Positions 1 through 56,327 of a DNA stretch of 56,327 nucleotides are shown here, one piece after another. A program made the position numbers and the translations under genes. Each line of letters opens with the position of its first letter. The stretch's first letter is position 1. The DNA comes from a virus (lineage: Duplodnaviria; Caudoviricetes): IMG/VR virus record IMGVR_UViG_3300022665_000963, positions 1 through 56,327 of that record; one strand, written 5' to 3'. The notes beneath the pieces are model-generated. The model was given only the letters and a program-made list of their open reading frames with translations. It did no database searches and was not told the DNA's origin.

Positions 1-168
1 TTTGAGGGTAGTATACGTTACGTGGAGTTGGGCCCCAAGACGGTGTATGAGACTGAGGACGAGCACCTGGACGACCTGATCTTCAATGGGTACATCGTGT
101 GTCACCCCAAGGAGGTCCTGGAGAACTTCGGGCAGGACATGATCTTCAATGGGGGGGGCACATACTGA
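1..168 (+). CDS. partial hypothetical protein (5' end outside window)
   Basis: Frame 1 is open from base 1 (FEGSIRYVELG...GGGTY) to TGA at 166-168. Confidence 0.4.
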   Translation, partial: FEGSIRYVELGPKTVYETEDEHLDDLIFNGYIVCHPKEVLENFGQDMIFNGGGTY

Positions 169-176
169 ACCTCGTC

Positions 177-314
177 ATGAGATGTCCCATCATAAAGGTC
201 TTCCAGAGGAACCGGAGGTACGTATACGAGGCGAGGGCCTGGGACGAGATCCTGCGGACCGGGGACTTTGCCGAGGCCCTGGCTCTCGCCTGTGCAGGAG
301 TATCCAATCAATAA
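177..314 (+). CDS. small hypothetical protein
   Basis: ATG at 177 (MRCPIIKVF...) within ORF 99..314; packs between neighbouring genes. Confidence 0.35.
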   Translation: MRCPIIKVFQRNRRYVYEARAWDEILRTGDFAEALALACAGVSNQ

Positions 315-382
315 CACTGGGATACCTGTGGGGTGATAGGGGATATAATGTACCCATCGATTATACAGACAGGAGAATAGAG

Positions 383-838
383 ATGACCAGACGGGAAAAA
401 ATGAAGGAAAGTGCGGATCACCTCAGCACATTCAGGAGCAGTATTGACCTGGAGTTTAACCATCAGCACATCATGACCGAGATCATAGCACTGATCGGCC
501 AGGTGGTGGATGAGCTGAATTCCACCGACAACGAGGTAGAGGCTGGTATCGAGGACTACAAGGCGACGCTGGAAGATCACCAGAGGCTGGTCCGCAAGAT
601 CGACGTCATCCTCAACGGGGAAGAGGACGCGGCGTCCCAGGCGAGCCTATGCGACCTCGTCCCTCAAATAAGGGCCTTAGTGCGTAATCAGATGAGGGAG
701 CCCCCACTACCCCCGACCATGTCCTTGTGCGTCGACTTAGAAGCCAAGTTGAGCTTTCTCCTCTACAACCACATCGAAGCAGAAGATGGTACCTTTTGTT
801 TTCCAGATGGAGATATCTGGCGTTGCAAAACGAAATAG
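383..838 (+). CDS. hypothetical coiled-coil protein
   Basis: RBS AGGAG at 371-375 precedes ATG 383, within ORF 149..838; TATAAT at 344-349 upstream. Confidence 0.6.
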   Translation: MTRREKMKESADHLSTFRSSIDLEFNHQHIMTEIIALIGQVVDELNSTDNEVEAGIEDYKATLEDHQRLVRKIDVILNGEEDAASQASLCDLVPQIRALVRNQMREPPLPPTMSLCVDLEAKLSFLLYNHIEAEDGTFCFPDGDIWRCKTK

Positions 839-856
839 ATAGTTAGGAGAAAGACC

Positions 857-1366
857 ATGACAGTAGAACCCATCCTAGAATTCGAGATCGACGTCCAGTC
901 TGACCAGCTCATCGGACAGCCCGTGATATACCCGGAGCTCAACAATGAGGTTCCTAAGCTGGGACCCCCCTACAGTATGATCGTCCGGCTCGAGGCCCTG
1001 GCGGACCATCCTGACATCGACGTGCTGCGCATGCTCAACAGTGGAATACAGACCTCCAAGTTCCCAGTAGAGGGGGACGAGACGATCACGGTGACGACGT
1101 TGAAGTCAAGGTTCCGGCCGGAGGTGTTCCCACTACTAGGCATAGAGGGCATCACATACCATGCAGGGCTCTGGACGCCAGAGACTGGGGACAAGCTGGT
1201 CGGACAGCTGAACATGCTGGACGCCCGCAACGTCAGCAGGAACGAACTGTTCAGGGGCCGGAACCTGAGGGTGAGGCTGATGGCCGTCGAGTACGACGTG
1301 AACAATAAGTATGGGCACTATACAGGGACGAACCTGATAATTAGGTGGATAGCGGTGGAGCTATGA
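857..1366 (+). CDS. hypothetical protein
   Basis: 169-aa ORF with AGGAG RBS. Confidence 0.7.
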   Translation: MTVEPILEFEIDVQSDQLIGQPVIYPELNNEVPKLGPPYSMIVRLEALADHPDIDVLRMLNSGIQTSKFPVEGDETITVTTLKSRFRPEVFPLLGIEGITYHAGLWTPETGDKLVGQLNMLDARNVSRNELFRGRNLRVRLMAVEYDVNNKYGHYTGTNLIIRWIAVEL

Positions 1367-1425
1367 TGGGATATCTCGGGGGCCGAGGGGACTAATCATG
1401 GATACTGAAGAACAGGAGAGATGAG

Positions 1426-1632
1426 ATGCAGAAGAGATCGAAGAAGCCAAGAGACCCCAAGGACCTGACAGCCCTCGGACTGGCGAGCAAGCTACGGGAG
1501 AGATTCCTGAACCGTGATCCCCTCAAGGTGGGGGGTCCCAGCTTCGATGAGCTGGACGATGCGGCCAGGTACCAGTACGTGTCCGTCGCGATGGATGCCA
1601 TGGAACTGCTGGGGATAGACCCGTGTCGGTAG
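1426..1632 (+). CDS. hypothetical protein
   Basis: 68-aa ORF with AGGAG RBS. Confidence 0.55.
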   Translation: MQKRSKKPRDPKDLTALGLASKLRERFLNRDPLKVGGPSFDELDDAARYQYVSVAMDAMELLGIDPCR

Positions 1633-1753
1633 GCATCATGGCGTTGGTCATAGTGGCCATGGTCGTGGTAATCATCGCCGCTGTCTGCCTACCCCTGTTC
1701 AGGCCCTGAGCACGCTGGCTCGCGCGGGCGACCCCGCGCGACACAATCGGGCC

Positions 1754-2323
1754 ATGAGCAACGAGAAGAACATAGGGCTGATGGACGTCCGGAAGATGAG
1801 GTTCCTGGAGGAGTTCGCGAGGTGCGGCGTGATCGGCCCCTGCTGCAGGGTCGTCGGCATAGGCCGCACGACGTACCTACGCTGGCGGAAGGCCGACGGG
1901 GACTTCGACGAGGCCTGTGACCACGCGTTCCAGAGCGCGGTGGACGACGCCGAGATGGAGCTACGCGAGCGCGGGATCAACGGGACCGAGGAGCCCGTCC
2001 TGTACAAGGGCGAGCCCGTCTGGCGGCGGGACCCCGTCACGGCGGCGGTCCTGCTCGACGACGACTTCAACCCGATACCCTTCACGATACGCAGGAAGTC
2101 CGACAGGCTGCTCGAGGTCTACACGAGGACCCACAGGCCCGAGTACCGGGAGAGGAGCGAGGTCGCGCTGACCGGCAAGAATGGCATCCCGCTCCCGTCG
2201 GCCATAACGGTGAACTACGTGCTGCCTGAGGGCAGGACCGAGGAGGACTATGAGGGCACGCAGGGCTTGATAGACGTGACCCCCGGGATACCAGTGATAG
2301 AGGAGAAGGACCCCTTCGAATGA
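1754..2323 (+). CDS. terS: terminase small subunit
   Basis: N-terminal HTH (CCRVVGIGRTTYLRWRKAD), RKSDRLL and PEYRERSEVALTG motifs typical of TerS; upstream of TerL. Confidence 0.8.
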   Translation: MSNEKNIGLMDVRKMRFLEEFARCGVIGPCCRVVGIGRTTYLRWRKADGDFDEACDHAFQSAVDDAEMELRERGINGTEEPVLYKGEPVWRRDPVTAAVLLDDDFNPIPFTIRRKSDRLLEVYTRTHRPEYRERSEVALTGKNGIPLPSAITVNYVLPEGRTEEDYEGTQGLIDVTPGIPVIEEKDPFE

Positions 2324-2334
2324 AAAAGTTATTT
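2277..2334 (+). repeat. direct repeat copy 1 (~58 bp; terS 3' end plus next start codon)
   Basis: tgacccccgggataccagtgatagaggagaaggaccccttcgaatgaaaaagttattt closely matches 2768-2825. Confidence 0.9.
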
Positions 2335-2487
2335 GCCTATTTACTATATTATATTGGGCATTATGCCTACTGTCTTGACGCTATTGGCCTCAGGACCTAC
2401 TCCCTATATCAGAGGGCAATGCACTGGTCAGTCATAGTACAGGGCTCTAGTGATGAGGGACCCTGGGGAAGTGTAATAGATGAGTAA
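2320..2487 (+). CDS. small hypothetical protein (55 aa, MKKLFAYLLYY...)
   Basis: ATGA overlap with the terS stop; translated by hand, not in the ORF track. Confidence 0.5.
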   Translation: MKKLFAYLLYYIGHYAYCLDAIGLRTYSLYQRAMHWSVIVQGSSDEGPWGSVIDE

Positions 2488-2770
2488 CTGGAGAGAGGAG
2501 GCGAACCTCCGGCAGGAAATTCGTCACACGCATGATGGGCCCGAGGTGGCCGACCGGGACAGGAAGAAGAGAAGGAAGGGGAAACCCTGGAGACTGAGGT
2601 GCTCAGGTAGACTGTTCGGAGACTGGACCTGTGGTAAGTACGCGACCTCAGAGCGGGCCGAGCAGGCCCTTAGGGCGAAGGCCAAGAATAAGTGGCTCAA
2701 GAACCTCCGAATTGAGGGGCCGGGTTACCCGGCGCCAGTGACACTGACCGAAGCGGGCGGGGAGACCTGA
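2480..2770 (+). CDS. basic hypothetical protein
   Basis: 96-aa ORF overlapping the previous stop. Confidence 0.55.
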   Translation: MSNWREEANLRQEIRHTHDGPEVADRDRKKRRKGKPWRLRCSGRLFGDWTCGKYATSERAEQALRAKAKNKWLKNLRIEGPGYPAPVTLTEAGGET

Positions 2771-2825
2771 CCCCCGGGATACCAGCAATAGAGGAGAAGG
2801 ACCCTTTAGAATGAAAAAATTTATT
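2768..2825 (+). repeat. direct repeat copy 2
   Basis: tgacccccgggataccagcaatagaggagaaggaccctttagaatgaaaaaatttatt. Confidence 0.9.
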
Positions 2826-2990
2826 ACTAAGTTAATTATAGGAATATCAGTAGTACCCTTAGCAGTTACTATTTATTGCCTCGGATGGGCCATGGGGGTC
2901 GTTAAGTTCATTGTCATTGATGCCTTTATAGAGGGTGTTAATGACGGGGCCCAGAAGACTGGTATACTCATAGATAAAAACTGGGAATAG
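2811..2990 (+). CDS. small membrane protein (59 aa, MKKFITKLIIGISVV...)
   Basis: Translated by hand; hydrophobic N-half; ends 3 bp before terL. Confidence 0.5.
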   Translation: MKKFITKLIIGISVVPLAVTIYCLGWAMGVVKFIVIDAFIEGVNDGAQKTGILIDKNWE

Positions 2991-2993
2991 CCC

Positions 2994-4280
2994 TTGGCGG
3001 CCCTGAATCTACCCTATGCCTTCAGGGAGCTGAGGGTCCCCTCACGCTACAAGGCCTTCCATGGCGGAAGGGGTGGAGCGAAAAGTCATTCATATGCCCA
3101 GGAGCTCGTGCTGATGGGGAGCGAGCGTCCGCTGCGCATACTCTGTGCCCGTGAGATCCAGAAGTCCATCTCGACGTCCGTGAAGCAGCTGCTCGACGAC
3201 AAGATACGTGCCTCGGGTCTCGGCCCCAAGTCCGAGGGGGGTAATGGCTTCTACAGGTCGACCGACAAGGGCATATTCGGGGGCAACGGGACGGACTTCC
3301 TCTTCATGGGCCTGAGGTCCAACCCCGAGAACGTCAAGTCCACCGAGGGCATCGACATAGCGTGGGTCGAGGAGGCCAACACCGTCAGCCAGTCCAGCAT
3401 AGAGATGCTGACCCCCACGATCAGGAAGGACGACTCGGAGATCTGGTTCTCGTGGAACCGGCGCTTCGAGACCGACCCGGTGGACAACATGTTCCTGGGA
3501 GGCCCGCCACCACCGAGGTCGATAGTCCGCAGGGTCACCTGGCAGGACAACCCCTGGTTCCCCGAAGTGCTCCGTGAGGAGATGGAGTGGGACAAGGGTC
3601 GCGACAGGGACAAGTGGCTGCACATCTGGCAGGGCGAGCTCCTCAAGAGGTCAGAGGCCCGGGTCTTCAATAACTGGAGGGTCGAGGACCTGGACGACCA
3701 GGTCGTCATGGGCACGCTGCCCAGGCTCGGTGCCGACTGGGGCTTCTCGGTGGATCCGACGGTGCTCATCGAGTGCTACGTCATCGGGCGCACGCTGTAC
3801 TTCAGGCGTGAGGCCTACAAGGTCAGGTGCACGATCGACGAGACGCCGGCACTGTTCGCCGGGTCGGACCACCTGGACCCTCCGCGCTGGCCGAACGCGT
3901 CAGGGCACAGGGGGATGCAGTCCGTCAGGGACGGCAACAGGATCGTGGCCGACAGCGCGAGGCCCGAGACCATCAGGTACATGAAGGACAGAGGCTTCAA
4001 GATCATCGCGGCCCGCAAGGGCGCCGGCTCGCTCATGGAGGGAGTGGAGTTCATGAAGTCGTACGACATAGTGATCCATCCGGACTGCGTCCGGACGATC
4101 GGGGAGTTCACCCACTACAGCTACAAGGAGGACCCGCTCACCAACGAGGTGCTCTCCGTACTGGCGGACGACCACAACCACGTCATCGACGCGGCGAGGT
4201 ACGCACTGGAGGGCGTCCGCAGGGCGCTCAGGGGCCGGATCGGAATCATAGCCCCCGAGCTCATCCCGATAGAGAGTTAA
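2994..4280 (+). CDS. terL: terminase large subunit, PBSX-like
   Basis: Walker A GGRGGAKS, Walker B AWVEEA, nuclease motifs GADWGF and DDHNHVIDAARYA. Confidence 0.95.
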   Translation: MAALNLPYAFRELRVPSRYKAFHGGRGGAKSHSYAQELVLMGSERPLRILCAREIQKSISTSVKQLLDDKIRASGLGPKSEGGNGFYRSTDKGIFGGNGTDFLFMGLRSNPENVKSTEGIDIAWVEEANTVSQSSIEMLTPTIRKDDSEIWFSWNRRFETDPVDNMFLGGPPPPRSIVRRVTWQDNPWFPEVLREEMEWDKGRDRDKWLHIWQGELLKRSEARVFNNWRVEDLDDQVVMGTLPRLGADWGFSVDPTVLIECYVIGRTLYFRREAYKVRCTIDETPALFAGSDHLDPPRWPNASGHRGMQSVRDGNRIVADSARPETIRYMKDRGFKIIAARKGAGSLMEGVEFMKSYDIVIHPDCVRTIGEFTHYSYKEDPLTNEVLSVLADDHNHVIDAARYALEGVRRALRGRIGIIAPELIPIES

Positions 4281-4422
4281 TCGAAATTTCTCTTATGATA
4301 ATTGTAGGAGGTATCCTGGCCCAGAGACGGTGACCATATGTGGGTAGGTCCGTCGTCGTTCCGTCCTATACTGGTTTCATGCCGATCCGTCCGGACCTAT
4401 GATTAGAGTATAGGAGATTATC

Positions 4423-4806
4423 ATGGAAAGAAGACTCACACAGTCCCAGGTGGATGAGCTCGCGTACCTCCGGGAGGAGGGCTGGACGCACGGTATGCTG
4501 GCCCGCAAGTTCGGCGTGTCCCTCGGGTGCGTCGCGTACCAGTGTCGACGACAGGGGGCAATCCCCCCAAAGGGTCCAGGCAAGTCGCATCCGACCTTCG
4601 CCCGTACAGGCCTAAACAAGGCCGGGAGCCGGGGCATGTCCGAGGACGATATAATATATCTGAAGAGACTACTATCTGGTGGATTGAACCTCAAGACCTC
4701 GGAGATGTCAAGGATGCTCGATCGACCCTATACCACGGTGCGATACTGGGTACAGAGGCTAGCGGTACTCGAGGAGGCGGAGGACATGCGTGCCGACGAT
4801 AGATAG
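4423..4806 (+). CDS. DNA-binding protein with two HTH-like segments
   Basis: WTHGMLARKFGVSLGCVAY and SEMSRMLDRPYTTVRYW; AGGAG RBS. Confidence 0.65.
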   Translation: MERRLTQSQVDELAYLREEGWTHGMLARKFGVSLGCVAYQCRRQGAIPPKGPGKSHPTFARTGLNKAGSRGMSEDDIIYLKRLLSGGLNLKTSEMSRMLDRPYTTVRYWVQRLAVLEEAEDMRADDR

Positions 4807-4913
4807 ACGATGGTTACATCCTTGGACACATATGGATATCATAATAAAGCTTGTTAATGAAGACTTAGGTGAGATAAACTTCAGAAGGGATATCTCACCA
4901 CTTTTCTTTTTTT

Positions 4914-5363
4914 TTATTTCCTATTCATGTCCCTCGTTATTCCACTCTTCAAACGGCCCACTATGATCTTAAAATCTTTATCGGTCAACCTCCATCCGTT
5001 ACGAGGCTTACGCTGGTCGGCCCGCACCTTGGCCAGTGCGCCCCGGTAGGCTGCGGACTTCGAGCGGTGCAACCTCGTGAATCGGGAGCCAGGGTCTCTG
5101 TCCTCGAGCCAGGCCTTGACGAACTCGCTGCCCCAGCTCTCGAACACCAGACCCTTCTTGGTATGGCGCGTGGCCTCCTTCGGATGGGCGTAGACCGTCT
5201 GGGGGCAGGACTTGCTCGTCCGGGGAGCCCTCCTTATCGTGCGGATGATGTAGGTGGACAGGCTGACCTCTGCGGGCTCGATCACCCCGTCGTCGTACTC
5301 CCCGGAGCCCGAGAAGTGGACATGGTACAGGTGGTCACCGATGTTATATCGTCTCTTAGACAT
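4914..5363 (-). CDS. hypothetical protein (early-type gene inserted in the packaging module)
   Basis: 149-aa ORF with AAGGAG RBS, downstream of a strong promoter. Confidence 0.65.
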   Translation of the reverse strand: MSKRRYNIGDHLYHVHFSGSGEYDDGVIEPAEVSLSTYIIRTIRRAPRTSKSCPQTVYAHPKEATRHTKKGLVFESWGSEFVKAWLEDRDPGSRFTRLHRSKSAAYRGALAKVRADQRKPRNGWRLTDKDFKIIVGRLKSGITRDMNRK

Positions 5364-5384
5364 CTCAGTTCTCCTTATTTGGGT

Positions 5385-5804
5385 TTAACACACGGAGATC
5401 AGCCACCGGTCTACGGCCACGGTGGAGGGCTCTATCTCATCCCAGGTCTCGCTACGGTACAGCGTTCCGTCCCTACCTCTCTTCGTCCAGGATGACACCG
5501 CGTGCAGTATGCCCTCCTCGAAGAAGGCCTCGGGGTGGTTGGCTGTGGCCAGGGTGGCCAGCAGTGTGTCCACGAGGTCGGCGTTGATCTTCTTCAAGGG
5601 GATGTGCTTGAGCTGGCGGGCCCCGCACCCGACGAACGTCATCCTGACGCGGAGCTTGCCCTCTCCTAGGACTTTATTCGCGGCACGGCGGGCGTCCTTC
5701 AGGGTGTGGTGGTGCGAGAGGGTATGCCAGCGGGTATCGGGGGTCAGGTCCCTGTCCCCGGTCACCAGCACGTCCACGTCGACGCGGTTCACGAATTTAG
5801 CCAT
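5385..5804 (-). CDS. hypothetical protein
   Basis: ATG 5804 (MAKFVNR...) with AGGAG RBS, directly downstream of the promoter at 5837-5865. Confidence 0.65.
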   Translation of the reverse strand: MAKFVNRVDVDVLVTGDRDLTPDTRWHTLSHHHTLKDARRAANKVLGEGKLRVRMTFVGCGARQLKHIPLKKINADLVDTLLATLATANHPEAFFEEGILHAVSSWTKRGRDGTLYRSETWDEIEPSTVAVDRWLISVC

Positions 5805-5836
5805 ATCAATTCTCCTATTAATCATTTCATGTACCT

Positions 5837-5865
5837 ATTATAGCAGGTTTTCCAGTCATTGTAAA
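5837..5865 (-). promoter_or_regulatory. sigma70-type promoter
   Basis: TTTACA-N17-TATAAT on the minus strand, with upstream TTTTCTCCCTTTA. Confidence 0.8.
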
Positions 5866-5878
5866 TGAATAAAGGGAG

Positions 5879-6127
5879 AAAAAAAGTTATCTCACACATT
5901 ACCGCGTGACACGGCCACTCTCCTGGCTGGCGGGATGTTGGGATACGATGCCACTGTCAGGACTCCTCCTTTAAGTAAGCATTTATTCCTAGTCTCGGAT
6001 TACAACCAACCAACCCGATATCTGTCCAGGGTTATCGCTCGAGTTAAGCGGGTAATAACTGGACTCCTTCGGGCAGACCGTGCCCCTCGGTAATGTGTGA
6101 AACAATCTTTCCTTGTTTATGTTCGAT
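5879..6127 (-). ncRNA. candidate structured non-coding RNA, unknown family
   Basis: Perfect 13-bp terminal inverted repeat (5892-5904/6088-6100), several internal hairpins, promoter at 6134-6162, U-tract after the closing stem; strand inferred. Confidence 0.55.
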
Positions 6128-6133
6128 ATGATA

Positions 6134-6162
6134 CTTATAGTGTAGTTTCCATCCTCCGTAAA
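6134..6162 (-). promoter_or_regulatory. sigma70-type promoter (paralogue of 5837-5865)
   Basis: TTTACG-N17-TATAAG, with the same upstream TTTTCTCCCTTTA and TGGAAA in the spacer. Confidence 0.65.
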
Positions 6163-6289
6163 CCCAGTAAAGGGAGAAAATGTGAGTAAAATTCCCGGTC
6201 GGCAAAAACGGCGGCGTCCGGGGAGGGCCAGCATGGGCTACACTGTCCGGTAAGCATGCACTAATATTCCAAGATGACGAGGAGGCCCC

Positions 6290-7699
6290 ATGGGCATAGG
6301 CTTAGACGATTTCCTGGCGATGTTCCGTCGTAAGAGGGTACCACCGACTGAGGCGGCTGGAGTCCCCGGGACAGCGATCTTCGGCGGTTTCATCCAGGAC
6401 AACGAGAAGAACGTCAACATAGCCTCCCGGGAGGAGCGCTTCAAGACGTACTCGGAGATCCTGGCCAATACCAGCATAGTCGCGGCGGGCGTGAGGTACT
6501 TCCTCAACCTGGTCGCGACGGCCGAGTGGAAGTTCGTGCCGGCGGACCATCCCGAGGGCGAGAGGTTCGCAAAGCTGGCGGAGGAGATGCTGACGGAGGA
6601 CCCCCGGACGTCGTGGCACCGCATCGTGCGGAGGGCCGCCATGTACCGTTTCTACGGGTTCAGCATACAGGAGTGGACGGCCCGGCGTCGTGACGACGGT
6701 CTCCTGACCTTCGCCGACATAGCCCCCCGGGCACAGCTCACGATAGAGAGATGGGACATCGACAAGGAGGGCGTAGTGCTCGGGATGCTGCAGCGCAGCC
6801 CGCAGACCCAGGAGGAGCTGTACATACCCCGGACGAAGACCCTGTACATGGTGGACGACACCCTGAATGACAGTCCTGAGGGACTGGGGCTGTTCAGGCA
6901 CCTCGTCGCCCCCGCACAGCGCCTGGCCAGGTACGAGCAGCTCGAGGGCTTCGGCTTCGAGACGGACCTGCGTGGCGTGCCCATCGGGAGAGGCCCCTTC
7001 ACGGAGCTCGCCAAGATGGTACAGGCCGGGGACCTCAGCAAGGAGCAGAGGGTAGCCATAGAGGCCCCCCTCCGCAAGTTCATCAAGAACCACGTGAAGA
7101 CCGCGCAGCTCGGCATGCTGCTGGACAGCATAACGTACGAGAGCAAGGACGAGGCCGGACGTGCCTCGAGTGCCAAGCAGTGGGACGTCGAGCTGCTCAA
7201 GAGCTCCGGTACCAGCTTCGCCGAGAACGCCAATGCCATCGAGCGCCTAAACAGGGAGCTCGCCCGTATACTCAACGTGGAGCAGCTCATGCTCGGCTCC
7301 GGCTCCGTCGGCAGCTTCGCCCTCAGCAAGGACAAGACCAACGCGTTCTTCCTGCTCGTGGACGGCGCGCTCGCGGAGATCCGGGAGATGATTGACGAGG
7401 ACCTGTTAAAGACCCTGTGGCGGCTGAATGGCTTCCCGGTCGAGGCCATGCCTGAGATCAAGACCCAGGCCGTGCGCTTCACCGACGTCGAACAGATAGC
7501 CGCCACGTTGCGCGACATGGCCACCTCGGGGGCACCCCTAGGCCTGGATGACCCCGTCATAAACGAGGTACGTGACCTCATGGGAGTGCCCAGGGTCCCG
7601 GATAATGGCATGGAGAACGATACGGACTCGGTCCTCACCGGTCGTACCGGGGAGACCGACGAGGGCAAGGTAGATAACTTGGACGATATGAAGGAGTAA
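6290..7699 (+). CDS. portal protein
   Basis: 469 aa, follows terL; DUF935/Mu-like portal features (YGFSIQEW, PEGLGLFR, GSFALSKDK). Confidence 0.9.
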   Translation: MGIGLDDFLAMFRRKRVPPTEAAGVPGTAIFGGFIQDNEKNVNIASREERFKTYSEILANTSIVAAGVRYFLNLVATAEWKFVPADHPEGERFAKLAEEMLTEDPRTSWHRIVRRAAMYRFYGFSIQEWTARRRDDGLLTFADIAPRAQLTIERWDIDKEGVVLGMLQRSPQTQEELYIPRTKTLYMVDDTLNDSPEGLGLFRHLVAPAQRLARYEQLEGFGFETDLRGVPIGRGPFTELAKMVQAGDLSKEQRVAIEAPLRKFIKNHVKTAQLGMLLDSITYESKDEAGRASSAKQWDVELLKSSGTSFAENANAIERLNRELARILNVEQLMLGSGSVGSFALSKDKTNAFFLLVDGALAEIREMIDEDLLKTLWRLNGFPVEAMPEIKTQAVRFTDVEQIAATLRDMATSGAPLGLDDPVINEVRDLMGVPRVPDNGMENDTDSVLTGRTGETDEGKVDNLDDMKE

Positions 7700-7739
7700 A
7701 TTATGGGTGGCCAATCTGTAGTAAAGAGAAGAGATAGAG

Positions 7740-8294
7740 ATGAGTAGCAGAACGACACAGATAAAGGACGAGAACGGCGTAGTGGCCCTGGTCGATGACC
7801 TGAGCCAGGGAATCCACGTCGCGAGTATCACCCAACAGCTGATGCACGCGGGCCGAATGTTCGCCCTGTCACTCGTGACCAAGGCGCTCACGAACGGCTC
7901 ATCCGTGGAAATACTACTGAGGACGGACCTGAAGCCCGTCCACGCGAGTCTGAGGATGACGGCCACAGGGACTGCGGATCTCCAGGTGTTCGAGGCTCCG
8001 ACCACCACGGCTGACGGTACCGAGCAGGTCAATGTTGCGAGGAACCGGGTGATCGGGGGCACAAGTCCGGTGAAGCTGTTCTCCGGTCCGACTACCACGG
8101 CCGACGGTCTGATTCTGGTGGACGAGATAGTGCCTCCAGCAGGAGAGAGGGTGGTCATGGGACTACTGTCCGACGAGGCGGTACTGAAGCCGAGCACGGA
8201 CTACCTGTTGAAACTGTCGAACACAAGCGGGGGTAACATCGACGTCGGTTTCGTCATAGACTGGTTCGAATCCGACTCCAAGTTCTTCGCATAG
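7740..8294 (+). CDS. hypothetical beta-rich virion-associated protein
   Basis: 184-aa ORF inside the head module. Confidence 0.6.
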   Translation: MSSRTTQIKDENGVVALVDDLSQGIHVASITQQLMHAGRMFALSLVTKALTNGSSVEILLRTDLKPVHASLRMTATGTADLQVFEAPTTTADGTEQVNVARNRVIGGTSPVKLFSGPTTTADGLILVDEIVPPAGERVVMGLLSDEAVLKPSTDYLLKLSNTSGGNIDVGFVIDWFESDSKFFA

Positions 8295-8315
8295 GATAGA
8301 TACTGGGAATAAAGC

Positions 8316-8894
8316 ATGACAATAACCACGATCATTATCAGCGCCGTGAACTACACGTCATATGCTTCCGTGGCGGAGGCCGACGACTACCTGGCCGTCG
8401 ACCCCGTGCGCAAGGTGACGTGGGAGGCCCTGTCTAACGACGACAAGGGCCTGAACCTGGTGGCTGCGACCAGGCGCCTGGATCTGTTAATATGGCAGGG
8501 TGAGAAGACCGGGGGCTCCTCGCAGGAGAACAAGTGGCCACGTACCGGGGTATCGTTCCCGGACGGGTCGGCCGTCAGCACGACTGAGGTCCCCCAGGAG
8601 GTCGAGAACGCGACCATCCTGCTGGCAGGCTCCATAGCCATATCCGCCAAGGTCGCGGAGCAGGGCGACTCCGGTACCAACACCAAGAGAGTGAAGGCTG
8701 GCTCTGCGGAGGTCGAATTCTTCAGACAGCAGGCAGGCAAACCCCTACAGGACGAGACGGCCTTCCAGCTGATAGTCATATTCACCGAGGCGGCCGCCAC
8801 GAGCGATGCACTGGGGCCACTCGCCACGGGGACAGATGGTGAGAGCACCTTCACCGATATAGACCAATTTGGCCGCAACCGAGGCTTCCCGTAA
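8316..8894 (+). CDS. head-tail adaptor (DnaT-like family)
   Basis: SYASVAEADDY, WPRTG and VKAGSAEVEF motifs. Confidence 0.75.
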   Translation: MTITTIIISAVNYTSYASVAEADDYLAVDPVRKVTWEALSNDDKGLNLVAATRRLDLLIWQGEKTGGSSQENKWPRTGVSFPDGSAVSTTEVPQEVENATILLAGSIAISAKVAEQGDSGTNTKRVKAGSAEVEFFRQQAGKPLQDETAFQLIVIFTEAAATSDALGPLATGTDGESTFTDIDQFGRNRGFP

Positions 8895-8910
8895 TATCGG
8901 ATAGACAGAC

Positions 8911-9495
8911 ATGACAGTTGTTCAATTTTATGAAAACGTAGGTAAGGCGAATGGCACCCGGGATCCCCTCGACGTGTACGAGACGCCCGGGTATGTCACG
9001 CGAATATTGCTGGAACACGTCGACTTGGATGGACCAGTGCTCGAGCCCGCAGAGGGTAGTGGTCGGATATCCCGGATACTACGTGACACGGGCCTGGGCC
9101 TGGAGGTAGTTGGACAGGACATAAGGACCGGTCACGATTTCATGGCCTACGAGGGACCCTGGGAGGGAGACATCGTCACCAATCCACCCTACAGGGACGG
9201 TCTGGCCCAGGCCTTCACAGAACATGCCTTGGCTGTGGCGGAGGGCCGAGTGGCGATGCTCCTGAAGTCGGGATTTTTGTGGGCAGACTGCAGGAGAAAG
9301 CTATTCTGGCAGAATCCCCCGGAACTCATCCTCATCATACCGGACAGGGTGCTATTTGTACAGCGGGACGGTACTCCCATATCCGGGCAGGTACACAGCC
9401 ATGAATGGCTGGTATGGCCCAAGAGAGAGGATAGGGGACCTGACGTGACTACCAGGATGGAATGGTCAAGAGACCTTAGAGAACTAGAAATATAA
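8911..9495 (+). CDS. amino (N6-adenine/N4-cytosine) DNA methyltransferase
   Basis: DVYETP, SAM-binding LEPAEGSG and catalytic IVTNPPY motifs. Confidence 0.8.
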   Translation: MTVVQFYENVGKANGTRDPLDVYETPGYVTRILLEHVDLDGPVLEPAEGSGRISRILRDTGLGLEVVGQDIRTGHDFMAYEGPWEGDIVTNPPYRDGLAQAFTEHALAVAEGRVAMLLKSGFLWADCRRKLFWQNPPELILIIPDRVLFVQRDGTPISGQVHSHEWLVWPKREDRGPDVTTRMEWSRDLRELEI

Positions 9496-9533
9496 AATGG
9501 TTGAATTATTTAGACTTAACAAAGGAGATAACT

Positions 9534-9806
9534 ATGGACAAGCTGTTCACTACTGACGGATGCAGCATGTTCCCAGATGGGGACTGGGGGGGATGCTGCG
9601 TGGAACACGACAAGGCCTACTGGGAGGGGGGATCCTACGCGGATCGAAAGAAGGCGGACATAGAACTGATGCGATGCGTGGCAGGAAAGGGTAGACCCTG
9701 GGTGGCCATGCTGATGTACATGGGAGTGCGGATCGGGGGCTGCTCGCTGTGGCCCGTACCCTGGCGCTGGGGTTACGGCTGGAAGTGGCCGAGGGGTAAG
9801 AAGTAA
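9534..9806 (+). CDS. small Cys-rich protein with a phospholipase A2-like CCxxHD motif
   Basis: TDGCS...CCVEHDKAY...ADIELMRC; AAGGAG RBS before ATG 9534. Confidence 0.6.
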   Translation: MDKLFTTDGCSMFPDGDWGGCCVEHDKAYWEGGSYADRKKADIELMRCVAGKGRPWVAMLMYMGVRIGGCSLWPVPWRWGYGWKWPRGKK

Positions 9807-9812
9807 CACGAC

Positions 9813-10187
9813 ATGGTTGAACTATTTGGGATTAATATTGCAGAGGTGATCGCTGACGCCATCGATGAGGCCGGAAATCTGAGGCCAGGCACACTCACCA
9901 GGATCACCCCGGGCACGAGGACGGGAGGCAGCCTCACGGGCGGCACCAACCCCCCCACTACCTCACATAGTCTCCAGGGTTTCGTGGAGACGAGGACCAG
10001 GAGACGTGAGGGCACCCTGGTGGCCTCCCCGATGTCCGTGGTGACGATAATAGGAGCGTCGGTCACCCCGATCGCGACGCCAGAGGTGAACGACACGGTG
10101 CTGATAGACGGCGTCACGTGGGACCTGCTCGAGCTGCTGTCCCGGGACCCAGCATCCGCGGTATTCGAGTTCAGGGCGGAGAACTAA
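9813..10187 (+). CDS. head closure / neck protein
   Basis: 124 aa; position and the C-terminal RDPASAVFEFRA motif. Confidence 0.65.
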   Translation: MVELFGINIAEVIADAIDEAGNLRPGTLTRITPGTRTGGSLTGGTNPPTTSHSLQGFVETRTRRREGTLVASPMSVVTIIGASVTPIATPEVNDTVLIDGVTWDLLELLSRDPASAVFEFRAEN

Positions 10188-10188
10188 C

Positions 10189-11154
10189 GTGGCACTACCT
10201 ACTGTAGATCCAGCACAAAGATTACTGGACCTCATCGCCAGGGCTGAACCTCGACTGAGGAACGCGTTCCTCAATGCCATCACAGCGGCGAAGGAGGCGA
10301 GCACGCTCACGGCACTGTCAGTGCTCCTGGAGAGTGGCCAGATCGAGGAGGCACTGGACATAGCGGCGAGCGCCGGGGCCATAAGGCTGTCCGCTGAGTA
10401 CGCCGCCGTGTTCACCCTGGCAGGGCGGGAGGGCGCCGAGTTCCTCGAGGACGTCCTGGAGGTGGCCGTGTCCTTCGACCAGGTCAACCAGCGCGCCGTG
10501 GACGTCATGCAGCAGGAGAGACTGAGACTCATAACCAATTTCACGACGGAGCAACGGGCGGCCACGAGATCGGCCCTGGTAGACGGCATAAGGCGTGGCT
10601 TAAATCCGGTGGAACAGGCCAGAAATTTCCGCGGTAGCATCGGCCTAACTGCGAGACAACAGGCTGCCGTCGAGAACTATAGAAGGCTCCTCGAGCAGGG
10701 CTCATCGGAGGCCCTGAGGCGAGAATTACGGGACAGAAGGTTCGACAGTACGGTGCGAAGTGCCATACGAAGCGGTGAGCCCCTGACCGTGGCCCAGGTG
10801 GATCGGATGGTGGAGAGGTATCGTGAGAGGTTCATCAGTTTTAGGGCCAATACCATAGCACGTACCGAGGCCCTGAGGGCAGTTCATGCCGGCACAGATG
10901 AGATGTACTTCCAGGCGATAGACGACGGATTCCTGGGGGCGGATCAACTGGAACGTAGGTGGCTGACCGCCAGGGACGAGCGCGTCAGGTCGTCCCACAG
11001 AAGACTGAACGGTCTTGTGAGGGCCATAGGTGAGACCTTCCCGGGGAACGCGGGACCGCTGAGATTCCCGGGAGATCCGGATGCCCCGTCCTCGGAGACG
11101 GTGCAGTGCCGCTGTGCCCTCAGCACGAGGATAGACGTGCCGTCCGAGGCATGA
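10189..11154 (+). CDS. head morphogenesis / minor capsid protein (Mu gpF, SPP1 gp7-like)
   Basis: RANTIARTE, WLTARDERVRSSH and FPGDP...VQCRC motifs. Confidence 0.9.
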   Translation: MALPTVDPAQRLLDLIARAEPRLRNAFLNAITAAKEASTLTALSVLLESGQIEEALDIAASAGAIRLSAEYAAVFTLAGREGAEFLEDVLEVAVSFDQVNQRAVDVMQQERLRLITNFTTEQRAATRSALVDGIRRGLNPVEQARNFRGSIGLTARQQAAVENYRRLLEQGSSEALRRELRDRRFDSTVRSAIRSGEPLTVAQVDRMVERYRERFISFRANTIARTEALRAVHAGTDEMYFQAIDDGFLGADQLERRWLTARDERVRSSHRRLNGLVRAIGETFPGNAGPLRFPGDPDAPSSETVQCRCALSTRIDVPSEA

Positions 11155-11246
11155 CGGATAAACGACGGTACCCCGCGTTGGGACTACGTGCTAGACTTTT
11201 CATTAAATCTATAAAACCCTCAATAGTCAATCGATAGGAGAAAAAC

Positions 11247-11834
11247 GTGGGCGTGGAGAAACACCTTGATGATCAACTGTTTGCAGCGCCTTGTACTTTT
11301 AAAGCTCCTATAACATTTGAAGAGGCAAACGAGGTCAAAGGGACTGGTGATTTCAAACAGACACTTGATATATCAGCAAAAGGAATGCACCTAGGAGCCG
11401 TAAATGCTCAGCATGTCTTGAAGAATTTTAAGGAAACTACTGCTTGGACTCCTGAGGTTGAGGATAGTAGATTTGAGTTTCAAGGTCAAGCCTATACTAC
11501 ACAGGTTGGCAAATTCTTTGAAATTGGCAATCTAGTATTTTTTGATTTACATATTAAAATGATAAGTTTAGGAGCTTTGATTACTTCCCAAGTAGTGAAT
11601 ATCGTTAACTTGCCAGTTCCTATGAAAGCAGGCAGTTTTGGTTCTGCTGCTGTAGGCCAGCTTGTTGGGTTTAATCTTGCAGGGACCTTTAGTCCATCAG
11701 GACGATATGACCCAATTACTCAATCAATAAGACTGATGAATATGAGTTCAACCGCAGGTCACTCTTCTGTGCTTTTCAGTGAGTTATCAGCCGATGGTGA
11801 GTTAAAGATGTCAGGCCACTATGAAAAAGCTTAA
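11247..11834 (+). CDS. tandem paralogue 1, putative fibre-tip/decoration beta-sandwich protein
   Basis: WTP...YTTQVGKFFEIGNLVFFDL...MSGHYEKA; AT-rich. Confidence 0.7.
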   Translation: MGVEKHLDDQLFAAPCTFKAPITFEEANEVKGTGDFKQTLDISAKGMHLGAVNAQHVLKNFKETTAWTPEVEDSRFEFQGQAYTTQVGKFFEIGNLVFFDLHIKMISLGALITSQVVNIVNLPVPMKAGSFGSAAVGQLVGFNLAGTFSPSGRYDPITQSIRLMNMSSTAGHSSVLFSELSADGELKMSGHYEKA

Positions 11835-11852
11835 CAGCTAGGAGAATAAACT

Positions 11853-12443
11853 ATGCCTGCAACAAAACGTAATAATCCACAGTTATTTGTGGCTCCTGTT
11901 ACATTCTTTGATGTTGCTAAGTTTGAAGGAGACATCCTAGCCAAGAAGACTTTCACCTTCAAGAAAACACTTGATCTTTCAGTCGCCGGTGTATTCCTGG
12001 GGGCACCAGCTGCGCCGCGTATTTTGAATAACTATAATGTAAACACCTTTACTCCTAAAATTCAAGATGCTAGTTTTTCAGATGCTGAGGGGCAGACTTA
12101 TAATACTCAGTTGGGTTTCTTTACTGAAATAGGTACCTGGGTATTTTTTGACTTGAAGCTCGACGTGTTAAGTTCGGGAAGTCTATCAGGATCAGGCCCC
12201 GTAAACGTCATATTGGATGGTGCTCCGACTATGAAATCGGATGGTATGGGTACGGTCCTAGTGGGAGATGTCACCAGTTTCAACTTGGCTGCATCAGGAC
12301 GTCAAGTGTCCGGACGAATGGATCCAGCTACTGATTCTATACGGCTGATGGAACTTAATTTAACAGCAGGTCATGGTTCTATAACTGTTACCAGATTTCA
12401 AAATGGTGCGTTTATAATGTCTGGTCATTATGAAAAAGCTTAA
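11853..12443 (+). CDS. tandem paralogue 2
   Basis: FTP...YNTQLGFFTEIGTWVFFDL...MSGHYEKA. Confidence 0.7.
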   Translation: MPATKRNNPQLFVAPVTFFDVAKFEGDILAKKTFTFKKTLDLSVAGVFLGAPAAPRILNNYNVNTFTPKIQDASFSDAEGQTYNTQLGFFTEIGTWVFFDLKLDVLSSGSLSGSGPVNVILDGAPTMKSDGMGTVLVGDVTSFNLAASGRQVSGRMDPATDSIRLMELNLTAGHGSITVTRFQNGAFIMSGHYEKA

Positions 12444-12454
12444 GGAGATTGACT

Positions 12455-13042
12455 ATGCCAGTATCAAAACATCGCGATGACCAGCTATTCATGGAGTCTT
12501 GTACATTTGATAAACCTGGTTTCTTTGACGGCGATTTTAAGGCAGATGATACTTGTGCCTTCCTTGAAATCCTTGATGTTTCGGTTGAGGGTGTATTCTT
12601 AGGCGTAAGGGATGCTGCGCATACTTTGAAGAACTATAATGAAGGTGGTGCTTTTATCCCTACGATTCAGGATTTAAGTTTCTCAGATGGGGAGGGTCAG
12701 ACCTATGACGTACAAGTGGGCACCTTCACTGAAGTAGGTAATCGCGTATTTTTTGAATTGCATATTAGAATGTCAAGCGTGGGCATTTTGGCGAGTGTTA
12801 TAAATATTGTGCTATCTGATCTTCCTGCCATGGCTTCTACAGTCTTTGCCGCTATTGGAGTAAATCAAGCAGTTGGCCTTAATCTTGTGGGCGCTTTTCA
12901 TATGAGTGGGCGTCTTGACCCAGCTACGCAATCTATACGGTTGCAGCAAATGAGTACAAATACTGGCATGGCTTCGGTGACCCCCGCTCAATTCTCGGAT
13001 AATGGCGAAATCAAAATGTCGGGCAGTTACATACGAGCTTAA
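12455..13042 (+). CDS. tandem paralogue 3
   Basis: FIP...YDVQVGTFTEVGNRVFFEL...MSGSYIRA. Confidence 0.7.
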   Translation: MPVSKHRDDQLFMESCTFDKPGFFDGDFKADDTCAFLEILDVSVEGVFLGVRDAAHTLKNYNEGGAFIPTIQDLSFSDGEGQTYDVQVGTFTEVGNRVFFELHIRMSSVGILASVINIVLSDLPAMASTVFAAIGVNQAVGLNLVGAFHMSGRLDPATQSIRLQQMSTNTGMASVTPAQFSDNGEIKMSGSYIRA

Positions 13043-13058
13043 CAAAGGACTAGTACAG

Positions 13059-13475
13059 ATGACAAAACAGCAGGATAGCTTTGAGCTGAGGGCGAAAGTC
13101 CTCAAGATCGACACGGGTCTCGGCCTCGTGATGGGACATGCCATAGTATGCATGGAGGATGGCGAGCCATACTTCGACCTGCAGGGCGATCACATCCCGG
13201 AGGAGACCATGCTGAAGGCGGCACTGGACTTCATGGAGAACAGCCAGGTAGCCAAGGAGATGCACACCGGCGATCAGGCCGGCACGGTCGTATTCGCCTG
13301 GCCGATGACAGAGGATATAGCCAAGGCGTTCGGCATCCTGACGAGACGTACTGGGCTCATGATAGCCATGCGTCCGAACGAGGACATGCTGAAGCGCTTC
13401 CAGCTGGGAGAGCTCACCGGTTTCTCCATAGGCGGACTCAGATTGAAAGACGAGGAGGTTGAAGATGCCGATTAA
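13059..13475 (+). CDS. XkdF-like prohead protease (His/Ser-containing part)
   Basis: DLQGDHI, KEMH and GELTGFSIGG motifs. Confidence 0.8.
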   Translation: MTKQQDSFELRAKVLKIDTGLGLVMGHAIVCMEDGEPYFDLQGDHIPEETMLKAALDFMENSQVAKEMHTGDQAGTVVFAWPMTEDIAKAFGILTRRTGLMIAMRPNEDMLKRFQLGELTGFSIGGLRLKDEEVEDAD

Positions 13476-14898
13476 GTCAAATGCTGGTTCACAGATGCCG
13501 GTCAAACGCCGCATCATGCGAGAGTTAAAGATCAACGAGATCAGCGGCGTCGACGTACCCGCACAAGAGGGCGCCACTGCGGTCATCATGAAGCGCAAGC
13601 ACAGGCCCGAAGACCGGAAGAAGAAGAAGAAGAAAAAAGGTAGCGGTCATCTAGACAATTCCCAGACAGACGAAATGCTCGCCAAGGGCGCAGCGCTCAC
13701 CACGGATGAGGAAGGTTTCGCACACCTGGTCATCCTGAGTGGACCCCCAGACGGAGTAGAACAGACCTCTGGAGAGACCACGTGGCAGGACGGACACAAC
13801 CATCCCTGGGTGCGTACACCGGAAGGGGATATTTTAATAGGAGCTGGAGAGAGCTCTGACGGAGTATCGCACTCACACACCATCGCCGTTATGAGTAAGG
13901 CGGAAGAGGACGAGGACGGTACAGAGAAGAGAAAGTTCACCGCACAGGAGCGCGAGCGACTGGCGGACGAGGGCAAGGCCCTCCCGGACGGTAGCTTCCC
14001 GATCGTTACTACCGCGGACCTGAGGAATGCCATATCGGCGTTTGGCAGGGCAGCAAACAAGGCGCAGGTGGCGCGGCACATCAAGAGGCGCGCAAGGGCC
14101 CTGGGTGCGACGGACCTCCTGCCCGAGGAGGGCAGACTCGCCGGCCTCCTCAAGAACGAGGCGAGTGAAGACGATAACCAGAATGCTGGCTCTGCTGGCG
14201 AAGTCGGAAACAAGGAGATCAATATGCCCGACACGAATAAAAAGGTCGAAGAACTGCAGGCTCAGCTTGCACGTGCTAATTCAGTGGCCAGCCTAAACGA
14301 TGCTGAGAAGGCACACTTTGAGACTCTCAAGGGTGCTGATGCAGATACGTTCCTGGCCAAGTCAGTTGACGAACGCAAGACGGAGGTCACAGCGATCAAC
14401 AAGGCCCAAGCCAAGGCGGATATCGATGCCAATCCGGTAGAGTATACCACCATGGACGGTATCGAACTGCGCAAGTCCGCGGGTCCTGCCTTCATCTCGA
14501 TGGCCAAGTCCAACGACGCCCTTCGCAAGCGCGTTGACGAGGGTGATAAGAAGCTCGAGAAGGCAGCCCTTGAAAAACGGGCTGAGGCTGAACTGCCTTA
14601 CCTCCCGGGGAACCTTGACACCCGCGCCGCCATGCTGAAGGCAATCGACGGCATCGAGGACGAGTCCCAGCGTAAGGCTGCCATGAACGCCCTGAAGGCT
14701 CAGAACGAGAGCATGAGCAAGGCCTTCAGTAACGTGGGACACGGCAACACGCCCGCACCAGGCAGTGCTGACGAGGAGCTCGATGCCCTGGCCAAGGTCT
14801 ACCACAAGGACCATCCGGAGTTGACGGAAGAACAGGCCTACAGTGACGTCTTGGATACCACCAAGGGCTCTGAACTCTACACAAAAACACTCAACTAG
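13465..14898 (+). CDS. capsid scaffold/assembly protein with an N-terminal protease-like strand
   Basis: N-terminal INEISGVDVPAQ, HxH repeats, ALPDGSFPI domain, coiled-coil C-half; precedes the decoration and capsid genes. Confidence 0.7.
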   Translation: MPIKSNAGSQMPVKRRIMRELKINEISGVDVPAQEGATAVIMKRKHRPEDRKKKKKKKGSGHLDNSQTDEMLAKGAALTTDEEGFAHLVILSGPPDGVEQTSGETTWQDGHNHPWVRTPEGDILIGAGESSDGVSHSHTIAVMSKAEEDEDGTEKRKFTAQERERLADEGKALPDGSFPIVTTADLRNAISAFGRAANKAQVARHIKRRARALGATDLLPEEGRLAGLLKNEASEDDNQNAGSAGEVGNKEINMPDTNKKVEELQAQLARANSVASLNDAEKAHFETLKGADADTFLAKSVDERKTEVTAINKAQAKADIDANPVEYTTMDGIELRKSAGPAFISMAKSNDALRKRVDEGDKKLEKAALEKRAEAELPYLPGNLDTRAAMLKAIDGIEDESQRKAAMNALKAQNESMSKAFSNVGHGNTPAPGSADEELDALAKVYHKDHPELTEEQAYSDVLDTTKGSELYTKTLN

Positions 14899-14951
14899 GC
14901 GGACCGCCTAGCTGACCTGGATCAACCACAAGCCTGAGGAGAAATAAATCA

Positions 14952-15374
14952 ATGGCTATTGCAGAATCAACCACGGTGGTCAACCTGATCGCCGGTGAGG
15001 ATCTTCGAGGTGACTTCGGAGAACTCGTAAAGATCGAGAACGACGCGGGCGTCGGCAAGGTCATCAAGACCACGGCCGTCACAGACAGCCCGGTGGGTGT
15101 CATTGCTGAGGAGCCTGATGCGGCGGCAACAACCGACGGGGAGACCGTTCCAGTTGCCCTGTTTGAAGGTATCATCAAGGTGAAGGCGGGTGCGACCATT
15201 ACGGCTGGCCAGCTCATCGTCCCTGACGTGACCGCTGGCCGTGTGGCTGGTATCGCGAACCAGGCCGCTCTGGTGGCGGACTCCACGGCCATAGGCATCG
15301 CTCTTGTTAGCGCCGTCGACGGTGACATCTTCGAGGTGCTCGCTCAGGTCATGACGTCTTCTACCGAGACTTAA
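14952..15374 (+). CDS. capsid decoration/cement protein (DUF2190-like)
   Basis: 140 aa, Ala/Gly/Val-rich, GIIKVKAGATITAG motif; immediately before the MCP. Confidence 0.8.
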   Translation: MAIAESTTVVNLIAGEDLRGDFGELVKIENDAGVGKVIKTTAVTDSPVGVIAEEPDAAATTDGETVPVALFEGIIKVKAGATITAGQLIVPDVTAGRVAGIANQAALVADSTAIGIALVSAVDGDIFEVLAQVMTSSTET

Positions 15375-15417
15375 TAGTTTAACCCGGGCCAACCCCTAAC
15401 AAGGAGGACTAAATTAG

Positions 15418-16446
15418 ATGCCCTTTACAAGACCATCGCGGGGTGACGTTCATGTCAATAAACCGCTAACCAATATCTCGATTGCGTTCATGCAGTCCAC
15501 AGATGCCTTCGTGGCCGCAAAGGTGTTTCCGAACATCCCTGTGAGCAAGAAGTCTGACGTGTTCTTCACGTATGACCGGGGTGAATTCAACCGGGACGAA
15601 ATGAAAGAACGGGCTCCTGGCACCGAGAGTGCTGGTAGCGGTTACGACATCGCGACCGACAACTACTTCGCCCGGACACGAGCCTTGCACAAGGACATCT
15701 CCGACGAGGTACGGGACAATGCCGATAATCCGATCAACCTGGACCGTGAGGCCACCCTCTACCTGGCCGGTAAAGCCATGATCAAGCGGGAGGTTACCTG
15801 GAATGCTGCCTTCTTCCAGTCCGGTGACCCCGGTGATACCTGGACCTTCGACGCGGACGGCAATGCCACCGCCTCGGGCGCGGCTTTCGATCCGACCGAT
15901 GCTGCCAATAACCAGCTCCTGTTCTGGAACCAGGCCGCCTCAACGCCCATCGAAGATGTGCGTCTGCTGAAGCGCTTCGTACTGGAGAGCACGGGCTTCA
16001 TGCCAAATACCCTCACTCTAGCACGCGGGGTATTTGACGTGCTGATCGACCATCCAGATATCGTCGGTCGCCTCGACCGCGGACAGACCACTGGTCCTGC
16101 CCTGGCTACCCGGGAATCCCTCGCTGCCCTCTTCGAGGTCGATGAGATCCTGGTGATGGATGCGATCCAGAACACCGCCAAGGAAGGCCAGCCCGCTGTC
16201 CATTCCTTCATCGGTGGCAAGCACGCCCTACTGTCGTACAAGCCTTCGGCTCCAGGCATCTTGACCCCCTCTGCTGGATACACCTTCAGCTGGACCGGTC
16301 GCGTAGGTGCCAGTAATGAGGGGATGCTTATCAAGCGTTTCCGCATCGAGAAGGAAGAGAGTGACCGGGTGGAGATCACCATGTCCTACGACCAGAAGTT
16401 AACCAGTAAAGACCTGGGTGCCTTCTTCGGTGACATCATCGAGTAA
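15418..16446 (+). CDS. major capsid protein
   Basis: 342 aa, HVNKPLTNISIAF...VFPNIPV; strong RBS AAGGAGG. Confidence 0.9.
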   Translation: MPFTRPSRGDVHVNKPLTNISIAFMQSTDAFVAAKVFPNIPVSKKSDVFFTYDRGEFNRDEMKERAPGTESAGSGYDIATDNYFARTRALHKDISDEVRDNADNPINLDREATLYLAGKAMIKREVTWNAAFFQSGDPGDTWTFDADGNATASGAAFDPTDAANNQLLFWNQAASTPIEDVRLLKRFVLESTGFMPNTLTLARGVFDVLIDHPDIVGRLDRGQTTGPALATRESLAALFEVDEILVMDAIQNTAKEGQPAVHSFIGGKHALLSYKPSAPGILTPSAGYTFSWTGRVGASNEGMLIKRFRIEKEESDRVEITMSYDQKLTSKDLGAFFGDIIE

Positions 16447-16477
16447 AAGTAGGAAACTACTGAACAGAATATAGCGC

Positions 16478-16504
16478 GTGACGGACTCCTCTGGGGCCCG
16501 TCAC
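16478..16504 (+). terminator. stem-loop after the MCP (possible terminator)
   Basis: GTGACGG...CCGTCAC hairpin; weak U-tract. Confidence 0.5.
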
Positions 16505-16520
16505 CTCCCTTAACTAAAGG

Positions 16521-17186
16521 ATGAAACCCATGGCGCAAAGAAATTACACAAGAGTCCGGCACTGGAAGCAGCGCTTCAACAAGAACGCCAAGTTCTTATG
16601 TCGCCGGAATTTCACCTGGGATGGCAAAGAGTACCACCCCGGAGACCTTATCCCCAAAGGTCTGGAAGAGAATAAAGGTAAGCTGCGGCGTTTCTGGGAA
16701 GCCCAGTGGATCGAGCTAGCCATGTTTGATACCCCAGACGTCTCCACCGGTCGCGTGGTCCCAGATGCCGACCCCGATACAGATCCTAATACCCACATCG
16801 ATAACCTCCCAGAGGGAGTAAGTGTAAAGAGGTCTAAAGGATCCTGGTTCCTAGTCATCGTGGATGGCGTGGAGAATAAAATTAACGGTGAAAGAGCTCT
16901 CGGCAGGATGCTCGATGAGCTGCGCCTTAAGGCAGATACTGAAAGTGACACCGAGGGTACTGATGGTACCAAAGATTTGGACAGTGACGACAATTCGGAC
17001 AAAGAAAATCAAGAAGATATTGCTGCAGTAAAAGACTTTCAGGAAAAACTGACCCGTGGCGAAGAAGAATTGATCCCCGCTGCCGTTGCCGAAGAGCTCA
17101 TCCTGGGCGATGATATCTCTGATAAAGACCAGGACGATAGCTGGCTGGATGGCGAAGAAGACACCAACCTTAAAGCTGAGGGATAG
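16521..17186 (+). CDS. hypothetical protein with an acidic C-terminal region
   Basis: 221-aa ORF after the MCP. Confidence 0.7.
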   Translation: MKPMAQRNYTRVRHWKQRFNKNAKFLCRRNFTWDGKEYHPGDLIPKGLEENKGKLRRFWEAQWIELAMFDTPDVSTGRVVPDADPDTDPNTHIDNLPEGVSVKRSKGSWFLVIVDGVENKINGERALGRMLDELRLKADTESDTEGTDGTKDLDSDDNSDKENQEDIAAVKDFQEKLTRGEEELIPAAVAEELILGDDISDKDQDDSWLDGEEDTNLKAEG

Positions 17187-17191
17187 GCCAC

Positions 17192-17602
17192 ATGGCTAAT
17201 CCACAGGTAAGGGCCATAGTCCGGGCAGTTGAGAGGCTCACAGAGCGCATCATAACCAAGATAACGCTGGACATAACGGCCAACCTGATAGAGGCCACCC
17301 CGGTCGATACTGGCTGGGCCAGGGCAAACTGGGTGCCAGCCATAGGAAGGCCCTTCGAAGCTGACCTGGAAGGAATTACGCCCACGCCCCAGGATGCAGC
17401 TTCTGCCGGGGCACAACAACAGGTCGCCCTGGTGAGCCTTGCAACGGGATACAAATTAAACAGGGGTAAAGTGTTCATATCGAATAACGTGCCATACATC
17501 CTGGGGCTTAATGAGGGAACCTCCCGACAGGCCCCCTCAGGATTTGTCCAGAGGGCCATCAAGAAGGCCGTGACGCAGGATATAGGGGGACTTGCAACAT
17601 GA
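17192..17602 (+). CDS. neck/tail completion protein (HK97 gp10-like)
   Basis: TPVDTGWARANW, SNNVPYI and SRQAPSGFV motifs. Confidence 0.85.
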   Translation: MANPQVRAIVRAVERLTERIITKITLDITANLIEATPVDTGWARANWVPAIGRPFEADLEGITPTPQDAASAGAQQQVALVSLATGYKLNRGKVFISNNVPYILGLNEGTSRQAPSGFVQRAIKKAVTQDIGGLAT

Positions 17603-18009
17603 CGACCCTGACTGAGGCAAAGGAAGCCGTGTACCTGAGGTTCACGAGTAACTTCACGGGAGTTGCACTCGACAGGATTTTCTTCGATAACGAAGAGGGT
17701 GAAATACCAGACACTGGTGACTGGGTGAGGCTCGTCGTACGGAGCACCGCCCGCACCCAGAATACCCTTGGTGGGGTAGGCAACAGGCGATTCAGGTCGA
17801 CAGCCTCGGTATTCGTGCAGGTATACACGCAGGCCAATACCGGTGTAAAACAGTCAGACATACTGACCAAGGAGGCCGCGGACATATTCGAGGGAGTCAG
17901 CTTCTCCGGGCTAGACTTCCAGAGTGCCGTGATCCGAGAGACAGGTCCTACTGGGAAATGGTATCAATCAGTGGTCGAGGCGGAATTCGAATATGACGAG
18001 ATTAAATAA
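17599..18009 (+). CDS. tail terminator protein
   Basis: 136 aa; WVRL...VFVQVYT; position before the tail tube. Confidence 0.75.
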   Translation: MTTLTEAKEAVYLRFTSNFTGVALDRIFFDNEEGEIPDTGDWVRLVVRSTARTQNTLGGVGNRRFRSTASVFVQVYTQANTGVKQSDILTKEAADIFEGVSFSGLDFQSAVIRETGPTGKWYQSVVEAEFEYDEIK

Positions 18010-18500
18010 TGCCTACTGGTAAGGAAGCACAAAGAATTTATAGAGCTAATAACCCAGGTCAAAGTGCTCAATATGCAAAAGAGTATAGAGAACGTACTAA
18101 AAATGAAATGGGTAATAAATGGCGGAAAGAAAACAAGAAACATCTAAAAACCAGTACTTATGACTGGCGCCGGAGAAATATTGCTAAGGTCTTACTTGCC
18201 AATATGCGTAATGGAGCTAATAAAAGAAAGCAAGATTGTACTCTGACGGAAAAAGATTTAGAGATTATGTTAGAACCTATGACTTGTTCAGTAACCAACT
18301 TACCCTTAATTTGGGAAGGACCAGACAGATATAATCCATGGGCACCCTCTCCAGATCGTTTGGATAATTCTAAAGGATACATACCTGGAAATGTGAGGAT
18401 TGTCTGTATCCTATATAACCGTGCCAGGAATTGCTATACTGATGAAGAAGTATTGGTAATGGCCAAGGCTCTAACAGAAAAGGAGAAATCTATTGGGTAG
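18009..18500 (+). mobile_element. free-standing HNH-like (homing) endonuclease
   Basis: CSVT...PSPDRLDNSKGYIPGNVRIVCILYNRARN; AT-rich; overlaps both neighbours. Confidence 0.75.
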
Positions 18501-20061
18501 AGTTTTAACAAATAATGTGGCGTTGAGTTACACCATCGAAACGGCACTCGGGGTGGCTGGGACCGTGTGGTTCCTCCTGGAGCCTAACACGATCAACACC
18601 TTCGGGGCTGACGTCACCAAGGTATCCCGGGAACCTATCAGCCGTAACCGTCAGAGACGGAAAGGCACCGTGACGGACCTGGACAGTGCGATCGAGTTCG
18701 AAGAGGACCTGACGCTGTCTTCCTTCCGTGACTTCATAGAGGGTTTCGCCTTCGTGACGGGTATCAACTCAGACGTGACCAACCTCGCGGTCAGCGCGGT
18801 CGACACGGTCGCCGATACCTATGCGGTGGCAGCCCTCGCCGCGGCACAGGCGGACAAGTTTGAGGTCGACACCCTGATATGGGCCGCTGGCCACACAAAT
18901 GCCGCTAACAACGGCCTCAAGAGCGTGGACGCAGACATCGCCACCTCGGCCACCCTGATATCTGTATCCGAGAACCTGGTCACCAACGCCTCAACCCCGG
19001 CCGCGGCGCGTCTCTCAATTGCGGGACACCGCATCGCCATCGCGGACCTAGTGACCTGGGACTTTGAGGCGACAACCAATCAGGCCACGCTCAACCAGAC
19101 GGGCATCGTCGCGGCCGTACAGGCCCTAGGCCTAACACTGGGCCAGGTCGTGCACATCGGATCCATCCTGAACCCGGGGGATACGACGATCGTCAATGCC
19201 TTCGAAGATTCCGTGGCTAATGATATATTCGGTTTTGCACGTCTGATCCAGTTCTCGGGCGCGGACGACCTCATCTTCGACAAGTTGGATGCAGCGCTAC
19301 AGGTCGACGACCTCACCGCTCCGGCCACTGCCGTGGACCTCATCTTCGGGGAATTCATCAGGAATGTGGTTACGACCAGTTCAGAGTTCCTGGAACGCTC
19401 CTTCCAGTTCGAGATGGAATCTCCCAACCTCGATGTTGGCGGCGCCTCCGAGTTCGAGTACTCCAAGGGCAACTTCTGTAACATAGCGGCGTTCAGTCTG
19501 CCCCTCACGGACAAGACGGTCGTCACCTTCGGTTTCATCGGCACCGACACGGATAACCCGGTCACGGCTGGCTCACGTAAGACCGGCGCCTCTGCGGCCA
19601 CTGATCCCGATGACATAGCGGCCTTCAACACCTCCGCGGATATCGCGAGACTGCGGATCACCGAGGTGGATGAGACCGGCCTGACGACTGACTTCAAGAG
19701 CCTCAACCTCACGCTCAATAACGGCGTGACCCCTGAGAAGGTGCTCGGCACCCTGGGCGCGAAGTTCCTCAATACCGGTAATTTCCTGGTGGACATAGAG
19801 GCCCAGCTCGTCTTCACGGAGGGCCTGGTGGTCAACAGAATCAGGGACAACACGACCCTGACGCTGGACTTCGTCCTCCGTAACGTCGACGGGACCATCG
19901 CGGTCGACATACCTGCCCTGACACTGGCGGGCGGCGCGAGAGACTTCCCCGTCAATGAGAGCGTGCTCATCAATACGACGGCTGAGGCCTTCCAGGATCC
20001 GACCCTGGGATTCTCTATCGGGGTGAGCATATCGCCGGTCCCAATTCCTAAGAAGGTTTAA
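18493..20061 (+). CDS. major tail tube protein
   Basis: 522 aa, REPISRNRQRRKG N-terminal motif, LTLNNG; TTG start with AAGGAG RBS. Confidence 0.85.
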   Translation: MGRVLTNNVALSYTIETALGVAGTVWFLLEPNTINTFGADVTKVSREPISRNRQRRKGTVTDLDSAIEFEEDLTLSSFRDFIEGFAFVTGINSDVTNLAVSAVDTVADTYAVAALAAAQADKFEVDTLIWAAGHTNAANNGLKSVDADIATSATLISVSENLVTNASTPAAARLSIAGHRIAIADLVTWDFEATTNQATLNQTGIVAAVQALGLTLGQVVHIGSILNPGDTTIVNAFEDSVANDIFGFARLIQFSGADDLIFDKLDAALQVDDLTAPATAVDLIFGEFIRNVVTTSSEFLERSFQFEMESPNLDVGGASEFEYSKGNFCNIAAFSLPLTDKTVVTFGFIGTDTDNPVTAGSRKTGASAATDPDDIAAFNTSADIARLRITEVDETGLTTDFKSLNLTLNNGVTPEKVLGTLGAKFLNTGNFLVDIEAQLVFTEGLVVNRIRDNTTLTLDFVLRNVDGTIAVDIPALTLAGGARDFPVNESVLINTTAEAFQDPTLGFSIGVSISPVPIPKKV

Positions 20062-20080
20062 TCTTAATATAAAATGACGG

Positions 20081-20115
20081 TGCCGTAGATAGACCTATCT
20101 ACGGCATACTTCTTT
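20081..20115 (+). terminator. intrinsic terminator
   Basis: 12-bp inverted repeat TGCCGTAGATAG/CTATCTACGGCA followed by TACTTCTTT. Confidence 0.75.
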
Positions 20116-20153
20116 GGTGAACAGGGCCCTGTGGCCTACTAGAAAGGAGAACG

Positions 20154-20600
20154 TTGACAATGGCAGATTTCAGTCACCTAAAAGATCTGGAGGTCACCAA
20201 CGAGACGACCTCGCGGTATAAACTTCATCAGATAACCGTGAACGGATTAACCCCCACCTTGATCGTGGCCCCGGCCACTGAGGCGAATAAGCCCTACTAT
20301 AACCGGCTCCTCAAGAGGGCCGGGAAGTCCGCACGCGCGGTACGCGCGGGAGCGATCAGTTCCGCCATGATCGACGATAACCGGGAGGAGGACAAGGAGC
20401 TCTACCCCAAGTACGTCATTAAGGGCTGGGAGGACATGGTAGACGGGAAGACTGGCAAGGAGACCAAGTTCTCAGTGGCAGAGTGTGCGGATTTTCTGGC
20501 GGCCCTACCTAACTGGCTATTCGACGACGTGCGCAACTACTGTGGTAACCCAGCAAACTTTGCTGAGTTGATGGACATCGAGGTCGTCGCGGGAAACTAA
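20154..20600 (+). CDS. tail assembly chaperone (gpG-like)
   Basis: Between tail tube and tape measure; ends G GGA AAC TAA (ATG 20160 is an alternative start). Confidence 0.85.
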   Translation: MTMADFSHLKDLEVTNETTSRYKLHQITVNGLTPTLIVAPATEANKPYYNRLLKRAGKSARAVRAGAISSAMIDDNREEDKELYPKYVIKGWEDMVDGKTGKETKFSVAECADFLAALPNWLFDDVRNYCGNPANFAELMDIEVVAGN

Positions 20601-20944
20601 CCGCGCGGCTTCTCTGGGAGTTGCGGTACGACCGTGATGGCTACTCGGTCGAGGCTGCCATACTCAAGGGCCGACGGCTTCCTGAGTGGTATTCAGAGGA
20701 GCCGCCGGCCCAGATAACAGATTTTTTCTACCAGAAGAGCTTCTGGGACCTGAGTTCTACCAGGCGGTTTGAACATGGCCCCATACCCTGGGATAAGATT
20801 GTCGAGTACGGGTATCATACCGGCCTCGACAACGATATGATCGATACATTCGTGGCCATCATCCGAGCCATGGACGCTGGTTACCTCAACTGGCTCAAGG
20901 ATGAAATTGACAGACAGCGGAAGCAAAAAGTTAAAAAGACCTAA
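20591..20944 (+). CDS. tail assembly chaperone -1 frameshift extension (gpT-like)
   Basis: Slippery heptamer GGGAAAC at 20591-20597; the -1 frame is open into ORF 20621..20944. Confidence 0.8.
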   Translation, partial: GKLTARLLWELRYDRDGYSVEAAILKGRRLPEWYSEEPPAQITDFFYQKSFWDLSSTRRFEHGPIPWDKIVEYGYHTGLDNDMIDTFVAIIRAMDAGYLNWLKDEIDRQRKQKVKKT

Positions 20945-21014
20945 GCACACACAAGGAGAAAGGTGTGGCTACCGCTATATATAATCCAAAGCTCTTGCCG
21001 GAAGTATCCGGTAA

Positions 21015-24000
21015 ATGACCGAATTCAGAATAATTGTCATTGTTGATCCCTCCAAGGCTCAACGGGGTACGAAACAGGTAGAGCAGAGTCTTAACCGGGT
21101 CGGCACGGCAGCTGACCGGACGCGGCAACTCATTGCCCGTGCCTTCGCCTTTGTGGGAGTGGCTGTCGGCATCAGACAGCTCGTGGGACTCTCCGATACC
21201 TTCACCAACGTCCAGAACAGAATCAAGACCGTCACGGATGGCACCGCGGAACTGAACCTCGTGACCAAGGAGCTGTTCGCAATATCCAACCGTACAAGAG
21301 GAAGCTTCGCGGCCACGGCGGAGGTCTTCTCCCGAGCAGCCCTGGCAGTCCGCGAGCTGGGTATTACCCAGCAGGAGACACTCGCGTTCACAGAGAGCCT
21401 GAACCAGGCGGTCATCTTGTCCGGCGCGGGGGCCCAGGAGGCCAACAATGCCTTGATCCAACTCTCTCAGGGCCTGGCCTCCGGGACACTCCGGGGCGAT
21501 GAACTTCGCTCTGTCTTGGAGCAACTGCCGGTTGTCGCAGATGTAATTGCCAAGTCACTTGGGGTAACCCGGGGAGAGTTGAGGATACTCGGCGAAGAGG
21601 GTGTGATCAGTGCCAAGGCGATTATTCGTGCCTTCGCGGAGGCCCGCGAGGAGTTGACGGAGCGGTTTGCCGAGACAGTTCCAACCATAGCGCAATCATT
21701 TACAATCCTAGAGAACCAGGCCATCAGACTAATTGGATCCTTCAGCGAGGCTGGCGGTGTATTCTCGACTATAGCGTCCAGCATCCAATCTGTGGCAACT
21801 GGGATAGGTGTTCTCAACAACAACCTGGATACTGCGACAGATATCTTCAGCGCTCTAGCAATCGTGGCCCTGTCCAGGTTCCTTGGGCCCTTCATCTCTC
21901 GCTTGTCGACTGGTGTCACCGCCCAGGTGGCCTTCACCAGAGCGATAGCCTCTGGCAACGCGGTGATGATAGAAGGTGTCCAGGCGGACTTGATGCGTGC
22001 ACAGTCAACCGCGAAGGTAACCACTGCCCGAGCAGCGGAGGCAGCAGCTCTGGTGCGTTCTCTGCAGGCCAGGACAGCCAATCTGCGTGTGCTGCTCGCT
22101 GAGGCAAATGCAGAACGTCTGTCAGTAGCTACAAAGATCGAGTTACAGGCGGGCATTGCCGCAGTAACTGGTCGAACCCAGGTCCTGAACCGACTGAGAG
22201 CTACCCAGACAGCTCTGCTGCAACGAGAGGTCCAGGCGACCCAACTTCTATCTATCGCCAAGGTAGAACTTGCAGCAACCACTGGGGCCTCCGCTGCCGC
22301 CGCCACGGTAGCCACCGGGGCGCAGACCGCACTCCAGGGGGCCCTGGTACGTACTACCCTTGTCGCCCGTGGAACCGCCGCTGTGATGGGCCTTCTGCGC
22401 GGGGTTCTGGCCCTTGTCGGTGGTCCCGCTGGCCTGCTGGTCCTCGCAGCCGGAGCCATGTTCTTGTTCGGACGTGAGACAAGGACTGCAAAGACAGAGA
22501 TCTCAGAGCAGGCCTCTGAGTTGGAGGCCCTGAACCTCCGGCTGGAGACCAACATAGGTCGGACACGGGAGGCCAATATTGAATTGCAGAATCAGGCCAC
22601 TGCCCGGCTCAACAATCTCAAGATCACAAGGGAGGAAGCCACGGTAGCGGTATCGTTGCTCCTCGTCCAAATTGCCCTCCAGAAGGAGCAGGTAGCACTT
22701 CTCGCCGAGGCTGACGCACAGAGGCAGAGGAGACCCAGCTTTCTTGGTGCTGATATTGGCTCCTTTGTTAAGTTGAATGCTGCCAATGTCATTCTAAACA
22801 ACCTGGAGACAGCTCTCAGAGAGGCTATAGCAGCGTCGGTGGGTGCTGATATCAGCATCATTCGTCTGCAGACTAACATAGGTAATTTCGCAGGGACCGT
22901 GAAAGAGGTGGCAAACAAAGCACTGGATGACCTTCGGGCGAAGTTGAATGGTGTCTTCAAGGCAGGACTACAGGTGCGGCGTATGTCAAAACTCCTTGAA
23001 ATCCAAATAAAGGACGAAAATATCACAAGGGAGGAGGCCAATCGTCTGTTGGCACGACAGCGGTTCCTCCTGAGAGATCAGCTAGATCCACTGGGTGCCC
23101 TGAACCGGGAGTTGGACTTTGAGAACTCTCTGCTCAGCAAGTCGGTTGGTGAGCGTGAAGTGTTGAACAGGACACGACAGACCACCCTCGAGCTTCAACG
23201 TGCGGGAATCCAGATCAGTCGTGAAGAAGTTGAGGAAATAATCCGGCTCAATCTTGAACTGCAACGTCAAGCTGAGTTCCAGCTTCAGACCCGGGATCTT
23301 GAGCGTGAGACCACTCTCCTGGGATTGAACAATGATGAACGCACGATCCAGCAGGCTCTCTTCCGCGCCGAAGATACCCTCAAGCGCACACTGACCGATA
23401 CTGAACGGGAGTTGGTTATCACACTTGTGCAACAAAATCTTGAACTCGAACGACAGAACGAGGTTCTTGCCCGGATAGAGGCGCCATTGAGGAACTATGA
23501 AGAAGGCCTCAAGGCGTTGGTGGCTATCAGGGGCGATATAAGTACCGAGGAATTTACCAAGTCTCTACGTGAACTACGTCTGGCTTTCCTCGATACACAG
23601 ACTGATGGCGCGTCTGGCCTCGAACGCGGCATCATACGGCTGCAGACGGAGTTCGAGGACATAGCCAGCCTGGTGGAGACCACTGTGGTAAAGGCATTCA
23701 AGGCCGCCGAGGACGCACTGGTACAATTCGTGACAACGGGCAAGCTGGACTTCAACAGTCTGATCAACAGTATCTTGGCTGATCTCACCCGCCTGGCGAT
23801 ACGCCAGGCCATTACAGGCCCGCTCGCTGCCCTCTTGGGCACCGGAGGTGGAGGCGGTGGAACAGGCCTCCTCGGAGCACTGAAAGGCCTCCTGGGCATT
23901 GGTGGAGGTGGTGGAGGCAGCACAGGCCCTGGCGGCGGAGGTGTTAGTGGATTTGGTATACCCGGGTTAGACCACGGAGGCTCATTCCCAATACTTGGTA

Positions 24001-24227
24001 ATGCTGGAGTAGACAGGAATGTGTTGAGCGTCAACAACAGGCCCGTCGCCCGCGTATCACGGGGTGAGACGGTCACCGTCACCCCCAATAACGGTTCAGG
24101 AGGACGGCCGATACAGGTAAATATGAACATATCGACCCCCGATGTAAATAGTTTCAGGAGGTCTCAGGATCAGATAGCCGCCCAACTTGCTACGACACTG
24201 AGTAGAGCCCAGAGGAGAGACAGGTAG
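21015..24227 (+). CDS. tape measure protein
   Basis: 1070 aa, Ala-rich helical; tape-measure motif QLSQGLASGTLRGDELRSVLEQ and lambda-like C-terminal segment GKLDFNSLINSILADL. Confidence 0.95.
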   Translation: MTEFRIIVIVDPSKAQRGTKQVEQSLNRVGTAADRTRQLIARAFAFVGVAVGIRQLVGLSDTFTNVQNRIKTVTDGTAELNLVTKELFAISNRTRGSFAATAEVFSRAALAVRELGITQQETLAFTESLNQAVILSGAGAQEANNALIQLSQGLASGTLRGDELRSVLEQLPVVADVIAKSLGVTRGELRILGEEGVISAKAIIRAFAEAREELTERFAETVPTIAQSFTILENQAIRLIGSFSEAGGVFSTIASSIQSVATGIGVLNNNLDTATDIFSALAIVALSRFLGPFISRLSTGVTAQVAFTRAIASGNAVMIEGVQADLMRAQSTAKVTTARAAEAAALVRSLQARTANLRVLLAEANAERLSVATKIELQAGIAAVTGRTQVLNRLRATQTALLQREVQATQLLSIAKVELAATTGASAAAATVATGAQTALQGALVRTTLVARGTAAVMGLLRGVLALVGGPAGLLVLAAGAMFLFGRETRTAKTEISEQASELEALNLRLETNIGRTREANIELQNQATARLNNLKITREEATVAVSLLLVQIALQKEQVALLAEADAQRQRRPSFLGADIGSFVKLNAANVILNNLETALREAIAASVGADISIIRLQTNIGNFAGTVKEVANKALDDLRAKLNGVFKAGLQVRRMSKLLEIQIKDENITREEANRLLARQRFLLRDQLDPLGALNRELDFENSLLSKSVGEREVLNRTRQTTLELQRAGIQISREEVEEIIRLNLELQRQAEFQLQTRDLERETTLLGLNNDERTIQQALFRAEDTLKRTLTDTERELVITLVQQNLELERQNEVLARIEAPLRNYEEGLKALVAIRGDISTEEFTKSLRELRLAFLDTQTDGASGLERGIIRLQTEFEDIASLVETTVVKAFKAAEDALVQFVTTGKLDFNSLINSILADLTRLAIRQAITGPLAALLGTGGGGGGTGLLGALKGLLGIGGGGGGSTGPGGGGVSGFGIPGLDHGGSFPILGNAGVDRNVLSVNNRPVARVSRGETVTVTPNNGSGGRPIQVNMNISTPDVNSFRRSQDQIAAQLATTLSRAQRRDR

Positions 24228-24229
24228 AC

Positions 24230-24865
24230 ATGACGTTTGATAATGTAAAGTTGGATGAGGACATAGAGAAAGGAGCCGAGGGAGGCCCTGGATATAAGAC
24301 CTCTGTACTCATACTCTCCTCAGGTTTTGAGCAAAGGAATATTGACTGGTCACGGACCCGTGGCCTGTGGGATATCTCCTATGGCATGGATAAGAAGGCC
24401 AACCAGGAGATTGTGCTGGCCTTCTTCCACGCGCGCAGGGGCAGGGCGATCGGCTTCAGGTTCAAGGACTGGACTGACTTCCAGATCGGCAGTGATAATC
24501 CAGACGCGCCCCAGGAGATCTTCGTGACAGACGGGGCTAAGGACAAGTTCCAGGTCGTGCGTCGTTACGTGTCAGGACCCACCACCTTTGACCGGGAAAC
24601 CACCAGGCTCGTCACGGGTACGGTACGGGTGTTCCTGGACGCTGTGGAACAGTTCTCCGGCTTCACGATAGATGTTGATACTGGCGTGATAGATTTCACG
24701 GTCGCACCAACCACAGGGCAATCGCTCGGCATAATATGCGAGTTCGATGTGCCAGTGAGATTCGATATAGATGAGTTAACAATGCGAGCCGAGCGGGATG
24801 ATGTATTCAGCTTCCCCCGGATACCCCTATTGGAAGTGAGGGAGGAACTGGTGGACGTTTCATGA
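24230..24865 (+). CDS. distal tail protein (DUF2460, GTA-like)
   Basis: GGPGY, SGFEQRN, FFHARRGRAIGFRFKDWTDF and FDVPVRFD motifs. Confidence 0.9.
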   Translation: MTFDNVKLDEDIEKGAEGGPGYKTSVLILSSGFEQRNIDWSRTRGLWDISYGMDKKANQEIVLAFFHARRGRAIGFRFKDWTDFQIGSDNPDAPQEIFVTDGAKDKFQVVRRYVSGPTTFDRETTRLVTGTVRVFLDAVEQFSGFTIDVDTGVIDFTVAPTTGQSLGIICEFDVPVRFDIDELTMRAERDDVFSFPRIPLLEVREELVDVS

Positions 24866-25965
24866 AGACTATCTCCTCAGGATTACAGACACATCTCGCC
24901 GGTGAGACGACCACTCTTGCGACCCTCTGGCGTATCGTACGTAAGGACGGTACTCAATTCTTCTTTACCGACCTTGACAAGAATATCCCCTTCGACGGGG
25001 ATACGTATATAGCGAGTAGTGGGTACAGTAGGACCGCTATAGCCAGCGATGTGTCCTTATCGGTCGATAATCTGAATGTCGAAGGCCTCTTCGACAGTGC
25101 CGAGATTACCGAGGTGGACATTCGTGCTGGTAAATTCGACTTCGCGGAGATATTCATATCCACCATAAATTATAAAAGTGTGGCGGATGGTGTCGTCAAG
25201 ATGCGCCGGGGTCACTTTGGCGAGGTCACCCTGACCAAGCAGGGAATATTCCGCACAGAATTACGCGGTCTCGCCCAGCAACTCGCCCAAAATATCGGGG
25301 AACTGTACCAGCCTGAATGCCGGGCTGATCTTGGCGATTCGCGCTGTAAGGTCCCCATCGACCCTGTCCTACGTACGAACAATACGGCTTTTGTCCTGGG
25401 GGACTTTATCAGGGTAAACACGACCGGAGGTACTGGCCAGGAGATATTCGAAAACAGAATATATGAGTGTACAGTGGCGGGAACGACCGCCGGCTCTCCC
25501 CCAACATATGACACGGTCGTAGACAACACGACTGTCGATGGAACTGCCACCTTCACAGCACGACAGGCCTGGATGAGACACGCCGTGGTTGACACGGTAA
25601 CTGATAACAAGGTGTTCACTCTGACGGTAGCGTTCGACGAGACCAGGGCCGTCGATGACTACTTTAATGGGGGTGCTATCGAGTTCGAGACAGGCACCAA
25701 TGACGATGTTATTCTCGAGGTAAGAGACTGGATACAAAGCACCAGGACCCTGACGGTTTTCATCCCCGCGCCCTTTACTATTGTATCCGGAGACAAACTT
25801 CGACTGTATCCTGGCTGTGATAAACGCTCTACGACTTGCATAACAAAATTCGTGATTCCAAATTCTAAGGACTTTGCAAATGGTAATATCAAGAACTTCC
25901 GAGGAGAACCTTTTGTCCCAGGTCAAGACGAATTAGTGAGGTACCCAGATGCAAAGTCAGGTTAA
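24862..25965 (+). CDS. baseplate hub protein (DUF2163/BR0599, GTA-like)
   Basis: WRIVRKDG, CRADLGDSRC, GCDKR...C and NFRGEPFVPG motifs. Confidence 0.9.
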   Translation: MKTISSGLQTHLAGETTTLATLWRIVRKDGTQFFFTDLDKNIPFDGDTYIASSGYSRTAIASDVSLSVDNLNVEGLFDSAEITEVDIRAGKFDFAEIFISTINYKSVADGVVKMRRGHFGEVTLTKQGIFRTELRGLAQQLAQNIGELYQPECRADLGDSRCKVPIDPVLRTNNTAFVLGDFIRVNTTGGTGQEIFENRIYECTVAGTTAGSPPTYDTVVDNTTVDGTATFTARQAWMRHAVVDTVTDNKVFTLTVAFDETRAVDDYFNGGAIEFETGTNDDVILEVRDWIQSTRTLTVFIPAPFTIVSGDKLRLYPGCDKRSTTCITKFVIPNSKDFANGNIKNFRGEPFVPGQDELVRYPDAKSG

Positions 25966-26383
25966 CAGAAAAGATATTATAAATGAAGCACGGAAATGGA
26001 TCGGTGTGAAGTGGAGACACCAGGGTCGTACGAAATTGGGTATTGACTGCGCAGGACTCGTGATCCTAGTGGGTAAGGCCCTGGGCGTCGTCGACTACGA
26101 CACGACCAATTACCAGCGTCGGACGCACGGCACCAGCTTCCTCAAGCACTTCAGAATGAACATGGAAGAAAAGGCCATCGTGGATGCTCAGCCGGGGGAC
26201 GTGTTACTGTTCCGGGACAACCAGTTTCCATGCCATTCGACCATTGTCGCGGAGATTGGTGGAGCACTAACAATCGTCCACGCTCACGCTCTCAGGAAAA
26301 AGGTACTGGAGGAGAGACTAAACCAGGGTGACTGGATGGCACTCCGAGTTGCGTGTTTCAAATACAAAGGATTGAATGACTGA
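25949..26383 (+). CDS. NlpC/P60 tail-associated peptidase
   Basis: WRHQGR...GIDCAGLV, PGDVLLF and CH...HAH motifs. Confidence 0.9.
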   Translation: MQSQVNRKDIINEARKWIGVKWRHQGRTKLGIDCAGLVILVGKALGVVDYDTTNYQRRTHGTSFLKHFRMNMEEKAIVDAQPGDVLLFRDNQFPCHSTIVAEIGGALTIVHAHALRKKVLEERLNQGDWMALRVACFKYKGLND

Positions 26384-29300
26384 TGGCCATACTACTCGCA
26401 GTCGGCGGAGCCGCTCTCGGTAGCGCGATTGGGATCGGCGCAAGTGCCGGATGGATCGTAGGTACGCTCATCGGCACTCTTCTCTTTCCACCGGCCGGTG
26501 TAACCACCGAAGGTCCTCGGCTCGGCGATTTATCTGTCACCTCCTCGGCCTACGGGGTGACCATACAGAAGAGTTTCGGCACGATACGCATGGGGGGTAA
26601 TATGATCTGGTCCACGGGTATAGAGGAAGTCAAGAACGAGAAGAAAGTAGGGGGCAAAGGTCTGGGGGCTTCTCAGACTCAGATCACTTTTGAGTATTTC
26701 GCCTCATTCGCTATCGCCTTTGGCGAGGGCGTGACGGAGGATGTTCTACGCATATGGGCTGATGGTAAACTGATTTTCGACAGGACATCCACTTCCGACG
26801 ATATATCGAAGGCCAACCTGTCTTTCAGGTTCTATCCTGGTGATGAGACCCAGGAGCCCGACAGCTTGATAGAAGCGGATATAGGGGTAAACAGTACTCC
26901 TGCTTTCAGGGGTATCACGTACATAGTATTTGACACGTTTCCCTTGAAGGATTATGGCAACCGTATACCCAGTATTACGGCGGAGATAACGTCCAATGCC
27001 TCAGCAGCTCTCAATGTCGAGACGGCGGACTTTTTCACTGTCGCGGAGGGTGGAATAGCGGATAGCTTCAGGAACGATCAACTTCTGCCGGACTTCGACA
27101 GAGGGGTATTCTACACCGCCAAGTCCTCCGCAACCCTTGGGCAGAATATACTTCGTAGATTTCAAACTAGGACGATGGTGGAGGACCGTCAAAAAGCGTA
27201 CACCCAGGACAAGACCCCTGAGAACATCAGTACCATGGTGCTCCAAGCGGTACTAAAAAACGGGGCCATCATCATGCAGAGTGGAACAGGCAACGGCACA
27301 CCATTCTCCCTGATCAATCCTGACTCTCTGGATATCGTCGATACATTCGGGGATAACACTGGCGGTGTGGGAGTCTTCACCACGACCCAGTTCCCACATC
27401 CCATTGACAGCACAAGCACACAGGTCACGGTTCAGGGTACCACGGGCCTGGAATTCTACTATATAACCACAGCTCTGTTGAGTAGAAACTTCGGGATATT
27501 GAAGGTGACAGACTCAGCGCTGACCTATGTATATGACTCCGAGACCGCTGGAAACTCCTTCCCAAGTGGTGTAGTGGCGGCCTCTGGTCCGGGGGCCATT
27601 GGGCAGAATTTTGGTGAGTTCTACATCCTCCACAAGAATGCTAGTGTGCTGAATGTGGGTAATTCATTTGAATTAAGTAGAGTCCGAATTCCCGCTGGAG
27701 CATTCCATGATTTCACAACAGGCGCGGTGGCCGGGGTGGAGGTCAGTCTCATAAAGGTCTACTCGGCGGCTGATCTGTTCCCTTCCGCTGCCTTCTTAGG
27801 TAATTTCGTGGGATTAATGTACGATGAGACCGATGACACCATAATATTTGAGTTCCAAGCCGTTAATGCCAGTTTCGTAGAGATCGGCAAGAGAATAGTC
27901 AAGATAGATCCCGATACGGGAAATCAACTCTGGTCGACTGACGTACCCATAGGCGTTAGGACACAGAAAAATTCATCTAATATGACCAGACTTACAGACG
28001 GGGTCTATTCCAGGGTCGCTGGGACAACGAGTTTCTCGATCAGGACGGCCACAGGCGAGATTTTCGACAATACGACGGGCTGGCCCATAGCCAATGGCAA
28101 CAGCAAGGCGGCCTACTGGGACAGCAAGACGAGCTCATACATAGGCAATATCTTAGCTGGAGGCACTCTTCACAAGTGGCTCTTCTTCCGGGGTGCCGGC
28201 GAGGGAGCTCTCCTGTCCGATGTTGTCCAGGCTATATGCCTTGACACTGGGCTCGCGGCTTCCGACATAGATGTAACTGACCTGGCATCCGAGACTGTCC
28301 CAGGTTACATGATAGGTAGACAGACTACGGCCCGTAACTCTATCCAAGTGCTGGCACAGGCGTTCTTCTTCGACGGGATAGAGAGCGACTTTCTACTGAA
28401 GTTCACCCTGAGGGAAGGCAAGACCTCAACGGCCACGATACTGCAGAGGGACCTGGGAGTTCTTGACAGTCAGACTGGAGATTTTTTCCAGGAGACGCGT
28501 ATCCAGGAGGTCGAACTGCCCAGGCGTTTTTCCGTGACATTCCTCGACAGGGATGAAGATTATACCCAGGGCAATCAGAGTGCACAACGCATATTAAGTC
28601 CTGTATCATCCTCGCAGTCCAACAATGAGATGGGATTACAGATAGCGGCGGCATTCACCTCCGACTTTGCAAAAAGGATAGCTGAGAAACAACTCTTTTC
28701 GGCTTGGATAGAGAGATCAAACTATAAGATAACAGTTGCCTGGAAATTTCTCGCGATCGATCCAGCGGATATCATTACCATCATAACGGATGACGGGACG
28801 ACCTTTCGCGGTCGCGTCACCCAGAGTGATGTAGGGGCGGGCTTCGTGATGGATATCACTAGCGTCAGTGAGGACGCCGCACAGTATACCTCGACGGTCG
28901 TCGCTGACCCAGGGACCGGCGTTCCAGATCAGGAGTTCCTGTCGGTCGCGGATACAAAGCTCATCATGATATGCTCTCCGTTACTGAGGGACAGTGACGA
29001 TACGGGCAGGACAACCTCCCAGATCTATTTTGTCATGGGTGGTTTCGGGCAACCGGGCTGGACCTCTGGCACCCTGTTCAAGTCGGCTGAGGGTACCGAG
29101 TTCACAGATGTTGGGTCAGTGGTGAACGAGGTGGCCTACGGCTCCGCATCAAATGCTCTAGGAGATGTTGTGGATCCTTTCTCGACAGATGAGACAAATA
29201 CCCTAACGATATTCATGACCACTGGCTCCAGCCAGGTAGTGTCCACCACTCAGCTTGAGATGGTTAACGGAGCCAACCCCGCGGCGCTCATACACTCGAA

Positions 29301-29925
29301 CGGTATCGATGTAGAGATCATCCAGTTCCGTGACGTAGTCACAAACACGGACGGGTCTTTCACCCTGAGTGGATTGCTCAGGGGCCGGAGGGGCAGTGAG
29401 AGCTTCACAGATAGCCATTCGATCGGTGACACCTTTGTCCTACTCGACGCAATCACAGCGGGAAATCTTCAGCTCACCCTGAGTGAAGTCGATCAGACAC
29501 GTTTCTACCGGGCAATAACTACCGGGCAGTTATTCGAGGACGCCCTCAGCATAACTAAGGCCAGCCCGGGCAATGACCTCAAGCCATATGCCCCAGTGTC
29601 ACAGGCTGCAGCTGCGAGTGGGAATGATATCGACTTCACCTGGGAGCGTCGAACTCGTGTTGGTGGCGGACTCAAGGACGGGGTAGGCGGGGTGCCCCTG
29701 AATGAGGATACCGAGTCATACGAGATAGATATCTTTGATAGCCCAGGCGGTACCATCGTGCGTACGATCACCGGGTTATCCACGACGTCCATAACATACA
29801 CCGAGGCACAACAGATTACCGATGGTTTTTCACCACCGCTGAGTCAGATTACAATTAGCATTTTTCAGATAAGCGCACAGGTCGGTCGTGGATTCACAAA
29901 AGAGGTAACATTGAATGTCGAATAA
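26383..29925 (+). CDS. central tail fibre / host-specificity protein (gpJ/GTA megatron-like)
   Basis: 1180 aa; GPRLGDL, RIWADGKL, PAFRG, YGNRIP and LSGLLRGRRG motifs. Confidence 0.9.
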   Translation: MAILLAVGGAALGSAIGIGASAGWIVGTLIGTLLFPPAGVTTEGPRLGDLSVTSSAYGVTIQKSFGTIRMGGNMIWSTGIEEVKNEKKVGGKGLGASQTQITFEYFASFAIAFGEGVTEDVLRIWADGKLIFDRTSTSDDISKANLSFRFYPGDETQEPDSLIEADIGVNSTPAFRGITYIVFDTFPLKDYGNRIPSITAEITSNASAALNVETADFFTVAEGGIADSFRNDQLLPDFDRGVFYTAKSSATLGQNILRRFQTRTMVEDRQKAYTQDKTPENISTMVLQAVLKNGAIIMQSGTGNGTPFSLINPDSLDIVDTFGDNTGGVGVFTTTQFPHPIDSTSTQVTVQGTTGLEFYYITTALLSRNFGILKVTDSALTYVYDSETAGNSFPSGVVAASGPGAIGQNFGEFYILHKNASVLNVGNSFELSRVRIPAGAFHDFTTGAVAGVEVSLIKVYSAADLFPSAAFLGNFVGLMYDETDDTIIFEFQAVNASFVEIGKRIVKIDPDTGNQLWSTDVPIGVRTQKNSSNMTRLTDGVYSRVAGTTSFSIRTATGEIFDNTTGWPIANGNSKAAYWDSKTSSYIGNILAGGTLHKWLFFRGAGEGALLSDVVQAICLDTGLAASDIDVTDLASETVPGYMIGRQTTARNSIQVLAQAFFFDGIESDFLLKFTLREGKTSTATILQRDLGVLDSQTGDFFQETRIQEVELPRRFSVTFLDRDEDYTQGNQSAQRILSPVSSSQSNNEMGLQIAAAFTSDFAKRIAEKQLFSAWIERSNYKITVAWKFLAIDPADIITIITDDGTTFRGRVTQSDVGAGFVMDITSVSEDAAQYTSTVVADPGTGVPDQEFLSVADTKLIMICSPLLRDSDDTGRTTSQIYFVMGGFGQPGWTSGTLFKSAEGTEFTDVGSVVNEVAYGSASNALGDVVDPFSTDETNTLTIFMTTGSSQVVSTTQLEMVNGANPAALIHSNGIDVEIIQFRDVVTNTDGSFTLSGLLRGRRGSESFTDSHSIGDTFVLLDAITAGNLQLTLSEVDQTRFYRAITTGQLFEDALSITKASPGNDLKPYAPVSQAAAASGNDIDFTWERRTRVGGGLKDGVGGVPLNEDTESYEIDIFDSPGGTIVRTITGLSTTSITYTEAQQITDGFSPPLSQITISIFQISAQVGRGFTKEVTLNVE

Positions 29926-30640
29926 TATAGGAAGAACCGAGGTCGCTGCCGATCAGAACCAGAAAGAGGTCACCATAAATGATTCTGACGGTCGCATCGA
30001 TGCTGCTTTAACGGAAGTACGCATAGATGATTATGTTTCTGGTAACATAACTCTGACGGCTTCTCAATTTCAGCAGGCTGTTACATTTGAAACACTTAAT
30101 CTGACTGTGGCAAGAGATTTGACTGTGACTGCCACCAAGAAGTTATTTGTGGTGGATAACACTGCGGGTACAGCAGCATTAACGGTTAAAATAGGCACTG
30201 GTTCGGTAGCGGTACCCACCACTGAAACACGCCTCTGCTATACAGATGGAACAGCCAACGGAATCATAGAAGTGGGCGCGGCAGGTGCAGGAGGAGCTAA
30301 TCCATATGATGTAGGGATGTTTCTACCTGGCGTGCCAACTAATAGTCAACTTTTACTACAGTATGTTTTTGTTAGGGCAGTAGATTTTCCGGATGAATTC
30401 GTTGGTTCAAAAGGTCTGGTTGGTACAAATCCAACTGCTGCAGCTACCATCGATGTGAAGAAGAATGGTACCAGTATTGGTACAATCAGCATCACAACAG
30501 GTGGTGTGGTGACATTCGTTACAGCTGGGGCTGGTGTAGAAAATTTTGTTGCGGGAGATAAGCTCGAACTGATAGCGCAGGCATCAGCGGATGCTACACT
30601 AGCAGATATATCAATCACATTTAATGGAACAAGGATTTAA
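29915..30640 (+). CDS. tail fibre/adaptor protein
   Basis: QNQKEVTIN N-terminus as in GTA/phage fibre proteins; ADATLADISIT C-terminus. Confidence 0.65.
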   Translation: MSNNIGRTEVAADQNQKEVTINDSDGRIDAALTEVRIDDYVSGNITLTASQFQQAVTFETLNLTVARDLTVTATKKLFVVDNTAGTAALTVKIGTGSVAVPTTETRLCYTDGTANGIIEVGAAGAGGANPYDVGMFLPGVPTNSQLLLQYVFVRAVDFPDEFVGSKGLVGTNPTAAATIDVKKNGTSIGTISITTGGVVTFVTAGAGVENFVAGDKLELIAQASADATLADISITFNGTRI

Positions 30641-30645
30641 TAAAA

Positions 30646-31656
30646 ATGACAATACTTTTTATGGATGGTATGGATCTATATGGGGTGACTGCTGATCTAT
30701 CCACTAGATACGCGGCAGTTAATGGCACTAATATAACCTATAGCGCAACTTCAGGCAGATTTGGAGGAGGTGGAATTACAGTATCTGATGACGATAAGTA
30801 CTTTAATGCTCCTATTGCGGGAACACCTCAAACTGCGGTAATTAGTTTTGGAGTATTCAGAACTACAGTGCCAAGTGCTGCGGATATAGTGTTTAGAGCT
30901 AATAATAGTGGTGCCGGAAATATAAATTTTCGTACAATAGCAGCCCTCCCTGATATACAGATAAGAAGAGGCCCTACTACTATTTTAGGTTCTTTCTCGC
31001 TTAGTCTTAATACCTTCCATTGGGTTTCTATTAAGATAAAAGTAGCCAATACTGGCGGCACTATTGACGTTGAGGTTGATGGTGTAAATGTGTTTAGTTT
31101 TACCGGGGACACTCTTAATTCAGGCACGGAGACTAATAACTCATTCGACTTTGGGGGTGATATAAACCAAGATTTCACGTATGATGATATCATCATAACG
31201 GATATAGCAGGTTCTGCTCCTTTCAATGCCTTACTAGCTGACAGACGTATCGACACCATTCTACCCAATGCAACGGGGGATAGTGCAGGATTTACCGCAT
31301 CACCCGTGGTTGATAACTTTCTGAATGTTGATGACACAGCCCCAGATGGGGATACCACTCATGTTGAGGCAGAAGTCGCTGCTACAAAAGATCTATATAA
31401 TATGGCCTCTATGGGTTTTAGCCCCTCAGCTATTGATGCAGTCAATGTAGTTGCCCTGTCCAAGAATCCAGACGCAGGCGGCACTCAGTACAAGCTCAAG
31501 GTAAAGAGTGGGGTAACTGAGGGCACTGGTTCGGCAATTACTCCCACCACAGGATACCAGTATGATGATGAGGTATTCTTGACCAATCCTGATACTACTG
31601 CTGCTTGGACTGAGAGTGAAGTTAACAGTATGCAGGCTGGTATGGAGATTGTTTAA
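30646..31656 (+). CDS. putative receptor-binding virion protein (lectin-like N-domain)
   Basis: Beta-rich; GRFGG, YDDIII and NPDTTAAWT motifs; AT-rich. Confidence 0.6.
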   Translation: MTILFMDGMDLYGVTADLSTRYAAVNGTNITYSATSGRFGGGGITVSDDDKYFNAPIAGTPQTAVISFGVFRTTVPSAADIVFRANNSGAGNINFRTIAALPDIQIRRGPTTILGSFSLSLNTFHWVSIKIKVANTGGTIDVEVDGVNVFSFTGDTLNSGTETNNSFDFGGDINQDFTYDDIIITDIAGSAPFNALLADRRIDTILPNATGDSAGFTASPVVDNFLNVDDTAPDGDTTHVEAEVAATKDLYNMASMGFSPSAIDAVNVVALSKNPDAGGTQYKLKVKSGVTEGTGSAITPTTGYQYDDEVFLTNPDTTAAWTESEVNSMQAGMEIV

Positions 31657-31856
31657 TGGCTGATCGTAACCGTATCACACAGATCGGTGTCGAGACTATA
31701 TCCCAAGGTAAACTCGCCCGTATCACACAGGTCGGTGTCGAGACTATATCTCAAGGTAAACTCGCCCGTATCACACAGGTCGGTGTCGAGATTATAACAA
31801 ATGAAATAGTAACTCCCACTGGGGGTGTGCAGCCTATAATTATAATCTCAACCTGA
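31656..31856 (+). CDS. small repeat protein (RITQxGVE x3)
   Basis: 66-aa ORF built from a 48-bp tandem repeat. Confidence 0.6.
   Translation: MADRNRITQIGVETISQGKLARITQVGVETISQGKLARITQVGVEIITNEIVTPTGGVQPIIIIST
31670..31791 (+). repeat. 48-bp tandem repeat, about 2.5 copies
   Basis: Unit ccgtatcacacag(a/g)tcggtgtcgagactatatc(c/t)caaggtaaactcgc. Confidence 0.95.
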
Positions 31857-32122
31857 TGAATATAAAAATGACCGAAAATGAAAAAGAAAATAAGATCCCA
31901 TGGTGGTTTCGTAGGAAGGCAGTTAAAATAGCTGCATATTCCGCAATTATACTCGTGGCGTACGTGGTCATAACCGCTGTATTTGTCCCGGGGGCGGCGG
32001 AATCCCTCGAGAGAGTATCGGGCATTATTCTAGCCTATATAGCGGCCTGCAAGGGCTTACTGGCTTGGTACATGTACAGCAAGAAAGATTCATCACCAGA
32101 TAAGGAAAGCAATAATGACTAA
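31856..32122 (+). CDS. putative holin (two TM segments)
   Basis: Two hydrophobic helices and charged termini; overlaps the endolysin start. Confidence 0.6.
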   Translation: MNIKMTENEKENKIPWWFRRKAVKIAAYSAIILVAYVVITAVFVPGAAESLERVSGIILAYIAACKGLLAWYMYSKKDSSPDKESNND

Positions 32123-32600
32123 AGGCAAGTATAAACTGGGTAAACGTAGCTGTGAAAACCTCGAGGGAGTACATCCACTCGTGGTCAAGGTGGTCAAGCG
32201 TGCCATAGAGATAACTGAACAGGATTTCACTGTATTCGACGGCCTCCGTAGCATGACGCGACAGAGAAAACTCGTCGCGGATAAGAAGTCCAGGACCATG
32301 AAGTCGAAACATCTCAAGCAACCTGATGGTCATGGCCACGCTGTCGACCTTGTACCCTTCATAGATGGTAAACTTAAATGGGACTGGAACGCCATCTACA
32401 TCATAACGAAGGCCATGCGTCAGGCAGCCACGGAACTGGGAGTAAATATACGCTGGGGTGGATGCTGGCAGGTGATCACCGGCACGTCGCTGGACCCCAA
32501 GGACCTGGCCAAGCAGTACGTGGCCAAGCGCAAGCGCCAGGGCCGGAAGTTCTTCACGGACGGTCCCCACTTTGAATTAAGGATGAAGATAAAGACCTAG
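32115..32600 (+). CDS. endolysin, M15-family (L-Ala-D-Glu) peptidase
   Basis: GLRS..RQ, SKHL, GHAVDL and DGPHFEL zinc motifs. Confidence 0.9.
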   Translation: MTKGKYKLGKRSCENLEGVHPLVVKVVKRAIEITEQDFTVFDGLRSMTRQRKLVADKKSRTMKSKHLKQPDGHGHAVDLVPFIDGKLKWDWNAIYIITKAMRQAATELGVNIRWGGCWQVITGTSLDPKDLAKQYVAKRKRQGRKFFTDGPHFELRMKIKT

Positions 32601-32689
32601 GGAGTATTAAGGTGGTAAACCTTCGAAGGTATTATCGCCTTAAATATATCGGTAGTATAAATTCATAAACTACTATACGGGTTAATACA

Positions 32690-33175
32690 ATGTTTGGACT
32701 ATCTGGGATAAAGTTAGGATTATTGGGCCTAGGAGCCCTGGCAGTGATACTGACCATCGGCCTGGCCTTCAACCACTATACTGGCCTGATCGACACGGTG
32801 ACGGCCCTCGAGAAGAACAACACGACTCTGACCACTGCGGTGGAACTGCAGAAGACGGACCTCGAGGAGCATAGTGAGGCCATAGATGAGTGGGAGACTT
32901 CCCAGGATACCCTAGTTGACAGGATGGATGAGCTTCGGCAGATTTCAATCAAAGCTTCTAAAGAAAGGAGACGGCTCAATGGCATATTCTCGCGCCATGA
33001 CTTTACCCACCTCGCAAGAACCAAGCCGGGTCTTATTGAGCGGCGTATTAATACTGGCACTGCTGCTGCTCTCCGCATGCTCGAGTGTTCCTCAGGAGCT
33101 GTTAATAAAGACTGCCCCGTCAGAAATCAAGAGGCCAGACAAACGTCCGAACCTGCCCAATCCCCAACCAATTGA
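32690..33175 (+). CDS. i-spanin (Rz-like)
   Basis: N-terminal TM, coiled coil, KPGLIERRIN, C-terminal cysteines. Confidence 0.8.
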   Translation: MFGLSGIKLGLLGLGALAVILTIGLAFNHYTGLIDTVTALEKNNTTLTTAVELQKTDLEEHSEAIDEWETSQDTLVDRMDELRQISIKASKERRRLNGIFSRHDFTHLARTKPGLIERRINTGTAAALRMLECSSGAVNKDCPVRNQEARQTSEPAQSPTN

Positions 33176-33398
33176 ACAGCTACAATTTAAGTGGAAGGTC
33201 CTCACCCCCGATAGATTACCTGAGGGTAATAACTGGGTATTCTTTGGCATAACGCCAAAACAGTATGAGGGCATGTCCCTAAATACTTTAGAAATAGATA
33301 GGTTCATGAAGGAAGCCCTGTGGCTCTTCAGGTATTACCGGGGGGAATTACCAGCGAATACGACGCCCCCCTCCCCCGCTAAAGAAGAGGTGAAGTAG
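32979..33398 (+). CDS. o-spanin lipoprotein (Rz1-like)
   Basis: Overlaps the i-spanin; AAGGAG RBS; lipobox LLSAC; Pro-rich. Confidence 0.8.
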   Translation: MAYSRAMTLPTSQEPSRVLLSGVLILALLLLSACSSVPQELLIKTAPSEIKRPDKRPNLPNPQPIEQLQFKWKVLTPDRLPEGNNWVFFGITPKQYEGMSLNTLEIDRFMKEALWLFRYYRGELPANTTPPSPAKEEVK

Positions 33399-33401
33399 CC
33401 C

Positions 33402-33713
33402 ATGGATAATGAGACACAAGCCCTGATGAAGCAGATGGCCAAGGCCACCGCCGATGAAGCCGTCAAGCAGATCCTCCTCACTATCGGGATAGACCAGGCC
33501 CATCCAATCGAAGCCCAGAAGGACATGGCCGCCCTGCGTGAGCTACGCCTGTTGATCGACGACGACGAGTTCAGGAAGGACATGCTCCACCTGAGACGCT
33601 GGCGTAAGACGATGGACGGTGTGGAAAATAAGGGAATAATGGCCGCAATAGGTATGACCTGCATCGGGGGGATAGCACTGATGCTGTACGCTTTCAAGAT
33701 AAAGTTATTCTAG
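33402..33713 (+). CDS. membrane protein with a C-terminal TM (lysis-associated?)
   Basis: Helical N-part plus one C-terminal hydrophobic helix. Confidence 0.6.
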   Translation: MDNETQALMKQMAKATADEAVKQILLTIGIDQAHPIEAQKDMAALRELRLLIDDDEFRKDMLHLRRWRKTMDGVENKGIMAAIGMTCIGGIALMLYAFKIKLF

Positions 33714-33729
33714 TAATAAGGAATTATTC

Positions 33730-35345
33730 ATGGCAAGACCCCAGATCCCCGAAGAGGAGCTCATGCTGGCTGCACAGGCCTACTACGACCACGGTGGAAA
33801 TAAGGCCGAGGCCGCCCGTGCCCTGGGGTTAAAATCACAGACATACCTCGACCGCTTGACCATGGCACAGCAGCGCCTGGGCATAAAGATAGGTAAAGTC
33901 GTCGATGGTAAGGTGGAGAGGACCGAGAGCCTCCAGTATAAGTTACCGATCAAGAGCCACATAAAACGCTACATCCTTACTTCCATACAGAACAACACCC
34001 ACCTGCATCCTGGTTTTAATAACCTACTGGCATACCTTGACTGGCTCGATGGTTTGGACGACGCCAGCTGCGAGTTACTGATCGGCACCTACTCCTACCA
34101 GCTGAATGCCTACGGGGCCAAAGCTGTGAAAAGAGGTACCTATAAAAATACCTCTTTTGAAAATGTATGGTATGCCCCTGAGGCGGAGCGGTATATATCC
34201 GATAAGAGTATCGAACTCGCCCCGGGTCTGGTCTGGTGTGGCGAACAAAATATCCTACCGACCACTAAATATCCCCTGACCTCTTTCGAAGACTACAACG
34301 GACGTAAATCCAACATCGTACCGCACTCCAAGATATCCATGGAGAGTGTAGCCTCGATGGCTAACGAGGCGACCAAGTTCAACTACTCGACCGGCACGAT
34401 TACCCAGAGGAACTACATCCAGAAGCGTGCGGGCATCCTGGCGGAACAGAAGCACCACTATGGGGCTCTGCTCGTCGAGGTGGACTGTGAGGGTAACTGG
34501 TGGGTGCGTCAGCTACATATAGACCGGGAGGACGGCATAATGGACGTCGGGCCTAAGGGTTCCGGTGGGGTATACATCCAGTCCGGTCAGGTACACAACG
34601 AGAGGGTGACCGAGAGCATATACTGGGGAGATGCCCACGCAGCTGAGCTGGAATTGTGGGTACGCGAGCTGGGGTGGGGTAACGGTGGGATGCTCGACAC
34701 CCTGCGACCCCCGTACCAACTCATGGGCGACGTGCTGTCCATGCGCACCCGGGGCCACCACGAGATGCGAGACTTCCAGAGGAGACCGTTAAGGAGGAAG
34801 TCCAACTGACCGCGGACTTCGTCAGCGAGGCCGACCGCAAATGGTGCGAGACGGTGATCATAGCATCCAACCATGACAGGCACCTGGAGAGGTGGCTGAA
34901 CGAGGCAGACTTCCGACAGGATCCGGTCAATGCCAAGTATTTCATGGAACTCCAGTGGCAGATGCTCGACGCCATAGACCGGGGCGACAAGGACTTCAAT
35001 ATACTGGAGTGGTCCCTCTTAAAAACAGGGGTATCGACCGAAGTGCGATTCCTTGGCCTTGATGAGAGTTTCGTCATAAAGGGAGTAGAGAGCGGTCTAC
35101 ACGGGGATCTAGGACCCAACGGATCGAGAGGATCGACACGCGCTCTGACCAAACTTGGCCGACCGATAAACAAAGGCCACGATCATACTGCTGCCATAAG
35201 GGACCAAGTATATTCCTCGGGTGCCTGCTCCTTGAGCTTCCCCTATATGAAAGGTCCGAATTCACATTCCGTCAGTCACATAACGACCTATAAGAACGGA
35301 AAACGGGCCCTAATAACGATGTGGTCGGATAAGTGGAGAGCTTAG
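33730..35345 (+). pseudogene. T5 A1-like metallophosphoesterase/nuclease with an N-terminal HTH, split by a frameshift near 34777
   Basis: ILTSIQNNT, STGT.T.RNYIQ and GDAH in ORF 33730..34809; SNHD, HGD.G.NGSRG and GHDH in the -1 frame to 35345. Confidence 0.75.
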
Positions 35346-35421
35346 GCCAATAATGTTCTTGGTTGTTTAGTACGTAATCCATATGCACAGTCTTAAATCT
35401 CGATATACGAAGTAGAAATAT

Positions 35422-35453
35422 AGCCTCAACATCTTCGATGACGTTGAGGCTTT
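35422..35453. terminator. hairpin between the convergent genome arms
   Basis: AGCCTCAAC...GTTGAGGCT inverted repeat. Confidence 0.65.
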
Positions 35454-35497
35454 GCACTACCTAGAAATAAGCTACCGAGTACTTTTCGTCTGAGATT

Positions 35498-37252
35498 CTA
35501 ACTGCATTCTTGACGACCGGTTGCAGGGTCTATGGAGCATGCAGAGGCCGATTCAGTAGCTTCTGTTCCCTCGTGCTCCGACTTCCCGGCGTTCAGTATG
35601 CCAGCACGTTTGCCATCCTCGTTGAAAGTCGTGCAGCCCTTACATCCCCTCTCCCAGGCCTGGATGTATATATTTTTGAACTCTTCCCAGGGCATGTTGC
35701 CGTTCACATTGCAGGTCTTGGATACGGCGCTGTCCACAAGGACTGATGCCGCGGCGAGCACGTCGATATGCTCCTGAGCGGTAACCTCGTTAGCCAGGCG
35801 GCCCTTCACCTTGAACTCTCGGTACCCGTAGTCAGAGACTTCCACGGTGACCTGTCCGTCAGGCATTATCACCGAACGCTGGTCCTCGTATTTGTGTACT
35901 GGTTCTATTCCACTGGAGACGTAATCCGCGCAGAATGATATGGTGCCCGTGGGCGCTATGGATGTGAGGTGGCTGTTACGTAGGCCCCTCTCATAGATGG
36001 CCTCACGGACGTGCTCGGGCAGGGTCTTAGCGTGTTCACCTGCCAGGAACAGGTCACGGTCATACTTCGGGAAGGAGCCCTTCTCCTGGGCGAGGACCGT
36101 GCTTGTGAGGTATGCCCCGTCCCTCAGTTCTTCCAGGATCTGTAGTTCAAAATCCATGAACTCGGGACTCGCGTAAGGGAAGCCGAGTGCCTCGGCCGCG
36201 TTCGCTAGGCCCGTGATGCCGAGGCCCATGCGCCGCTTGGCCACCGCGTCCATCTTCTGCTGGGGTAGGGGGTACCGGGCGCGGTCGATCACGTTATCCA
36301 TGGCCCGTACCACTGGAGGGATATCATGCTCTAACATATCCCAGTCGAAGTAGTAGTCCGTGTTGGAGGCCTGGGGATTAACAGTACGACGCTTGATGTA
36401 CTTAACCAGGTTGAAGGAGCCCAGGAGACAGGCCCCGAAAGGTGGGAGGGGTTGTTCACCACAGGGATTGGTGGCGGCAATTGTCTCACAGTACCAGAGG
36501 TTGTTGTACCTGTTAATCGTGTCGATGAAGAGTACCCCGGGTTCACCCCAGTCCCAGGTTGATCGCATGACCATTTCCCACAGGGCCACCGGGTCCACCT
36601 CGCGGTAGGTCTCGCCGTTCCATTTGAGCGGGAAGGGCTTTTTCTGGGCGAGACACTCCATGAATTTATCCGTGACGGCGATTGACAGGTTGAATCCCTC
36701 CAGGACGTTGGTATTCTGTTTCGCGAGGATAAAGGCCTCGATATCGGGATGGTCGATCCGCATGATGCCCATCTGGGCCCCCCGACGGTTGCCCGCGGAA
36801 GACGTAGCCTTGCATATGGCATCGAATATGGGTAGGAAGGCCATGGGTCCATCGGTCCTGGCCATGACGCCCCTGATTATGTCTCCGTTGGGACGCAGGG
36901 TCGAGAAGTCATACCCTATGCCTCCGCCCATCCGCATGGTCTGGGCCGCCTCGGCCGCGCGCTGCATTATGGAGCCTTCCCCCGCCACGAAGCTGTCCTC
37001 TATGGTTCCACTGACAAAGCAGTTGTAGGGGGTCACGGTCTTCGGAGAGCCCATCGCAGCCTGTATACGGCCCCCGAACATGAACCGCATATCCAGAAGA
37101 ATCGGTCTTAACTGTCGGAAGTGCTCCTCATTGTCCTCGAGGGCCGCAGCCGATCGGTTGATGCTCTCCCGGAAACTTTCGTTGGGTAACCTGTACTTGT
37201 CCCGATGAAGGATATTGCTGAAAAGTAGTTTGGGCCCGTACGAACGATCCAT
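35498..37252 (-). CDS. nrdJ: class II (adenosylcobalamin-dependent) ribonucleotide reductase
   Basis: NCFV, GGGIG, TNPCGEQPL, SIAPTGT and a C-terminal Cys pair; no nrdB in the window. Confidence 0.9.
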   Translation of the reverse strand: MDRSYGPKLLFSNILHRDKYRLPNESFRESINRSAAALEDNEEHFRQLRPILLDMRFMFGGRIQAAMGSPKTVTPYNCFVSGTIEDSFVAGEGSIMQRAAEAAQTMRMGGGIGYDFSTLRPNGDIIRGVMARTDGPMAFLPIFDAICKATSSAGNRRGAQMGIMRIDHPDIEAFILAKQNTNVLEGFNLSIAVTDKFMECLAQKKPFPLKWNGETYREVDPVALWEMVMRSTWDWGEPGVLFIDTINRYNNLWYCETIAATNPCGEQPLPPFGACLLGSFNLVKYIKRRTVNPQASNTDYYFDWDMLEHDIPPVVRAMDNVIDRARYPLPQQKMDAVAKRRMGLGITGLANAAEALGFPYASPEFMDFELQILEELRDGAYLTSTVLAQEKGSFPKYDRDLFLAGEHAKTLPEHVREAIYERGLRNSHLTSIAPTGTISFCADYVSSGIEPVHKYEDQRSVIMPDGQVTVEVSDYGYREFKVKGRLANEVTAQEHIDVLAAASVLVDSAVSKTCNVNGNMPWEEFKNIYIQAWERGCKGCTTFNEDGKRAGILNAGKSEHEGTEATESASACSIDPATGRQECS

Positions 37253-37430
37253 GGGGTATCTCCTTGTGTATACAGATACTTATACATAAAGTATCCGTAT
37301 AGCATACATATGTGAAGTTATCACTGGTCTAGCGATAAGTGAAAAAATTATTTGTAAAAAGCTATCCTTTATATTGTCATACTGACATCGAGGAGGACCG
37401 TCACACTGCTTATCGTGCCGTACTGACGGT

Positions 37431-37604
37431 CTATCTCCATCTTACTAGGATATAGAGAAGGATAAAAGGCCAGCCTACCTGTACCAAAATGTATGCCAGT
37501 CTTCCGAAGGGCTTATTTTTTCTACGAGCAGAGTGAGCCGACACCTCGGCCATGACCTGGCCAATGAGTAAATATACGATTACTATCAGGCATATTTTTG
37601 GCAC
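37431..37604 (-). CDS. small membrane protein
   Basis: Two hydrophobic segments; GTG start with GGAG RBS. Confidence 0.5.
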   Translation of the reverse strand: MPKICLIVIVYLLIGQVMAEVSAHSARRKNKPFGRLAYILVQVGWPFILLYILVRWR

Positions 37605-37694
37605 GATACTTGATCTCCATAGTGGGAATACTCTTTTCAGGTGTAACATCATTCCGAAATGTTACACCAGCAAGTATGATTACGGGACCGTCTC

Positions 37695-38249
37695 TTAGAC
37701 TTTGGCTTTGGCCTTGGCCCGGGGGCGACGTTGAGGAAGACGCAGATTCTCATAGCCGAACTCTTCGACCCGTATTTTCACTGAGTACCAACGAAGACAG
37801 GCAACCGTGGTCTTGCAGGATGAGAATTCAGCCTTGATGCGACGTATGATCTCATCGTAGGCAATGCCGACAGACCGGGCATGTTCATGCTTCTCATCTA
37901 TGACATTATCGGCACCCAATTTTTCGTCACGATCTTCGAAGAAGTCGACCAGACAGAGTAGCTCGATTGCCGCTGCCCTGATCGTACGCGTGGCAGGTTT
38001 TCCAGTCGCTTCAGTCTTGATTTCGCCGGCCGGTTTTGTCACGGTGGTCTTCTGTGGCACCTTGGCCTTGGCCTTCGTCAAAACCGTTTTTGGAGCCTTT
38101 TTAACTACCTGTCTACTGAGCGCCTCTATGCGATTGATCAAGAGGTCTTTGTTTTGTTTCCACTGTTTTAGGGGATGAGCTGGGTTGAGGCCGTTGTGTA
38201 TGCCGACCAGCTCCTTACTCGTCTTACCCTTGAGGTCTTTGGTAGTCAT
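37695..38249 (-). CDS. basic putative DNA-binding protein
   Basis: Lys-rich; KAEF..KT....L.WY..KIR motif shared with 42970..43230. Confidence 0.65.
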   Translation of the reverse strand: MTTKDLKGKTSKELVGIHNGLNPAHPLKQWKQNKDLLINRIEALSRQVVKKAPKTVLTKAKAKVPQKTTVTKPAGEIKTEATGKPATRTIRAAAIELLCLVDFFEDRDEKLGADNVIDEKHEHARSVGIAYDEIIRRIKAEFSSCKTTVACLRWYSVKIRVEEFGYENLRLPQRRPRAKAKAKV

Positions 38250-38300
38250 CTCACTGTCTCCTATAATGGCGGGCGATTAATGTCCCGCGTTCATAAGCCC

Positions 38301-38329
38301 ATTATAGATCAATCGAGGGGACTTGTAAA
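38301..38329 (-). promoter_or_regulatory. sigma70-type promoter
   Basis: TTTACA-N17-TATAAT. Confidence 0.8.
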
Positions 38330-38351
38330 CATAAAAGTGGGATTTTTATTT

Positions 38352-38807
38352 TTACTGGAGAAAATTGTCGTATTTTGAAGCTGCGATAATTATATCAGTC
38401 GCCGTGGCCTTTGGGTCTACGGCGGCATAATTTTTTAAGGCATCCTCAGTCATTCCACGCTTGAGAGCGCCCTGAAAATCCGCTGGTATAAGGTAGCGCC
38501 CCGCGGAGGCTCCCTGCCCGACTTGGATCAGTACGAAGGCCCTGCCACCAGCTTCTATCCGTCTGTTGAGCCAGGGCAGCTGGGCTGGTTCAAACCGGAG
38601 CTTTATCTTGGTCCGTGGGTTACTGGGCCGGGCCTCGCATTTCAACTCTATCCAGAACTGTATTCCCTTCAAGCAGCCCTCGACGTCTGCCATACCCATC
38701 ATCACGCTATTTTCGATACGATTCAGGTGAAGGTCCTTCTTGAATATGCGCTTGGTCTTGTTTAACCACCCCCACAATCGAGCTTCTCTGACTTTACCGT
38801 TAGCCAT
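38352..38807 (-). CDS. VRR-NUC/RecU-like Holliday junction resolvase
   Basis: E..LW, GMADV, WIELK and Q..WL PD-(D/E)xK motifs. Confidence 0.8.
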   Translation of the reverse strand: MANGKVREARLWGWLNKTKRIFKKDLHLNRIENSVMMGMADVEGCLKGIQFWIELKCEARPSNPRTKIKLRFEPAQLPWLNRRIEAGGRAFVLIQVGQGASAGRYLIPADFQGALKRGMTEDALKNYAAVDPKATATDIIIAASKYDNFLQ

Positions 38808-39096
38808 TGTTAGTGTTTATTTCCTCTTGAAATAGGGTTGCTAAGGCACGACCTCGACCCCGGAATAGGGCTTCGAGTTCACCCTGGGCTGCTTCATAGG
38901 TCGAGATTACCATGTCATCGGTCTTCTCGTAGGCCTTGTCGTGCCCACAGAACATGTTGATAACCAGTAGTTGGGCTGTGCTGATCTTACACTTTCCCAG
39001 CATAATACCGTTCTCGTGAACCGTATTCTCGATCCAGTTTTTCTTGAACTTTTCGAGCCCTGGTCCCTGGGCGATTCCTTTTATCTCAAATTTCAT
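38800..39096 (-). CDS. hypothetical protein
   Basis: 98-aa ORF with GGAG RBS; overlaps the next gene. Confidence 0.6.
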   Translation of the reverse strand: MKFEIKGIAQGPGLEKFKKNWIENTVHENGIMLGKCKISTAQLLVINMFCGHDKAYEKTDDMVISTYEAAQGELEALFRGRGRALATLFQEEINTNNG

Positions 39097-39142
39097 GTCT
39101 TCTTCTCCAATTTAAAGTGTTCAACATATAAACAGTTAGAGG

Positions 39143-39583
39143 TTAATCGTGGAGCCATCCTTCTAATTGGACGACCTCTATTCCCACGGTCTCTAGCATA
39201 ACGAGGGCCATGTCCATTTCCTGTACCCAATTACTATTCCTATCTATAGGAGGAGTAACCACTCGTTTTATTCCGTTCTGGATTAGGGCACCAGCGCACT
39301 GGGCGCAGGGAAATAGGGTCACATACATCGTCCAGCCGCGTACCTTACTGGGACAGTTGTCGATAGCATTCTGCTCGGCATGTATTATGATCCGGTTCTT
39401 GTCCTCCCTGCTCAGGTGCTCCAGCATGGTATCATCCAGTTTACTTGGAAGGCCATTGTACCCCCAGGACACGGAGCGTCGGTCCGGTGAGACGAGCAGG
39501 GCCCCGACCCTACGACGAGGGTCCTTGGACCATTCCTGCACGTCCTGGGCCATACTGAAGAACCGCTTATCCCACTTATTCAT
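39143..39583 (-). CDS. dCMP deaminase
   Basis: SKDP..RVGA, GYNG, HAEQNAI and PCAQC zinc motifs. Confidence 0.92.
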   Translation of the reverse strand: MNKWDKRFFSMAQDVQEWSKDPRRRVGALLVSPDRRSVSWGYNGLPSKLDDTMLEHLSREDKNRIIIHAEQNAIDNCPSKVRGWTMYVTLFPCAQCAGALIQNGIKRVVTPPIDRNSNWVQEMDMALVMLETVGIEVVQLEGWLHD

Positions 39584-40428
39584 AGTACGAGCTTCGGACA
39601 GGGGTTCCAGGAGTTATGGGCCACCCGGCCGGACAGTCTGGAGACTAGCGTCACATAGTCATCGGGCCTGTCGACTATCTCCTTGACGGACCAGCACGGT
39701 AGGTTGGGTTCCACGGCAGAAATCCAGGTGCTACGCTTCCCGATCAGGCAGTCCTCTATAGCCTGCTCATGGGGGTCATAGCTATGGGGATGTGCCAGGG
39801 TAAAGTGAAGCGTACCGGGGGTGCAGTTACAGCTGGCGGCCACCGCGTCGAGCGTCAGGGCATAGCCCATAACGTCGTAGGGCAGTCCCACGAAGACGTC
39901 GGAGGACCGTATGAACACTGAGCAGTGGATCTTACCCCCTATGCGGGAGAGGGTGAAGCCCACAGGGCAGGGGATATTCTTGGGCTGATTGGGCGCCCCC
40001 AGGCCATCTGTACGGGGGTCCCAGGCGGAGATGAACAACTGTCTGTTGGTTGGGTTGCCCGACAGCTCATATATAGCCATGGCCAGCTGATCCCTGCCGA
40101 AGTGCTTACGCCAGCGGTAACCGTAGGCCGTCTTGAGCTTGCCGTCCTCAACGAAGTCCTGCCATATCTTGTGAGCCTTCTTGAGTATCCAGTCAGGCGA
40201 CTGTGTGCCCATGAACTGCCAGGCGGTCTCGGCCGCAGCGACCCGGGGCCAGTAGCGCCTGTTTCCCGCGACTGGCAACCTACCGTTAGACAGGTCGAGC
40301 TTGAAGGAGTAAGCCCCCTCCAGGGCCCGGATATCGACGCCCGTCCGAGCATTCGTCTCGTCCCGGCCGTGGTGATACACCTCTGATAATAGACGCTTAT
40401 AGGCTTTAGCGAAGGTCTCGACTTTCAC
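39580..40428 (-). CDS. thymidylate synthase-family enzyme, probable dCMP (hydroxy)methylase
   Basis: AYGYRWR, catalytic PC, RSSDVFVGLPYD (Asp in place of ThyA Asn177), HSY; GTG start overlaps the upstream TGA. Confidence 0.85.
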   Translation of the reverse strand: MKVETFAKAYKRLLSEVYHHGRDETNARTGVDIRALEGAYSFKLDLSNGRLPVAGNRRYWPRVAAAETAWQFMGTQSPDWILKKAHKIWQDFVEDGKLKTAYGYRWRKHFGRDQLAMAIYELSGNPTNRQLFISAWDPRTDGLGAPNQPKNIPCPVGFTLSRIGGKIHCSVFIRSSDVFVGLPYDVMGYALTLDAVAASCNCTPGTLHFTLAHPHSYDPHEQAIEDCLIGKRSTWISAVEPNLPCWSVKEIVDRPDDYVTLVSRLSGRVAHNSWNPCPKLVL

Positions 40429-41462
40429 AGTAGATTCTCCATGAGTTGCTTGACGTTGAACTCCAGGTCCTCGAGCGTGCCGTTGTTGTCCAGCACGTAG
40501 TCCGCCATCCAGGGCTCGACAGTACAGGATTCCGAAGCCTCGCGAGGAACGAAGTCTGACCTGTCCACCCATATGATGGTGTCCACGATGCCCGCATTCT
40601 TGAGGGCGTTCAGTTCCGCCTTGCTTCGCAACCCACAGTAGACGTCGTGGTCCTTGAATATGGCGCGTCCCAGGGCCGTCGCGTCGGGCCGGTTGAGGGC
40701 CCTGATGGTATCGTACCACAGGGCCCGGTGGTTGTGGCGGTCCTGGAAGCACTCCGCGAAGTTGTTATACTTACCCTTCAACCCCGCCAGTTCTGGTGTG
40801 GTCTCGGCCTCTATGCCTGCAAAAATGACGTTCTCCGCGCAGAACAGACTGCTCGACGTGAAGCGTCTTCCGTACTGGTCTCGCAGCATCTCCGATACTG
40901 TATCCTTACCGTGCCTGCCGTGGCCGATCACCAGGATTTTACGGTCCCTCAGGGTCGTCCCTCGTAGTTCTTCAGGAATTATTATCCCGATATCAGTGAT
41001 AGGGACCTCCATGATGGGTATGGGATCGGATGCCGGTTCGGGTAACCGATGGGCGATTAGTATTTGTTCACGCGTGATTGTGAGGTAGGGCCCAAGGTCC
41101 GGGGGCGTCCAGCCCTCTGGCTTGACGGCGTCGAAGCCCAGTGAACCCGGGCGCTTGGATATGGCGCCCTGCCGCTTGGCCATGTTGGCACGGTGCACCT
41201 CCTCGAAGGCCGCGCCGGGTGTTATCCCCATCTCTATGAGGGTACCCATCGCCACGTATATCAGGTCCAGCAGACCGTCGGTCACCTGCTCCAGATTTAC
41301 ATTGCCTACACCTTTTTCGATTTCGTCCATTTCTTCACACAAATGGCGACGGCGAAAATAACATCTGTCGTGACTCAGTAGTGTTGGCTTGTCTGGGATG
41401 GGTAATCCGATTATGTCCCGGTTAAAGCGTAACACCATCTCATGCATTTTGTCTAAGGTCAT
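40425..41462 (-). CDS. MazG-like NTP pyrophosphohydrolase fused to a P-loop dNMP kinase
   Basis: EEMDE...DGLLDLIYV...EVHRANMAK followed by GHGRHGKDT...DNNGTLEDL. Confidence 0.85.
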   Translation of the reverse strand: MTLDKMHEMVLRFNRDIIGLPIPDKPTLLSHDRCYFRRRHLCEEMDEIEKGVGNVNLEQVTDGLLDLIYVAMGTLIEMGITPGAAFEEVHRANMAKRQGAISKRPGSLGFDAVKPEGWTPPDLGPYLTITREQILIAHRLPEPASDPIPIMEVPITDIGIIIPEELRGTTLRDRKILVIGHGRHGKDTVSEMLRDQYGRRFTSSSLFCAENVIFAGIEAETTPELAGLKGKYNNFAECFQDRHNHRALWYDTIRALNRPDATALGRAIFKDHDVYCGLRSKAELNALKNAGIVDTIIWVDRSDFVPREASESCTVEPWMADYVLDNNGTLEDLEFNVKQLMENLL

Positions 41463-41910
41463 CGCACTGTCTCCTATCAATATACCAATTCAGTTTGCCA
41501 TCATTGGGCTGTATGTCCAGCCGACCGTCCACGAATATCGCCCAACTATCTGCGGAGTATTTACCACACCCAGGCATCTTCAAGACGTCATCATAGCACT
41601 CTGGTTTTCCCTGTAACCAAGCACGGGCGAACTTTGGTAAAGTAATGGCCCTACGTCGCCACAGGCCCAGAGGCTTCAGTATTTCGTGCAGGGTCTCGGC
41701 CTCCGCCTCGGCCAGGGACTCGGGCGTTAGGTGCCTGGCCAGTATGTACTGGAAGGCCGGCTCGGCTTGACCTTCCCAGTTTGTAAGATTTACTAATTGA
41801 CACGCAACGAGCATCCAAAATGGATTATACTTAAGTCTTTCTTGAAACAATTGTCCTTTCTTCGGAACAGATAGCTTTGGCGAGTTTGATGACGTCTTCA
41901 ATCCAGCCAA
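41440..41910 (-). CDS. HhH-GPD DNA glycosylase, MBD4-like
   Basis: LKPLGL..RRA, HhH MPGCGKYSADSW.IF, QPNDGKLNWY (catalytic Asp position). Confidence 0.8.
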   Translation of the reverse strand: MAGLKTSSNSPKLSVPKKGQLFQERLKYNPFWMLVACQLVNLTNWEGQAEPAFQYILARHLTPESLAEAEAETLHEILKPLGLWRRRAITLPKFARAWLQGKPECYDDVLKMPGCGKYSADSWAIFVDGRLDIQPNDGKLNWYIDRRQCDDLRQNA

Positions 41911-42203
41911 CTATCGTCGTCGGCTACAACCTTAGGGGTCTCGTCGAACGGATCAGTACAGTTCCCAGGCAATTCTACCGTGGCGATATCGCCTACCAGT
42001 ACGTAGCCTATGCCGTGGTCCTTCTGTAGCATGTACAGGTAGGACAGGGCATTCGACCGCGTCATGGTGAACTCTGCCATCACCTCACGGATTGAGCGCG
42101 AGTTGTCGTTGTCCAGGAACCACTTCAGGAACTTACCCCTCTTACTCGAGACCTTGGGAACACACGTCCTTGCCACCCTTCTTGCGGTTGTCCTCGCCAC
42201 CAC
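41898..42203 (-). CDS. HTH-like protein, possibly the frameshifted C-terminal part of the upstream gene
   Basis: SIREVMAEFTMTRSNALSYL helix-turn-helix; no convincing own start. Confidence 0.55.
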   Translation of the reverse strand: MVARTTARRVARTCVPKVSSKRGKFLKWFLDNDNSRSIREVMAEFTMTRSNALSYLYMLQKDHGIGYVLVGDIATVELPGNCTDPFDETPKVVADDDSWLD

Positions 42204-42588
42204 CTGTCATGATCTGCTTGGGCACCTCGAGACCCAGACGCTTGAGTATGAGGGCGCACGTGTCGTAGTCCCTCTGCCACCCGAATTCCTGCATGGTCTT
42301 CCACTTGTCCTTGATCATGGTGTACAGGCGATCGAGGTCGAAGGCCTTGGGCTCGGAGGCCGTCGCTATCTCCAGGCAGGCATTGGATACCGTGTATGCG
42401 CTGAAAGTGTAGGGACAAAAGATTGTCGATCTCTTCTCGCCTGATAGTACGAGGGCGTGCTGCCAACCGGCACAGGGCGGATCAGAGACCCCGTTCATGT
42501 ACCTTGCGCCCTTGGGGGTCTTCCCCTTGACCCAGTATATGTGAAGCCAATCTAGTCCTTCAGCTATCTGCATGATCGACTCTCCCAT
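42142..42588 (-). CDS. hypothetical protein
   Basis: 148-aa ORF in a tightly packed operon. Confidence 0.65.
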   Translation of the reverse strand: MGESIMQIAEGLDWLHIYWVKGKTPKGARYMNGVSDPPCAGWQHALVLSGEKRSTIFCPYTFSAYTVSNACLEIATASEPKAFDLDRLYTMIKDKWKTMQEFGWQRDYDTCALILKRLGLEVPKQIMTGGGEDNRKKGGKDVCSQGLE

Positions 42589-42871
42589 GACTGTACTTGG
42601 CCAGTTGATCCGTTACCTTCTGAACGCCGAGGATGAAGGGATCTGTCACTGCAATGCTGAGATCAAGCCAAGGTATTACTTGGATGGCCTCATAAATAGG
42701 AACACTAGAACTCTTCATTAGATCGCAGGTAATACGGCCCCGAAGGAGTATACCATGGACATTTAATTCAAATGTGATATGCAGGTCACCAACTATCAGG
42801 GGCAATCGTTGGCCTGCCTCTCGGATGCGCTCATACGCGATCTGCTCAGGATTCTTATTGGTATCGCTCAT
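42560..42871 (-). CDS. hypothetical protein
   Basis: GGAG RBS; 103 aa. Confidence 0.6.
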   Translation of the reverse strand: MSDTNKNPEQIAYERIREAGQRLPLIVGDLHITFELNVHGILLRGRITCDLMKSSSVPIYEAIQVIPWLDLSIAVTDPFILGVQKVTDQLAKYSHGRVDHADS

Positions 42872-42899
42872 GTCACTGTCTCCATTCTGTCTAATAAAT

Positions 42900-42936
42900 A
42901 AAAAAAAAAAGGATCAAACTTTCATTCGATCCTTTC
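42900..42936 (-). terminator. intrinsic terminator
   Basis: AAAGGATC...GATCCTTT stem running into a long T-run on the minus strand. Confidence 0.75.
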
Positions 42937-42969
42937 ATTATATCGCAATGCGACTGGGAAGTATGCCCC

Positions 42970-43230
42970 TTATTCCAGGGGATCTTTTTCTTCAGTCTTG
43001 GCGGCCTTCTTCAGCTCGCGTGCCGTCGGCACCTCTTCGCCGTCACTGCGGAGTTTGTTACGGTACCAGTTGATTGAGGCCAGGCTGGTCTTCGCTTCAG
43101 GGAATTCAGCCTTGACGATCGTCAGGGTCTCTTCGTTGGTCTTCCCGGCGCGGATGGCCTCCAGCGCAGCAGTGCCCACCCCCCGCTTGGAGGCCTTGGC
43201 TTCTTTCTTATCCGTCTTGTCATTACTCAT
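42970..43230 (-). CDS. small basic putative DNA-binding protein
   Basis: KAEFPEAKTSLASINWYRNKLR; GGAG RBS; followed by a terminator. Confidence 0.7.
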   Translation of the reverse strand: MSNDKTDKKEAKASKRGVGTAALEAIRAGKTNEETLTIVKAEFPEAKTSLASINWYRNKLRSDGEEVPTARELKKAAKTEEKDPLE

Positions 43231-43319
43231 TTCGTCTATCTCCATGTTAAGAGTATTTAAGGCTGTGAGCCCTTTAGGACTTTGTCAGTATGTAGTAGGT
43301 ATGGCGCTGACGTCAGCCA

Positions 43320-43667
43320 TCATTTCCGGTTTATGTCAACTTTGTAAGCGTCGTACCGCTCTTCCATCCTGTCAAACTTGAGTAAACTGATGACTCCCCC
43401 CGTCTTGCTTGCAGCTATCATCACGGTCGTAGCGATGGCTACCGGGTCCCCTATTGCCAGGATGTGGTCGTCGGGTCCGAAGTCTGTCAGTTCTTTGTGG
43501 AGGTGGTGTATGGCTCCCGCCAACTTGTCCCGGTATATGTTACCAGGGCGCAGCAGGAAGACCAGATTACCGTGTTCCGTGGCGGGGGTGAGGTCGTACT
43601 TGTTGACCCAGCCTCTCCTCACTCGGTCAAAGTATGCTGGTCTCTGGACTACAAATACTCGTCCCAT
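43320..43667 (-). CDS. hypothetical protein
   Basis: 115-aa ORF following the endonuclease/helicase. Confidence 0.65.
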   Translation of the reverse strand: MGRVFVVQRPAYFDRVRRGWVNKYDLTPATEHGNLVFLLRPGNIYRDKLAGAIHHLHKELTDFGPDDHILAIGDPVAIATTVMIAASKTGGVISLLKFDRMEERYDAYKVDINRK

Positions 43668-44101
43668 TAGTTTGTCCTCTTCATAAATTGGGAAACTATT
43701 TCATCAGACCACCTATTCTTACAGAGATTATATATAAGGCAAACAACTTGTATATTACTAGGTATATATCCTTTTGAAGAGTCGATGCGGTCTATCGAGG
43801 GAAGCCAAGGATTCCAATCGGACCCAGTCCATTCCCAACTTAGAATATGTCCACTACGTATACATATCATTGGCTTAAGAAGTTCCCGTAGAGTATCAAG
43901 ATTGAGGGTAAAAGCATGATTCCGTTGTTTTGCTTTGGCCTTAGCGGCCACGTATAAAGCTCGTACTGGATCAGCTTGTTGGTATTTTCTAGTTGCAGTT
44001 AAAGCAGCCTCCGGATTTCGTTCGCGATATCTCTTAGTCGCTGCTGCAGCAGCCTCTGGATTTCGTTTACGCCAAGTTTTTGCTTGCTCTGCAGTGGTCA
44101 T
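43667..44101 (-). mobile_element. free-standing HNH-like (homing) endonuclease
   Basis: CIRSG...PSIDRIDSSKGYIPSNIQVVCLIYNLCKN; AT-rich; paralogue of 18009..18500. Confidence 0.75.
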
Positions 44102-45612
44102 AGCTTCATTCTCCTTAGGGCGTCCTTCATCCCCTGTCCAGCCAGTGCCTCGGCCACGGACCTCTTGTCAAGGACATTCTTCAGTATGTACTCATCTACT
44201 CCCGGTGCGACCAGGTCGACCAGGGGTATGTTCTTACCGCCTATGGCGGTGGCCCTCTCGTCAGCCTGCTCCCGCTTGATGGCGTCGAAGGTGTGGGAGT
44301 ACCACACGATCTCCGCTGCCGCAGATAGGTCGATGCCCGCCGTCGGATAACCGACCAGGGCCTTCACGTCGTTCTCGGCTCCAGGGGCAAATATCTCACG
44401 AGCCCTGGCCTTCTCGGTATCAGATATCCGACCATGGTACTGGACAATCTTGTGTCCGTCAGCCATTAGTCTGCTGGCCACGCGGTCCATGTCCTCCCTG
44501 AACTGGCACCACACTATGATCTTACCCGGGCAGAGGTACACCTCGTCGGACATGGCCTCCAGCCTCGGATTGATACCAGGCACGTCGTGGACGTCCCCGA
44601 ACTCGTCTATCAGGAAGCCACTCACGATCTGTTGCAGCTTGATTAGCTTGGAGGTGTTCTCTCCGACTGACACGTTCTCGCCATTCAGCTCCACGGTAAA
44701 TCGTTCGTGTAGCTCTCGATACAGTCTCAGTTGTTCGTCACTTAGCTTTATGCTCCGTGAGCTCCGTATCACGTCCGGCAGGTCGTAACAGTCACCTCTC
44801 AGCACGACGCTCGACCACGGAGCCATGCGCTCCTGGAGCTCATCCAGATTCCTGTACCTGTCGAGTACTGGGTAGCTCTTGCCCTTCCGGTTCTTCCTCG
44901 TCACGTACTCCGCATAACGGTCCTTGAAGTCACCGTACTTGCGAAAGCCGAGGGCCTCCGGCTCGAGCAGCTCGTACTGACTGAAGGCGTGCAGGGGGCT
45001 GTTCGTCACGACGGTGCCAGTGAGTATGCGCTTGAAGGGGCATCTCTTCGACAGGGCCCTCGCCATCTTGGTCCGCTTGCTACCGGGACTCCTGAAGTCC
45101 TGGCTCTCATCAAATACTATGAGGCAGCGTCTCCTCCTGACGATGCGGGCCAGCAGTTTTCGCACGTCGTCCCTCGTCATGCTCTCTGAGTTGAAGGCGA
45201 ACCAGGCCAGTCGTTTGCCCTTCATGAGACGCACCGACCTATCCCACCAGGCGTCGTGTTGCTCCTGCCAGCCCTTACGTTGGTCCTTGGGCACCGCGTT
45301 TATGCCCACGGTGCCACAGGCCGAGGTCCTCCAGGTGAGGGTATCTCTCTGCACGGTGTCCCAGTGGTGTATCGGCAGCTCGCGACGTATCCAGTTCTCG
45401 TGTACTCCGTTGGGAGCCAGTACTATGACCGCATCGATCTTGCCTTTCTTGTAAAGGGCACAGGCGGAGTCTATGACAACCTTCGTCTTGCCTGTCCTCA
45501 TGGTCCATAGCAAAGCACGGACCTGGTCGAGTCCGTGCTGTTCAAATTCCTTCAACTGATGGGAGTATGGTACAGTCTTAAAATCTGCTTCTATTAGTTC
45601 TGCAGTGTACAT
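44098..45612 (-). CDS. SNF2-like superfamily 2 helicase
   Basis: MRTGKT, VFDESQ, LTGT, KLQQI and QADERA motifs. Confidence 0.92.
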   Translation of the reverse strand: MYTAELIEADFKTVPYSHQLKEFEQHGLDQVRALLWTMRTGKTKVVIDSACALYKKGKIDAVIVLAPNGVHENWIRRELPIHHWDTVQRDTLTWRTSACGTVGINAVPKDQRKGWQEQHDAWWDRSVRLMKGKRLAWFAFNSESMTRDDVRKLLARIVRRRRCLIVFDESQDFRSPGSKRTKMARALSKRCPFKRILTGTVVTNSPLHAFSQYELLEPEALGFRKYGDFKDRYAEYVTRKNRKGKSYPVLDRYRNLDELQERMAPWSSVVLRGDCYDLPDVIRSSRSIKLSDEQLRLYRELHERFTVELNGENVSVGENTSKLIKLQQIVSGFLIDEFGDVHDVPGINPRLEAMSDEVYLCPGKIIVWCQFREDMDRVASRLMADGHKIVQYHGRISDTEKARAREIFAPGAENDVKALVGYPTAGIDLSAAAEIVWYSHTFDAIKREQADERATAIGGKNIPLVDLVAPGVDEYILKNVLDKRSVAEALAGQGMKDALRRMKL

Positions 45613-45624
45613 AACACCTTTTTA

Positions 45625-46230
45625 TTATGAGAGCATCTTGGCTTGTGAGAGCATCTTGGCTATGAGACGCCTGTGACGCTTGAGCCATGCCCGCTCCATC
45701 AGCCAGAAGAATCGGCCTCTGATCGGCATGAACTTGACCCCCAGTGGTTCCATGTCGTCGGTACCCCACCTGTTGTCTGAGGGGTTCATCACGGTGGCCC
45801 TCTCGTCCACCAGGATGCGGGTGTCCGCCTCCTTGAGCCAGCCTGGGAAGGGCCATATGGTACCGAACCGCCGGGCTATGACCTGGTCTATCCCTTCCTC
45901 GATCACCTTGAACTGTGGCACCTTGTCCTTTACTGGCCGTATCATGTCACCGATGGCATACTCGGCATCATCATGATGCAGGGCTGTCAGGCCGTCCCGG
46001 GGCGTGGCCCACGGTTGCTCCATCACCCAGTCTGACATTATGCACGTGTGCTCGCAGACGGAGTACCAGCGCTTGGTGTGTCCGTTGTACCGGCACTGTC
46101 TCGCGAGGGAGTACGCGACGTCCTCGGGCTCTATCATGTCGACCGTGGGATTTTCGAAGAAGAACTTCTTGCCACTCACGATCTCGAACCAGCCGTCTTC
46201 GACTTGATATAAGGGAGTTTTCTTGGTCAT
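45625..46230 (-). CDS. HD-domain 5'-deoxynucleotidase (YfbR-like)
   Basis: CRYNGH, YSVCEH, HHDDAEY and GDMIRPVK motifs. Confidence 0.85.
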   Translation of the reverse strand: MTKKTPLYQVEDGWFEIVSGKKFFFENPTVDMIEPEDVAYSLARQCRYNGHTKRWYSVCEHTCIMSDWVMEQPWATPRDGLTALHHDDAEYAIGDMIRPVKDKVPQFKVIEEGIDQVIARRFGTIWPFPGWLKEADTRILVDERATVMNPSDNRWGTDDMEPLGVKFMPIRGRFFWLMERAWLKRHRRLIAKMLSQAKMLS

Positions 46231-46308
46231 TTGTCTGTCTTCCTAAGTTGTTAGTCAGGGGCTCTCGTCGCACCAGTGCCCACTGGGACTGGCTTTGATA
46301 TAGGGCCC

Positions 46309-46680
46309 TTAGAGGGCAACCTTGCGACCGGGGTCTTCCAGGCCTCGGGATTTCAGTATTCTGTTGAAGCCCTCTGGGTCGGCCTTATGGAAGGCAGCCA
46401 TGGCCAGGGCGATGTGGTGCGGGGCTCCCGTGCCCGGGAACTTCCCGCTGCGCATCCAGCGTTTTGCTCGTATGACGGCAAGGTCGAGGACCCGGCCCTC
46501 GTACACGTGATCCACGCACACGGTCTCCTGTATCTGGCGTCCCGATCTGTCCTTGAGCGGTAGGATTTTCACGTCGTCCGGTAGGGGGTTCCCCGCCATG
46601 GCGAAGTTCGCCCGTGTTTCCTGGGTGACGGTCTGCACTGAGTTACGGCGCAGGGTATCGTCTGTTATCACGACTTTCAT
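46309..46680 (-). CDS. hypothetical protein
   Basis: ATG 46680 (MKVVITDD...) within ORF 46309..46725. Confidence 0.6.
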   Translation of the reverse strand: MKVVITDDTLRRNSVQTVTQETRANFAMAGNPLPDDVKILPLKDRSGRQIQETVCVDHVYEGRVLDLAVIRAKRWMRSGKFPGTGAPHHIALAMAAFHKADPEGFNRILKSRGLEDPGRKVAL

Positions 46681-46750
46681 GTCTGTTCTTCTGTTGGCTG
46701 ATTGTTGATAAGGGTAAAATAGCATTATTCCCCCGAATATTATCCCATCA

Positions 46751-49117
46751 TTATTTCTTGTATCTAATGAGGCGCTCCGCCTCGGCCGTTATGGGACAGC
46801 CCTGAACCGAGGGTGGTATGGAGGACATGAGGTCCTCGAAGTCCACTACTGAGCCCTCTCCTAAATCTACTTCACAGACAAGTTCATCATGTACACTAAA
46901 TACCATATCATATATCTCGCCCTCGTATGCCAGCAGCATCGCGTTCGCCATTATGTCCCTGGCCACGGCCTGGGTGATATTCTCCACGATCTTTCCGCCG
47001 TAGGTGTGGGTCCGTTCCCACTTCCTCGTCACTCCGTTCACGCTCATGTATCGCAGTCCGGGCCGGCTCTCACCCCAGCTCGTCCGGACCATCTTGATCT
47101 CAGGGTCTCGATAGAGGATTGACCTGCCGGACGGGAGTTCACAGTGTAGGAAGCCCCCCTTGACGTACCACGTCACCCTGCCACACTTTATCCTTGGGCC
47201 CTCTATCCTGTCCCGCCACTGGACCGTCTCATGCTCTCTTATGACGTCAAAGGGGATATCGTTATAGTCCACAGCATCAGAGGCCTTCTTCCGAAGATGA
47301 GTTACCTCTTTCTCCCAGCCCTGTACGGCCAGTATGGCACAGGCCTCCTGGTCCTTCCACATGGCCTTGACCTCGGAGTACCGTGCGCGGTAGATATCCA
47401 CTGTGTACTTCATGAGGGCCAGTTCGTGGGTGATCTTCTTGGGGTCCTCGCGCTCGTCCACCAGCCGTCGTCGGGCCTTGGCGGCCTGCCTCTTCTTATT
47501 GGCATACCTCTTGGCCTGCACTGGATCCATGTTAAGGGGCGGACCGTCCAGGCAGAGGTAGCTCCGCACCCAGCCCTCGTACTTCTCGAGCCCGTCTCGA
47601 CCCATTATACGTAGCGTGTCGGCCCGCGAGAAGTGTATATCGTACTTCCGACAAGTAATTAGGAAGGTCAGGAACCCCATACCGTATCCCAGACCCAGGA
47701 TTGACTGCTTGCCGAACTGTCTCTCTAGGGGATGAGTCTTCTTCTTCACCTCATATCCATAAATGCCAGTGGCCATGTCACAGTAGATATCGGCACCCCG
47801 CCGGAATACCTCCAGGGCGTCTTCTGCCCCGGCCAGCCACAGCACGCAACGGGCCTCGATGGCCGAATAGTCTGCGACCATGAACTCCCTGCCCTTCTCG
47901 GGCACGATGGCACCCCGCAGGGCATGGCTGAGGAGCTTCAGCACGTCCCCGTACATTGCCACGCACCAGTCAAGGTTGCCCGACTTTATGTCATCAGCGG
48001 CCTCCTCGAAGTCCTTGACTATCAGGTCTCGTGCTGGAAAATTGTGGATCTGCACCCCCTTGCCTGACCAGCGCCCGGTGCCAGCCCCGCAGTACATCAG
48101 GAGGTCCCTCACGCGCCAGTCCTCGGGGTCTGCCTTGTCTATCATGGTCTGGTACTTACGCGTAGACGTGCGGTTCACGTCGCGTATTATCTCACAGATT
48201 CGTCTGGCCCTGCCGCTTATCGGCTCGTTTTCTATGTACCATTCCAGGGTGGTCGCTGCGGTGTCCGGAAGCACTAAATTCTCATGCTTTTCGAGCCAGG
48301 TCCGGCAGGCCTGTCGCTTGGAGCCCGCGCTTATCCCGGTCATGGTCTCGAGCTCGCCATTGAGCCTCTTGCGCCAGTGTCCGGCCATCTTCAGCGCGGC
48401 CCTGGCCATGTCCAGGTCGAAGCGGGCCCCCCTCTCGTTTATGGCCTGGTCCATCTGCCATATAGCCATCTCGTACTCGCTGAGGTCGGGGACGGCCTCG
48501 CTGAGACAGTGCTCGGTCAGGACGTCGACGTCACAGTAGTCCCACAGGCGGTAGATATCGTTCTCCTCCTCGTGCCACAGTACTGGTATTTGGGCCTTCG
48601 CCTCGGTGAACTTGCCCTCGAATCCCGTCTCCTCTATCCAGGTTAGGGTCTCTGCCTTACGCGGTTTACGCGGTTTGCACATCTTGAGCATGAGCTTCCT
48701 GCCCTCCATGTCCTTCTCCACGGGAAGGCCCATGGCCCTGGCGGCCCCCGCGAGGTCCCGGGGCAGCGAGGCGGCACAGGCCTTGGCGGCGGAGCACCTC
48801 CACTGCAGGTGGGGCATCTCGGGCCAGCCGTGCCTCTTCACCATGACGTGCATCCAGATGACCCGCTCGAAGAAGGCGTTGTGGGCCTCCACCAGACCGC
48901 CGGAGGCTATGTGTTCGAACAGGTCCAGAGGTGGGGGACTCTCTGCTATGAGATGCTGGGGATGTGCCATGTGCCACCGACCCACCCTGTCACTGCCGGG
49001 CAGTTTGTAGGAGAGGCACATCACCCGAGTTGTCGGGTGCTTGGCATACATCCAGGATCCATGTTTCTTCAGGTCACAGACGCTACGGGTCTCAAAGTCG
49101 ATGGTGGCGGGTTTCAA
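46751..49117 (-). CDS. polA: DNA polymerase family A with a 3'-5' exonuclease domain
   Basis: DFET, HNAFFE and YCDVDV exonuclease motifs; TGRWSG, DYSAIEAR, RQFGK...GYG and VHDE polymerase motifs. Confidence 0.95.
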   Translation of the reverse strand: MKPATIDFETRSVCDLKKHGSWMYAKHPTTRVMCLSYKLPGSDRVGRWHMAHPQHLIAESPPPLDLFEHIASGGLVEAHNAFFERVIWMHVMVKRHGWPEMPHLQWRCSAAKACAASLPRDLAGAARAMGLPVEKDMEGRKLMLKMCKPRKPRKAETLTWIEETGFEGKFTEAKAQIPVLWHEEENDIYRLWDYCDVDVLTEHCLSEAVPDLSEYEMAIWQMDQAINERGARFDLDMARAALKMAGHWRKRLNGELETMTGISAGSKRQACRTWLEKHENLVLPDTAATTLEWYIENEPISGRARRICEIIRDVNRTSTRKYQTMIDKADPEDWRVRDLLMYCGAGTGRWSGKGVQIHNFPARDLIVKDFEEAADDIKSGNLDWCVAMYGDVLKLLSHALRGAIVPEKGREFMVADYSAIEARCVLWLAGAEDALEVFRRGADIYCDMATGIYGYEVKKKTHPLERQFGKQSILGLGYGMGFLTFLITCRKYDIHFSRADTLRIMGRDGLEKYEGWVRSYLCLDGPPLNMDPVQAKRYANKKRQAAKARRRLVDEREDPKKITHELALMKYTVDIYRARYSEVKAMWKDQEACAILAVQGWEKEVTHLRKKASDAVDYNDIPFDVIREHETVQWRDRIEGPRIKCGRVTWYVKGGFLHCELPSGRSILYRDPEIKMVRTSWGESRPGLRYMSVNGVTRKWERTHTYGGKIVENITQAVARDIMANAMLLAYEGEIYDMVFSVHDELVCEVDLGEGSVVDFEDLMSSIPPSVQGCPITAEAERLIRYKK

Positions 49118-49326
49118 AGGTTACAGTCCCCACAGTTGCCATCGTCATCTACCTCGTGAGCCTTCACCCACCAGTCACAGCACGGGCATCTGAGTATTAG
49201 CTCGTCGAGGTGCTCGCACAAGTCCGGGTCCCTGGCCACGTCGTCTGGCATGGGATAACAGGTCCCCAGTAAGCTATCGGCCAGGGCCTGGGCCTGTTCT
49301 TCCTTATCTTCGGTCGTGAGTCCCAT
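49114..49326 (-). CDS. small zinc-ribbon protein
   Basis: CPCC...CGDC. Confidence 0.6.
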   Translation of the reverse strand: MGLTTEDKEEQAQALADSLLGTCYPMPDDVARDPDLCEHLDELILRCPCCDWWVKAHEVDDDGNCGDCNL

Positions 49327-49327
49327 C

Positions 49328-49657
49328 TCAGACAGACTCCCCGTTAATTATCAATTTGTACCCCACTCCGTATTGTGATACAATTTGAAGGCCTTCAGGT
49401 AGCCGACTTCTAATTCGATAGATCGTTACCCTGATGGTCCCCTCCTGACAGTCCCCCCAGTCATCAGGGTCCTGGTCGTTGTACACCACTTCCAATAAGT
49501 CTCCCAGGGAGATGAACCGCCCTCGATGGGCGTTCAAGGCGAACATTATGCTCATACTAGTATTTAAAATGGCAGGTACCTTCACACAGATCTTATGAAT
49601 CGTATCGTTGAACTTAAATTGACCCTTGAGGTAGTCACTCCAATTCATTCTAAACAT
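49328..49657 (-). CDS. stand-alone OmpR/PhoB-type winged-helix protein
   Basis: LLEVVY...TIRVTIYRIRSRL...IVSQYGVGYKL; no receiver domain. Confidence 0.75.
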   Translation of the reverse strand: MFRMNWSDYLKGQFKFNDTIHKICVKVPAILNTSMSIMFALNAHRGRFISLGDLLEVVYNDQDPDDWGDCQEGTIRVTIYRIRSRLPEGLQIVSQYGVGYKLIINGESV

Positions 49658-49679
49658 AACTGTCTCCTAAATTAAAAGA

Positions 49680-49997
49680 CTATATTGTCCAGGTCGGTGG
49701 TAGGAGAGACCCCCTATTGTAGATAAGGATCCACATGATGGAGACAAGGACGGCGTATATCGTCTGGATCAGGTCATGACGTTTCCACTTCCAGGGTAGC
49801 AAGGATCCCCAGAATCCGAGTCTGCCGTACGTCATGACCTCCCGCATGAAGTAGCCAAAGGACCACGTCATTGCGGCTCCGGCTACACTGGAACCAATGT
49901 ACTCGTGCAGCTGGATGAAGGGCCACATACCCAGTAAAACTATGGCGGCATGATTCAGGTGGTAGTCCTGCAACCAGGTCTGTATTTTTTGCCACAT
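49680..49997 (-). CDS. membrane protein
   Basis: Several hydrophobic segments. Confidence 0.55.
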   Translation of the reverse strand: MWQKIQTWLQDYHLNHAAIVLLGMWPFIQLHEYIGSSVAGAAMTWSFGYFMREVMTYGRLGFWGSLLPWKWKRHDLIQTIYAVLVSIMWILIYNRGSLLPPTWTI

Positions 49998-50013
49998 ATT
50001 GCTATTTCCTTGT

Positions 50014-50292
50014 CTAAGCTAGGGGGTCATTCTTCACATGGCTCAAGGCCGTCTCGTAGAGATCGAGGAGGGCGTCTTCTTCCTGCAGATCGGTTCTGTC
50101 CTTCTTACGTCGCAGGATCAACTTACGCAGGGTCTTCTTGCACAGGCCGACGGCCTTGGCCTCTGCATATATATCCCTCTTGTCGTCGTTGAGGTCTGCT
50201 ATCTCCGCCTCGATCCGCTCGATGCGCACGACGTACGCACGAAGTTGGTCCGCCGTGCTACCCCCCAGGGCGTTGTGATAGTTATCAGTCAT
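50014..50292 (-). CDS. gapR: GapR-like nucleoid-associated protein (DUF2312/UPF0335)
   Basis: QLRAYVVRIERIE...DIYAEAKA.G...RK....EEDALLDLY. Confidence 0.88.
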   Translation of the reverse strand: MTDNYHNALGGSTADQLRAYVVRIERIEAEIADLNDDKRDIYAEAKAVGLCKKTLRKLILRRKKDRTDLQEEDALLDLYETALSHVKNDPLA

Positions 50293-50470
50293 GTCGTACT
50301 CCGCATCCCAGTGTCTTTTTAGAATGCCCTCAATATCATCGGATTGTTACAGCTGTTCCGTCTGTACGGCGGGCTTGCCTCCGGCGTTGCACCCGTGGGT
50401 GAGCCTCAACTGGATACCCTGCGTCTGCTTTCTCCAGCCCGATGATATTGAAGGCATTCTTGAAATAATT

Positions 50471-50860
50471 CTATACAGGTTGACCGGTCGACCAGGTCCA
50501 GGTGTAGCCGGGTGTATTATTCACGTCGACGGCGAGCCAGAAGTGCATCGTACCTACTTTCGGTACGTACGTCTCAAAGATGCGTTCCTTCAGTGTCACC
50601 CTGATGGTATTCAGTTCCGTGTGGACTCTGCTGTCGTAACATTCTACAGCGGAACTTCGCATGGCCGCGTAGTAACCGGTAATGCTCTTTTCCTTGACCA
50701 GTTTGGCCAACTGACGGGCAGCCGATTCCGTCAGACAGTAAGCCCTTACAGACACCTGGTCTCCCACCTGGTAGACCTTTGAAGCCTCCGTACCGGCGAA
50801 GGCCCTGGGGCTGAGGGTCATCAGGACCATCGAGACTATTACCAGTATTAATTTTCTCAT
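50471..50860 (-). CDS. exported hypothetical protein
   Basis: Signal peptide MRKLILVIVSMVLMTLSPRAFA. Confidence 0.65.
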   Translation of the reverse strand: MRKLILVIVSMVLMTLSPRAFAGTEASKVYQVGDQVSVRAYCLTESAARQLAKLVKEKSITGYYAAMRSSAVECYDSRVHTELNTIRVTLKERIFETYVPKVGTMHFWLAVDVNNTPGYTWTWSTGQPV

Positions 50861-51050
50861 GCTGGATTCCTTTCACTATTTTATAATATCATACTGTCTG
50901 ATCATCGTAAGAGGCTGTTATCCGCCCCATCCTTCTTTAAATATTCTCATGTGTAACGTTCCTTTCACTATCCTAGAGTGTCATACTGTCCGATTATCAT
51001 AAGGAAAAACCTGCCCTGAAGGATGCCCTCAATGTGAGATGATTGGGCAT

Positions 51051-51078
51051 AAAAAAGAGGGCACCCGGAGGCGCCCTC
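51051..51078 (-). terminator. intrinsic terminator after the SSB gene
   Basis: GAGGGC...GCCCTC stem followed by T6 on the minus strand. Confidence 0.75.
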
Positions 51079-51124
51079 AGGTTGGCAGGATACAGGGTGA
51101 GTGTATCCGACATATCCCTTATCT

Positions 51125-51706
51125 TCAGTCCAGGAAGTCGTCGTCCTGGTCGAGCCACGCGCTGTCGATATCGTCGTCGAAGTCCTTGGCAGCATCCGTC
51201 CGGCTGTCGAGCCTTCCTCCGTCCTTGATCTTCTGGACGTTCATGAGTCCGAGCGCGACGCCCTTGCCCTTGTTATCGTAGGAGTACACGGTGACGGTGG
51301 CCCGGCAGTAACAGCCTGGATAGATCTCGTCCGTGTTGCCCTCCTCGGCGCTGAGGATGTTCTTCTGGGCGTCGATCACCCCGGGACGCATCTTGGTCGT
51401 AATGTTGGCAAACTTGGTGCCCTCACCGTAGCCCTCGAGGTCCGCCTTCTCCGCACCGTCGCGGATGCCTATCTTGTAGTTGGCAGGCAGGTCCTTCATG
51501 GACTTCTTGAAGCGGCTCCTGCACTCCGCATCCATGGCCCCGAGCATCGCCTTCCAGCGTTTCTTATCGCTGTCTGAGAACTTCGATGGAGTCCACACAG
51601 CCGACAGTCCGAACTTGGGCGGACCTCCGTCATAGCTTTCTGCCTCGAATAATGATGGGAATGATACCCTGAAAGGGGGGGTTACGTATCTTTGAATTTC
51701 AGCCAT
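51125..51706 (-). CDS. ssDNA-binding protein (DUF2815, T7 gp2.5-like)
   Basis: RVSFPSLF, IRDG, IYPGCY, GVALGLMNVQKIKDG; acidic tail. Confidence 0.9.
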   Translation of the reverse strand: MAEIQRYVTPPFRVSFPSLFEAESYDGGPPKFGLSAVWTPSKFSDSDKKRWKAMLGAMDAECRSRFKKSMKDLPANYKIGIRDGAEKADLEGYGEGTKFANITTKMRPGVIDAQKNILSAEEGNTDEIYPGCYCRATVTVYSYDNKGKGVALGLMNVQKIKDGGRLDSRTDAAKDFDDDIDSAWLDQDDDFLD

Positions 51707-51793
51707 TGTCTATCTCCTATATCTATAAGGCTGTTAGTGATTAGTTAGTCTGTCGCATCGTGACTCGCATGTTAGCCGTCATGTATACTTCCA

Positions 51794-52168
51794 TCATTTT
51801 CCTAAAATTTTCCTTAGAATTTCACACCAGTTATCTATTGTACTCTGATTGATATCCAGTCTTCTGAGCTTATGTATTGCAGCCATCCTACTGATCTTTA
51901 TCTCTATCCACTGATGGCCAAAGCCCTCATATCGAATGATCTCCGAGTTCAGGGCCCAGATCAGGATGCCCGACAGCTCGACGCACCGTCTGCCCACGGC
52001 TGTCTCCACGAAATGCAGGTCCCCGATGAAGCCCTCGAAGATGTCCTCCGCCAGTGAGGCCTCGAGCACCCGGTCCAGTACTCCTCCCGTGACTGGTATG
52101 CTATCACTATCCAGTACCAATCTCAGGGTCGAGAAGAGGACCTGTGCTGCCCTGTGTTGGTTCATCAT
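51794..52168 (-). CDS. hypothetical protein
   Basis: 124-aa ORF overlapping the exonuclease stop. Confidence 0.55.
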   Translation of the reverse strand: MMNQHRAAQVLFSTLRLVLDSDSIPVTGGVLDRVLEASLAEDIFEGFIGDLHFVETAVGRRCVELSGILIWALNSEIIRYEGFGHQWIEIKISRMAAIHKLRRLDINQSTIDNWCEILRKILGK

Positions 52169-52713
52169 TTTCCCAGCATACCCATGGCGATCTGTACCTG
52201 CTGGGCCTGTCCCACCGCGTCGTCCAGGGCGTCGTGCGGGATCATACCTGTCCAGTCGATCTCGGGTTTCCCGCCAACCAGGTCGAACAGGGTCCTAGCG
52301 TCCCTCGTCTTCCGGCGGTCCCAGGGCACGTCGGCCCCCAGCCTCGCGAAGGCCGACTTGATTATCGGTAGGTCGAAGTCTGAGGGCATCGCCCACACGC
52401 CCCCTATAGCCTCCCAGTTCAACTGATGGGCGAGGAAGGGCCAGGAGACGAAGTCCCTGAGAACCTCTGCCAGTGGGTCCGCTTTCTCAGACAGTTCTTT
52501 GCCCATCTTACCTGCAGACTTTTCGGTCAACCAGAAGCATAACGTGCTATGGTCGATCACGCCCGAACCGTCCTGGACCAGGATATGGCGGTTAAAACCC
52601 TTGCCGTTCAGTATCTTACCGCCACTCACGGGTTCGAACAGCACGGCTCCCAGCTGTATCATGCAGGCATCCGGGCGGGTGCTGAGGGTCTCAATGTCGA
52701 TCATTACGTGCAT
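52165..52713 (-). CDS. DEDDh 3'-5' exonuclease
   Basis: MIDIETL, FD, RDART and HDALDDA motifs. Confidence 0.88.
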   Translation of the reverse strand: MHVMIDIETLSTRPDACMIQLGAVLFEPVSGGKILNGKGFNRHILVQDGSGVIDHSTLCFWLTEKSAGKMGKELSEKADPLAEVLRDFVSWPFLAHQLNWEAIGGVWAMPSDFDLPIIKSAFARLGADVPWDRRKTRDARTLFDLVGGKPEIDWTGMIPHDALDDAVGQAQQVQIAMGMLGK

Positions 52714-52731
52714 CTAAAATATCCTTTAATT

Positions 52732-53106
52732 TCATAGGTCATCAGGAAAGTCGTCCTGGGCCGACGTGGACCCGATGTACTCGTCACATATCCTGATCAC
52801 CCTCTCGAGCATGTAGCTGTCCGTCATCCGGCCCATGTGTGCCTCGTATTTGGACAATTTCAGCCGCCTCGCTAACCAGCAGTAAGCCTCGCTCCGGTGC
52901 ATGAAACCATTTTTCCACAGTCGATCGAAGGACAGGTGGGCCCGCTGCCTCAGTAGGCGTATCTTCTTGCCGGCCGGTATGACCCTGACCGGCTTGCGAT
53001 ATACAGTAGCGCACCGTTTCTTCTTCTTCCTCCGGCCGCCCCCGCCCCAGAAGCCGTAGCCCTCGTTTATAATCCGGTCGACCGCGTAATCTGCATACTC
53101 TCCCAT
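52732..53106 (-). CDS. DUF3268-like protein (C-terminal domain)
   Basis: AHLSFDRLWK...RSEAYCWLA..L.....AHMG. Confidence 0.65.
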   Translation of the reverse strand: MGEYADYAVDRIINEGYGFWGGGGRRKKKKRCATVYRKPVRVIPAGKKIRLLRQRAHLSFDRLWKNGFMHRSEAYCWLARRLKLSKYEAHMGRMTDSYMLERVIRICDEYIGSTSAQDDFPDDL

Positions 53107-53107
53107 G

Positions 53108-53674
53108 TCAGTTCTCCATGACATCCCGGACGATCGCCCACATGTCATCGTCGGTCATCTGGAACCGGTCGAAGTCCACGTCTGGTTCCACTCCCTTCAG
53201 GCACAGCGACTTGGCACCGTTGCTTCCTTCATGGGTCTTAGTCATGAGCGTGGCCACCTTTCCGTCTCGGCCCGGCACGGTCGCGTGGAACGCTTGATCC
53301 AGCATGTGGTACGTCTCGCCGGCTTCCACCAGCTGACGGCTCACCTGGCCGACCCAGACCTCTGCCCTCGGTATCCACGGCCGGTTGCCGAACTCGCTCC
53401 GCTCACCCTCGTGCACGTATGCGACGTGAGTATTGGGACCGGGATCATCCCCGAATTCATACACCGCATAGACGTCATTTATCTGCATGCCCTTGAGCAC
53501 GGTGCTGCTGAAGCCGAAGCGGTGACTGTGTATGTCCGAGTGCAGGAAGCACTTCCTGCGGGGCAAGTCTGGGTGCCACACGTGCAGCCTCTGTTTGGCC
53601 CCCAGCTTCACCTGGAGGAAGCCGAGACCGTGCAGACTGATGGTCCTCTCGGTCTCCTTGAATACCTTAGTCAT
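53108..53674 (-). CDS. cupin-fold protein, paralogue A
   Basis: IHSHRFGFSSTVLKG...GETY......FH. Confidence 0.7.
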   Translation of the reverse strand: MTKVFKETERTISLHGLGFLQVKLGAKQRLHVWHPDLPRRKCFLHSDIHSHRFGFSSTVLKGMQINDVYAVYEFGDDPGPNTHVAYVHEGERSEFGNRPWIPRAEVWVGQVSRQLVEAGETYHMLDQAFHATVPGRDGKVATLMTKTHEGSNGAKSLCLKGVEPDVDFDRFQMTDDDMWAIVRDVMEN

Positions 53675-53856
53675 TGTGTTCTCCTTAAGGATCTATAAAT
53701 GGTTGAATTTGATACTGTATACCATTCCTTGATTACTTCTACCCGAGAGCCCCCGTCATATTCCTCACGGATCTCTAGGTCATGCTTGTTAGTCAGATAG
53801 TTACCGTTCCTAAAGTTTCCCGTTGCGGTCCTGTAGTTACTATTAATAAGCGTCAT
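53671..53856 (-). CDS. small hypothetical protein
   Basis: Fills the gap between the cupin paralogues with overlapping start and stop. Confidence 0.45.
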   Translation of the reverse strand: MTLINSNYRTATGNFRNGNYLTNKHDLEIREEYDGGSRVEVIKEWYTVSNSTIYRSLRRTQ

Positions 53857-54358
53857 GCTCACAGTCCCCCAGTACCTCACACACTATCGCCCACATGGTT
53901 CCCTTATTCATCTGATGCGAATCAAAGTCCTCCTCATATGGGGCCATCCCCACGGAACCCATCAGCCTCATCGCGTCGTGGCCCTTCGTCACCTTCGTCA
54001 CGAGGGCTGCTACGCGTCCGTCCCCGCAGGCCGTGGTCGAGTGGAACACCCGGGCCTTGAGCTGGTACGTCATGCCCGCGCCGATCGTCTGATGGCTGAC
54101 GTGGTTGAGCCAGAAATCTGACCTAGTATCCTTGATGGAGTTGTTTACCACGAAAACATCCTGTATCTGTACGCCCCGGAGTACCTGACTCTTGAAGCCA
54201 TAGGCATTATCGTGTATCTGGGATTCGCAGTAGCCTTTCGCTCTCGGTAGGTCCGGATGCCAAACGCACAGTTTTTGGTCACCGTCCAGCCTCACCTCGA
54301 TGAAACCAAGACGGTGCAGACTGATATCACCTTCGATGTTCTGGTTAAGTAGTGTCAT
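53843..54358 (-). CDS. cupin-fold protein, paralogue B
   Basis: IHDNAYGFKSQVLRG...GMTY......FH; clear similarity to 53108..53674. Confidence 0.7.
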   Translation of the reverse strand: MTLLNQNIEGDISLHRLGFIEVRLDGDQKLCVWHPDLPRAKGYCESQIHDNAYGFKSQVLRGVQIQDVFVVNNSIKDTRSDFWLNHVSHQTIGAGMTYQLKARVFHSTTACGDGRVAALVTKVTKGHDAMRLMGSVGMAPYEEDFDSHQMNKGTMWAIVCEVLGDCEHDAY

Positions 54359-54554
54359 GTGTCATATCCGCCCATGGCACTATTTCCCAGTCTACCTTTG
54401 GAAAGTTAGTCCATTTATGTGTTAATTCCTTACCTAGATATAAGGAATTAAACTGGGCTTTTATGAGGGTAGGATCTGGATGCTCCATGAGTAAAGCTTT
54501 CTCATGTCGTAGATGTTCGTATGGCCCCCGATAAACTCCTCTTTTCATCGTCAT
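54345..54554 (-). CDS. small hypothetical protein
   Basis: 69-aa ORF downstream of a motif-bearing intergenic region. Confidence 0.5.
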   Translation of the reverse strand: MTMKRGVYRGPYEHLRHEKALLMEHPDPTLIKAQFNSLYLGKELTHKWTNFPKVDWEIVPWADMTHDTT

Positions 54555-54622
54555 ATCATTACTTCTTGTTGATTAAATTCATATCAAGTATAACGTCCCA
54601 TCCCGAGATTTATCCCATCAAG

Positions 54623-54886
54623 TCATTCATTCTTTGGGATGTAAGTTAATCCATGATGTTTTGCAACCTTTTCAGGAGTCATACCCTTCTTACCACGTGT
54701 CGTGTACGACCTGACTAACTGCGTTACCATTGCTTTTTCAACCGTCGCGACCAACTTAGAAGTTTCTTCTCTTATGTCATCCAGTTCATCAACTTCAGCC
54801 TTCATGGATATGAAATGCTCTGTGCCCTCATAGTTACTTGTATTGACCCGCACAGAACGTGATACACATATCTCTTTTATGAACAT
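54623..54886 (-). CDS. hypothetical protein
   Basis: 87-aa AT-rich ORF. Confidence 0.55.
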   Translation of the reverse strand: MFIKEICVSRSVRVNTSNYEGTEHFISMKAEVDELDDIREETSKLVATVEKAMVTQLVRSYTTRGKKGMTPEKVAKHHGLTYIPKNE

Positions 54887-54893
54887 GATATAA

Positions 54894-56318
54894 TCAATCC
54901 TCTACGTCGTCGAAGTCTGAGGCAGGGTCCACCACCACGGCGGGACGCTTGTCGTCCTCTGCCGCCATCGTCAGGCCGCCCTCGGGCTTCACCAGCAGCC
55001 TGTCATTGAACTTCTGCCTGTCCGCCTTGGGAAGTAGCTTCTCGACCTTCGGTCCGGTCAGGAATACTGGTTCGGTGTGCAGCTCGTCCTCCGTCAGACC
55101 GAAGTCCTCGACCAGTTCCCTGACGATGTCCTCCTCGGACACCTCCTCGACCGTGGCCTCATCGCCCTCCACCTCCGAGGCGATACGTCGCTGGTTTATC
55201 CACTTGCGGCCGCTGGACCGCTTGCGGACGATCTTGAAGCCGTCGATTGTACCCCCCGCCAGGAGCTTGGTCTCGGCGCTCGCCTTGACCTCCTTGCTCC
55301 ACTTGTCGAGGAACGGTATCCAGGGCAGCACGATCGCCAGCAGGTTCTCGCCCGGCGTCTCCACCTTCTCGGGCTCGTCGTCGAAGTCGATGCAGGCGAG
55401 CTCCTGCGCCTTGGCCAGGACCGCTGGACAGGTGGCCTTCAGCTCACAGAAGGTGCAGTGGGACCCGTCCTTTCCGACGGACAGGAGTCCCAAGCTATAG
55501 AGATTATCGAGGGAATTACTGCTCTCGACTTCAGCCCTGGCCAAATCAACCCGCTTCGCCTTCGTGACGAGCCAGTCCTTCCACTTCACGAGCTCTGCGA
55601 CCGTGGTCTCCTCGCTCATTATGCCATCGGACGGGGCCTGCAGGTGCCTCGGTTGGCAGATCGTGTACCTCACGACGTCGTAGCCCATGCCCTCCGTGAC
55701 GAGCAGGGCGCCCAGCGCATAGGACCTGAGCTGCATGTTCCCCCCGACGGGCACGAAGACCCCCGCGCCGTGCTTGTAGTCCACGACCTCCAGGACCTCG
55801 GGCCAGGCGTCTATGATGACGTCCCCGGTCCCGCCGGTGTCATCCCTCTCGGGCAGGGGCACGACGTGGGCCTCGAGGCGCACGACGCCCCTCTCTACTA
55901 GGCCCCGTACCGCCTCCCGGATTGAGTGGTCTGTCAGACCGTCGTCAATCAATTCCAGCTCCATGCAGCGGCGTCCGACATAGTACACCATGCACTCGAC
56001 GGCCTCTATCATGTCGTTGTCCACCTCGAACACGACGCTGGTCGCCCCCTTGGGCCATCTGGCGCCCTCCTTCAGGATGGAGGTGCCCTCGTTGCCCTCA
56101 CTGTCCTCGACGATCACGATGAGCCGACCCTTGAAGCTGGAGGGCGCGAGGCCCCTCTCCAGGCACCTCTCCACCAGGGCGTGGGCACAGGTACCCATCT
56201 GTGCGTGATATCCCGAGCCCGCGCGCAGTTCGGGGTGGGCCTCGATGTACGCGGTGGACCCTGGGCAGGTTGTCCACTGTTTGGTCTGGCTGGCGCTCAG
56301 CCTGGCATGTCTTGTCAT
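54894..56318 (-). CDS. DUF2800 Cas4-like PD-(D/E)xK nuclease
   Basis: HARLSAS...W..CPGS, GTCAH, GGTGD, VDYKHG, QLRSYA, QPR and HCTFC...TC motifs. Confidence 0.9.
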   Translation of the reverse strand: MTRHARLSASQTKQWTTCPGSTAYIEAHPELRAGSGYHAQMGTCAHALVERCLERGLAPSSFKGRLIVIVEDSEGNEGTSILKEGARWPKGATSVVFEVDNDMIEAVECMVYYVGRRCMELELIDDGLTDHSIREAVRGLVERGVVRLEAHVVPLPERDDTGGTGDVIIDAWPEVLEVVDYKHGAGVFVPVGGNMQLRSYALGALLVTEGMGYDVVRYTICQPRHLQAPSDGIMSEETTVAELVKWKDWLVTKAKRVDLARAEVESSNSLDNLYSLGLLSVGKDGSHCTFCELKATCPAVLAKAQELACIDFDDEPEKVETPGENLLAIVLPWIPFLDKWSKEVKASAETKLLAGGTIDGFKIVRKRSSGRKWINQRRIASEVEGDEATVEEVSEEDIVRELVEDFGLTEDELHTEPVFLTGPKVEKLLPKADRQKFNDRLLVKPEGGLTMAAEDDKRPAVVVDPASDFDDVED

Positions 56319-56327
56319 GTCACTTAT

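What the first reader, a model, noticed from the sequence alone, without database searches (positions are those of the whole stretch)
39143..41910. Cytosine-C5 modification cassette with its own deamination-repair glycosylase
Seen: four overlapping, co-oriented genes encoding an HhH glycosylase, a MazG-like/dNMP-kinase fusion, a TS-family enzyme and a dCMP deaminase. The TS homologue reads RSSDVFVGLPYD where E. coli ThyA has RSCDVFLGLPFN; the Asp codon is at 39874-39876. Established: this Asn/Asp position sets substrate choice. T4 dCMP hydroxymethylase has Asp, and Asn-to-Asp mutants of TS methylate dCMP. Phage Xp12 is a precedent for full 5mC substitution. Inference: the enzyme makes 5-methyl- or 5-hydroxymethyl-dCMP, the kinase phosphorylates it, the MazG domain removes competing dCTP/dUTP, the deaminase supplies dTMP, and the glycosylase repairs the T:G (or hmU:G) mispairs that a fully modified genome would accumulate and that uracil-DNA glycosylase cannot remove. 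No glycosyltransferase was recognised in the window.
Basis: partly seen in the sequence, partly recalled or inferred. Interest (0 to 1): 0.9.

Follow-up and report, generated by a model that had tools for sequence, protein, structure and literature searches.

The report
Phage 5-methylcytosine cassette with MBD4-like glycosylase
This phage carries the same gene set that phage Xp12 uses to replace every cytosine in its DNA with 5-methylcytosine, plus a small repair-type enzyme resembling mammalian MBD4 that probably removes the thymines formed when those methylcytosines decay.

Summary
Four co-oriented, overlapping minus-strand genes lie at 39143-41910. The thymidylate-synthase (TS) homologue has Asp (GAC, 39874-39876) where true TS has Asn.

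The window is an 89%-complete viral contig, distantly related to Xanthomonas phage Xp12. Xp12 has the same gene order. Its TS homologue (43% identical) is reported to make 5-methyl-dCMP. Active-site signatures match Xp12's enzyme, not T-even hydroxymethylases. The biosynthetic core (MazG, kinase, TS, deaminase) is therefore a new member of a known system, and 5mC is far likelier than 5hmC.

The deaminase probably supplies thymidylate by deaminating 5-methyl-dCTP, as described for Xp12-type phages.

The less-known part is the glycosylase. It is MBD4-like by sequence (E 2.4e-12) and by fold (TM about 0.8; top 16 PDB hits). It keeps MBD4's catalytic Asp and its thymine-reading Tyr and Gln.

Relatives are almost all viral. 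They sit beside Asp-type TS genes in Xp12-like phages (15 of 17 metagenomic loci, 8 of 8 isolates). They also occur with Asp-type TS genes in T4-like contigs and in one cyanophage.

My literature searches found no description of this link. T:G or hmU:G repair is inferred, not shown.

The parts
41440..41910 (-). MBD4-like HhH-GPD DNA glycosylase. The ORF is 156 aa; the likely start is TTG at 41901, giving 153 aa. Key codons: catalytic Asp137 (GAT 41500-41502), Tyr118 (TAC 41557-41559), Gln23 (CAA 41842-41844).
   Evidence: Pfam HhH-GPD 30.0 bits against 26.2. PDB phmmer: MBD4 2.4e-12, endonuclease III 8.4e-7. AF2 model pLDDT 94.2. Foldseek top 16 hits are all MBD4, TMq 0.75-0.81. Residue mapping. 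Codons read.
40425..41480 (-). Two-domain protein. The N-terminal domain (about residues 1-135) is a MazG/PRA-PH all-alpha NTP pyrophosphohydrolase. A disordered linker covers about residues 151-165 (numbers these 145-159 on the 345-aa form, which starts 6 residues later). The C-terminal domain (about 170-351) is a P-loop kinase with Walker A GHGRHGKDT (Lys192, 40905-40907). The start codon is uncertain: TTG 41480, or ATG at 41462, 41447 or 41438.
   Evidence: Pfam PRA-PH 40.1 bits. phrog_38514 1.4e-111 and phrog_139 dNMP kinase 2.3e-13. PDB DR2231 1.5e-10. The C-terminal domain has no significant PDB sequence hit (best E 0.03, an unrelated protein). AF2 pLDDT 89.9. Foldseek: DR2231 at 3e-6, and P-loop kinases including T4 dNMP kinase 1DEK at 2.9e-4. 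53% identical to the RDJL Phi 1 'Cof hydrolase'.
39580..40428 (-). Thymidylate-synthase-family enzyme (282 aa, GTG start), predicted to be a dCMP C5-methyltransferase. Catalytic Cys154 (39967-39969); Asp177 = E. coli D169 equivalent (39898-39900).
   Evidence: Pfam 135.7 bits. PDB TS hits to 1.7e-24. 43% identical to the Xp12 enzyme. Clade placement in the quick tree. Signature residues.
39874..39876 (-). GAC codon for Asp185, the equivalent of Asn177 in E. coli ThyA (the substrate-choice position).
   Evidence: The meaning of the position comes from passages in PMC8670742 and PMC13326640.
39143..39583 (-). dCMP/dCTP-deaminase-family enzyme (146 aa) with an intact zinc site: His68 and Glu70 in HAE, Cys93 and Cys96 in PCxxC. 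Predicted to be a 5-methyl-dC nucleotide deaminase that supplies thymidylate.
   Evidence: Pfam 79.4 bits. phrog_174 8e-47. The best PDB hit is 7FH4, the PBCV-1 deaminase, at 5.9e-21; the preprint names 7FH4 as the closest structure to its 5mC-selective deaminase. Motifs located.

Best explanation
The four genes form one translationally coupled module of a lytic siphovirus-type phage. The module replaces cytosine with 5-methylcytosine in phage DNA before replication and then guards the result.

Biosynthesis (inferred by orthology to Xp12):
- The Asp-type TS homologue methylates dCMP to 5-methyl-dCMP, using methylene-tetrahydrofolate.
- The C-terminal P-loop kinase domain of the fusion protein phosphorylates 5-methyl-dCMP.
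- The N-terminal MazG domain hydrolyses competing dCTP and/or dUTP, which keeps unmodified C and U out of the DNA and feeds dCMP back to the methylase.
- The deaminase converts part of the 5-methyl-dC nucleotide pool (most likely 5-methyl-dCTP) to thymidine nucleotides. This is needed because the record has no dUMP-specific TS and no ThyX.

Repair (inferred by homology and co-occurrence):
- The MBD4-like glycosylase flips out and excises thymine (also uracil or 5-hydroxymethyluracil) paired with guanine.
- Such mispairs arise when 5mC deaminates spontaneously in the virion. They may also arise from the phage's own deaminase acting on single-stranded replication intermediates.
- Host AP endonuclease, polymerase and ligase would complete the repair.
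For: Core cassette:
- Xp12 and seven other isolates carry glycosylase, MazG, Asp-type TS, dCMP deaminase and DHFR in this order.
- Identities to Xp12 are 57% (glycosylase), 43% (TS) and 39% (deaminase).
- Xp12's TS homologue made 5mdC in an in-vivo assay. 5mC-selective deaminases encoded next to such TS genes are proposed to make dTTP from 5mdCTP (preprint passages).
- The window TS keeps the catalytic Cys and the D169 equivalent. It has Asp at the N177 equivalent. It shares Xp12's K-N-[IV]-P-C-P stretch, whereas T2 gp42 and gp42-like enzymes have Asp three residues before the Cys. PMC13326640 passages tie an acidic residue at L143 to a hydroxymethyl product and D169N to a 5-hydroxy product.
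- The record holds one TS-family gene, no ThyX and no C5 DNA methyltransferase.

Glycosylase is MBD4-like:
- The best PDB sequence hits are 15 MBD4 entries, at 2.4e-12 to 4.7e-11.
- The AF2 model (pLDDT 94.2) matches MBD4 structures at rmsd 1.3-2.4 A. The next folds (NTHL1, MutY, EndoIII) reach only TMq 0.52-0.66.
- MBD4's catalytic Asp534, Tyr514, Asn441, Leu480 and Leu482 are kept in 40 of 40 family members. Gln423 is kept in 39 of 40 and Lys536 in 35 of 40.

Co-occurrence:
- 13 of 50,697 phage records hit the glycosylase, and all 13 are Xp12-like.
- 15 of 17 close IMG/VR loci have an Asp-type TS within 6 kb. In 14 of them the glycosylase sits directly upstream of MazG and TS.
- A distant branch (30-39% identity) lies 1.4 kb from gp42-like Asp-type TS genes in T4-like contigs, and next to a DNA alpha-glucosyltransferase in one locus.
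- Cyanophage S-TIM54 has a homologue, an Asp-type TS and ThyX.
- One metagenomic protein fuses this domain to a C5 DNA methyltransferase.
- The preprint's deaminase also acts on 5mC in ssDNA, which would be a source of T:G.
Against: - No biochemistry exists for this contig, and its DNA composition is unknown.
- The glycosylase is dispensable. Six related phages with the same Asp-type TS cassette lack it: RDJL Phi 1, Bosa, PaMx28, Elanor, RcRudolph and Tedan. On the TS tree its presence needs about 8 gains or losses.
- MBD4's arginine finger (Arg442) is Leu in the window and in 32 of 40 family members; Leu485 is Arg in 36 of 40.
- Two close loci show no TS. L011 is cut by the contig end. L017 sits on a 25.5-kb fragment with no TS.
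- Five distant loci (L029-L032, L035) have no TS nearby. Two of their records show only a weak TS-like gene, below Pfam's cut-off.
- 0 of 80 phage loci with a C5 DNA methyltransferase carry the glycosylase. It is therefore not a general companion of 5mC.
- DHFR, present next to the deaminase in 13 of 14 named relatives, is absent from the window.
- The kinase assignment is weak. Pfam DNMK is below its cut-off, there is no PDB sequence hit, and the Foldseek TM to T4 gp1 is 0.44.
- The residue equivalent to L143 is ambiguous because of a 5-6-residue insertion.
Confidence: 0.65

Rival explanations
1. The cassette makes 5-hydroxymethylcytosine rather than 5mC, in the manner of T4. The TS homologue would be a dCMP hydroxymethylase, and the glycosylase would then guard against hmU:G.
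For: Asp at the N177 equivalent is shared by methylases and hydroxymethylases. The window lacks the DHFR that reductive methylation would favour. MBD4 also excises 5hmU. The L143 equivalent cannot be fixed with certainty.
Against: The window TS is 43% identical to the Xp12 methylase but only 22% identical to T2 gp42, over 142 residues. It falls inside the Xp12/RDJL clade, apart from the gp42 branch (quick tree). It has Asn, as Xp12 does, where gp42-type enzymes have Asp three residues before the catalytic Cys. No glycosyltransferase was seen among the 33 different window ORFs scanned.
Confidence: 0.08
2. The glycosylase is not a T:G repair enzyme. It is either a general base-excision enzyme for oxidised or deaminated bases (endonuclease III-like, as GenBank records annotate it), or a weapon that excises a base from host or rival-phage DNA.
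For: Public annotations read 'endonuclease III' or 'ENDO3c domain', or 'hypothetical protein'. The AXL1 paper could not assign an active site. The Arg finger is replaced. The gene is patchy among relatives. Two family members are fused to a 5-hmdU DNA kinase domain, which shows that the fold is also used outside G-mispair repair.
Against: It lacks the Lys of bifunctional HhH lyases, having MBD4's Tyr at that place. It ends 19 residues after the catalytic Asp, leaving no room for the Fe-S loop of EndoIII or MutY (the Fe-S loop is recalled knowledge). The Gln and Tyr pair that reads the thymine edge and excludes cytosine in MBD4 is conserved. Matches to MBD4 are far better than to EndoIII, MutY or AlkA.
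Confidence: 0.17
3. This is an ordinary nucleotide-supply module. The TS homologue makes dTMP from dUMP, the deaminase supplies dUMP, and MazG is a house-cleaning enzyme, as most database records annotate these genes.
For: GenBank records of relatives call the genes thymidylate synthase, dCMP deaminase and nucleotide pyrophosphohydrolase, and the AXL1 paper describes them as the thymidylate pathway.
Against: Asp replaces the dUMP-selecting Asn in the window and in all 29 related TS genes examined. Xp12, whose DNA has 5mC in place of C, uses the orthologous enzyme to make 5mdCMP. AXL1 DNA resists restriction enzymes with G/C in their sites.
Confidence: 0.03

Closest known systems
Xanthomonas phage Xp12 (MT664984) 5-methylcytosine pathway and its Bradleyvirinae/Pamexvirus relatives (AXL1, FMYAK-P1, DoCa6, Donnerlittchen, PaMx28/74)
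   Same: The gene order glycosylase, MazG, Asp-type TS, dCMP deaminase is the same, on one strand and next to the helicase and DNA polymerase A genes. The TS is 43% identical and the glycosylase 57% identical. The active-site signature is the same.
   Different: The window belongs to a different sub-clade, with roseophage RDJL Phi 1, Ruegeria phage Tedan and IMG/VR loci L004 and L007. Its MazG protein carries a C-terminal P-loop kinase domain that Xp12's 257-aa protein does not match (query residues 18-135 only). It has no DHFR. At DNA level the region shares at most 44% coverage at about 69% identity with any phage record.
T-even phage hydroxymethylcytosine pathway (gp42 dCMP hydroxymethylase, gp1 dNMP kinase, dCTPase/dUTPase, cd deaminase)
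   Same: The logic is the same: an Asp-type TS-family enzyme modifies dCMP, a phage kinase phosphorylates the product, a pyrophosphatase removes dCTP, and a deaminase balances the pools. The T4 roles are recalled knowledge. The Asp of T2 gp42 aligns with the window's Asp.
   Different: Identity to T2 gp42 is only 22%. The signature is of the methyl type, not the hydroxymethyl type. The pyrophosphatase is MazG-type and is fused to the kinase. No glucosyltransferase was found.
Glycosylase domain of mammalian MBD4 (PDB 1NGN, 4EVV, 4DK9, 6VJW and others)
   Same: It is a single all-helical HhH-GPD domain of about 140 residues without an Fe-S cluster. Identity is 30-33%, TM 0.75-0.87 and rmsd 1.3-2.4 A. 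The catalytic Asp, the Tyr in place of the lyase Lys, the Gln that reads thymine O2/N3, the stacking Lys and the intercalating Leu are conserved.
   Different: There is no methyl-CpG-binding domain. The Arg finger is Leu, and Leu485 is Arg. It is encoded by phages inside a nucleotide-modification operon. Its substrate and any sequence-context preference are untested.
5mC-selective deaminase mSCD-B5 and its TS / PRA-PH neighbourhood (bioRxiv 10.1101/2024.12.05.627091)
   Same: It is a dCMP-deaminase-family gene next to an Asp-type TS and a PRA-PH gene. The closest solved structure is the same, 7FH4.
   Different: The preprint calls 5mC selectivity polyphyletic, so it cannot be read from family membership. 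The preprint's list of the top five co-localised domains does not include HhH-GPD.
Vsr / Dcm very-short-patch repair of E. coli (recalled, not tested here)
   Same: The pairing is functionally alike: a T:G-specific repair enzyme is genetically linked to the enzyme that creates 5mC.
   Different: Vsr is an endonuclease of an unrelated fold, and it is restricted to the Dcm site. Here the enzyme is a glycosylase, and every cytosine would be methylated.

Membership tests
Xp12-type deoxycytidylate C5-methyltransferase (thymidylate-synthase family, PF00303) | TS fold / Pfam Thymidylat_synt above its cut-off | tested here: met
   135.7 bits against 24.3. 121 PDB TS sequences at E<=0.001, best 1.7e-24.
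Xp12-type deoxycytidylate C5-methyltransferase (thymidylate-synthase family, PF00303) | Catalytic Cys (E. coli C146 equivalent) | tested here: met
   Cys154 in I-P-C-P, aligned with the Cys of all 12 sequences aligned.
Xp12-type deoxycytidylate C5-methyltransferase (thymidylate-synthase family, PF00303) | Asp at the Asn177-equivalent position (dCMP rather than dUMP) | tested here: met
   Asp185, GAC 39874-39876. The rule is stated in PMC8670742 and PMC13326640 (passages).
Xp12-type deoxycytidylate C5-methyltransferase (thymidylate-synthase family, PF00303) | D169 equivalent retained (D169N marks 5-hydroxy-dCMP synthases) | tested here: met
   Asp177 in R-S-S-D. The rule comes from PMC13326640 passages.
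Xp12-type deoxycytidylate C5-methyltransferase (thymidylate-synthase family, PF00303) | Non-acidic residue at the L143 equivalent (acidic correlates with a hydroxymethyl product) | tested here: inconclusive
   A 5-6-residue insertion makes the equivalent either Ala (HMMER) or Asn (three residues before the Cys). Neither is acidic, and both are shared with Xp12. gp42-type enzymes have Asp there.
Xp12-type deoxycytidylate C5-methyltransferase (thymidylate-synthase family, PF00303) | Orthology and synteny with the experimentally characterised Xp12 enzyme | tested here: met
   43% identity over 277 residues. Same operon order. Inside the Xp12/RDJL group and apart from the gp42 branch, SH-aLRT 99, in a quick tree.
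Xp12-type deoxycytidylate C5-methyltransferase (thymidylate-synthase family, PF00303) | Product is 5-methyl-dCMP | not testable with these tools
   Needs an enzyme assay or LC-MS.
MBD4-type glycosylase-domain clade of the HhH-GPD superfamily | HhH-GPD domain, with closest sequence and structural relatives being MBD4 glycosylase domains | tested here: met
   Pfam 30.0 bits against 26.2. 15 MBD4 entries at 2.4e-12 to 4.7e-11, against EndoIII at 8.4e-7. Foldseek ranks 1-16 are all MBD4.
MBD4-type glycosylase-domain clade of the HhH-GPD superfamily | Catalytic Asp (mouse D534), Tyr in place of the lyase Lys (Y514), and Gln reading thymine O2/N3 (Q423) | tested here: met
   Asp137, Tyr118 and Gln23 of the 156-aa ORF. 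Asp and Tyr are kept in 40 of 40 family members, Gln in 39 of 40.
MBD4-type glycosylase-domain clade of the HhH-GPD superfamily | Arginine finger filling the gap left by the flipped base (R442) | tested here: not met
   Leu42 in the window. Across the family: Leu 32, Arg 5, Gln 2, Ile 1 of 40.
MBD4-type glycosylase-domain clade of the HhH-GPD superfamily | N-terminal methyl-CpG-binding domain (defines the MBD4 protein, not the glycosylase domain) | tested here: not met
   The protein is 153-156 aa and is a single domain. I therefore file it as MBD4-like, not as MBD4.
MBD4-type glycosylase-domain clade of the HhH-GPD superfamily | Excision of T, U or 5hmU opposite G | not testable with these tools
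   Needs an oligonucleotide cleavage assay.
MazG / all-alpha NTP pyrophosphohydrolase (PRA-PH, DR2231-like) | PRA-PH domain above its cut-off and a DR2231-like fold | tested here: met
   40.1 bits against 21.3. DR2231 at 1.5e-10. Foldseek 3.2e-6, TMt 0.63-0.76.
MazG / all-alpha NTP pyrophosphohydrolase (PRA-PH, DR2231-like) | Substrate is dCTP and/or dUTP | not testable with these tools
   Only by analogy to the DR2231 complexes with dUMP/dUMPNPP, seen as entry titles.
T4 gp1-like dNMP kinase (PF21448) | Pfam DNMK above its cut-off | tested here: not met
   17 bits against 27.1, with only the P-loop matched. No significant PDB sequence hit (best E 0.03, an unrelated protein).
T4 gp1-like dNMP kinase (PF21448) | P-loop NMP-kinase fold with Walker A | tested here: met
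   GHGRHGKDT at residues 186-194. Foldseek hits to dephospho-CoA kinase, an adenylate-kinase-related protein and T4 dNMP kinase 1DEK (2.9e-4, TMt 0.44). phrog_139 at 2.3e-13.
dCMP/dCTP deaminase (PF00383), 5mC-selective subgroup | Deaminase domain with a zinc site (HAE ... PCxxC) | tested here: met
   79.4 bits against 25. His68, Glu70, Cys93 and Cys96. 7FH4 at 5.9e-21.
dCMP/dCTP deaminase (PF00383), 5mC-selective subgroup | Preference for 5-methyl-dC nucleotides | not testable with these tools
   The preprint calls the trait polyphyletic and gives no diagnostic residues in the passages I saw.

The most novel reading that the evidence does not exclude
The MBD4-like glycosylase is a dedicated phage enzyme for repairing deaminated modified cytosines. 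It would have been recruited repeatedly by unrelated phage lineages that replace all cytosine with 5mC or 5hmC (Xp12-like siphoviruses, T4-like myoviruses, a TIM5-like cyanophage). In those phages it would offset both spontaneous decay and collateral 5mC-to-T editing of replicating ssDNA by the phage's own 5-methyl-dCTP deaminase. The eukaryotic MBD4 glycosylase domain belongs to the same, otherwise almost purely viral, clade, and may have been exchanged between such viruses and eukaryotes.
Probability: 0.25. Interest if true: 0.75.

Novelty: new variant of a known kind. Interest (0 to 1): 0.6.

Why it matters
The biosynthetic core adds one more distant member to the Xp12-type 5mC phages. It shows that the pathway reaches into the RDJL/roseophage-like clade, with a MazG-kinase fusion and without DHFR.

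The glycosylase is the more useful point. A genome in which every C is 5mC or 5hmC turns each deamination into a T:G or hmU:G mispair that uracil-DNA glycosylase cannot see. A phage-borne MBD4-type enzyme inside the modification operon would be the first described built-in repair function for a fully substituted phage genome.

This is directly testable with oligonucleotide assays. It could yield small, context-independent T:G and hmU:G glycosylases for methylation sequencing. It also bears on the origin of the eukaryotic MBD4 glycosylase domain, since the nearest prokaryote-side relatives found here are viral.

Tried and rejected
Tried, with no result or a negative result:
- DHFR, C5 DNA methyltransferase and ThyX searches of the record found nothing. 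tblastn with the Xp12 and RDJL DHFR proteins also found nothing. The record is only 89% complete, so absence is not proven.
- The promoter and terminator scan gave no more sites than shuffled sequence: 5 against 6.9 promoter-like, 8 against 8.4 terminator-like.
- A PDB sequence search with the kinase domain found nothing significant (best E 0.03, to an unrelated protein).
- The divergent TS-like gene of records G004 and G005 reaches only 18-20 bits. Its Asp assignment rests on ungapped reading by eye. I do not count it as support.
- The search for related loci with the glycosylase-methyltransferase fusion P0259 returned 80 loci that match the methyltransferase part only. None holds the glycosylase. 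The fusion's own context is therefore unknown.
- The careful tree did not finish, so only the quick tree is reported.
- The S-TIM54 paper holds none of my six terms on DNA modification.

Considered and rejected:
- Ordinary dTMP synthesis (Asp-type TS; Xp12 orthology).
- A 5-hydroxy-dCMP synthase (D169 is kept).
- A bifunctional EndoIII-type lyase (Tyr, not Lys; no room for an Fe-S loop).

Not in print, as far as these searches go. Searches found no paper linking an MBD4-like or T:G glycosylase to Xp12-type or other cytosine-substituted phages. Term look-ups inside 10.1101/2024.12.05.627091, PMC8670742 and PMC11946847 also found none. PMC9206674 describes AXL1 gp65 only as an ENDO3c-domain protein of unclear active site. 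Supplementary Fig. 2A of the preprint (gene neighbourhoods of Xp12, the B5 contig and PaMx74) may show this gene, and I could not see it.

Full report
WHAT IS THERE

The window is a single IMG/VR virus record of 56,327 bp, estimated to be 89% complete. On the minus strand between 39143 and 41910 lie four co-oriented genes.

Pfam and PHROGs identify them as follows:
- An HhH-GPD glycosylase: 30.0 bits against a cut-off of 26.2.
- A PRA-PH/MazG domain (40.1 bits against 21.3) fused to a C-terminal region. That region has only a weak DNMK P-loop hit (17 bits against 27.1), but it matches phrog_139 (dNMP kinase, 2.3e-13). The whole protein matches phrog_38514 (1.4e-111).
- A thymidylate-synthase (TS) family protein: 135.7 bits against 24.3.
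- A dCMP deaminase: 79.4 bits against 25.

The longest TS ORF (390 aa) is over-extended. The family match starts at ORF residue 116. A GTG at 40428, with a GGAG 8 nt upstream, overlaps the kinase stop as GTGA and gives a 282-aa protein.

The other junctions also look translationally coupled. TS and deaminase overlap as ATGA. The glycosylase probably starts at TTG 41901, overlapping the upstream stop as TTGA. The glycosylase stop overlaps the fusion gene by 8-41 nt, or lies 1 nt from it, depending on which start codon is used.

THE ASP

Its Asp is residue 185, codon GAC at 39874-39876. HMMER alignments to three solved TS structures put it on the Asn of their G-V-P-F-N-I stretch. A MAFFT alignment puts it on the Asn of a canonical phage ThyA and on the Asp of T2 gp42.

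Passages in PMC8670742 and PMC13326640 state that this position (N177 in E. coli numbering) sets dUMP against dCMP preference. I did not see E. coli ThyA itself aligned.

WHOSE CASSETTE IT IS

At DNA level the region finds 49 of 50,697 phage records, none covering more than 44% of it, at about 67-71% identity. These are Roseobacter, Rhodobacter, Ruegeria, Xanthomonas, Stenotrophomonas, Pseudomonas, Janthinobacterium and Variovorax phages, and they include Xp12.

Xp12 has the same order: a 160-aa 'hypothetical protein', then MazG hydrolase, TS, dCMP deaminase and DHFR. Identities to the window are 57% for the hypothetical protein against the glycosylase, 43% for the TS (with Asp) and 39% for the deaminase. 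Seven further isolates show the identical layout, all with Asp: MET13-T1, Ep029, FMYAK-P1, YB23, DoCa6, Donnerlittchen and AXL1.

According to passages of bioRxiv 10.1101/2024.12.05.627091:
- Xp12 DNA has 5mC in place of all C.
- Xp12's TS homologue produced 5mdC in an in-vivo assay, as did five of seven metagenomic TS homologues encoded next to deaminases.
- PaMx74 also fully replaces C with 5mC.
- A deaminase encoded beside such a TS (mSCD-B5) deaminates 5mdCTP (99% in 30 min) and 5hmdCTP, but hardly dCTP. It shows no detectable activity on dCMP or 5mdCMP. It also acts on 5mC in ssDNA.
- The authors propose that such deaminases make dTTP from 5mdCTP, removing the need for a dUMP-specific TS.

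The window fits this picture. It has one TS-family gene, no ThyX and no C5 DNA methyltransferase. Its deaminase has an intact zinc site, and its best solved relative is 7FH4, the same entry named for mSCD-B5.

METHYL OR HYDROXYMETHYL

The window TS is 59% identical to RDJL Phi 1's, 68-71% to IMG/VR loci L004 and L007, and 43% to Xp12's. It is only 22% identical to T2 gp42, over 142 residues.

In a quick maximum-likelihood tree of 33 rows (the careful search did not finish), the window sits in a starred clade with L004, L007, RDJL Phi 1, Tedan and L006. That clade lies inside the Xp12-like group. The gp42 sequences form a separate branch with SH-aLRT 99.

PMC13326640 passages give three product rules. 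An acidic residue at L143 goes with a hydroxymethyl product. A bulky hydrophobic residue there goes with a methyl product. D169N goes with 5-hydroxy-dCMP.

The window keeps D169 (Asp177). Three residues before the catalytic Cys it has Asn, as do Xp12, PaMx28, RDJL Phi 1 and others. T2 gp42 and the gp42-like genes have Asp there. A 5-6-residue insertion makes the exact L143 equivalent ambiguous: HMMER picks an Ala. Both candidates are non-acidic and shared with Xp12.

I therefore read the enzyme as a dCMP methyltransferase, with about 8% left for hydroxymethylation. One point against is the lack of DHFR, which 13 of the 14 named relatives examined have. Tedan's locus also lacks it.

THE FUSION PROTEIN

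The N-terminal domain is closest to DR2231, a MazG-like pyrophosphohydrolase solved with dUMP and dUMPNPP (1.5e-10; Foldseek 3.2e-6).

An AF2 model from a 40-sequence alignment has pLDDT 89.9 and a disordered linker at residues 145-159 of the 345-aa form. It gives a C-terminal P-loop kinase fold. Its Foldseek hits are dephospho-CoA kinases, an adenylate-kinase-related protein and T4 dNMP kinase 1DEK (2.9e-4, TMt 0.44). The Walker A motif is present.

The domain is fused to PRA-PH in most of the 120 listed homologues, out of 323 found. A kinase role is therefore plausible, but the substrate is not shown. Xp12's MazG protein matches only the N-terminal part.

THE GLYCOSYLASE

PDB sequence search returns 15 MBD4 glycosylase-domain entries (2.4e-12 to 4.7e-11), ahead of endonuclease III (8.4e-7 and weaker).

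An AF2 model from 40 homologues (pLDDT 94.2, pTM 0.88) matches MBD4 structures in Foldseek ranks 1-16: TMq 0.75-0.81, TMt 0.82-0.87, rmsd 1.3-2.4 A, 30-33% identity. NTHL1, MutY, Mig and EndoIII follow at TMq 0.52-0.66.

I mapped the residues named in PMC3458566 (passages) through the alignment and counted them in the 40-sequence alignment:

| Mouse MBD4 residue | Role | Window (156-aa ORF) | Across 40 family members |
|---|---|---|---|
| Asp534 | catalytic | Asp137 | 40 of 40 |
| Tyr514 | replaces the lyase Lys; Y514F nearly kills MBD4 | Tyr118 | 40 of 40 |
| Gln423 | reads thymine O2 and N3-H | Gln23 | 39 of 40 |
| Lys536 | stacks on the flipped base | Lys139 | 35 of 40 |
| Asn441, Leu480, Leu482 | DNA contacts | kept | 40 of 40 each |
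| Arg442 | finger filling the gap | Leu42 | Leu 32, Arg 5, Gln 2, Ile 1 |
| Leu485 | minor-groove contact | Arg86 | Arg 36 of 40 |

The paper stresses that the hydrogen-bond pattern read by Gln423 and the Val422 backbone is opposite to that of cytosine. A conserved pocket therefore argues for T, U or 5hmU and against C or 5mC as the excised base.

The protein ends 19 residues after the catalytic Asp. That leaves no room for an Fe-S loop (the Fe-S loop of EndoIII and MutY is recalled knowledge).

DISTRIBUTION OF THE GLYCOSYLASE

In cultured phages. tblastn finds the glycosylase in 13 of 50,697 records. These are 8 phages, all Xp12-like, and all carry the Asp-type TS.

In IMG/VR. A profile-guided scan returned 32 loci.
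- 17 are close relatives (48-67% identity). Of these, 15 hold an Asp-type TS within 6 kb. In 14 the glycosylase lies directly upstream of MazG and TS; in L012 it lies 3 kb downstream of the cassette.
- L011 is cut by the contig end.
- L017, on a 25.5-kb fragment, has no TS.

Among the 15 distant loci (30-39% identity):
- L026, L028, L033 and L034 lie beside a gp23-type capsid gene and 1.4 kb upstream of a TS homologue. That homologue is 31-38% identical to T-even-type and Aeromonas-phage dCMP hydroxymethylases. It has Asp at both the N177 equivalent and three residues before the Cys. L026's copy is cut before the Asp.
- L027 has a DNA alpha-glucosyltransferase next door.
- L021-L025 are short contigs that say nothing.
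- L029-L032 and L035 show no convincing TS nearby.

In a cyanophage. S-TIM54 has a homologue (36% identical to L033's), together with ThyX and a 280-aa Asp-type TS.

In cellular genomes. Only one 1.6-kb MAG contig, out of 185,579 species' genomes, matched. That scan uses strict peptide patterns. The contig also holds a TS fragment.

In wider protein collections. The ESM Atlas clusters nearest to a homologue are 90-97% viral. A profile search of 1.84 billion representative proteins gives 6,096 hits at E<=0.001, 1,859 at 1e-10 and 61 at 1e-30.

Of ten long hits that I picked and scanned:
- One is fused to a C5 DNA methyltransferase.
- Two are fused to the helical domain of 5-hmdU DNA kinase.
- One cluster (2.5e-24) includes a haptophyte protein that its source names MBD4.

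RESULTS AGAINST THE REPAIR READING

- Six relatives with the same Asp-type cassette lack the glycosylase.
- On the TS tree its presence needs about 8 changes, which is no better than shuffled labels. It is an accessory gene, gained and lost often.
- None of 80 phage loci with a C5 DNA methyltransferase carries it. It is not a general companion of DNA methylation.
- The Arg finger is missing.

HOW IT MOST LIKELY WORKS

Shown by sequence, structure prediction and comparison: the four gene identities, the Asp, the orthology to Xp12's cassette, and the MBD4-like fold and pocket.

Inferred from published work on relatives: dCMP is methylated to 5mdCMP, and thymidylate is supplied by deamination of 5-methyl-dC nucleotides.

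Inferred only: the kinase and MazG substrates, and the excision of T (or U, or 5hmU) opposite G.

Two sources of T:G are plausible:
- Spontaneous deamination of 5mC, in a genome where every C would be 5mC, during extracellular life.
- Off-target action of the phage's own deaminase on ssDNA, as reported for mSCD-B5.

A modest benefit of this kind would fit the patchy distribution.

WHAT IS NEW

The TS, deaminase and PRA-PH neighbourhood, and the Xp12 pathway, are in print.

The glycosylase is annotated as 'hypothetical protein', 'endonuclease III' or 'ENDO3c domain-containing protein'. The AXL1 paper calls it a protein found only in Xp12, with no clear active site.

Five literature searches and term look-ups in three papers found no link to MBD4 or to deamination repair (16, 18, 36). 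Supplements were closed.

I rate the core as a new member of a known kind and the whole module as a new variant, with interest 0.6.

No earlier findings were used.

Noticed in passing
P0298 and P0344 (metagenomic proteins), alignment A4: An MBD4-like glycosylase domain is fused N-terminally to the helical domain of 5-hmdU DNA kinase (PF18723, 8e-43 and 3e-50). That kinase belongs to thymidine-hypermodification pathways. Both proteins keep the catalytic Asp. P0344 has Phe where MBD4 has the essential Tyr. The fold may serve there as a module that flips out 5hmU.
   Followed up: partly
P0259 (metagenomic protein, 408 aa): An MBD4-like domain (residues 2-124) is fused to a C5 cytosine DNA methyltransferase (PF00145, 1.9e-36). 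Its genomic context could not be fetched. 80 phage loci with related methyltransferases hold no such glycosylase.
   Followed up: partly
L040 and L042 (Cyanophage S-TIM54, OP053362): This cultured cyanophage has ThyX, a 280-aa Asp-type TS homologue and an MBD4-like 'hypothetical protein'. This suggests an unreported cytosine modification. The one paper that mentions the phage holds none of my modification terms.
   Followed up: partly
window 45625-46230 (-): A 201-aa HD-type protein matches phrog_318, 'deoxyribonucleoside 5' monophosphate phosphatase' (2.3e-47), and weakly matches Pfam YfbR-like. It lies between the SNF2-type helicase and the DNA polymerase A gene. It may be a further nucleotide-pool enzyme.
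   Followed up: no
window, whole record; L057 (Ruegeria phage Tedan): The window has no DHFR gene, and none was found in the Tedan locus. 13 of the 14 named relatives examined carry DHFR right after the deaminase. In the window the deaminase is followed by a 98-aa ORF with no family match and by a phrog_2165 protein.
   Followed up: partly
L053 (Xanthomonas phage Bosa) against L052 (AXL1): The AXL1 paper reports Bosa as 91% identical to AXL1 over 97% of the genome. Yet Bosa lacks the glycosylase and the small gene before it. About 300 bp of unannotated DNA lies where those genes sit in AXL1. This looks like a recent loss or gain.
   Followed up: no
L036-L038 (IMG/VR records G004 and G005): A 219-kb phage record with an MBD4-like gene has two TS-related genes. 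One is a canonical Asn-type ThyA carrying a large insertion. The other is a divergent 258-aa TS-like gene (18-20 bits, below Pfam's cut-off) next to methyltransferase-like ORFs. Its function is unknown.
   Followed up: partly
L039 (genome contigs, 1,619-bp contig of a MAG): The only hit to the glycosylase among 185,579 species' genomes is a 1.6-kb contig that also encodes a TS fragment 51% identical to the window's. It is probably a phage fragment binned into a bacterial MAG.
   Followed up: no
P0035 and P0170: Two close homologues, one of the glycosylase and one of the MazG-kinase, carry NCBI names from Brucella abortus assemblies, on contigs of about 60 kb. This hints that phages of this clade infect alphaproteobacteria. 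I propose no bench work with that organism.
   Followed up: no
window 53108-53674 (-) and 53843-54358 (-): Two neighbouring genes both match phrog_4784, of unknown function (2.6e-63 and 1.1e-33). They look like a tandem duplication.
   Followed up: no
window 42907-42936 (-): A 13-pair stem followed by a T-run is the only strong terminator-like site upstream of the cassette on its strand. Overall, terminator-like sites are no more frequent than in shuffled sequence.
   Followed up: no

Follow-up and report, generated by a model that had tools for sequence, protein, structure and literature searches.

Why does a phage of the Caudoviricetes carry a gene for a DNA glycosylase of the MBD4 type, and on which lesion would such an enzyme act? 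The gene lies in a window of 56,327 nucleotides, the whole stretch of DNA that was analysed (positions 1 to 56,327 of IMG/VR record IMGVR_UViG_3300022665_000963), and had been pointed out in an earlier note made from the sequence alone. The decisive context, which that note overlooked, is provided by the adjoining genes of an Xp12-type module for synthesis of 5-methylcytosine (5mC). The open reading frame itself is real and was found on the minus strand exactly where the note had placed it:

41440..41910, minus strand, gene of an MBD4-type HhH-GPD DNA glycosylase (from the ORF and its translation, Pfam HhH-GPD, MBD4 as the best match in the PDB and reading of the start region)

It comprises 156 codons plus stop when counted from a TTG at 41910, or 153 codons from a TTG at 41901, and ends with the stop codon TGA (41442-41440). 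The segments FQERLKYNPFWMLVAC, LHEILKPLGLWRRRA and GCGKYSADSWAIF together with QPNDGKLNWY, from which the relationship to MBD4 had been proposed, were all present in its translation. No ATG or GTG start was found in the region upstream of the nearly invariant residues G19 and L21, where TTG codons 1 and 4 (41910 and 41901) were the sole candidates, both with a weak ribosome-binding sequence. The start codon is taken to be TTG, at an uncertain position. At its other end, the protein terminates 19 residues beyond the predicted catalytic residue Asp137.

Pfam assigned the window protein to HhH-GPD (PF00730; 30 bits against a cut-off of 26.2) and recognized no other domain in it. PHROGs held no family for it, and the nth, alkA and mutY matches in NCBIfam were all below threshold (for TIGR01083 (nth), 23.3 bits against a cut-off of 211.7). 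When the PDB was searched by phmmer with the single sequence, the top matches were 15 MBD4 chains (E = 2.4e-12 to 4.7e-11, query residues 20-145), those of 6vjw, 4dk9 and 1ngn having the E value of 2.4e-12 and about 50 bits for a single sequence, followed by EndoIII (E = 8e-7) and MutY (E of about 0.01). The MBD4 segments in this alignment read sellkplglydlra, gigkygndsyrif and hpedhklnky, so the strings ELLKPLGLY and HPEDHKLNKY, which the earlier note had quoted, truly occur in solved MBD4 chains and align with the motifs of the window protein. With a family profile built from 41 sequences, MBD4 was matched at 85 bits (E = 3e-23) over positions 13-137 of 144, followed by EndoIII (47.7 bits), Mig (1kea, 41 bits) and MutY (31 bits), whose alignments were partial and stopped near position 113, short of the Asp. 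The Fe-S motif C-x6-C-x2-C-x5-C, which E. coli Nth and MutY carry at residues 187-203 and 192-208, respectively, was not found in the window protein, as had been stated, nor in any of its homologs (0/268).

A tree was then built from 160 family rows, with E. coli nth and mutY from NC_000913.3 as outgroups. It split the family rows as a whole, a eukaryotic MBD4-type protein among them, from Nth and MutY (SH-aLRT 91), a separation that is partly by construction because the rows had been picked as matches to the query, and the backbone was poorly supported (87 of 159 inner branches below 80). The window protein fell into a mostly stand-alone clade of 101 rows (95*) that excluded the eukaryotic-type sequence P0268. 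Thus, the single-sequence and profile searches, the loss of the Fe-S motif, the residues described below and the tree agreed in placing the protein nearer to MBD4 than to MutY or EndoIII; MBD4 was the best match, and the family rows stood apart from E. coli Nth and MutY. The description as "resembling eukaryotic MBD4" stood as far as the match to MBD4 is concerned, but not as a eukaryotic-like oddity: the family is very large (1694 representatives) and mostly viral, the atlas clusters nearest to the stored homolog P0063 are 90-97% viral, and eukaryotic-type sequences form separate small clades inside the family.

No N-terminal methyl-CpG-binding domain was detected by Pfam in the 156-aa protein. 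Judged by these sequence comparisons, it is a stand-alone, Fe-S-free, monofunctional MBD4-type glycosylase, a relative of the MBD4 catalytic domain and not an MBD4 ortholog. Like MBD4 (MED1; 1ngn, 4dk9, 4e9e, 6vjw), it belongs to the Fe-S-free subfamily of HhH-GPD proteins and aligns over the whole domain, with loop lengths that agree in the family consensus; unlike MBD4, it has no methyl-CpG-binding domain, and the identity between the two is modest. Nth, MutY and Mig (Methanothermobacter, 1kea) share the HhH-GPD superfamily with it, and Mig also takes T from T:G; unlike the window protein, all three carry a C-terminal 4Fe-4S loop. Since the methyl-CpG-binding domain is absent here, and since the mouse MBD4 domain on its own removes T:G from deaminated XP12 DNA whatever the context (preprint), it would be reasonable to expect a context-independent activity, as the earlier note had done.

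By alignment, Q23, Y118, D137, K139, L81 and N41 of the window protein are the equivalents of Q449, Y540, D560, K562, L506 and N467 of MBD4. The elements of the predicted active site and DNA-probing surface are encoded as follows:

41842..41844, minus strand, codon of Gln23, the equivalent of the pyrimidine reader Gln449 of MBD4
41776..41787, minus strand, codons Leu42-Trp45 of the DNA-penetrating loop, located by alignment to the MBD4 loop
41557..41571, minus strand, helix-hairpin-helix hairpin G114-C-G-K-Y118, with Tyr118 (MBD4 Tyr540) in the place of Nth Lys120
41500..41502, minus strand, codon of Asp137, the predicted catalytic Asp (MBD4 Asp560)

Gln23 was invariant in the close homologs (41/41) and was found in 115 of 126 aligned representatives; in MBD4, Gln449 reads N3/O2 of the flipped pyrimidine, and Q449A is inactive (PMC3479182). 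The inclusion of the catalytic Asp, also claimed from the sequence, was borne out, as D137 in QPNDGKL aligns with Asp560 in HPEDHKL and an Asp occupied this position in every aligned representative (146/146). At the hairpin, pairwise alignment to E. coli Nth set GCGKY against GVGRK, with Tyr118 at the lyase Lys120, and Tyr was found there in 148 of 150 representatives. Monofunctional glycosylases substitute the Nth lyase Lys120 (review), and the window enzyme is predicted to be monofunctional because Tyr118 is non-basic at this site. The penetrating loop differs from that of MBD4: Leu42 occupies the site of the gap-filling Arg468 and Trp45 that of the pocket residue Gly471. Among 151 representatives, both positions varied (R 61, L 28, Q 24 and K 18 at position 42; W 65, G 37 and R 26 at position 45), so the gap-filling Arg is variable rather than defining in the family, yet its replacement is a real difference of the window protein. 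Because of these two substitutions, base or partner specificity could differ from that of MBD4.

The glycosylase gene heads an array of four genes whose starts and stops overlap or are coupled, and a small ORF adjoins it upstream:

41898..42203, minus strand, small ORF of 101 aa (phrog_11422, weak HTH hints), adjoining the glycosylase gene upstream
40425..41462, minus strand, pyrophosphohydrolase of MazG/PRA-PH type with a dNMP-kinase-like part (PF01503, PHROGs)
39580..40428, minus strand, ThyA-like enzyme, predicted dCMP C5-methyltransferase, with Asp in GLPYDVMG at the Asn177 site
39143..39583, minus strand, dCMP deaminase-family gene, the last of the module (PF00383, E = 2e-22; phrog_174)

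TTG codon 4 (41901) of the glycosylase gene and the stop of the small ORF overlap as TTGA, the AGGAG box and ATG (41462) of the pyrophosphohydrolase gene sit within the final 23 nt of the glycosylase gene, and the GTG start (40428) of the ThyA-like gene overlaps the pyrophosphohydrolase stop as GTGA. By this arrangement, translation of the glycosylase gene is coupled to that of the 5mC module. In the product of 40425..41462, the N-terminal half matched phrog_671 and phrog_18404; its kinase domain found no match by sequence search of the PDB, but PHROGs did match it (phrog_139 dNMP kinase, E = 2e-13, residues 269-344). No DHFR homolog was found downstream of the deaminase gene. The phage encodes its own Pol A.

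The substitution N177D in thymidylate synthase turns specificity from dUMP to dCMP (PMC8670742), the ThyA-like enzyme of Xp12 makes 5mdCMP (preprint), and Xp12 DNA has its C replaced by 5mC (PMC7653180). The window ThyA-like enzyme is 45% identical to that of Xp12, and the combination of a ThyA homolog with Asp, a pyrophosphohydrolase/kinase and a deaminase is that of the Xp12-type module. From this homology, the window phage, an uncultured virus, is predicted to replace cytosine by 5mC in its DNA, which we regard as very probable. The sequence of the window module does not separate methyl from hydroxymethyl chemistry.

More than 150 homologs of the glycosylase were found at E < 1e-35, with invariant catalytic residues. 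The homolog of Xp12 (QNN97216.1, "hypothetical protein") is 57% identical and occupies the same position in the module. Together with those of FMYAK-P1, MET13-T1, Ep029, YB23, DoCa6, Donnerlittchen and AXL_1, it shows 55-58% identity over 83-87%, lies directly upstream of pyrophosphohydrolase, ThyA-like and deaminase genes and also carries Leu42 and Trp45. These phages belong to a different lineage (Bosavirus and relatives, with Xanthomonadaceae and Janthinobacterium as hosts), the window phage being nearer to RDJL Phi1. A ThyA-like gene was present in the locus of 15 of 28 viral glycosylase clusters, namely 12 of the 13 Xp12-like clusters and 3 of a T4-like lineage, and wherever such a gene reached the motif, it had the Asp (14/14, tblastn included, e.g. 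L012 and L019). The association with Asp-type ThyA is therefore seen in two unrelated phage lineages. Other relatives adjoin a C5-cytosine DNA methylase (cluster L031) or a DNA alpha-glucosyltransferase accompanied by other glycosyltransferases and methyltransferases (L033), are genuinely fused with a C5 methylase (P0154) or joined in one protein with a 5-hmdU DNA kinase domain (P0182). Trp45 is shared between the window protein and the clade that includes both the relative fused with a C5 methylase and the one beside a methylase gene. In 11 of the 28 viral clusters, no cytosine-modification gene was found within reach.

The gene is accessory and dispensable for the 5mC lifestyle. It was present in 16 of 55 viral contigs with an Asp-type ThyA gene (5 of the 55 have less than 1500 nt upstream) and in 13 of 58 deposited phage records sharing neighbour genes, including none of 12 Pseudomonas records. 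Bosa, which belongs to the same genus as Xp12, lacks it, about 490 bp being cleanly replaced by about 90 bp with no remnant, and so does Roseobacter phage RDJL Phi1. A strict tracking of Asp-type ThyA by the glycosylase was rejected, as both phages have the Asp-type enzyme without it. In RDJL Phi1, gp19 gave a weak tblastn match at the syntenic place and was not a homolog (hhalign probability 1.2%; weak HTH hints in Pfam). What looked like a fusion with MazG (P0135) probably reflects a frameshift in the gene call, as the reading frame breaks off ahead of the Asp. A genome pattern scan with alignment A2 returned 2 loci; its patterns are narrow and say little on distant cellular relatives. Median G+C was 0.643 for module-bearing loci with the glycosylase (n = 16) and 0.575 for those without it (n = 39; Mann-Whitney p = 0.002), a difference confounded by host and relatedness and not taken as evidence.

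On balance, though with modest confidence, we favour the reading that the enzyme excises T, and also U and 5hmU, opposite G and so repairs deaminated 5mC in the phage genome. The 5mC genome would be built by the three downstream genes, encoding a dCTP-removing pyrophosphohydrolase/dNMP kinase, a dCMP C5-methylase and a deaminase, and in a fully 5mC genome every deaminated cytosine would become a T:G mismatch, invisible to uracil glycosylase. The protein would bind duplex DNA via its helix-hairpin-helix and flip the pyrimidine mispaired with guanine into its pocket, where Gln23, Tyr118 and the backbone at Phe22 would read the thymine or uracil face, while the orphan guanine would be checked by main-chain carbonyls in the loops of Leu42 and Leu81. 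With Asp137 driving hydrolysis, the glycosidic bond would then break and an abasic site would remain. From there, the gap could be refilled by host AP endonuclease, ligase and a polymerase (the phage Pol A being available) with nucleotides from a pool dominated by 5mdCTP, so that 5mC is restored. The phage's own deaminase may be an extra source of damage, given that a related phage deaminase accepts 5mC in single-stranded DNA as a substrate (preprint). The predicted logic, removal opposite G of T derived from deaminated 5mC, is that of MBD4; unlike the substrate of MBD4, the genome on which the window enzyme is expected to act would be fully methylated instead of CpG-methylated.

The enzyme could also be a general glycosylase for pyrimidine lesions or uracil (U:G, U:A, oxidised pyrimidines, 5hmU), the 5mC neighbourhood then reflecting a mere clustering of genes for nucleotide metabolism. 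This we consider unlikely, even though MBD4 itself removes U and 5hmU (PMC3479182; preprint), Trp45 in place of the pocket Gly might leave less room for a C5 substituent, and the 11 clusters without a nearby modification gene would fit such a role, as would the generic repair setting of a distant relative near Pol-beta-like and ligase-like genes (L068). Moreover, the supplementary table of MetaGPA gives the whole Pfam HhH-GPD domain as "depleted" (value of about 0.74), and, with the columns of that table taken at face value, the domain is therefore not associated with the modified fraction of metavirome DNA. On the other hand, the clade in which one member is fused with a C5 methylase and another adjoins a methylase gene also has Trp45, and there T:G would be the lesion to expect; the link to cytosine-C5 modification genes recurs across unrelated lineages, and translational coupling joins the window gene to the 5mC module. 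A service to modification or counter-defence, such as quality control of bases, hypermodification or the undoing of damage by a host deaminase defence, appears quite unlikely. Its appeal comes from the relative with a fused 5-hmdU DNA kinase domain, from the one among DNA glucosyltransferase, glycosyltransferase and methyltransferase genes, and from the clean gain or loss of this accessory cassette, a behaviour often seen in counter-defence genes. However, the pocket residues read T or U and not C, there is no sign here of a host deaminase system, and to our knowledge no HhH-GPD enzyme exchanges or installs bases.

The earlier note had also raised an attack on host DNA; the enzyme might, for example, excise bases from unmodified, C-containing DNA and so start breakdown of the host chromosome, with the 5mC phage genome spared. 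Phages with replaced cytosine, such as T4, do destroy C-containing DNA, through other enzymes, and with Leu for Arg in the penetrating loop the DNA-probing surface differs from that of MBD4. Nevertheless, we think this idea very unlikely and found no support for it: Gln23 and Tyr118, the readers of the T/U face, are conserved, the gene is missing from most phages with the same module, and relatives occur fused with or next to sequence-specific C5 methylases, which leave the bulk of cytosines unmodified, so that an attack of this kind would be suicidal. In MBD4, moreover, a cytosine held in the pocket is an inhibitor and not a substrate (PMC3479182). That the gene is an inactive DNA-binding remnant or a mis-called ORF, as the TTG-only start with weak ribosome-binding sequences and a Pfam score barely above threshold might suggest, is hardly credible in view of the many homologs with invariant catalytic residues, above all Asp137, the syntenic position in Xp12 and the TTGA start/stop overlap, which is typical of coupled genes.

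The favoured reading, repair of deaminated 5mC opposite G, has a parallel in the very-short-patch repair of Vsr with Dcm, a T:G-specific repair genetically tied to a 5mC-making enzyme. A C5 methylase is likewise joined to one relative of the window protein (P0154) and lies beside another (L031); unlike the window protein, Vsr is a nicking endonuclease with unrelated fold and chemistry and is specific for sequence context. If our prediction is true, phages with 5mC have arrived at the repair solution also used by animals and plants, a T:G glycosylase of MBD4 type is genetically tied to the 5mC-making enzyme in phages, and the way in which a 5mC-rich genome limits C-to-T decay is explained. It would also offer small (about 140 aa), context-independent T:G and 5hmU:G glycosylases free of the methyl-CpG-binding domain for methylation sequencing and repair of damaged DNA; mouse MBD4 is already in use on XP12 DNA for such work (preprint). 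As a wider and doubtful conjecture, MBD4-type glycosylases may form a dedicated repair arm of phage cytosine replacement and methylation, recruited repeatedly (in Xp12-like siphoviruses, T4-like phages and methylase fusions) against the T or 5hmU left by deamination of 5mC or 5hmC, also where the phage's own 5mC-active deaminase has done the damage, and the viral family may at the same time be the source of the eukaryotic MBD4 catalytic domain, later joined to a methyl-CpG-binding domain. If so, the MBD4 catalytic domain would have a testable origin inside a mainly viral family.

In the texts searched, we found no description of a phage MBD4-type enzyme, or of HhH-GPD together with phage and 5-methylcytosine deamination, and none of a function for the Xp12-type homologs; Supplementary Figure 2A of the preprint, on the Xp12 deaminase neighbourhood, may already draw the gene. 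A true prediction would thus give a previously undescribed function to a "hypothetical protein" of the classic model phage Xp12. Two of its counterparts carry annotations of their own, that of Janthinobacterium phage Donnerlittchen as "endonuclease III" and that of Stenotrophomonas phage AXL_1 as "ENDO3c domain-containing protein".

The open reading frame 41440-41910 (-) was recovered as described in the earlier note, and its 156-residue translation contains all four motifs named there. In Pfam, HhH-GPD alone matched, barely above threshold (30 bits versus 26.2); the NCBIfam models nth, alkA and mutY matched only far below threshold, and no PHROGs family was matched. The 15 top matches among solved structures were MBD4 catalytic-domain chains, which align to query residues 20-145 at E = 2.4e-12 to 4.7e-11; endonuclease III (EndoIII or Nth, E = 8e-7) and MutY (E ~0.01) came next. 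A family profile built from 41 homologs (alignment A2, 144 positions) matched MBD4 with 85 bits (E = 3e-23, positions 13-137/144), compared with 47.7 bits for EndoIII, 41 for Mig, the T:G glycosylase of Methanothermobacter, and 31 for MutY, whose alignments all stop near position 113, short of the catalytic Asp; thus, the profile widened the lead of MBD4 over other HhH-GPD families relative to the single-sequence search. Both searches agree with the earlier proposal of an MBD4-like rather than a MutY/EndoIII-like enzyme. The Fe-S motif C-x6-C-x2-C-x5-C, which E. coli Nth and MutY carry, occurs neither in the window protein, which ends 19 residues past the catalytic Asp, nor in any of the 268 homologs examined, confirming the reported lack of an Fe-S cysteine cluster. 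We regard the protein as almost certainly an MBD4-type glycosylase.

According to passages of PMC3479182, the MBD4 pocket comprises residues 447-449, 560-562, Leu466, Gly471 and Tyr540; the flipped thymine or 5hmU is read by the Val448 backbone, Gln449 and Tyr540, the gap that this base leaves is filled by Arg468, the orphan guanine is read by the carbonyls of Arg468 and Leu506, Asp560 is catalytic and Q449A is inactive. In the structure-search alignment, Gln23, Tyr118, Asp137, Lys139, Leu81 and Asn41 of the window protein align with the corresponding MBD4 sites, so that the match does include the catalytic Asp, as had been claimed, whereas Leu42 and Trp45 stand where MBD4 has Arg468 and Gly471. 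Among 151 broad family representatives, the catalytic Asp (146/146 aligned), Tyr (148/150) and Gln (115/126) were highly conserved, and positions 42 (Arg 61, Leu 28, Gln 24, Lys 18) and 45 (Trp 65, Gly 37, Arg 26) varied. Since Tyr118 aligns with the lyase Lys120 of Nth, the enzyme is predicted to be monofunctional, by a rule given in a review passage.

In a tree made by a quick method (162 rows, 134 columns), the 160 family rows split from E. coli Nth and MutY (SH-aLRT 91), although partly by construction, because rows were picked as hits and both outgroups are long branches; the clustering with MutY/Nth that would have spoken against an MBD4-type enzyme was not seen. The window protein pairs with its homolog P0011 (97*) within nested clades of 24 rows including Xp12 (80), 70 rows (93) and 101 rows (95*). 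A separate 7-row clade (89) holds P0268, whose C-terminal domain scores 137 bits to MBD4, and another (99*) consists of six long proteins. P0154, a fusion with a methylase, and the protein of locus L031, whose gene adjoins a methylase gene, both fall in a 32-row clade (95*) carrying Trp45, which speaks for the compatibility of this residue with action on T:G. As 87/159 inner branches fall below 80, the backbone gives no direction between viruses and eukaryotes.

The window spans an entire IMG/VR virus record (estimated completeness 89%) from a siphovirus whose portal and head genes are Mu-like and whose tail genes are of the RcGTA type (24230-29922 (+): DUF2460, phiJL001 Gp84 N, BR0599, NlpC/P60, Rcc01698_C). 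Its closest DNA relatives are Roseobacter phages RDJL Phi1 and Phi2, and more distant ones infect Rhodobacter, Xanthomonas (including Xp12), Stenotrophomonas, Pseudomonas and Achromobacter. The tail genes and a GapR-like DNA-binding protein gene (50014-50292 (-), PF10073, E = 5e-24) indicate an alphaproteobacterial host. A close glycosylase homolog, P0036, lies on a 60,951-base contig (L005) labelled Brucella abortus by one source. Downstream of the glycosylase gene follow:

40425-41462 (-), first gene: pyrophosphohydrolase (MazG/PRA-PH), C-terminal part matching phage dNMP kinases
start GTG 40428 (-), second gene: ThyA-like
third gene: dCMP deaminase

The first product joins pyrophosphohydrolase and dNMP-kinase-like parts in a single 345-aa protein, with a full-length match to phrog_38514 (function unknown, E = 1e-111); its Xp12 counterpart is shorter and annotated as HAD hydrolase. 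ORF 38355-38807 (-), just past the deaminase, matches phrog_2165 (DNA helicase) and was ruled out as dihydrofolate reductase (BLASTP E = 0.96), which both Xp12 and RDJL Phi1 have at this place. No ATG or GTG is usable for the glycosylase, and G19 and L21 are almost invariant in alignment A2 (41 homologs), so translation would start at TTG codon 1 (41910) or codon 4 (41901), the latter sharing TTGA with the stop of the upstream ORF; the stored gene call (P0002) has 153 aa. An AGGAG box and ATG 41462 of the pyrophosphohydrolase lie within the 3'-terminal 23 nt of the glycosylase gene, and GTG 40428 overlaps the preceding stop as GTGA, indicating one coupled array.

In its motif GLPYDVMG, the ThyA-like protein (45% identical to its Xp12 homolog) has Asp at the site of the Asn of solved thymidylate synthases (GVPFNIASYAL), a change (Asn177 to Asp) described in part of PMC8670742 as shifting preference from dUMP to dCMP. 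Passages of bioRxiv 10.1101/2024.12.05.627091 give 5mdCMP as the product of the Xp12 homolog and describe a 5mC-preferring deaminase that is associated with an enzyme of this kind and acts on single-stranded DNA; in passages of PMC7653180, Xp12 DNA is 5mC-substituted by LC-MS, with its pathway analysis announced as yet to be published. From the Asp-type ThyA and the Xp12 precedent, we infer that the window phage very probably synthesises 5mC DNA.

Among deposited phage records, tblastn located the glycosylase in 13 (55-58% identity), some phages being counted twice as GenBank and RefSeq copies (Xp12, FMYAK-P1, MET13-T1, Ep029, YB23, DoCa6, Donnerlittchen, AXL_1), annotated as hypothetical protein, 'endonuclease III' or 'ENDO3c domain'; that of Xp12 occupies the same position as in the window. 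It was not found in RDJL Phi1 or Bosa, both of which have Asp-type ThyA, and the gene at the syntenic place in RDJL Phi1 proved unrelated. Between Xp12 and Bosa the flanks are 82-85% identical, and ~490 bp with the gene (Xp12 locus, 3911-4398) are replaced by ~90 bp, as for a discrete cassette. The glycosylase clearly does not belong to the core of the 5mC module but is accessory to it. A word-indexed search recovered 152 homologs, many of them from contigs of 56-66 kb, and an exhaustive one 1694 representatives at E <= 1e-3 and 298 at E <= 1e-10, mostly ~140 aa; atlas clusters closest to a stored homolog were 90-97% viral, and a scan of 185,579 species genomes with narrow patterns gave 2 loci.

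When 59 viral loci were grouped into 28 clusters at 85% identity, a ThyA-like gene was present in 15/28 representatives (tblastn), namely 12/13 Xp12-like clusters and three phages with T4-type capsid genes (L060, L061, L037), with Asp in 14/14 sequences reaching the motif. L031 has a C5-cytosine DNA methylase gene immediately downstream, and L033 a T4-type DNA alpha-glucosyltransferase with additional glycosyl- and methyltransferases. Conversely, 16/55 viral loci with Asp-type ThyA carry the glycosylase, 1-2 kb upstream in 15/16. Median G+C of these contigs (L069-L123) was 64.3% with (n=16) versus 57.5% without it (n=39; Mann-Whitney p=0.002, the rows being non-independent and confounded by host composition); the window has 54.3% and the glycosylase gene 49.5%.

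The simplest interpretation is a predicted monofunctional, G-mismatch-directed thymine (also uracil/5hmU) glycosylase curbing C-to-T decay of a 5mC genome. Removal of T or U opposite G is probable; we only slightly favour a function in repairing deaminated 5mC within the phage genome itself. Generic pyrimidine repair is a less likely rival, and the remaining 11/28 viral clusters had no cytosine-modification gene of these kinds within reach. A role in modification or counter-defence, another less likely rival, is in line with P0182 (406 aa): here a 5-hmdU DNA kinase helical domain (PF18723, E = 8e-43) is joined to an MBD4-type domain that keeps the Gln, Tyr and Asp equivalents and has Arg as the gap-filling residue, which ties the family to thymidine hypermodification also. 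In the relevant part of the MetaGPA supplementary table, HhH-GPD is 'depleted', not significantly, which counts against a general modification link, the entry being the whole Pfam domain, whose model picks up this family weakly. Attack on host DNA, as earlier suggested, is an unlikely rival, and so is an inactive protein, against which speaks the catalytic Asp found in every aligned representative. Neither the fold family nor the predicted chemistry is new, and some homologs are automatically annotated as endonuclease III or, once, MBD4; in the literature covered, which leaves out many subscription papers, no text was found on a phage MBD4-type enzyme or tying one to 5mC phages. The biological setting is attractive and readily testable.

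Scanning of 24 longer relatives for extra domains identified, besides P0182, P0154 as a true fusion of an MBD4-type domain and a C5 methylase and P0200 as a fusion with a SLOG-type domain; P0135 is probably a gene call with a frameshift. In L033 (501-5691), the genes after the glycosylase encode the alpha-glucosyltransferase, a glycosyltransferase of family 25, a SAM methyltransferase and a fucosyltransferase-like protein; this cluster is a candidate for making sugar-decorated hydroxymethylcytosine. On a 305 kb contig binned as a Methylococcaceae MAG, an MBD4-type gene with 33% identity (L068:3947-4402) has, within ~3 kb, Pol-beta-type polymerase thumb, NAD-ligase-like N-terminal and poly(A)-polymerase/CCA-type head domains, an arrangement resembling a compact base-excision-repair cluster that may belong to a large virus or mobile element. 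In three jumbo-phage-sized contigs (L030, L043, L054; 250-270 kb), an FkbM-family methyltransferase gene always precedes the MBD4-type gene, whose product has Cys at position 42 and Arg at position 45.
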